Assembly: GCA_964419615.1 (NCBI GenBank) | Contig: CAYQPU010000033.1 | Location: forward strand, 1-19,958 | Reading direction: 5' to 3' | Length of the DNA stretch: 19,958 nucleotides | From: an uncultured Methanosarcinales archaeon | Lineage (GTDB): Archaea; Nanobdellota; Nanobdellia; Woesearchaeales; JAGVZT01 | Shown: piece by piece, positions 1 through 19,958 of the stretch | How positions within the stretch are numbered: the first letter of the stretch is position 1 | How the letters are laid out: every line of letters starts with the position of its first letter | Translations under genes and position numbers: made by a program | Notes under the pieces: generated by a model | Seen by the model: the letters and a program-made list of their open reading frames with translations, nothing else | Database searches by the model: none | Told to the model about the DNA's origin: nothing

Positions 1-3000
1 GCCTTAAATGTTTCAGTAAATGATACAAATGGTAATGAGAACTCAAGTTTATTTGTATTAAATGTAACCGACACCACAGCCCCGTCCTTTACAGAACAAC
101 CTGCAAACATGGATCTACAATTTGGCACAGCATTCAGTTATAACATTAATGCCACAGACCTTGTTGGGTTAGATACTTATGTTATTAATGACACAGGCAA
201 TTTCACAATCAATGTTTCCACAGGATTGCTTGTAAATGCTACTGCACTGTCAATGAGAAGGTATGCATTAAATGTCACAGTAAATGACACTTACGGAAAT
301 AAAAATTCAAGTTTATTTGTATTAAATGTAACTGATACAGTAGCTCCTGCTTTTACAGAGCTTCCAGCAAATCACGATCTTGAATATGGTGCTGCCTTTA
401 GTTATAATCTAAACGCAACCGATCTAGTCTCCTTTGACAGTTTTGCAATTAACGATACAGGTAATTTCACAATTAATGCATCATCAGGTATAATAACTAA
501 TGCAACAGCCTTGTCTCTAAGAAGATATTCATTGAATGTGACCATAAATGACACCTCCGGAAATGAGAATAATAGTGTATTTGTATTAAATGTCACAGAT
601 ACTACAGCTCCATCCTATACAGAGCAGCCATCAAACCTTGATTTAGAGTTTAATACAGATTTTACTTATGATATTAATGCAACCGATCTTGTGGGAGTAG
701 ATAATTACATGATAAATGACACAGGTAATTTTACAATCAATGTTTCCACAGGGCTAGTTGAAAATGCTACAGGCTTAGCACTAAGAAGGTATGCATTAAA
801 TGTCACAGTAAATGACACATCTGGTAATGAAAATTCTGCGTTGTTTGTATTAAATGTAACAGACACTACTTCTCCTTCATTTACAGAGCTTCCAGCAAAT
901 CACGATCTTGAATATGGCTTAGCCTATAGTTATAATATCAATGCCACAGATTTAGTCTCGTTTGATAGTTATGCAATTAATGACTCAGACTTTACAATCA
1001 ATGTATCTTCAGGTTTAATTATAAACGCAACACAACTAGAATTAAGAAGGTACTCTTTAAACATCACAGTAAATGATACAAGTGGCAATGAAAACAACAG
1101 TGTTTTTGTACTAAATATATCAGACACCACAGCACCATCCTATACAGAGATTCCTGCAGATCAAGACCATGAATATAGTACTGCATTTAGTTACAAAATA
1201 AATGCTACAGATACACATAATGTTTCAACATTTGCAGTGAATGATACTAACTTTAGTATAAGCAGCAGTGGTCTATTAATCAATGCAACAGCATTAGGCC
1301 TAAGAAGGTACCCACTTACTGTAACCGTTAATGACTCCTCAGGTAATGAGAACTCAAGTTTGTTTATTGTGAATGTAACCGACACAACAAACCCAGTTTG
1401 GGTAGATATTCCAAATAATATATCATTAGCATTTAATATTACAGCTTTAAGTGTTGATTTCAATGCTTCAGACTTACTACTTGACACATATTCAGTTGGT
1501 GATGCTACAAACTTTAGTATTAACAGCGCAGGTCTCTTAACTAATAACACAGGACTTTCAGTTGGAACATATATATTTACAGTGACTGTTAACGATACAT
1601 CAGGTAATACAAATACTGCATCATATAATGTAATTGTTGCTGTAGATTTAACTGATCCAACAATAAATCTTATAACTTTAGATCATAATCTAACTAGAAC
1701 TGGTGGAACAGTAAACATTACAGTTAATGTGACAGACAATATTGCAGTTAACAATGTATCTGTGGACGGACAAGCATTAAGTTCAAGTCAAGGCATATGG
1801 GGTGGCAATGTTCTGGCTAACTTGGCTTCAGATGGCACTCTAACAGTTGTAGCAGAAGACACCTCAGGTAATACTGTTTCAAACAATACTCAAACAATTG
1901 GTATTGAAAACAGTGCTCCTGTAACAACTGCTGTGGTTGTACAAGCAGATGGCGGAGGAGATACTGATACAACTGGCGCAGTCTGGTATAATGAAGATAT
2001 TAATGTAACCTTAAGTGCGACAGATGCAGGTGCAGCAACCCTGGATAAAGTTCTATATAGGAATGGTTCAACAGGAAATTGGGCTGTTTGGGTTAATCAA
2101 ACATTCTCAACTAATATTACTGGTAACTTAATCCAATTCAGAGCAAATGACACAGCAAGTAATTTAGAGGCATATTCAACCAGATATTTAAAAATTGATA
2201 AAGTTGTACCAACAGTTTTAATAAATGGCCTAAGTGCAAGTACAGTTGGTCCAAGTGAATCAATGCAAATCGTAACAACCTTAGCAGATTCATTATCGGG
2301 CATAAATGCCTCATCAGCTACAATTTGGATAAATGATTCATCAACTACAACTGCTGTATTAACAGCAAGTGCTGGCAAATATGTTGGTACATTTGATTCT
2401 CCATCTGATTCAGGTTCATACGAAGTAACAGTTAATGTGACAGATAATGCAGGAAATATGAATGAATCAATAAGCACAATATTTACTGTAAATGCAGCAA
2501 TCCCAACAATCAACACAAACATTTCAAATGGTACATACATTGTTAATGGCTCAAGTATCACATTCACAACAAACAATGCAACCAATGCTTGGTACAACTG
2601 GACACCAGGTGGAACTCAAACAGATGCAGCAAGTGCATCATCTTTCCCAGTTGAATTGAACTTTACTGGTTCATCAGTAACAGTAGATGCACATGCAAAC
2701 AACAGTGCTGGATATATTGCAAATTCAACTTACACATATTTACTAGACAATACTCAACCATCTGTTGCAATAAGTGGATTATCGGATGGTGATCTAATTA
2801 ATGGTACACAAACAATAACTGCAACAGTCAGTGATTCAGAATCAGGAATCTCTAATGTGAAATTCTATGTTGGTAATGCAACTAGAACTTTAACTTTAAA
2901 ATCAACAGATACTGTATCACCCTATACATATGATTGGAACACATATGAATTTGGAGATGGAAATAAGACAATAAACATAACTGTGACAGATAATGCAGGT

Positions 3001-4332
3001 AATATGAATTCATCTGTGGTAAATGTAACAGTTAACAATACTAAGTTTTTAACAACAGCTGTTTCAAATGGTGCAGCTACATTTACTGGTACAAGTGTTG
3101 ATCCATATTTAGACCAGGTCACTGGACTGAATTCAAGTCAGGTTATTGCTCAGGTTCAAAAAACAGAGATTGTGGACTCTCCAACTGTTGATAGCCTAAT
3201 TGTTGATACAGCATACTTATCAATGAATATCAGTGCAGATACTGTAGACAGTGCAATTGTTCGATTCAAACTTCCAAAAACAACCTCTGGATTATCTGCT
3301 GTACTAAATGAACTATTTGCTTTTGCAACTCATTCAGACAATACAACAGAAAGACTTGAAGTAACATATGATGATGTAAACGATGATGTAGATAATTATG
3401 CATTCTACTTTACCACAACAAAGTTCTCAGTATTCACAATCGCTACACAAACAGCTGCTCCTTCCACAAGTTCTTCAGGAGGAGGTGGGGGAGGCGGAAT
3501 CGTGCCAACAACCACAGAAGACACAAGTATTTCCAAGACAGTTGTACTAGCTTCTGTTGCTAGTGGTGAAACAGGTTCATTTAATTATGATGATGTAGAA
3601 GAGTTAGGAATTGACAAAGTCCAGATCCAGGCTATAAACAACATAAATTCTGCAGAATTAAAAGTAGAAGAACTAGATTCAACTACAAAAGATCCTGCAA
3701 TTTCATCTAATTTGGGCATGGTGTACAAATATGTCACAATTACACCTACAAATTTCCTTGAATCAGATGTGGAAAATGTTAAGATTACTTTCAGCATTCA
3801 AAAATCATGGTTTACTGACAATGCACTTGATCCAACAACAACAAAATTAAAGCATTTCACAAATAATGATTGGACTAATCTGGCAATCTCAACACCTGGC
3901 TCAGTAGGTCAGAACTATCAATTTACAGCTACAACAAGTTGGTTCTCAGAATTTGCAATAACTGCTCAAAAAATCGCAGAATCAGCAATTACAGGAGAAT
4001 CAGTAAAAGAAGTTGAATCAGAAGAACAAGTGCAAGTTGATGAATCTGAAGAAACAGCAGAGCCAGAAGTAAAGAAAGAGATTGTAGAAAAAAGAGGAAA
4101 TGGTTTGACAATCTTCCTAATTTTTGTACTTGTCCTGATTGTAGGGGTAATTATTTACCTAGTCACTCTAATACCTAAAGGTAAGGGAGAACATCCTTTG
4201 GATAGATACATTGGACATGTAAAAGAACAGGGTCACCCAAGAGAACAAGTAAAACAAGCTTTAATTAATGAGGGGTGGGATGACTTGATTGTTGAACATC
4301 ACCTAAACAGACACTACAAAGAGATCAAATAA
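1..4332 (+). CDS. Giant cell-surface (S-layer-like/adhesin) glycoprotein, 5'-truncated: tandem Ig/cadherin-like repeats, further Ig-like domains, PGF-pre-PGF-like domains, acidic linker, TM helix, cytoplasmic tail
   Basis: Frame 1 is open from base 1 (ALNVSVNDTNGNENSS...) into the tracked ORF 109..4332, so Met109 is internal. About 88-aa repeats, DNTQPSVAI/DTTAP Ig-like motifs, FSVFTI (3424-3441) and FSEFAI (3943-3960) domain ends, poly-Gly linker, TM at 4102-4173. Confidence 0.9.
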   Translation, partial: ALNVSVNDTNGNENSSLFVLNVTDTTAPSFTEQPANMDLQFGTAFSYNINATDLVGLDTYVINDTGNFTINVSTGLLVNATALSMRRYALNVTVNDTYGNKNSSLFVLNVTDTVAPAFTELPANHDLEYGAAFSYNLNATDLVSFDSFAINDTGNFTINASSGIITNATALSLRRYSLNVTINDTSGNENNSVFVLNVTDTTAPSYTEQPSNLDLEFNTDFTYDINATDLVGVDNYMINDTGNFTINVSTGLVENATGLALRRYALNVTVNDTSGNENSALFVLNVTDTTSPSFTELPANHDLEYGLAYSYNINATDLVSFDSYAINDSDFTINVSSGLIINATQLELRRYSLNITVNDTSGNENNSVFVLNISDTTAPSYTEIPADQDHEYSTAFSYKINATDTHNVSTFAVNDTNFSISSSGLLINATALGLRRYPLTVTVNDSSGNENSSLFIVNVTDTTNPVWVDIPNNISLAFNITALSVDFNASDLLLDTYSVGDATNFSINSAGLLTNNTGLSVGTYIFTVTVNDTSGNTNTASYNVIVAVDLTDPTINLITLDHNLTRTGGTVNITVNVTDNIAVNNVSVDGQALSSSQGIWGGNVLANLASDGTLTVVAEDTSGNTVSNNTQTIGIENSAPVTTAVVVQADGGGDTDTTGAVWYNEDINVTLSATDAGAATLDKVLYRNGSTGNWAVWVNQTFSTNITGNLIQFRANDTASNLEAYSTRYLKIDKVVPTVLINGLSASTVGPSESMQIVTTLADSLSGINASSATIWINDSSTTTAVLTASAGKYVGTFDSPSDSGSYEVTVNVTDNAGNMNESISTIFTVNAAIPTINTNISNGTYIVNGSSITFTTNNATNAWYNWTPGGTQTDAASASSFPVELNFTGSSVTVDAHANNSAGYIANSTYTYLLDNTQPSVAISGLSDGDLINGTQTITATVSDSESGISNVKFYVGNATRTLTLKSTDTVSPYTYDWNTYEFGDGNKTINITVTDNAGNMNSSVVNVTVNNTKFLTTAVSNGAATFTGTSVDPYLDQVTGLNSSQVIAQVQKTEIVDSPTVDSLIVDTAYLSMNISADTVDSAIVRFKLPKTTSGLSAVLNELFAFATHSDNTTERLEVTYDDVNDDVDNYAFYFTTTKFSVFTIATQTAAPSTSSSGGGGGGGIVPTTTEDTSISKTVVLASVASGETGSFNYDDVEELGIDKVQIQAINNINSAELKVEELDSTTKDPAISSNLGMVYKYVTITPTNFLESDVENVKITFSIQKSWFTDNALDPTTTKLKHFTNNDWTNLAISTPGSVGQNYQFTATTSWFSEFAITAQKIAESAITGESVKEVESEEQVQVDESEETAEPEVKKEIVEKRGNGLTIFLIFVLVLIVGVIIYLVTLIPKGKGEHPLDRYIGHVKEQGHPREQVKQALINEGWDDLIVEHHLNRHYKEIK
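79..1650 (+). repeat. Six tandem coding repeats of about 258-264 bp (units start at 79, 343, 607, 871, 1132, 1390), plus a partial unit at 1-78
   Basis: Each unit starts with AP(S/A)(F/Y)TE or a variant; the first five end in N(V/I)(T/S)DT(T/V). Exact matches at 528-bp offset: 256-290 = 784-818 (35 nt) and 352-389 = 880-917 (38 nt). Confidence 0.9.
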
Positions 4333-4372
4333 AATCTCTTTTTCAATTCTTAATTATATAGAACAAATAAAA

Positions 4373-4380
4373 TTTATAAA
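4373..4380 (+). promoter_or_regulatory. Archaeal TATA box for the 4403 gene (probably leaderless)
   Basis: TTTATAAA preceded by an A-rich BRE-like tract, ending 22 nt before ATG 4403. Confidence 0.55.
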
Positions 4381-4402
4381 CTTAGTAATCGTTCTAAGAA
4401 TA

Positions 4403-4858
4403 ATGAGGCCACAATACCATACTCTGATTAGTATAATTATTTCAATTCCAGTTTACTTCCTAACAAACTCCTTCACAGCTGCATTCCTGTGTATTTTAGC
4501 AGGAATATTTGTAGACATTGACCACTTACCTGATTACTGGCTCTATAGGCGAAAAATGGTTATTGACAGAAAGTTCTTTACCCAGGACTATCATGTGATG
4601 TTTGGTAGAATATTTGTTATTTTACATTGTTTTGAATTTGTGTTAGTGATGCTAATTATTTACAATATGACAAAATACACTCCAATTATTGGAGCAATTG
4701 TTGGTTATACTGCACATTTGATAACAGACTCATTAACAAATGGAGTTCATCCTCTAACTTACTTTTTAACCTATAGATTAATAAAGAAATTTGATACAAA
4801 GATTTTGTTGGAAGCACCAAGATGGAAGAAGAACAAATCGATTATTGGAAACCAGTAA
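4403..4858 (+). CDS. Membrane-bound metal-dependent hydrolase (YdjM/DUF457-like)
   Basis: N-terminal HT, DIDH, ILH and AHLITD motifs between hydrophobic helices. Confidence 0.7.
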   Translation: MRPQYHTLISIIISIPVYFLTNSFTAAFLCILAGIFVDIDHLPDYWLYRRKMVIDRKFFTQDYHVMFGRIFVILHCFEFVLVMLIIYNMTKYTPIIGAIVGYTAHLITDSLTNGVHPLTYFLTYRLIKKFDTKILLEAPRWKKNKSIIGNQ

Positions 4859-5448
4859 GAGTAATTATAGCTCTGGTCTTGATCTTTATTATTGTATTAA
4901 TGATAATTCCAAATTACTATGTTAAATTAGATCCCGAACCAAAACCTGTCCAATTCCAAGATGTTGGAGTAGAAGTCAAACTAAGAAATCAATCAATAAA
5001 AGTAAATTCTACATCAGAGTTTGCCAAATTTGTTCAGCCAAAAAATCCTGAAATAAAATATATTGCAAACAGGATCTCAACACAAGCCTGTGAATCATCA
5101 ACCATATGCTATGCAAAAGCTCAGTATTATTATGTGAGGGACAATATTAACTACATCAAAGATCCAATAAGATCTGAATACATTGAACCTCCAATTGAAG
5201 TATTTGCTTCAGGAGGTGGAGATTGTGAATCTGGTTCCATTCTTTTAGCATCATTATTAGAATCAATTGGAGTAAATGCTCAGTTAGTATTCACAACAAA
5301 TCATGCATATGTTAGAATCAAACTAGATGAAGCTCAAAATAAATACAAACAAGACGGTTGGATCTATCTGGATTGGACTTGTGATGAATGTGAATTTGGG
5401 GAAGTTCCATGGTCAAATCAGGAAAGATATTATTTAGAAGTTCCTTGA
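4822..5448 (+). CDS. Membrane-anchored transglutaminase-like (papain-fold) protein
   Basis: N-terminal TM; GGGDCESGSILLASLLESIG (Cys), NHAY (His), WIYLD (Asp) triad. Overlaps the upstream gene by 37 nt. Confidence 0.85.
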   Translation: MEEEQIDYWKPVRVIIALVLIFIIVLMIIPNYYVKLDPEPKPVQFQDVGVEVKLRNQSIKVNSTSEFAKFVQPKNPEIKYIANRISTQACESSTICYAKAQYYYVRDNINYIKDPIRSEYIEPPIEVFASGGGDCESGSILLASLLESIGVNAQLVFTTNHAYVRIKLDEAQNKYKQDGWIYLDWTCDECEFGEVPWSNQERYYLEVP

Positions 5449-5535
5449 AAAATAATGTTTGTTAATTTATTGGTTTATCACAATTTAGTGGTAAAAAACA
5501 AAACTAATTTAAATTAAAGTGAATCTTTCATATAT

Positions 5536-6285
5536 ATGGAAGCTAATGATTCATCTGGTAAAACATTCCCACATGAAAATTGGAATACGGATTATCTTAT
5601 TGAAACTGATGAATTCGCTGAATTTGCACAATCTGAGCTAGATATTATATTTGAAAAAAATCCTCATCCTTATGTATCAGAATTAACTTTTAACCACAAA
5701 GGAGAACCATATGCAGACTATTTGAGAATCAAGGCAAGAGGAGGATGCAAATTGGCAGCTCATTCTTTAGTAATAAATGAACCAAAGAAAATTGTACAAT
5801 TTAGTTTTTTATATGAATATATGATGGTTCCATTTCATAAACCAGGTTATGCAAAAGGTTTGACATCTCAAATATTTGTTAATCCATATGCCTTCAGGTT
5901 ACCTCCAAACCAATTAATTTCAGCATTATATTATCATGAATACAAACATGCAAAACAATATGCTGAAGGTTTTGATATTGGAGATGTAACACTTGATTCT
6001 CATAATGTGAATTTGCTACGTAATGGATTACTTTCCATCGTTGCTGACATAGTCATCTGTTCTCAAGTCTTATCAAGTGAGGATCCAAGTTTGGATGAAG
6101 AACATAGAGAAAAAGATAGAAAATATATGAATATCCTACAAGAAAAATTTGTAGAACTAATAGTACCTTACAAACAGCCCTTACTTATGAAACTGTTGGG
6201 ATTTCCTGAAAAAAAAGCACCTAATCATTTTGAAAAACTAGTTGTTGCAGAATGCGAAAATTTACTTTTGGAACATGTACTATAA
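5536..6285 (+). CDS. Hypothetical protein with HExxH (zincin-like) motif
   Basis: 249-aa ORF; IFVNP...LISALYYHEYKHAKQ; TATA-like TTTAAATT at 5508-5515. Confidence 0.6.
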   Translation: MEANDSSGKTFPHENWNTDYLIETDEFAEFAQSELDIIFEKNPHPYVSELTFNHKGEPYADYLRIKARGGCKLAAHSLVINEPKKIVQFSFLYEYMMVPFHKPGYAKGLTSQIFVNPYAFRLPPNQLISALYYHEYKHAKQYAEGFDIGDVTLDSHNVNLLRNGLLSIVADIVICSQVLSSEDPSLDEEHREKDRKYMNILQEKFVELIVPYKQPLLMKLLGFPEKKAPNHFEKLVVAECENLLLEHVL

Positions 6286-6315
6286 AACTAATTATAAAAT
6301 ACATAAGAATCCAAT

Positions 6316-6723
6316 TTAGTTAGATATTGCCTGTTCTAAAGCATTAACAAAACCTCTTTCATAATAATTCTTAACACCTGCAAACACTGCAATAGATAAT
6401 GTCCATGAAATTAAAGAATACAAGGACATATGATTTGAATCACCACCTGTAAAATAGGTTAAGACACCTACTCCTAAACCAATAACTAATGAAGCTGCTA
6501 AAGGAACAAGCTCAGAACCAAGAACAGAAGAGTAACTTTGGTATTTGTTTCTGGCCATTATCAAATTATCAATTGATACCTCCATTCCATCTGTAATATT
6601 TTCTAATTGAGTAATAATTTGCTCTTTAGGTAAATGTTTCACATCCTCACCAACTAAATATTCATAAATTTCACTAAGAATCTGCTCTCCATTTGGCTTG
6701 TCTTGAGTTAAAGCATTGTACAT
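6316..6723 (-). CDS. Hypothetical membrane protein (2 TM)
   Basis: 135 aa; hydrophobic LVPLAASLVIGLGVGVLTYF and LYSLISWTLSIAVFAGV; minus-strand TTTATAAT about 22 nt upstream of the ATG. Confidence 0.7.
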   Translation of the reverse strand: MYNALTQDKPNGEQILSEIYEYLVGEDVKHLPKEQIITQLENITDGMEVSIDNLIMARNKYQSYSSVLGSELVPLAASLVIGLGVGVLTYFTGGDSNHMSLYSLISWTLSIAVFAGVKNYYERGFVNALEQAISN

Positions 6724-6809
6724 ACCAAATAGGTAATTATATGAATTATAAATGTTTTTCTCAATTTAATCAAATATAGATATTATTTAAACTAAAATCA
6801 GGAGTTACA

Positions 6810-7469
6810 TTGATAAACAAGATTTACAAAATACTTTTTAATAAATATGGACCACAAGGGTGGTGGCCATTGCTCGAACTAGGTGAGGTATCATACAAAC
6901 CTGGCTCAAAACAATATGGTGGTTATCATCCAGGAGACTATTCATATCCAAAAACAGATGGCCAAAGATTTGAAATATGTGTTGGAGCAATTCTTACACA
7001 GAACACAAGTTGGAACAATGTATCCAAAGCTCTGCTTGAATTACATAAAACAAATATGTTGGATCCTAGTGCTATCTTGGAAACAGGTGATGAGACTCTT
7101 CACACTTTAATCAAATCAGCAGGCTACTTTAGACAAAAGAGAAAGAAACTCAAAAACTTCTCAGAATTCTTCATCAAACTAAAAAACAAAACACCCACTA
7201 GAGAGCAATTACTATCTGTTTGGGGTGTTGGTCCAGAAACAGCAGATTCAATCTTGCTCTATGCTTACAAACAACCCGAATTTGTAATAGATACTTACAC
7301 AAAAAGATTACTTCTAAGAAAAGGTTTGGTATCTGAAAAAGCAACCTATAATGAAATCAAAGCTCTATTTGAGAACAATCTGAAAAAAGATTACAAGATG
7401 TTTCAGGAATATCATGCACTGATTGTGGAGCATAATAAATCTGTAAAGCAAATGTCACATTTAAATTAA
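6810..7469 (+). CDS. Endonuclease III-related HhH-GPD DNA glycosylase (MJ1434-like), no Fe-S cluster
   Basis: GAILTQNTSWNNV, AGYFRQK, LLSVWGVGPETADSILLYA, FVIDTY; TTG start with GGAG at 6801-6804. Confidence 0.85.
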   Translation: MINKIYKILFNKYGPQGWWPLLELGEVSYKPGSKQYGGYHPGDYSYPKTDGQRFEICVGAILTQNTSWNNVSKALLELHKTNMLDPSAILETGDETLHTLIKSAGYFRQKRKKLKNFSEFFIKLKNKTPTREQLLSVWGVGPETADSILLYAYKQPEFVIDTYTKRLLLRKGLVSEKATYNEIKALFENNLKKDYKMFQEYHALIVEHNKSVKQMSHLN

Positions 7470-7488
7470 TATTATAAGAAACAAAAGA

Positions 7489-7515
7489 TTTATATAATCA
7501 TTATAATTATTATAT
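7489..7515 (+). promoter_or_regulatory. TATA box overlapped by a 24-bp palindrome (candidate TA operator)
   Basis: TTTATATA at 7489-7496; ATATAATCATTATAATTATTATAT at 7492-7515 pairs at 11 of 12 positions; GGTGA SD at 7533-7537. Confidence 0.55.
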
Positions 7516-7543
7516 TTGTTATAGTGCTTAAAGGTGATTTTAT

Positions 7544-7744
7544 ATGAATACAACAATTGCAATATCTACAACTATTAGGGACAAGATCAAAGAATTTGGT
7601 GCAAAGGGAGAAACTTACGACGAAATACTAGCAAGACTTTTAAATAGTGCTAAGGAAAGACAATTACAAGATTTATTAATGAATTCAGAAGAATGCGTTG
7701 AAATTGATGAAGCACTAAAAAAAGCTAGGAAAAGATGGCAATAG
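7544..7744 (+). CDS. Putative antitoxin (RHH/CopG-like N-terminal DNA-binding domain)
   Basis: 66 aa; TTIAISTTIRDKIKEFGAKGETYDEILARLL matches the small archaeal strand-helix-helix antitoxin pattern; overlaps the next gene by 10 nt. Confidence 0.7.
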   Translation: MNTTIAISTTIRDKIKEFGAKGETYDEILARLLNSAKERQLQDLLMNSEECVEIDEALKKARKRWQ

Positions 7745-8073
7745 TTGTCATAACAAAAACACTAGAGAAAGAGATTAATAATAAATTCAAGCAAGAATCA
7801 GTTACTATTTTTTCTATGATGCAAGAATTGAAAACCAATCCCAAAAAAGGTCATATTGTGGGAGTTGTTGGAAGAATTCTTATTAAAGAGCTTAAATACA
7901 AGAAATTTAGATATTACTTTATTACAGATGGATATAAGATTAAATTCTTAAAAACTGAAGAACTAAAGAATCTGATAATCAAATTTGTTAGAATGTCTGA
8001 TAAGAAAACTCAACAAAAAGTAATTGATGAGATTAAATCTGTGTTGAGAAACCTTGGAGAGGACAGTTTTTAA
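7735..8073 (+). CDS. Putative RelE/ParE-superfamily toxin
   Basis: 112 aa, very basic; VVITKTLEKE..., ELKTNPKKG, IKELKYKKFRYYF resemble the RelE/ParE fold; coupled to the antitoxin-like gene. Confidence 0.55.
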   Translation: MAIVVITKTLEKEINNKFKQESVTIFSMMQELKTNPKKGHIVGVVGRILIKELKYKKFRYYFITDGYKIKFLKTEELKNLIIKFVRMSDKKTQQKVIDEIKSVLRNLGEDSF

Positions 8074-8131
8074 TAGTTTTCAATGTAATTCTGTAGAAAA
8101 ACTTAAATACTACTAATCAGTTACAACTTTC

Positions 8132-8653
8132 ATGGGGCAAGGTGGACAAGGTTATACAGGTCAAATGGATGATGAAACAAGATTAAAGTTTTATAGACAG
8201 TTTAATACATGTAAAATTAAAAATAATGCGCAGGTGAAATTCACAGGTTTTGGCAATGCGAAGTTCTCAATCTTGATCAATCTATATGACCTTGTGGAAA
8301 ATGAAGAGGATCTTGATTTACGTGAACAAAATGAACTGATTGCTTATGTTTATACATCATTAGGTTTCATTACTTCAGAATATGTAAGAAACAATGTTTC
8401 AGACACTTGGGGTTATGAAGATGAATTTGTTGAATTCTTGAATGGTGTTGCTACACAGGTTTCAATGCTTGCTTGGAGAGTAGCTGAGTTTTTTAATCAT
8501 TGGTATACTGTTGGTAATCCTGGTTTTGATTCTCCTTTGTATACAAATATTGCAGCAACATTAAGTAAAATGGACAGACTTGACATAAATCACTTAGGGA
8601 TGGAAGTTGATGCATTAGAAAGAAAACTTGGAACAGAATTTCCTCCCACTTAA
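8132..8653 (+). CDS. Hypothetical protein
   Basis: 173-aa ORF; TATA-like CTTAAATA at 8102-8109. Confidence 0.6.
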   Translation: MGQGGQGYTGQMDDETRLKFYRQFNTCKIKNNAQVKFTGFGNAKFSILINLYDLVENEEDLDLREQNELIAYVYTSLGFITSEYVRNNVSDTWGYEDEFVEFLNGVATQVSMLAWRVAEFFNHWYTVGNPGFDSPLYTNIAATLSKMDRLDINHLGMEVDALERKLGTEFPPT

Positions 8654-9577
8654 TTAATAATTCAATCGCTCCTGTAAATTATTTATTGGCATGCTAACCA
8701 TACCTCCAATCAACTCTGACTCAGCAATACTATCAACAACTATTTCCATTGCTTCATAATCAGGCCTGTTTGGTGTCCAGTATGATTGAGTGGACAAAGC
8801 ACCAGTGTCTTGATACATAGCATACACTTTTTCATGGCACATTACAAGTTCATATCCTTGATTCAATAAAGGTTTGGTAATAATTTCCTCATCAAAATTG
8901 TCTTGTAGAACACTAAACTTTTCATTACCTCCCCACATTGTTTTAAACCCATCATGCCACATACTAAACATGAACCTATCCAAAACCAAGGCATCTTCCT
9001 TTTTCTCATATAAAAAAGCCTCTTCACCAAATCCATAATGTGCTGGTGAATGTGAGACAATTAGTTTTGATCCCTTACTTAAGCACTGTTGCATCACATT
9101 TAAGAAATGTCCAAACTCTCCGTGAGCCATAAAATAAGGTACAGCTGTATTGGCGCATCTTACCATATCAACTGCTTTTAGTAATTTTTCCATAGATTCA
9201 GATGGACAAAGTATATCTCCAATCATAACCTCTTGGCAACCATTTGTAATAAAGAGGGGATCAATCTCAATCCCAGCAAACCCATATCCATGCATGTAAG
9301 CTTGACCCATTAACTCATAATAAGTAGGAGCACCTGCACCCAAACCAACTTCTAGAGCATATTCTGGATTAAGTGCATCAATAACAGACTGAGTTGCAGA
9401 AGTTCTTCCAGCACATGTGTTCCCATAACCATCATTATCTTCTTGAGCTCTTTTCCTAAGTTCAAGTAATTTATCACAAGATATTTGAGCAGCTCTAAAA
9501 TCCAGTAGAATTTCCACCTCATCAAATTCATAATTGTTTGAATCTAATTTATCTAAAAATTCTGTTAAGTTTTCCAT
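8654..9577 (-). CDS. Class I SAM-dependent methyltransferase, CheR-like motifs
   Basis: ALEVGLGAG (motif I), FAGIEID, VMIGDIL, VDMVRCANTAVPYF, LSKGSKLIV. Confidence 0.65.
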   Translation of the reverse strand: MENLTEFLDKLDSNNYEFDEVEILLDFRAAQISCDKLLELRKRAQEDNDGYGNTCAGRTSATQSVIDALNPEYALEVGLGAGAPTYYELMGQAYMHGYGFAGIEIDPLFITNGCQEVMIGDILCPSESMEKLLKAVDMVRCANTAVPYFMAHGEFGHFLNVMQQCLSKGSKLIVSHSPAHYGFGEEAFLYEKKEDALVLDRFMFSMWHDGFKTMWGGNEKFSVLQDNFDEEIITKPLLNQGYELVMCHEKVYAMYQDTGALSTQSYWTPNRPDYEAMEIVVDSIAESELIGGMVSMPINNLQERLNY

Positions 9578-9652
9578 GCTCAGGGGGAATATATTAATAA
9601 TATATAATTTTGGTTGCAGTCATCATATGGAGTTGGTTGTTAAAAAACCAAA

Positions 9653-10435
9653 TCAAAACCTATGCCTGGTCCTTCTCATCTCTCTGTAATACAATCCATC
9701 AAATCTGTTCTTATAGAATGCAAATACTGAACCTGCTCCAGCTGCAGCTCCAACAGCAGCAGCTATCCAAGATATAGTGGTTATTTCACTCTGCCTCAGA
9801 TGACCTTTACCAGGTATTCCTAAAACTCTATGAATATCTATAGAATAATCTCCAGCAGCAAGCATCTTTTCTTCTAATGGCATGTTCTGCGCTAACCCAT
9901 AAAGAATATTCTGTATGACAGGTTGAGCTTCCACTAGTCTATCACGAACATTATAAACTTCAGCTAAATTCTTCGAATGATTGTTAATTGACCCAGCTTG
10001 TCGTCTAGGTTTCCATGGAGGAGGATTAAAATATCCATAAATACAGCTAGGATCAAAATAGAAATCAGAATCTCCTGCTTGGTTAATCTCTTCTAATATG
10101 TTTTCAAAATTGGACACAAAAAAACCTTTGCTCTGAGCCAGAGTCAAATAAGCCTTTGCTATCTTACTATGTAGATTGTTAAATCTATTAGTATCTGCCG
10201 TTGGTAAATGCATCTCACTAAAAGGTTTTTCAAAAACAGTTGTTTGTAATCCAGATCTTATAACTCTAGCAGATTGTGCAATCTGTTCTGGACTTTTCCA
10301 CTGAGAATGACTCCTGGAATCACATTCATATTCATCATGACAACTTTCAGTTCTATTACCATCTGCATCTGTTGAGTAAGTACATACCCTTTCCCAATGA
10401 CCGCTTTCACTATATGTGTGACTAAACGCCCCCAT
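9653..10435 (-). CDS. Hypothetical membrane protein; probably the 3' part of a gene interrupted by TAA at 10514-10516
   Basis: 260 aa with C-terminal TM (ISWIAAAVGAAAGAGSVFAFY); the frame stays open upstream to 10513. Confidence 0.65.
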   Translation of the reverse strand: MGAFSHTYSESGHWERVCTYSTDADGNRTESCHDEYECDSRSHSQWKSPEQIAQSARVIRSGLQTTVFEKPFSEMHLPTADTNRFNNLHSKIAKAYLTLAQSKGFFVSNFENILEEINQAGDSDFYFDPSCIYGYFNPPPWKPRRQAGSINNHSKNLAEVYNVRDRLVEAQPVIQNILYGLAQNMPLEEKMLAAGDYSIDIHRVLGIPGKGHLRQSEITTISWIAAAVGAAAGAGSVFAFYKNRFDGLYYREMRRTRHRF

Positions 10436-10513
10436 TATACCATTACTTCTTATAATATCAATAGCTGAATGAAAACTCTGGTCATGGTATAAAGGAATAA
10501 CTTCCTCTGAAAG

Positions 10514-11773
10514 TTATGAAGCCCAAATCAAATTGTCCCACATAAGATTCATCAGCTGACTATCAGCCAGAGCTCTTAACATTCTTTCTTGGGCGACAGA
10601 TTCATCGTCTGCACCATCATTAACATCATTTTCAACCGGATCATTTTCAAGTGGAGCATTAACATCTTCCTCATCAATCCATAGTCTTTTATAACCTTCA
10701 TCCCCCCAAAATGCTGCATTTGCACCATATTGTGCAAATTCCAAAGCAGCCGCAGGACCAACCTCCTGTTCCTTGAATATGATGTCAGCTAGTTCAGACT
10801 CTCTGTTCTTATCCCAGTAATTCAATAATGCAAATGTACCTTTGTTTAGGGCTAATCCAAACAATCCTGCAACAACGACTCCAGCAACAATAGCATAAGT
10901 TGATGGTTCAACGCTCTTTAGAGCACCTAACCTATCTTCTATATTTTCCCGTAAGGTTGTTTGATGGATATGCCATGTACCAAGTTCAGGATTGGTACTA
11001 GCTTCACCAATCTTTTTCTTAATTCTTTTTTGGTATTTTCTTGTGAATGCATGTTTATTACTGTGCTCTCTTGACTGAATCTCAACATTTTTTACTATTA
11101 ATTCTAATTCTGCTCTGTCAAATAACTCCCCATATTCCGTTGCAAGATCTCCATAAAGATCAGTTATATCATGAAAGTTTGTTTCTCTTGTAGCAAAACC
11201 ATGTGCAGTGTGTCTAATATCCTGCAAAAGATCAGAATAATCTTGTATGTCAAGATCGGATCTACTTCCTATTCTTTCCTCCAGTCTTTCTTCAAGCTCT
11301 GTAACAGACTTATAAATTTTCATCTGGTTATAATTACGCTTTTGTTCCAAATCATGCTTCCATTTGTTAGAAACTTTTTTTACATTGTTACCATGGAAAA
11401 GTGCGATTATCCTAGCTAGACCCCCAGGATCACTTGGAACTCCCCTCAACTCCCCTCCTCTGTGTTCAGGCCGGATTATTTTAGCTTCTTCAGATAGTTC
11501 AGATACATCTATTTTTGGAAGAATTTTGTTAGCTATTCCAGTTAGAATGTAAGGAAGATTAATCCAAGTCTCAGTAAGAGCATACATTGGCCCATGCTTT
11601 TTAATTCTATCAATACCACTTCTATGTAATCCCTTACCATGTTGGATGGTGTCAAAAGTACAAGCTATAAGTGGTGCTATTCCTAAGGTATCTAACTCTT
11701 CAAAACCTTCAACATCTAGCTGGTCAAATTCATGGGAATTAAACTGTTGGTTGAACTGGGTGTTGTATCTCAT
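10514..11773 (-). CDS. Hypothetical membrane protein; probably the 5' part of the same interrupted gene
   Basis: 419 aa with TM YAIVAGVVVAGLFGLAL and an acidic linker; same frame as 9653..10435. Confidence 0.7.
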   Translation of the reverse strand: MRYNTQFNQQFNSHEFDQLDVEGFEELDTLGIAPLIACTFDTIQHGKGLHRSGIDRIKKHGPMYALTETWINLPYILTGIANKILPKIDVSELSEEAKIIRPEHRGGELRGVPSDPGGLARIIALFHGNNVKKVSNKWKHDLEQKRNYNQMKIYKSVTELEERLEERIGSRSDLDIQDYSDLLQDIRHTAHGFATRETNFHDITDLYGDLATEYGELFDRAELELIVKNVEIQSREHSNKHAFTRKYQKRIKKKIGEASTNPELGTWHIHQTTLRENIEDRLGALKSVEPSTYAIVAGVVVAGLFGLALNKGTFALLNYWDKNRESELADIIFKEQEVGPAAALEFAQYGANAAFWGDEGYKRLWIDEEDVNAPLENDPVENDVNDGADDESVAQERMLRALADSQLMNLMWDNLIWAS

Positions 11774-11892
11774 TTTAATTATATGTAAAAAAAGAATGAA
11801 ATTCCATATATAAATCTTACTTAATTTACCACTATAAAGTGCTATGCAACTGTGCTAAATCTACTAAAAATCAATAACTTGATAATATTCTT

Positions 11893-12279
11893 TTATCTGT
11901 ACATGAAAGGAGCAACATTAATCTCATGTTCTAGCTCGTTTAGACCATAAACTCCATATGAACCATTAGAATCAATTATGACCAGTCTCTCATTTACTAA
12001 AGCCATTTTTGGATTATCTTGTGCAATAAATTGACCATTACTAACTTCTTTTTCTAATTCTCCATTTTCAGCTGAAATCTTATATACATTCTTTTCGTCA
12101 GCTGCATAAATAAATCCATTATGTAGAGCAAATCCAAACAATTCCCTAAAATCTATATCTCTACCTGTGATCCATAGTCTATCTTCTTGGGTTACACTAA
12201 ATGCTTCTATACTACTGTGATCCATCCTGTAGAATCTGTCATTGTCATGGTCTGCAATTATTTCGTGGATTTTGTTCAT
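11893..12279 (-). CDS. Hypothetical protein (128 aa, beta-propeller-fragment-like); start revised from 12360 to 12279
   Basis: Minus-strand TTTATATA at 12309-12302 lies about 22 nt before ATG 12279 (MNKIHEII). Short beta strands such as GFIYAADEKNVYKIS. Confidence 0.6.
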   Translation of the reverse strand: MNKIHEIIADHDNDRFYRMDHSSIEAFSVTQEDRLWITGRDIDFRELFGFALHNGFIYAADEKNVYKISAENGELEKEVSNGQFIAQDNPKMALVNERLVIIDSNGSYGVYGLNELEHEINVAPFMYR

Positions 12280-12301
12280 AAAATGAAGAGATCTAAACAA
12301 A

Positions 12302-12357
12302 TATATAAACTTTTTTACTATGAAGTTAATAACAAATACCTCAGAAACATTTAAATA
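12302..12357. promoter_or_regulatory. Back-to-back divergent TATA boxes
   Basis: TTTATATA on the minus strand (12309-12302) and TTTAAATA on the plus strand (12350-12357), each 22-26 nt from an ATG. Confidence 0.55.
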
Positions 12358-12383
12358 CAAAACCGAACGAAATTCTCTTTACA

Positions 12384-13061
12384 ATGAAAAAATTAATTGC
12401 TATTCTATTATTAATATTGTTAGTTGGATGCACACAAGAACCTGTAGCTGAACAGGAAGTTTCAGAAGAGCCAATGCAAGAAGATTTACCTTTGGAAGCA
12501 GAGATAATTGAACCTCCTGAAGAACCATTGGCACAAGAGATTACCGCATTGTTTGCTAGGAACTCCAAAATAACAAGTTATGAATATATCTACAAAGGAG
12601 ACAGCCCACAAACTATTACATACTACATCAAAGGTGAAAAAATATGGGCAAGTTATCCTCAAGTCCAGGAATATGGCGGATTTGAATTCTATGATGTATA
12701 CATGGACTCAAAAATTGCCACTCTAATTTGTGCTGATGTGGATAAGTGCAAAGGTAAGAAAGCAAAGGAAGCTCCTTTATCTAAATTTGTTCCAATAACT
12801 CCATTAGAAATTATCAGCCAAATTAGCAATGGTGAAATCACAGAAACAACTCAAATTGAAAATAGAGACACATCAGTGGTATCATATACAAATGCTGATG
12901 GAAATCAAGAAAGAATATGGATATGGGATTATTGGGGTATTCCAGTCAAAAGAGAAATCACCAAAACAGATAGTAAAGAAGTAATTGCCTATGACAATCT
13001 TGTTGTAAACTCTGTAAAAGATGAGCAGGTAACATTGCCTGATGATTTGGAGATGCAATGA
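12384..13061 (+). CDS. Lipoprotein with acidic linker and putative LolA-like beta-fold
   Basis: MKKLIAILLLILLVGC lipobox; Glu/Pro linker; RIWIWDYWGIPVKREIT pattern. Confidence 0.7.
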   Translation: MKKLIAILLLILLVGCTQEPVAEQEVSEEPMQEDLPLEAEIIEPPEEPLAQEITALFARNSKITSYEYIYKGDSPQTITYYIKGEKIWASYPQVQEYGGFEFYDVYMDSKIATLICADVDKCKGKKAKEAPLSKFVPITPLEIISQISNGEITETTQIENRDTSVVSYTNADGNQERIWIWDYWGIPVKREITKTDSKEVIAYDNLVVNSVKDEQVTLPDDLEMQ

Positions 13062-13576
13062 ACCTATTATTCATTTTTGGTATTATTTTAATGGCACTAA
13101 TTCTATTTGTAGTTCTGAAGGTAGCTAAGAGATTGATTAAAGTTGTATTCAGTTTGATCTTCATATTGCTATTAATAAGCCTGGTTTTTGGATTTTTTGT
13201 TTTCAGAGACTTTCAAGATTTCCAGGAAAATTTCTTTGACTCTAAAAATACTTTCTTAGTGCAGAAAAATGGAACAATAACCATGGGATTTAGTGCGATT
13301 GGTTTTGTTGAAGACAAAGCTCTGCTAAATGATCAAGAAATACAGGAATTACAACAATATTATGAACAGAAAGATTTCTTATCAATGGTTGATGATGAAT
13401 ATAAAATTTTTATAATTGACATGCAAATTGCTCCAGAAGACATGCAGGATTTCAGCATGGATGTTATCTTTGAGCAAGCCAAGTTAGTTGAAGTTATTCC
13501 TGAAAGCCCAATGTTTATGGCCATAAAATATCTGCCGTGGCTTGCTAATTTCAAATCTGGAGTAAATCAAGGCTAA
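13058..13576 (+). CDS. Hypothetical membrane protein (2 N-terminal TM)
   Basis: 172 aa; ATGA overlap with the lipoprotein gene. Confidence 0.75.
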   Translation: MNLLFIFGIILMALILFVVLKVAKRLIKVVFSLIFILLLISLVFGFFVFRDFQDFQENFFDSKNTFLVQKNGTITMGFSAIGFVEDKALLNDQEIQELQQYYEQKDFLSMVDDEYKIFIIDMQIAPEDMQDFSMDVIFEQAKLVEVIPESPMFMAIKYLPWLANFKSGVNQG

Positions 13577-13601
13577 TAATAACTTACCTGTTTACAAAAA
13601 A

Positions 13602-14405
13602 CTAAAGCACGATTCTGTAAACCTCAAATGCTTCTGCATATTTAGGTTCTTCACTAAATAACTTAAAAGAAGGTGGGCTAAAATACTTTGCTGCTTTGTG
13701 AACATCTCCTATAAAACCTCCAACCTGAGAAGGAAAACAGTTAATAAGAAGTGATGACTTGCTATCCCAATCAAATTGGTTCATGGGATAAAAGGCATTT
13801 GGAGCGAAATTAACAGTTTTTCTGGGACAACACATTATTAAAATGCTTGAAACATCCTTTGCTGCAGTAATTGATGCTTTTGATACAGCTACATGGTCCC
13901 TATGTTCATCATTCTCAGAATGAGTGTACAACTCATCTGGTTCTATACATAAAATAACTCCACCTAATCTTGCAACTAGGTCTCTTTGTTGTTCCAATGC
14001 ATTATTTGGTAAATTCAAATAAAAAACTCCCGAAATTCCAGTCTGCCCAGCTGTTTGTTTAATTAAATATTCATTGTATTCTTCAATACTTTCTGTCCAG
14101 TCCTCATTACTATCTCTATTTCTTACATCTCTTCCAATTGATAAAGCAGCAGCTTGACTCTCAATTATTCTTTCTCCTGGAATAATCCCCTGAGCTGCTT
14201 CCCCATTTGTACAGATAGCATAAAATATTGCGTACTCCTGTTCAATCATTTCTTTAATTTTTGCTGAACAACCAATCTCAATGTCATCAGGATGTGCACC
14301 AATAAAAAGAGCACGTTTATCATAGACTTCTAATTCCCTCCCAAGATCAGATATTGTGACCGGAAAATAATTTAATTGGAAATTCCCTAGCGTAAGTTCT
14401 TCCAT
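13602..14405 (-). CDS. PIG-L/LmbE-family Zn-dependent de-N-acetylase; start revised from 14456 to 14405
   Basis: GAHPDDIEIG, TNGE, RIIES, EHRDH, FPSQ and AEAF motifs; GGAGGT SD inside the end of the upstream gene (GGAGGTCAATAG-T-ATG). Confidence 0.9.
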   Translation of the reverse strand: MEELTLGNFQLNYFPVTISDLGRELEVYDKRALFIGAHPDDIEIGCSAKIKEMIEQEYAIFYAICTNGEAAQGIIPGERIIESQAAALSIGRDVRNRDSNEDWTESIEEYNEYLIKQTAGQTGISGVFYLNLPNNALEQQRDLVARLGGVILCIEPDELYTHSENDEHRDHVAVSKASITAAKDVSSILIMCCPRKTVNFAPNAFYPMNQFDWDSKSSLLINCFPSQVGGFIGDVHKAAKYFSPPSFKLFSEEPKYAEAFEVYRIVL

Positions 14406-14406
14406 A

Positions 14407-15339
14407 CTATTGACCTCCAGGTAATTCAACCAAATCTTCAAAGAGAGAATTTCCATTGTTTCTTAACTCCAAAAATCTGCCATGTAAATATGGTCCCAAT
14501 TGTACTTTGGGAATATCAAAAAAGGGAATTGTAACAATATTTTCTGAATAATCAAAAAAAGTTTTTTGTCTGTACATCAGTTGGTTGGCAACATATTTTT
14601 CAGTATCTTCTCTTTGTTCACTATCAAGTTCAGGCATATGTGAGGGTAGTCGCAAAGATATCATATCTGGTTGAATCATGTAACTGTTACATATATCAAA
14701 AGCCTGTTGAATTTCCCTTGTTTTTACACTTGATGTTTTTACAGGAGAATTTTTGTCTCCTCTGTACCCAATTTCATTTAGTAAAACAATATTGCATTTG
14801 TCAGTGAGTTTATGCTTCAGATAGGCAACCGTTGGTAATGCATAATTTTGAACCTCTTTTGAGTCTAATGTTCCTCCTATTTCTATTAATAATTGTTTAG
14901 GAGATCCAAGACAGCTACATCTTTCAAGTATGTTGTAGGCAAAATATTTCATTTTATCAGGAACATTACTAGTACTATGTCTTCCTGCAACAAATGCATT
15001 AAAAAACAAATCAACATCGCCACCTAAAATAGAATTAATAGCACTAAACTCTAAACCTGGATTAAACCTCTTGTATGTTTCAAAATCATCAATGGCAATT
15101 GGTGATTCTCTCCTTGAAAAAACAAGTGCATCATTATCAATCTTAGAATCATAATTGCTCAAAAAAACAGAATCAAATTTCAAAATATGTCTATCATCAA
15201 GAACACTTGCAATATGTGCAGTTAAATGCCCTTTCCCAATGTCAGATAGATTATGTCCTAGAACAATTGTTACTGTTGTTTGCTCCCCAAACCAATTTTG
15301 TTCTATTAATTTATTCAGATCATCATTAACCCATGGCAT
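14407..15339 (-). CDS. Divergent stand-alone CTP synthase amidoligase (N-terminal) domain, no glutamine amidotransferase domain
   Basis: VLGHNLSDIGKG, LKFD, DDFETYKRF, LLIEIGGTL, KTREIQ and IQPDMISLR occur in PyrG order; ends at 310 aa. Confidence 0.8.
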   Translation of the reverse strand: MPWVNDDLNKLIEQNWFGEQTTVTIVLGHNLSDIGKGHLTAHIASVLDDRHILKFDSVFLSNYDSKIDNDALVFSRRESPIAIDDFETYKRFNPGLEFSAINSILGGDVDLFFNAFVAGRHSTSNVPDKMKYFAYNILERCSCLGSPKQLLIEIGGTLDSKEVQNYALPTVAYLKHKLTDKCNIVLLNEIGYRGDKNSPVKTSSVKTREIQQAFDICNSYMIQPDMISLRLPSHMPELDSEQREDTEKYVANQLMYRQKTFFDYSENIVTIPFFDIPKVQLGPYLHGRFLELRNNGNSLFEDLVELPGGQ

Positions 15340-15363
15340 ATTGAAAACAGGGAATAATCATAC

Positions 15364-15371
15364 ATATATAA
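15364..15371 (-). promoter_or_regulatory. TATA box for the CTPS-like/PIG-L operon
   Basis: TTATATAT on the minus strand, 24 nt before ATG 15339. Confidence 0.5.
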
Positions 15372-15425
15372 TTGTTACCATAATCAAGTGGTATACTAAA
15401 CCTGGTGTAGAGGTTAATCTGACTA

Positions 15426-15761
15426 TTAAATTTCTTGATTAAATTGGGGAATACAACAAAAATTCTGCAAATAATAATGGATATTAAATCTTAGTGGCTT
15501 TAATCTCTCCCAATGTAAGAAATCATCTGGATGGTAGTCAAGAGGTAAACCAATAACTCCTGTTTGACAAGCAATACCTATTCTTACTTTAACGAAACCA
15601 AACATTGGCCAAACATTATAATCATCAGTTTCATAAAAAAGATCTTTGTGAGAAATATCATTAACATAACGCTCATTTAGGAATTTTAAAGATCCCTCAA
15701 TGTGAGCATCCAAAACTCTTCCAAGATCATCATACTTATATTCTCTATCTATTAGATTCAT
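15426..15761 (-). CDS. Hypothetical protein
   Basis: 111-aa ORF filling the gap upstream of the CTPS-like gene; no family recognised. Confidence 0.5.
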   Translation of the reverse strand: MNLIDREYKYDDLGRVLDAHIEGSLKFLNERYVNDISHKDLFYETDDYNVWPMFGFVKVRIGIACQTGVIGLPLDYHPDDFLHWERLKPLRFNIHYYLQNFCCIPQFNQEI

Positions 15762-15845
15762 ATTAAAAAGAAATCTATTTTCATATAATAATCTTATTAA
15801 ATACTAATAGTAAGATATATAAACCAAAATCTACTAGCATAATTT

Positions 15846-16724
15846 ATGTACGAACAGATCACAGCTAACAAAAGAAAGACATTCCTATTATTCTTTTTAT
15901 TCATAGTTTTAATAATGGGTTTAGGTCTAGCATTTGACATTGCTTTTGGTCTAAATTACATGGGAATAGTGATTGCCTTTATTATTACAATTGTCTGGAG
16001 CTTAGTCAGCTATTTTTCAGGTGATAAAATTGTATTAAAAATGTCTGGTGCAAAAGAAGCTAATAAACGGGAACATGCTCACTTAATCAATTCTGTTGAG
16101 GGATTAGCAATTGCAGCTGGAATACCAAAGCCAAAAGTATATGTGATTGATGATCCTGCAATTAATGCATTTGCAACCGGAAGAAGCCCTGAACACTCAT
16201 CAGTTGCAGTAACATCTGGGGCAATCAAAAAACTAAATAGGCAAGAACTAGAAGGAGTCATAGCTCATGAACTAAGTCATGTTAAAAACTATGACATCCG
16301 AACCATGCTTCTAGCAGCAGTATTAGTTGGTGTGATTGCTCTGTTAAGTGATTTCATGATTAGATCATTTTGGTATGGAGGTAGAAGAAAAAAAGGATCT
16401 GGTTCATCAGGTGCAATTGGGATAGCAATTGGTATCGCAGCTGCAATTCTAGCACCATTAATAGCCAACCTAATTAAACTATCAATCTCACGAAAAAGAG
16501 AATATCTGGCAGATGCATCCGGCGCTATGCTCACAAGATACCCAAAAGGACTTGCAGATGCACTTAGAAAAATTGAACATGATCACACTCAATTAAAAAC
16601 AGCAACAAATGCAACTGCTCATCTATATATCTCAAATCCATTTAAGAAAAAAGGATTTTTTGTGAATATGTTTTCAACGCATCCACCTATTAAAGAAAGA
16701 ATCAAAGCTTTGGACAAAATGTGA
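15846..16724 (+). CDS. htpX: Membrane zinc metalloprotease HtpX (M48)
   Basis: INAFATGR, GVIAHELSHVKNYD, REYLADASGA, STHP; TATATAAA at 15816-15823. Confidence 0.95.
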   Translation: MYEQITANKRKTFLLFFLFIVLIMGLGLAFDIAFGLNYMGIVIAFIITIVWSLVSYFSGDKIVLKMSGAKEANKREHAHLINSVEGLAIAAGIPKPKVYVIDDPAINAFATGRSPEHSSVAVTSGAIKKLNRQELEGVIAHELSHVKNYDIRTMLLAAVLVGVIALLSDFMIRSFWYGGRRKKGSGSSGAIGIAIGIAAAILAPLIANLIKLSISRKREYLADASGAMLTRYPKGLADALRKIEHDHTQLKTATNATAHLYISNPFKKKGFFVNMFSTHPPIKERIKALDKM

Positions 16725-16738
16725 TAAAGATTTAACTT

Positions 16739-16882
16739 CTAAAACAGATAGCTGCTTGAACTTTTTGATGGTTCTACATGGGCAACATCTCTCGCATAAT
16801 ACATACTCAAAATTCCCATTGGAATGCCTATTCCAAAAACTGCGACAATACTACTAACAAATACAACTGCATCCTTGTTCAT
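16739..16882 (-). CDS. Small single-pass membrane protein (47 aa), absent from the ORF track
   Basis: Hand translation: MNKDAVVFVSSIVAVFGIGIPMGILSMYYARDVAHVEPSKSSSSYLF*; fills most of the gap between htpX and the Hint gene. Confidence 0.5.
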   Translation of the reverse strand: MNKDAVVFVSSIVAVFGIGIPMGILSMYYARDVAHVEPSKSSSSYLF

Positions 16883-16914
16883 ATCAACAGAGAATCAAGT
16901 AATAAATAAAAAAC

Positions 16915-19485
16915 TTATGGTTGAACCCTCAATCCACCAGTCAGTTCTCTCCAATATCCAAATATTGGATCATTTTCTTCATAAAAAGAATGTATAAGAT
17001 GTGAATTTTTACTTGGCACATTTTCACAACTTTCTGGTTTTATATCATTAGAATACTTGCACATATCTGTATTAAACCCGCCATACTCTATATACAACAA
17101 TGCAAATTTTGAACCATCATGCCTTGTTGTCTCTGTTCTTGCAAGTACTGTTTTACCATTTATATTAGACACATAAATTCTATCAAATCTATGTGCTTTA
17201 TCCATGAAAGTTACAATGTTACTTGGAAGAGGATTAAAAATATGATTCAAAACATCATCAGATGGAGTCCTTAAAAGATTATTAAATTTATTCTTCCAAT
17301 TTGCAAACACAGGCAATAGCACATCACCCTCATTTTCTACACCATACACAAAGCTTCTCTGTTTGTGATTATACCATAAATTTCCATCCTGACACTTCTT
17401 AAACTTATTCTCATCATCCATAACATCATCACAATCTTTAGAATAACCTAAAAGATGATATAGTTTATCCATTGTCATATTTGGATTTAAAGACGAGCCA
17501 ATTGCCTGAATATTACCTTCCCCCCCAGTAAGCACACAAAACTTACCCAGACATGCACTATAATCACACTCACCAGTATTTAATAAATAATCACTCGCAA
17601 TCTCTCCGTCTGGGAAAATCTTTGTGATATAATTAAGAGATAATCTGGGATCTTCGCAAAAAACAACATAATCATCTGCATAATCATTATTTGCTTTCTG
17701 TAATAATTCCAAGGCAACATTCCTTGTTCTTGAGGTCCAATTTCCCTGCTCACACATATTATCAATAATATATTGAGTATCGCTAATACAAACCGGGCTT
17801 TTATTAGGATCAGCTAAAAAATAATTTTCAGGTATATCATTATAATTTTTATTTCCATTATTCAAAACAAGGCACTGTTCAGCTTTCTCACAACAACCAG
17901 TTTCTCTATTACCCCAACTATACCTCTCAAATTCTGAACTGTCATCACCACAGCATTCTCCTCCACTCCAGGAATAGCCCATTGCCTCACATAATTGTTG
18001 GTCATTGTCTGGATCTACTAAAAACTCAGCGTGTTTATTCCATTCTGGATACACTCCACTTTGATAATAACCAAAAGAATGTCTTGCCATCCCATACACA
18101 TTATAAGTTTCCCAGTTCCATCCCGGTTTAAATTCAACAATATATGATGAAACAATGCTGTTATTAATTTTGTTACGATTAGAAGGTCCAATCAATAAAC
18201 TGGATGTACCATCATAATTATCTAATACTGTGCTTCCACCTGCAGCTTGGCTCCAGCATTGTGTAGGATCTGAGACTGCATTTGCCATAACATAACCCTG
18301 TCCTCTTAACCAGCCAGCACCAACATATTCCACAAGTCTCTGCTCAAAATTAGCAGAACAACCAGTATCTCCCCCACCAGCTTCAGTATTGGAATATACT
18401 CTCTTTGGAGCTAAAGCAAGCCATATCTCATCTAAGTTATCTGCATCTATGCTGTCAGTGACCCTGACTGAGAATTTGTATTTTGCTGTGCTGAGTTTAG
18501 TGAAAGTGACAGCATCAACATCTAATTCAACAACACAATTAAGCGGGCAGACATCGCCAGCTTCTTTCTCATCACACACAGGTAATGCTCCGCAGTCAGC
18601 TTCACATTTGCCGTCTGCCTCCCTGTGGTATGAGTCGCAGCAGATTCCTCCTCCTTTGCAGAAGAATCCAGAAGGACAAGAGTCTGAAACCCATTGCTCT
18701 GATCCCTGGCCGCAATCAGGTGAACGGGTCTGTTTCTGTTCTCTCTTTGTTCCTGAACATCTAATTTCTCCTGTATTTGTCCAGGCACCAGGCACACAAG
18801 GGGGAGGGGGTGGTGGAGGAGGATCACCTTTATTATGAACCAACACACCACCTGCAAAAAAAGTGTTAGTGTTTGAAACCTTTTTTAGATTGTAAGTCTG
18901 GACTTCTTCTACAATATGAACAATACCAATAATTTTCACCCAATTATCTTGTTTAAAAACATAATCCCCTCTTTTAATTGGTTTAACATCCATACCTGCA
19001 TCTAAAAGAGTAATTTCAGGGATAATGGATGCCCAACCTTGATACTCAGAATTGTTAATATAAATTGGATGTTCATTTGTGACATTCAATTCAGTTCCAT
19101 CTTCAAATTTAATTGTATAATAATCTTTTCTAATTGGAGATTCTAGTTCTAATACAGTTACATTAATATATTCTTTTTTAAACTCATCATAACCAAGAAC
19201 AGTATCTCCAACTTTTACATCTTCGATTGGTACTTGAGAACCATTGGATAGTATTATGGGGGTACCTGGAAGGAAGCATGATGAACAACTATCCGTACAA
19301 GAAGGTCTACCTCCACAATCTATTGCAGGATCTGTCCAACAGCCAGGTTCACCCCCACAACAATAATAACGTCCACAATCATCTTGACAACCATCTGCAC
19401 TAACATCTCCTGCCAAAGAAACAAACATAACGCAAACAACAATTGAAAACAACAAGAATTGCTTATTAGATTTACTAGACTTCAT
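16915..19485 (-). CDS. Secreted Cys-rich protein with a Hint (intein-like/Hedgehog-type) autoprocessing domain
   Basis: Signal peptide aa 1-30, 8-Cys peptide aa 31-69, Hint aa 70-218, Pro8 linker, Cys-rich modules, CCGDD motif, large C-terminal domain; no evident C-terminal TM. Confidence 0.9.
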   Translation of the reverse strand: MKSSKSNKQFLLFSIVVCVMFVSLAGDVSADGCQDDCGRYYCCGGEPGCWTDPAIDCGGRPSCTDSCSSCFLPGTPIILSNGSQVPIEDVKVGDTVLGYDEFKKEYINVTVLELESPIRKDYYTIKFEDGTELNVTNEHPIYINNSEYQGWASIIPEITLLDAGMDVKPIKRGDYVFKQDNWVKIIGIVHIVEEVQTYNLKKVSNTNTFFAGGVLVHNKGDPPPPPPPPCVPGAWTNTGEIRCSGTKREQKQTRSPDCGQGSEQWVSDSCPSGFFCKGGGICCDSYHREADGKCEADCGALPVCDEKEAGDVCPLNCVVELDVDAVTFTKLSTAKYKFSVRVTDSIDADNLDEIWLALAPKRVYSNTEAGGGDTGCSANFEQRLVEYVGAGWLRGQGYVMANAVSDPTQCWSQAAGGSTVLDNYDGTSSLLIGPSNRNKINNSIVSSYIVEFKPGWNWETYNVYGMARHSFGYYQSGVYPEWNKHAEFLVDPDNDQQLCEAMGYSWSGGECCGDDSSEFERYSWGNRETGCCEKAEQCLVLNNGNKNYNDIPENYFLADPNKSPVCISDTQYIIDNMCEQGNWTSRTRNVALELLQKANNDYADDYVVFCEDPRLSLNYITKIFPDGEIASDYLLNTGECDYSACLGKFCVLTGGEGNIQAIGSSLNPNMTMDKLYHLLGYSKDCDDVMDDENKFKKCQDGNLWYNHKQRSFVYGVENEGDVLLPVFANWKNKFNNLLRTPSDDVLNHIFNPLPSNIVTFMDKAHRFDRIYVSNINGKTVLARTETTRHDGSKFALLYIEYGGFNTDMCKYSNDIKPESCENVPSKNSHLIHSFYEENDPIFGYWRELTGGLRVQP
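18832..19278 (-). other. Hint domain (149 aa), no homing endonuclease
   Basis: Block A CFLPGTPI, block B LNVTNEHPIY (TxxH), block F/G TYNL...FFAGGVLVHN followed by Lys. Confidence 0.9.
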
Positions 19486-19507
19486 CTTATCTCTACCCTT
19501 TCAAGAC

Positions 19508-19958
19508 TCATTTATCATCACCAACACTTATTTTTTCTAAATGCAAATCTTTTATCACAACATTACTATCTATTAGGGATGGGTAATCCCAGTATCTGGT
19601 AAAACCATCACCTAGTTTAGGAAACCAAACTTCATTAATTATTTTAATAGTTATATTGGTTTCATCACTTATTTTACCAATAGGAATCTTAAATTGCTTT
19701 AAATCAGATGAATTCAGGAAGATAAATTGTTGTTTTTTGTTTTCTTCACTTCCAATTGTGATCTCTATAATAGGGAAAGAAGAATCATAATTATTATTCC
19801 TTTCATAAAAAAATGTTATCTTATCACCTATAATTGTGTAATTTATTAATTTAAAATCAAAATCAAGATATGGATCATACTCATTTAGATAAGACATTCG
19901 GGTTCTAATATTTTTAGCAAAAAAATGATTTAGATGGAAATTATCAGTAAAAACATTA
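19508..19958 (-). CDS. C-terminal part of a hypothetical protein, 5'-truncated by the window edge
   Basis: The frame of 19508..19897 stays open to the window end (NVFTDNFHLNHFFAKNIRTR-MSYL...). Confidence 0.65.
   Translation of the reverse strand, partial: NVFTDNFHLNHFFAKNIRTRMSYLNEYDPYLDFDFKLINYTIIGDKITFFYERNNNYDSSFPIIEITIGSEENKKQQFIFLNSSDLKQFKIPIGKISDETNITIKIINEVWFPKLGDGFTRYWDYPSLIDSNVVIKDLHLEKISVGDDK

What the first reader, a model, noticed from the sequence alone, without database searches (positions are those of the whole stretch)
13602..15339. GATase-less CTP-synthase paralog translationally coupled to a PIG-L deacetylase: candidate new amination or nucleotide-modification pathway
Seen: a 310-aa protein keeps PyrG synthetase motifs in order. 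SDIGKG matches SSLGKG, DDFETYKRF matches DLDLGHYERF, IEIGGT matches VEIGGT, KTREIQ matches KTKPTQ, and IQPD..LR matches IQPD..CR. The PYLNVDPGTMSPYQHGEV segment (ammonia tunnel/gate) is replaced, the GDIE CTP-contact motif becomes DSKE, and the glutaminase domain is absent. Its stop lies 1 nt before the ATG of an intact PIG-L/LmbE deacetylase whose SD is embedded in the upstream gene. Established: PyrG phosphorylates UTP O4 with ATP and displaces it with ammonia from its GATase; PIG-L enzymes free amines from N-acetyl groups. Inference: the deacetylase may supply an amine (for example an amino-sugar) that the ligase attaches to an activated pyrimidine, or the pair may salvage or remodel N4-acylcytidine or modify nucleotides for defence.
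Basis: partly seen in the sequence, partly recalled or inferred. Interest (0 to 1): 0.8.

Follow-up and report, generated by a model that had tools for sequence, protein, structure and literature searches.

The report
Glutaminase-less CTP-synthase-like ligase with deacetylase
A small archaeon carries an inserted two-gene unit, a stripped-down relative of the enzyme that makes CTP joined to a zinc deacetylase; the pairing recurs in unrelated microbes and belongs to a very rare, undescribed enzyme family that seems to remodel nucleotides.

Summary
Window 14407-15339(-) encodes a 310-aa protein with the CTP-synthase amidoligase fold. Its ATP and catalytic residues and the UTP-phosphate motif are intact, but the glutaminase domain and ammonia-gate residues are missing. 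Its stop lies 1 nt before the ATG of an intact PIG-L deacetylase (13602-14405).

The genome (archaeal, 1.48 Mb) has a normal full-length pyrG elsewhere.

The ligase belongs to a very rare family: 43 clusters among 1.8 billion representatives. The family forms a clade separate from PyrG, with four subclades. Where gene context or a fusion was seen, each has its own partner:
- PIG-L
- Ham1 with a kinase or kinase-like gene
- HD with a kinase, on mobile elements
- TudS desulfurase

All four members of the PIG-L subclade have a PIG-L next door. The nearest one (59% identity) is in a Saccharibacteria bacterium.

In the same-genus genome, the two flanking genes are 48 bp apart. The pair, together with an orphan ORF, is therefore a 2.27-kb indel. 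Neither gene was found in 60 relatives.

The substrate and chemistry are not known. The best guess is deacetylation coupled to ATP-driven C-N ligation on a uridine-nucleotide-type substrate. An earlier scan note had already recorded the Ham1 branch of this family.

The parts
14407..15339 (-). Glutaminase-less CTP-synthase-type amidoligase (P0001, 310 aa)
   Evidence: PF06418 24.8 bits. AF2 pLDDT 91.8. Foldseek PDB: all ranks listed (to 50) are CTP synthases. Residues invariant or near-invariant with PyrG: S32, G35, K36, K54, D56, D85, E153, G155, G156, E162, K206, R230.
13602..14405 (-). PIG-L/LmbE zinc N-deacetylase (P0004, 267 aa), downstream partner
   Evidence: PF02585 66.4 bits. AHPDDIE (37-43) and H168-x-D170-H171 are invariant in a 20-sequence alignment. 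An N-terminal extension and a ~32-aa insert are shared only with the partners of P0003 and P0006.
14403..14418 (-). Coupling junction: GGAGG (14418-14414), ligase stop TAG (14409-14407), 1 nt, PIG-L ATG (14405-14403)
   Evidence: Read directly from the sequence. The same 1-nt gap occurs in L013 and a 6-nt gap in L006.
15426..15761 (-). Orphan 111-aa ORF (P0176) inside the same inserted segment; function unknown
   Evidence: No Pfam or PADLOC match. No homologue in any related locus.
13577..15845 (.). 2.27-kb segment present here but absent from the same-genus genome, where the flanking genes are 48 bp apart
   Evidence: G001:C55 matches window 12340-13566 and 15845-16722 at positions 498-1720 and 1787-2664. 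L052 ORFs end at 1739 and start at 1788. No terminal repeats. GC is 0.323, like the flanks.
15364..15372 (-). A/T-rich TATA-like box (ATTATATAT) 25-33 nt upstream of the ligase ATG; possible archaeal promoter (inference only)
   Evidence: Read from the sequence; not tested.

Best explanation
This is a horizontally acquired two-enzyme module, not a housekeeping CTP synthase. Gene 1 is an ATP-dependent amidoligase of the CTP-synthase type. It keeps the machinery that phosphorylates a carbonyl oxygen and the pocket that holds a nucleotide's phosphates. It has lost the glutaminase domain and the ammonia-gate residues, so its nitrogen nucleophile must come from outside. Gene 2, translated from the same message, is an intact zinc N-deacetylase of the PIG-L family. 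The most likely mechanism is inferred, not shown. PIG-L removes an acetyl group from an N-acetylated amine, most likely an amino sugar or nucleotide sugar, as its nearest relatives lie in glycan gene clusters. The ligase then uses ATP to join an amine to an activated carbonyl of a uridine-type nucleotide, giving an N4-substituted cytidine-type product. The order of the two steps could also be reversed. The module belongs to a wider family in which the same ligase core is paired with different nucleotide-processing partners.
For: The ligase looks catalytically competent. The P-loop SDIGKG, K54, D56, D85, E153, GG155-156, E162, K206/T207/Q211 and R230 align with PyrG residues and are conserved family-wide. 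The fold is confirmed. There is no GATase domain, and the stretch holding the E. coli tunnel constriction (Pro54, His57, Val60, per PMC9138612) is replaced. A canonical 532-aa PyrG with GATase is at G000:C2. The family is rare: 43 hits in 1.8e9 representatives. It forms its own clade, and the PIG-L subclade has 100/98 support. All 4 subclade members have a PIG-L next door. Three of those PIG-Ls are orthologous and downstream, with 1-6 nt gaps. The fourth is a different PIG-L (21% identity) transcribed divergently, which suggests independent recruitment. The 59%-identical copy lies in a Saccharibacteria MAG that also has its own PyrG. Neither the ligase nor this PIG-L was found in 60 relatives, and the pair sits on a precise indel. 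Sister subclades carry Ham1 or TudS at the C-terminus, where GATase sits in PyrG. They also neighbour kinases, HD, NUDIX and a thymidylate-synthase-like gene. The nearest ordinary PIG-L relatives lie in glycan clusters.
Against: No substrate, product or physical contact between the two proteins was shown. The co-fold tool was unreachable and then closed. CTP synthase can use free ammonia (PMC9138612), so simple NH3-dependent CTP synthesis is not excluded. The PIG-L could act on an unrelated substrate. The subclade has only four members, mostly on short metagenome contigs. The AF2 alignment included canonical PyrG sequences, which favours that fold. P0001 itself falls just under the Pfam cut-off.
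Confidence: 0.5

Rival explanations
1. The ligase is an ammonia-dependent CTP or dCTP synthase that tops up the cytidine pool of a host-dependent cell. The PIG-L is functionally unrelated or only loosely linked.
For: All ATP and catalytic residues, the KTxxxQ phosphate-binding motif and the E149 equivalent (E162) are kept. CTPS uses exogenous NH3 (PMC9138612).
Against: The genome and the Saccharibacteria carrier both already have full-length PyrG. The pairing with PIG-L is seen in all 4 subclade members, and it involves two different PIG-L lineages. The two genes are tightly coupled. The family is extremely rare and patchy.
Confidence: 0.17
2. The pair salvages or cleans modified pyrimidines taken up from hosts. 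PIG-L deacetylates N4-acetylcytidine or its nucleotides, and the ligase re-aminates uridine nucleotides. This would parallel the TudS (thiouracil) and Ham1 (non-canonical NTP) partners of the sister subclades.
For: The partner set Ham1, TudS, NUDIX, HD and HAD consists of nucleotide house-cleaning enzyme types. Carriers identified so far are a DPANN-like archaeon and a Saccharibacteria bacterium, both with small genomes.
Against: The nearest PIG-L relatives sit in glycan clusters, not nucleotide contexts. The two steps would run in parallel rather than in sequence, which does not explain the tight coupling. Known ac4C amidohydrolases belong to another fold (my own knowledge, not tested here).
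Confidence: 0.13
3. The pair is a conflict or defence module that makes or destroys a nucleotide analogue.
For: The pair lies on an indel and is sporadic. Members of a sister subclade lie on integrative or conjugative elements beside HD and kinase genes, and one lies next to a TIR protein.
Against: The ligase, the PIG-L and 10 window neighbours have no PADLOC match. No viral homologue was found. PIG-L-subclade loci show no mobile-element genes.
Confidence: 0.1
4. The ligase does not act on a pyrimidine ring. Like its fold relatives dethiobiotin synthetase and CobQ, it activates a carboxylate or carbamate and joins it to the sugar amine freed by PIG-L. That is the logic of MshB-MshC and BshB-BshC in thiol cofactor synthesis.
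For: PIG-L's best NCBIfam hit is BshB1, at 46 bits and far below its cut-off. The nearest PIG-L relatives lie in glycan clusters. The Saccharibacteria locus lies by glycogen genes. A deacetylase followed by an ATP-dependent ligase is established in mycothiol and bacillithiol synthesis (textbook knowledge).
Against: The CTPS-specific KTxxxQ motif and E162 are conserved. Every other subclade has nucleotide-enzyme partners.
Confidence: 0.1

Closest known systems
CTP synthase PyrG/CTPS (EC 6.3.4.2), N-terminal amidoligase domain (PF06418)
   Same: Same fold (Foldseek E 1e-15, TM 0.65 on the query). Same P-loop, catalytic Lys, Asp and Glu, GG motif, KTxxxQ motif and PD...R motif.
   Different: No GATase domain. 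The tunnel-gate segment is replaced. GDIE becomes DSKE. There is an extra N-terminal helix. Identity is only 17-18%. It forms a separate clade. It scores 14-16 bits on the PyrG equivalog models, whose cut-offs are 308 and 463. The genome has a true PyrG elsewhere.
PIG-L/LmbE N-deacetylases (MshB, BshB, GlcNAc-PI deacetylase; PF02585)
   Same: Domain match above the cut-off. AHPDD and HxDH metal and catalytic motifs are intact.
   Different: It is not a BshB or MshB orthologue: 46 bits against a cut-off of 182.5. It carries an N-terminal extension and a ~32-aa insert found only in the ligase-linked copies.
Amidoligase-Ham1 fusion with adjacent kinase (earlier scan note e1-733012)
   Same: It has the same ligase family, again without GATase. 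It is rare and patchy in small-genome microbes.
   Different: It is a different subclade with a different partner: Ham1 plus a kinase rather than PIG-L. No Ham1 or kinase lies in this window.
MshB-MshC and BshB-BshC steps of mycothiol and bacillithiol synthesis
   Same: The logic is the same: a PIG-L deacetylase frees a sugar amine, which an ATP-dependent ligase then acylates (textbook knowledge).
   Different: The ligase there is of another fold (Cys-tRNA-synthetase-like MshC). No glycosyltransferase or Cys-related genes are found here.

Membership tests
CTP synthase (PyrG) orthologue | N-terminal amidoligase domain with CTP_synth_N fold | tested here: met
   Foldseek: all ranks listed (to 50) are CTP synthases. 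Pfam gives 24.8 bits against a cut-off of 26.1 for P0001, but 33-59 bits for sisters.
CTP synthase (PyrG) orthologue | ATP and catalytic residues (E. coli K18, K40, D72, E140 by motif) | tested here: met
   K36, K54, D85 and E153 are aligned and conserved. The E. coli numbering comes from memory and by motif.
CTP synthase (PyrG) orthologue | C-terminal class I glutamine amidotransferase domain | tested here: not met
   The protein ends at residue 310, and PF00117 gives no match.
CTP synthase (PyrG) orthologue | Ammonia-tunnel constriction Pro54/His57/Val60 | tested here: not met
   The segment is replaced by FLSNYDSKIDNDALV, with no Pro or His at the aligned positions. The role of these residues is taken from PMC9138612.
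CTP synthase (PyrG) orthologue | Scores above the equivalog model cut-offs and groups with PyrG in a tree | tested here: not met
   TIGR00337 gives 13.9 bits against 462.75, and NF003792 gives 16.4 against 308. It forms a separate clade with 100/100 support.
PIG-L/LmbE deacetylase | PF02585 above the gathering score | tested here: met
   66.4 bits against 28.2.
PIG-L/LmbE deacetylase | Zinc and catalytic motifs AHPDD and HxDH | tested here: met
   H38, D40, D41, H168, D170 and H171 are invariant in 20 sequences.
PIG-L/LmbE deacetylase | Deacetylase activity on an N-acetyl amino sugar | not testable with these tools
   This needs an enzyme assay.
Bacillithiol deacetylase BshB1 | Equivalog model score | tested here: not met
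   46.2 bits against a cut-off of 182.5.
Known anti-phage defence systems (PADLOC 2.0) | Match of the pair or its neighbours to a defence model | tested here: not met
   No matches for P0001, P0004 or 10 neighbours.

The most novel reading that the evidence does not exclude
The whole family would be made of 'partner-swapped' pyrimidine C4 ligases. The CTP-synthase core still makes 4-phospho-UTP or a similar intermediate, but the glutaminase has been replaced, at the same downstream position, by modules that deliver or process a different group. The PIG-L would supply an amine freed by deacetylation, giving N4-substituted cytidine nucleotides. In the TudS fusions, an Fe-S-bound sulfide would give 4-thio-UTP. 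Ham1, NUDIX or HAD would then trim the product. This would be a new route to modified nucleotides, shared by transfer between CPR bacteria and DPANN archaea.
Probability: 0.2. Interest if true: 0.85.

Novelty: new variant of a known kind. Interest (0 to 1): 0.62.

Why it matters
CTP synthase is among the best-studied amidotransferases, and its amidoligase domain is normally found fused to a glutaminase. The full-text searches run here found no description of this family. It keeps the catalytic core, drops the glutaminase, and pairs each subclade with a different nucleotide-processing enzyme. If the partners decide what is attached at the activated carbonyl, the family would be a natural toolkit for making modified pyrimidine nucleotides. 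It would also add to the poorly understood nucleotide economy of host-dependent CPR bacteria and DPANN archaea. The 59% identity between an archaeal and a Saccharibacteria copy, on a clean indel, also fits gene transfer between the two domains.

Tried and rejected
- **Co-fold:** No co-fold was obtained.
- **First structure model:** the first AF2 run used a 2-sequence alignment and was unusable (pLDDT 45).
- **Locus searches:** The search for related loci with the 16-sequence alignment failed for lack of a conserved stretch. The 4-sequence version found one genome locus and no viral locus.
- **Viral structures:** BFVD holds only full-length viral CTP synthases.
- **ESM Atlas:** it gave only generic P-loop leads at scores of 0.80 or below.
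- **Solved structures:** phmmer against PDB found nothing for the ligase.
- **Literature:** searches for 'CTP synthase-like', CTP synthase plus PIG-L/LmbE/Ham1, and WbqC gave nothing relevant.
- **HAD hydrolase as a third component:** the HAD genes next to the pair in L006 and L013 are orthologous (45% identity), and the window's genome has an unlinked copy. The same HAD also occurs in relatives G033, G006 and G027, where no ligase was found. It was therefore rejected as a specific partner. G006 is flagged as unpublished.
- **Defence island:** rejected for this window.
- **Composition:** the inserted segment shows no GC anomaly.

Full report
**1. What is in the sequence**

On the minus strand, 14407-15339 encodes a 310-aa protein (P0001). 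A second ORF follows directly.

The junction reads GGAGG (14418-14414), then four bases, then the ligase stop TAG (14409-14407), one T, and ATG at 14405. The real second gene is therefore 13602-14405 (P0004, 267 aa). It is not the 284-aa ORF that overlaps the ligase.

**2. Identity of the two proteins**

P0001 matches only CTP_synth_N. The score is 24.8 bits, just below the 26.1 cut-off, and covers residues 146-237. It scores 14-16 bits on the PyrG equivalog models, whose cut-offs are 308 and 463.

An alignment with the genome's own PyrG and with family members shows homology over the whole amidoligase domain. The matching features are:
- P-loop SDIGKG
- K54 and D56
- DDFxTY (D85)
- EIGGT (E153, G155, G156)
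- E162
- KTxxxQ (K206, T207, Q211)
- PDxxxxR (R230)

Eight positions are invariant and seven more are nearly so across 36 sequences that include true PyrGs.

The stretch that in E. coli CTPS carries the tunnel constriction Pro54/His57/Val60 is replaced. The role of those residues is taken from PMC9138612. The protein ends where the GATase linker would begin.

With a 36-sequence alignment, AF2 gave pLDDT 91.8. In the Foldseek search of the PDB, all ranks listed (to rank 50) are CTP synthases, best E 1e-15. One caveat applies: the alignment included PyrGs, which favours that fold.

P0004 is a clear PIG-L, at 66.4 bits against a cut-off of 28.2. Its AHPDD and HxDH motifs are invariant. It is not a BshB orthologue.

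**3. The genome**

The 16S gene is archaeal (1410 bits). The genome is 1.48 Mb and 99% complete, and it sits in an order with more than 100 small-genome families. This pattern looks DPANN-like.

A canonical PyrG of 532 aa with its own GATase lies on contig C2. The paralog is therefore not the cell's CTP synthase.

**4. Rarity and family structure**

- A word-based search of 5.8e9 proteins found one relative, P0003, at 59% identity.
- A profile search that read all 1.84e9 representatives found 43 proteins at E < 1e-3. A few of these are true PyrG fragments or repeat proteins.
- A second profile search of the 5.8e9 set added six more.
- A maximum-likelihood tree separates the family from PyrG with 100/100 support. 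The tree is midpoint-rooted and has only four PyrG outgroups.

The tree resolves four subclades:

| Subclade | Support | Members | Partner or context where seen |
|---|---|---|---|
| a | 100/95 | 4 | One member (P0045) is fused at its C-terminus to a TudS 2-thiouracil desulfurase |
| b | 100/98 | P0001, P0003, P0006, P0007 | PIG-L |
| c | 94/92 | 11 | Mostly C-terminal Ham1 fusions |
| d | 100/99 | 13 | HD, kinase, NUDIX, mobile elements |

Details for subclade c:
- One fusion gene overlaps an upstream guanylate-kinase gene.
- In archaeon G238 the operon is unfused: ligase, then a 267-aa unknown protein, then Ham1.

Details for subclade d:
- Some members lie in kinase / HD / degenerate-HD / ligase operons on integrative or conjugative elements.
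- One lies in a TIR / thymidylate-kinase / thymidylate-synthase-like / ligase row.
- NUDIX genes flank the copy in L020 (subclade d). They also flank an unplaced copy in Saccharimonadia genome G476.

**5. The PIG-L link**

All four members of subclade b have a PIG-L gene next door:
- **Window:** 1-nt gap.
- **L013 (P0006):** 1-nt gap.
- **L006, L007 and L023 (P0003):** 6-nt gap.
- **L014 (P0007):** transcribed divergently, about 80 bp away.

The first three PIG-Ls are orthologous at 38-47% identity. They share an N-terminal extension and a ~32-aa insert that ordinary ~205-aa relatives lack. The L014 copy is a different PIG-L at 21% identity, which suggests a second, independent recruitment.

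No locus examined from the other subclades has a PIG-L.

The nearest ordinary PIG-L relatives, at 30-38% identity, sit in glycan-biosynthesis clusters with glycosyltransferases, WbqC and flippases. This points to an amino-sugar type of substrate.

**6. Mobility**

- **Relatives:** neither the ligase nor this PIG-L was found in 60 relatives, including the same genus.
- **Own phylum:** among 401 genomes, only this genome and G238 carry a family member. Every other hit is ordinary PyrG.
- **Class of the Saccharibacteria carrier:** 2 of 221 genomes carry one.
- **Nearest copy:** it lies in a Candidatus Saccharibacteria MAG, which also has its own PyrG.
- **Indel:** in same-genus genome G001, the orthologues of window 12340-13566 and of the M48 peptidase gene (15845-16722) are separated by 48 bp. 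Here they are separated by 2.27 kb that holds the orphan ORF P0176, the ligase and the PIG-L.
- **Signs of insertion:** there are no terminal repeats and no GC anomaly.

Insertion by horizontal transfer is the more economical reading, but loss in G001 cannot be excluded.

*Unpublished genomes.* G352, G277 and G388 count among the non-carriers. G006 is one of the three relatives with the HAD gene. All four are flagged as unpublished. Only those two tallies depend on them.

**7. Mechanism**

Shown:
- The ligase looks catalytically intact, has the CTPS fold, and lacks its nitrogen-supplying domain.
- The deacetylase is intact and translationally coupled to it.
- The pairing is conserved and subclade-specific.
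- The family is consistently tied to nucleotide enzymes.

Inferred:
- The ligase phosphorylates a carbonyl of a uridine-type nucleotide, because the KTxxxQ motif and E162 are kept.
- An external amine then replaces the phosphate.
- The PIG-L either frees that amine or processes the substrate or product.

Ham1 and TudS are fused at the C-terminus, and the PIG-L gene lies downstream in three of four loci. This is the position that GATase occupies in PyrG. That fits a partner-swap model, but it does not prove one.

The rival explanations are listed separately, each with its own odds:
- plain NH3-dependent CTP synthesis
- ac4C or modified-pyrimidine salvage
- a conflict system
- a carboxylate-amine ligase in the MshB-MshC style

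**8. Comparison with what is known, and novelty**

The ligase is not a PyrG orthologue. The tests for GATase, tunnel gate, equivalog score and tree position all failed. It is a divergent member of the CTP-synthase amidoligase superfamily.

No paper describing the family or the PIG-L pairing was found. PADLOC has nothing for either protein. PHROGs has no match for the ligase and places the PIG-L only in a family of unknown function.

This scan had already noted the Ham1 branch on other DNA (e1-733012). The present work adds the PIG-L branch, the four-subclade picture and the indel.

Noticed in passing
L047 (G238:C2) 6910-9167, minus strand: A second DPANN-class archaeon has an unfused operon. 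The ligase (284 aa) overlaps (ATGGTTGA) a 267-aa protein with no Pfam match, followed by a standalone Ham1. By eye that protein has nucleoside-diphosphate-kinase-like motifs. The canonical PyrG lies 4 kb away.
   Followed up: partly
L050 713-4846: A row of a TIR-domain protein (526 aa), thymidylate kinase, a thymidylate-synthase-like protein (322 aa) and family ligase P0048. It looks like a pyrimidine-modification or conflict cassette.
   Followed up: no
L020-L022, L048, L049: The operon kinase (AAA_17/18), HD (~460 aa), a degenerate HD-like protein (~390 aa) and the ligase recurs on elements that carry integrase, TraG or resolvase. NUDIX or dCMP deaminase genes lie next to it.
   Followed up: partly
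P0014 (476 aa): This Ham1-fused family member has W wherever the family has conserved G (SDIWKW, EIGWT). It was probably called with TGA=W in an organism that reads TGA as Gly (code 25).
   Followed up: no
P0045 (437 aa): The ligase core is fused to a C-terminal 2-thiouracil desulfurase (TudS, PF04463). This raises the idea of a 4-thio-UTP-related reaction.
   Followed up: no
G000:C2:48573-49199: This is an orthologue (37% identity) of the HAD hydrolase that sits beside the ligase-PIG-L pair in two bacterial loci. It is unlinked here. It is also present in relatives where no ligase was found, so it is not a specific partner.
   Followed up: yes
window 7544-8073 (+): A small overlapping gene pair: a DUF7557/VapB-like antitoxin (66 aa) and a 112-aa protein. 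It may be a toxin-antitoxin pair.
   Followed up: no
L024 3288-3413 (G000:C1, 16S-23S spacer): A tRNA match spans 126 nt between the archaeal 16S and 23S genes. It is probably an intron-containing spacer tRNA.
   Followed up: no
window 16915-19485 (-) and 9653-11773 (-): There is a Hint-domain protein of 856 aa. There are also two same-frame ORFs separated by an in-frame stop. Both features were already noted by other first-stage readers.
   Followed up: no

Follow-up and report, generated by a model that had tools for sequence, protein, structure and literature searches.

Protein splicing and the maturation of Hedgehog are driven by Hint domains, which also find wide use as tools in protein engineering. 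The window analysed here, an archaeal stretch of 19,958 nucleotides, encodes a Hint domain placed between a short cysteine-rich piece and a polyproline stalk. The initial annotation of positions 18832–19485 (minus strand) proposed a Hedgehog-like layout whose purpose would be the release of a knottin- or defensin-sized disulfide peptide. The exported protein and the intact Hint domain of that reading stand, but its Hedgehog-like layout and its peptide release as purpose do not. The most likely explanation, to which we assign a probability of roughly 0.45, is a self-excising cassette resembling the A-type bacterial intein-like (BIL) domains, with the junctions Ser↓Cys...His-Asn↓Lys-Gly.

Gene organization and protein layout

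The annotated segment corresponds exactly to Met1 to Asn218 of an 856-residue open reading frame, P0001 (Table 1). The N-terminus shows a basic n-region (MKSSKSNK) and a hydrophobic core of 17–18 residues (Kyte-Doolittle values reaching 3.1 in 11-residue windows); these features and the -3/-1 rule agree with the signal peptide and the VSA↓DG cleavage site predicted initially. Hydropathy analysis revealed no second membrane segment in the protein. A lipoprotein signal was rejected, as ADGC is not a lipobox; a lipobox is present in some relatives. The 40 cysteine residues of P0001 are distributed as one in the signal peptide, eight in the N-terminal peptide, Cys70, and 30 after the Hint domain. 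The upstream reading frame lies on the same strand and its stop codon is 22 nt before the start codon of P0001, and the two are therefore probably co-transcribed. Plus-strand reading frames overlapping P0001 (e.g., 18389–18838) were rejected as shadows of the polyproline and cysteine-rich codons. In the preferred explanation, P0001 would leave the cell of a DPANN (Woesearchaeota-type) archaeon by the Sec route and serve as a modular, disulfide-rich protein, either secreted or at the surface.

Table 1. Features of P0001 and its upstream neighbor, with positions in the window
Feature	Residues	Position	Strand	Remarks
Whole gene P0001	1–856	16915..19485	-	Exported, Cys-rich modular protein without a C-terminal membrane anchor
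Predicted signal peptide	1–30	19396..19485	-	Hydropathy profile and -3/-1 rule; cleavage at VSA↓DG inferred
N-extein (39 aa, 8 Cys)	31–69 (Asp31–Ser69)	19279..19395	-	Ends with Cys67-Ser-Ser before Cys70
Mini-Hint domain (149 aa)	70–218	18832..19278	-	Pfam, TIGR, AlphaFold2, Foldseek and profile; no endonuclease insert
Hint Cys1	Cys70	19276–19278	-	
TxxH motif, Thr	Thr136	19078–19080	-	Thr136-Asn-Glu-His139
TxxH motif, His	His139	19069–19071	-	
C-terminal His-Asn, His	His217	18835–18837	-	
C-terminal His-Asn, Asn	Asn218	18832–18834	-	
+1 residue	Lys219	18829–18831	-	Codon AAA; adjoins Asn218
Junction tail Lys219-Gly220-Asp-Pro8		18799..18831	-	Lys-Gly travels with the Hint domain across the family; polyproline as stiff linker
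Cys-rich small modules (12 Cys)	230–320	18526..18798	-	Common to other Hint-bearing relatives
Middle region	321–485	18031..18525	-	Only a sub-threshold K319L-like PKD match (E 0.41)
Conserved α/β C-terminal domain	486–856	16918..18030	-	Predicted; pTM 0.85
Upstream reading frame		19508..19957	-	Cut by the contig end; no family assigned

The Hint domain and its solved relatives

The presence of a Hint domain with the TxxH motif, the terminal His-Asn and a +1 lysine, as initially described, was borne out. The domain matches Pfam Hint (PF01079; 33.9 bits, cut-off 29.7), TIGR01445 intein_Nterm (25.4, cut-off 24.5) and the Pfam Intein_splicing family, and its AlphaFold2 model has a pLDDT above 95 across residues 69–219. 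Thr136 and His139 are invariant and Cys1 is at least 90% conserved in a 36-sequence alignment (A2). The domain is intact and lacks a +1 Cys, Ser or Thr; canonical intein splicing is thus excluded and thioester-based autoprocessing is expected, in line with the initial annotation.

The Hint-subtype comparison suggested with that annotation placed BILs above inteins and Hedgehog. The best match in the Foldseek comparison with solved Hint domains (target TM scores, 0.8–0.88) was BIL2 of Tetrahymena thermophila (6Y75 and 6TMM; E 8.7e-13, target TM 0.87–0.88, rmsd 2.1 Å), followed by the A-type BIL of Clostridium thermocellum (2LWY; E 1e-10), with Hedgehog (1AT0) in 16th place (E 5.8e-8). The search with the family profile gave BIL2 (2.7e-14), the C. 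thermocellum BIL (3.9e-13), inteins (1e-8) and the Hedgehog chain (7e-4). The first five rows were BIL structures by both fold and profile. Judged from these profiles and the predicted fold, the P0001 Hint domain is closest to BIL domains, and it is very probably an autoprocessing module of the BIL class.

The comparison with characterized BILs shows both likenesses and differences. Like the A-type BILs (Amitai et al. 2003; Dassa et al. 2004; 2LWY), the P0001 domain is of mini-intein size without an endonuclease, carries Cys1, TxxH and His-Asn without a required +1 nucleophile (its +1 residue is none of Cys, Ser and Thr), and occupies a variable region of an exported protein that is itself not conserved; by profile, too, 2LWY is the second-ranked solved relative. 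In contrast to the A-type BILs, the host of P0001 is an archaeon, members of its family form tandem arrays of up to seven copies, some with single-residue linkers, and the family flanks are near-fixed (Ser-1, Lys+1, and Gly+2), whereas the +1 residue of described BILs is varied. That of the C. thermocellum BIL is reportedly alanine. In the Magnetospirillum magnetotacticum BIL it is tyrosine (PMC4031507). The profile match to BIL2, which belongs to the BUBL1 locus (Chiarini et al. 2021), spans the full length and includes the W-x-S-x-x-P insert and block G (FFAxGVLxH), with an identity of only about 23%. BIL2 is eukaryotic and cytoplasmic and lies between ubiquitin-like domains in a polyubiquitin-like locus, whereas P0001 is exported; the lysine used by BIL2 resides in the downstream ubiquitin-like domain or other targets, whereas that of P0001 is the +1 residue itself.

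Conservation of the junctions in the Hint family

No fewer than 4,346 representative proteins belong to the family, most of them from DPANN archaea, and we found no description of Hint families in DPANN archaea in a literature search; this clade of exported Hint domains with lysine junctions is apparently undescribed. Junction statistics were obtained from 330 copies in the best 150–200 matches of the family, which are relatives and not independent. Cys1 was present in 312 of 315 copies and the C-terminal His-Asn in 285 of 298. Lysine occupied the +1 position in 226 of 298 copies (76%) and arginine in 17, while Cys, Ser or Thr was found there in only 18 of the 298; glycine followed at +2 in 47%, and serine preceded Cys1 in 49–52%. 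From these best-matching copies, Ser(-1)↓Cys1...His-Asn↓Lys(+1)-Gly(+2) is seen to be conserved as one putative cassette across thousands of proteins, and the +1 lysine, as far as the aligned copies indicate, is a family trait and not a peculiarity of P0001.

The cassette recurs in many unrelated host architectures, directly after the signal peptide, in the tandem arrays, or at the C-terminal end. The junction HNKG-x-PPPPPPP of P0001 is also found in P0004, P0030, P0031, P0012, and P0005. Tim44-like membrane proteins with Hint arrays (P0060, P0066, P0082, and P0086) have the same junction, Gly/Ser↓Cys...His-Asn↓Lys-Gly, and their Hint domains likewise lie outside the cell directly after a signal peptide; P0001 differs from them in its host protein, its single Hint domain, its cysteine-rich N-terminal piece, its polyproline stalk and the lack of a membrane anchor. 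The two flanks of Hint domains in arrays resemble each other in composition (0.386 vs 0.351, sd 0.009; above all 1000 shuffles), as in TTTSTTTS-Hint-KGTTPTTT and GGGGGGGS-Hint-KGGGGGG, as would be expected of a cassette placed within one linker. The Hint domains are 12-fold depleted in cysteine compared with their hosts, in which cysteine makes up 3.7% of the residues outside the Hint domains, and this depletion leaves one free thiol. In P0001, Cys70 is the only cysteine of the domain, compared with 38 in the 677 residues of the flanks (chance P about 2e-4).

The +1 lysine was retained in 35 of 38 copies even where the N-extein consists of only about three residues, and Cys1 was likewise conserved in them; therefore, the two junctions appear to be chemically coupled rather than the sites of two independent cuts. 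It was also kept where the C-extein has only 1–10 residues, with genuine stop codons confirmed in two loci (L020 and L023).

Proposed autoprocessing and cleavage without ligation

Splicing and cleavage by type A BILs are known to proceed in the absence of a +1 nucleophile (PMC4031507). In the cassette explanation, Cys70 would attack the carbonyl group of Ser69 after export (N-S acyl shift), forming a thioester, and cyclization of Asn218 would then cut the Asn218–Lys219 bond. An amine of Lys219 would next attack the thioester. The attacking group could be the α-amine that the cut exposes, following the proposal made for the C. thermocellum BIL. Alternatively, it could be the ε-amine; BIL2 has been reported to form an isopeptide bond through the ε-amine of a lysine (PMC8616854). 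The Hint domain would leave, and the 39-residue piece would become joined to Lys-Gly-Asp-Pro8 and the remaining protein. Side products of hydrolysis may be a portion of the peptide and of the C-fragment in free form, and the liberation of the N-terminal peptide would be no more than a by-product.

We hold only tentatively that joining through Lys219 predominates. Arginine replaces the +1 lysine in 6% of the copies, which fits a role of charge better than that of a nucleophile, and the lysine is kept with C-exteins of only 1–10 residues and also with trivial N-exteins, where joining achieves nothing obvious. It might be speculated, with considerable doubt, that the near-fixed lysine itself supplies the nucleophile for a self-sufficient cassette, which would excise itself from exported proteins and join its flanks by an amide bond to lysine, possibly an ε-isopeptide as reported for BIL2.

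The strongest alternative, which we nevertheless consider rather unlikely, is maturation by cleavage alone. The Hint domain would act as a self-removing pro-piece or release latch: cyclization of Asn218 would free the C-fragment, the thioester would be hydrolyzed, the 39-residue peptide and the Hint domain would be discarded, and the mature protein would begin at Lys219. This would suit the many relatives whose Hint domain adjoins the signal peptide with a three-residue N-extein, in which the C-fragment is the sole meaningful product, and reviews describe cleavage as the prevailing outcome in type A BILs (PMC4031507 and PMC7765530). It is also consistent with the P0024 family, in which two internal tandem Hint domains are kept in 11 of 11 homologs down to 49% identity, and no Hint-less allele (empty site) was found among the 11 homologs of the P0024 N-extein; this conservation speaks for a function under selection, either of the Hint domains themselves or of cleavage, beyond harmless self-removal. 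However, Cys1 and Ser-1 are near-invariant even with nothing upstream to release, which is unexpected for a C-terminal cut alone, and hydrolysis does not need a fixed +1 Lys-Gly.

The N-terminal peptide

The 39-residue peptide with eight cysteines (positions 33, 37, 42, 43, 49, 57, 63, and 67) is fused directly to Cys1 of the Hint domain, just as initially described. In a Hedgehog-like system, this peptide would be released, or passed on to a lipid or a molecule of the host, to act as signal, toxin or tag. The order of signal peptide, short cysteine-rich peptide and Hint domain agrees with such a system, as do short cysteine-rich pieces, often with a CCG motif, before the first Hint domain in roughly 15 of 190 relatives, and an external nucleophile could, in principle, resolve the thioester. 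Hedgehog/Hog proteins share with P0001 the Hint fold, the thioester at an N-terminal cysteine and the processing of a secreted protein. The Hog Hint domain lies at the C-terminus with a sterol-recognition region behind it and operates without an Asn-mediated C-terminal cut. P0001, in contrast, has no tail resembling a sterol-recognition region, and it retains His-Asn↓Lys, which Hedgehog-type processing does not need, followed by 638 residues of unrelated modules.

The peptide itself also argues against this alternative. No Pfam match to it was found, its pLDDT is below 50 (the alignment is thin for this part), and inspection by eye of the approximately 15 cysteine-rich pieces in relatives revealed no fixed cysteine spacing; the fixed cysteine spacing that the initial annotation wanted checked in homologs, and the stable small fold of a knottin or defensin, thus find no counterpart. 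The peptide is absent from many close relatives of P0001. In BLAST comparisons with P0031 and P0204, the two most similar architectures, the only alignment ahead of Ser-1 was to the n-region of the signal peptide, and no homolog of the peptide was found. In 39 of 190 relatives, the signal peptide and about three residues alone precede Cys1, while others carry hundreds of N-terminal residues, an outcome that counts against the initial proposal by its own stated standard. Similar cysteine-rich filler occurs throughout such proteins. With Hedgehog also ranking below BILs and inteins by fold and profile, we judge this reading to be improbable.

The C-extein and its terminal domain

In bacterial polymorphic toxins, a Hint domain acts as the releasing peptidase ahead of a toxin domain (PMC3482391), and many homologs of the P0001 Hint domain carry precomputed matches to PT-HINT (PF07591). 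The release of a C-terminal toxin is nonetheless very improbable here: PF07591 reaches an E-value of only 0.26 on P0001, 270 residues separate the Hint domain from the C-terminal domain, and the C-extein contains the 30 cysteines mentioned above. The C-terminal domain is conserved rather than polymorphic. Of 41 related genomes, 25 carry it, for the most part in the absence of a Hint domain, and many large proteins in related archaea end with it. No same-strand gene that could serve as a candidate immunity gene lies downstream; the next gene encodes a convergent M48 peptidase. No PDB structure matched the C-terminal domain in Foldseek at E ≤ 0.001, and an ESM Atlas search gave no usable match. 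In a wide VIA-align search, TP0453 (3K8G) was best (Z 6.7) but was rejected as not significant, and Rv0398c and TiME (Z 4.7–4.9) fell below the trusted level.

Alignments with relatives continue past the Hint domain to about residues 290–300. Nothing corresponding to the N-terminal 480 residues of P0001 turned up in five genomes from its genus or family; the search for a same-genus ortholog matched only a 68-residue fragment at a contig end, with no Hint domain found, and a related-locus search with P0001 alone returned two loci. These comparisons indicate that the host protein is variable or lineage-specific, whereas its C-terminal domain is widespread.

That the domain is a mobile intein of the canonical type or a structural remnant without activity, as the TIGR01445 and Intein_splicing matches might suggest, is scarcely credible: it has neither a +1 Cys/Ser/Thr nor a homing endonuclease, its host is a non-conserved secreted protein, its catalytic residues are all intact and conserved family-wide, and the true inteins of related genomes differ (GGQ↓C...VHN↓SAQRFER, with a +1 Ser).

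Implications

For P0001, the focus moves from a supposed peptide signal to the chemistry of the junction and to the C-terminal domain common to many DPANN surface proteins. If the lysine is the acceptor, the family would offer a natural splicing or ligation chemistry without Cys, Ser or Thr in the target, and it would give insight into how tiny symbiotic archaea alter surface proteins that have already been exported. If the reading of the lysine as a nucleophile is true, the family would represent a distinct way of splicing proteins outside the cell that is very widespread among DPANN archaea and CPR bacteria and does not depend on Cys, Ser or Thr encoded by the host.

The Hint domain and its gene

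The signal peptide, eight-cysteine peptide and Hint domain that the initial annotation placed at 18832–19485 on the minus strand correspond exactly to Met1–Asn218 of an 856-codon ORF (16915–19485). The signal peptide has the Sec form, with a basic n-region followed by a hydrophobic core of some 17 residues and a cleavage site predicted from this sequence form at VSA↓DG (arrows mark this site and, below, Hint junctions), and no second hydrophobic segment was found in the whole 856-residue protein. The 39-residue peptide with eight cysteines spans Asp31–Ser69. The Hint domain scored 33.9 bits with Pfam Hint (cut-off 29.7) and 25.4 with TIGR01445 (cut-off 24.5), its AlphaFold2 pLDDT exceeded 95 across the whole of residues 69–219, and Foldseek returned E-values down to 8.7e-13 against solved Hints. 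Cys70, Thr136-x-x-His139, His217-Asn218 and, directly after Asn218, Lys219 as the +1 residue were all found, and the initial observation was thus confirmed in every detail. Cys70 is the sole cysteine of the domain, whereas the density in its flanks would predict 8 (P ~2e-4), and the cysteines outside it are even in number, 8 in the N-peptide and 30 after the Hint.

A same-strand upstream ORF, which runs off the contig end, stops 22 nt before the start codon. Two ORFs overlapping the gene, 18389–18838 (+, 149 aa) and 18522–18857 (−, 111 aa), were rejected as genes because they are shadow frames of the poly-Pro/Cys-rich codons (a poly-Gly run on the plus strand). The contig also encodes another large surface protein, with Ig, cadherin and PKD domains.

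Features of the Hint protein and of the second surface-protein ORF on the contig
Feature	Position	Strand	Basis or content
Hint domain	aa 70–218	−	Pfam Hint, TIGR01445, AlphaFold2, Foldseek
Gly-Asp-Pro8	directly after Lys219	−	
Small Cys-rich modules	aa 230–320	−	
Middle region without assignment	between aa 320 and the C-terminal domain (aa 486 on)	−	
C-terminal alpha/beta domain	16918–18030, aa 486–856	−	confident model, pTM 0.85
1,443-aa ORF, open at contig start	1–4332	+	Big_13, Big_7, cadherin-like, PKD-like domains

Class and family of the Hint domain

The domain class is already known. The best solved fold match was BIL2, a bacterial intein-like (BIL) domain of the Tetrahymena BUBL1 locus (6Y75/6TMM; E 8.7e-13, target TM 0.87, rmsd 2.1 Å), followed by the C. 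thermocellum BIL 2LWY (1e-10), mini-inteins (~1e-8) and Hedgehog 1AT0 (5.8e-8, rank 16). A profile of eleven family members gave the same order (2.7e-14, 3.9e-13, 1e-8 or weaker, and 7e-4, respectively). A-type BILs are defined by a C-terminal His-Asn, no requirement for a +1 nucleophile, no endonuclease, and placement in the variable regions of proteins that are not conserved and are often secreted (PMC4031507, PMC7765530). The subject Hint fits every part of this definition except the archaeal host, but differs from the described members in its nearly fixed junction residues. The order of the matches and the agreement with the definition led us to file it as A-type-BIL-like.

A search of 1.84 billion representatives found 4,346 proteins at E <= 0.001 (1,339 at E <= 1e-10). 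The names attached to homologs are Nanoarchaeota, Woesearchaeota, Pacearchaeota and Aenigmarchaeota, with a few Patescibacteria and Thermoplasmata, in keeping with a Woesearchaeota-type DPANN source for the gene. Junction statistics were taken from 203 fetched proteins with 330 Hint copies and rest on the best 150–200 matches. In this best-match sample, Cys1 was present in 312/315 copies and the C-terminal His-Asn in 285/298; the +1 residue was Lys in 226/298 (76%), Arg in 17/298, and Cys, Ser or Thr together in 18/298. Gly occupied +2 in 47%, and -1 was Ser in ~50% and Cys or Gly in ~16% each. The conservation of +1 Lys peaked, at 35/38, where the N-extein is trivial. Independently, 42 of 151 genomes of the same order contained a match (one genome, G118, is unpublished; its match is a true intein and was unused here). 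The strong matches again end in His-Asn↓Lys, and the weak ones are canonical inteins with +1 Ser at a conserved host site. The junction counts and this independent sample thus show +1 Lys to be a trait of the Hint family, not of the subject gene. The canonical inteins at loci L036, L037, L038, L040 and L043 of the related genomes, inserted at ...GKT(R/K)AGGQ↓C and ending ...VHN↓SAQRFER, offer a useful contrast to the BIL-like Hints.

Placement of Hints in relatives

Tandem arrays of 2–7 Hints occur in 76 proteins of the best-match sample, including P0003, P0002, P0032, P0060 and P0066. The shortest linkers are a single Lys (HN-K-CF...), which then serves both as +1 of the preceding Hint and as -1 of the following one. 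The first Hint begins before residue 50 in 39/190 proteins, which have a signal peptide and about three Gly/Ser residues (e.g., ...VQA↓GSS↓CFLPGT), at residues 50–99 in 30/190 and beyond residue 500 in 31/190. Other Hints form the extreme C-terminal end, followed only by Lys and 0–10 residues (L020 in G022:C6, L023 in G047:C39, and proteins P0175, P0184, P0188, P0151 and P0057); real stop codons after such short C-exteins were seen at two independent loci, L020 (HN↓KYLGDKVVM, stop) and L023 (HN↓KDGR, stop). These Hints share the placement of Hedgehog, yet retain His-Asn↓Lys.

P0024, P0025, P0027, P0028 and others are proteins of ~1,100 residues that carry two Hints in tandem, near residues 440–750 (...GGS↓C..HN↓KC↓C..HN↓QK...). 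Both Hints are present in 11/11 homologs of the N-terminal part, the most divergent at 49% identity, and no Hint-less form was found within the length range searched. In P0132, P0122, P0101 and P0125, a lipobox-like signal precedes the first Hint (e.g., ...LIAGC-SSS↓C, ...LAGC-GGNS↓C); processing would free such proteins from a lipid anchor or re-join them to one. P0183, P0184 and P0205 lack a signal peptide, start MK..F.ADF..D..G..RLLE(I/V)NT and end in Hints finishing ...HNK; they appear to place Hints of this type in a cytoplasmic host.

Proposed reaction and alternatives

In the BIL class, a thioester forms at the N-junction and Asn cyclization cuts the C-junction; in type A, the liberated C-fragment can attack the thioester through its amino group, giving splicing beside the dominant cleavage (PMC4031507). 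For BIL2, the closest solved relative of the subject Hint, the depositors report splicing through an isopeptide with the Lys epsilon-amine (PMC8616854, section 2.4). Four features of the family bear on the reaction. Ser-1, Lys+1 and Gly+2 accompany the Hint regardless of the host protein. Cys1 and Lys+1 stay fixed even with one trivial flank, which suggests coupled reactions at the two junctions, of the kind seen in splicing, and not independent cuts. The flanks of Hints and arrays resemble each other in composition (0.386 versus 0.351, sd 0.009, above all 1000 shuffles, among relatives that are not independent), as in TTTSTTTS[Hint]KGTTPTTT and GGGGGGGS[Hint]KGGGGGG, a pattern that would be seen if one linker enclosed the cassette. 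Internal cysteines are avoided 12-fold in family Hints, so that the domain keeps one free thiol within an exported protein rich in disulfides. On these features and the class chemistry, we favor a self-excising cassette whose flanks would be rejoined through an amine of Lys219, while hydrolysis would release the peptide and the C-fragment as by-products. We predict BIL-class autoprocessing with a probability of about 0.85; ligation through Lys219 is a more tentative prediction, at less than even odds. Against the ligation, 6% of copies have Arg in place of Lys, Lys is retained where joining would achieve nothing, and the tandem Hints of the P0024 family are kept in all 11 homologs, which favors selection for some function of the Hints or of the cleavage. 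Maturation by cleavage only, to which the suggested coupling of the junctions runs counter, is somewhat less likely still.

Release of the peptide as the purpose, the model of the initial annotation, is unlikely, since conservation of the N-peptide as a product is not borne out. AlphaFold2 gives the peptide a pLDDT <50, and the cysteine spacings of the relatives all differ. The closest architectures (P0031, P0204, P0155 and P0002) do have Cys-rich N-pieces of similar length; BLAST alignments to them start at Ser-1, excluding the peptide, and the sole recurring feature is a loose CCG doublet that is also found throughout the C-terminal parts of relatives. In other homologs the N-terminal segment is something else: Gly/Ser-rich, a lipobox-like anchor, absent, or hundreds of residues long. 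By the refutation test that the initial annotation set for itself, this outcome counts against its model. A polymorphic toxin is improbable. The neighbors (the 1,443-aa Ig/cadherin/PKD surface protein, a transglutaminase-like protein, an HhH-GPD glycosylase, a PIG-L deacetylase and a convergent M48 peptidase) suggest no immunity gene, dedicated partner or peptide-modifying enzyme. A canonical intein or dead remnant is the least credible reading of all.

The host protein and its implications

The C-terminal domain, with 21 invariant alignment columns, several of them Cys, ends large, otherwise different and mostly Hint-less ORFs in 25/41 related genomes (a tally including one unpublished genome, G006, on which the result does not depend). 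It matched no Pfam family, and structure searches turned up no solved structure that is convincingly related; among VIA matches, the membrane-inserting lipoprotein TP0453 ranked first (Z 6.7), with Rv0398c and TiME at Z 4.7–4.9. DPANN surface proteins may use the domain in common for anchoring or binding. A counterpart of residues 1–480 is absent from five same-genus or same-family genomes (93–100% complete), and the subject Hint is the only family member in its 1.48-Mb, 99% complete genome. The host protein of the Hint joins a lineage-specific head to a C-terminal domain that is widespread in DPANN archaea.

Among open-access papers and preprints, we found no account of DPANN Hint families, nor of any fixed +1 Lys. 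The gene represents a new host context, with one Hint set between a Cys-rich tip and a poly-Pro stalk. Its interest, moderate as it stands, would be high if the lysine turned out to be the nucleophile of ligation.
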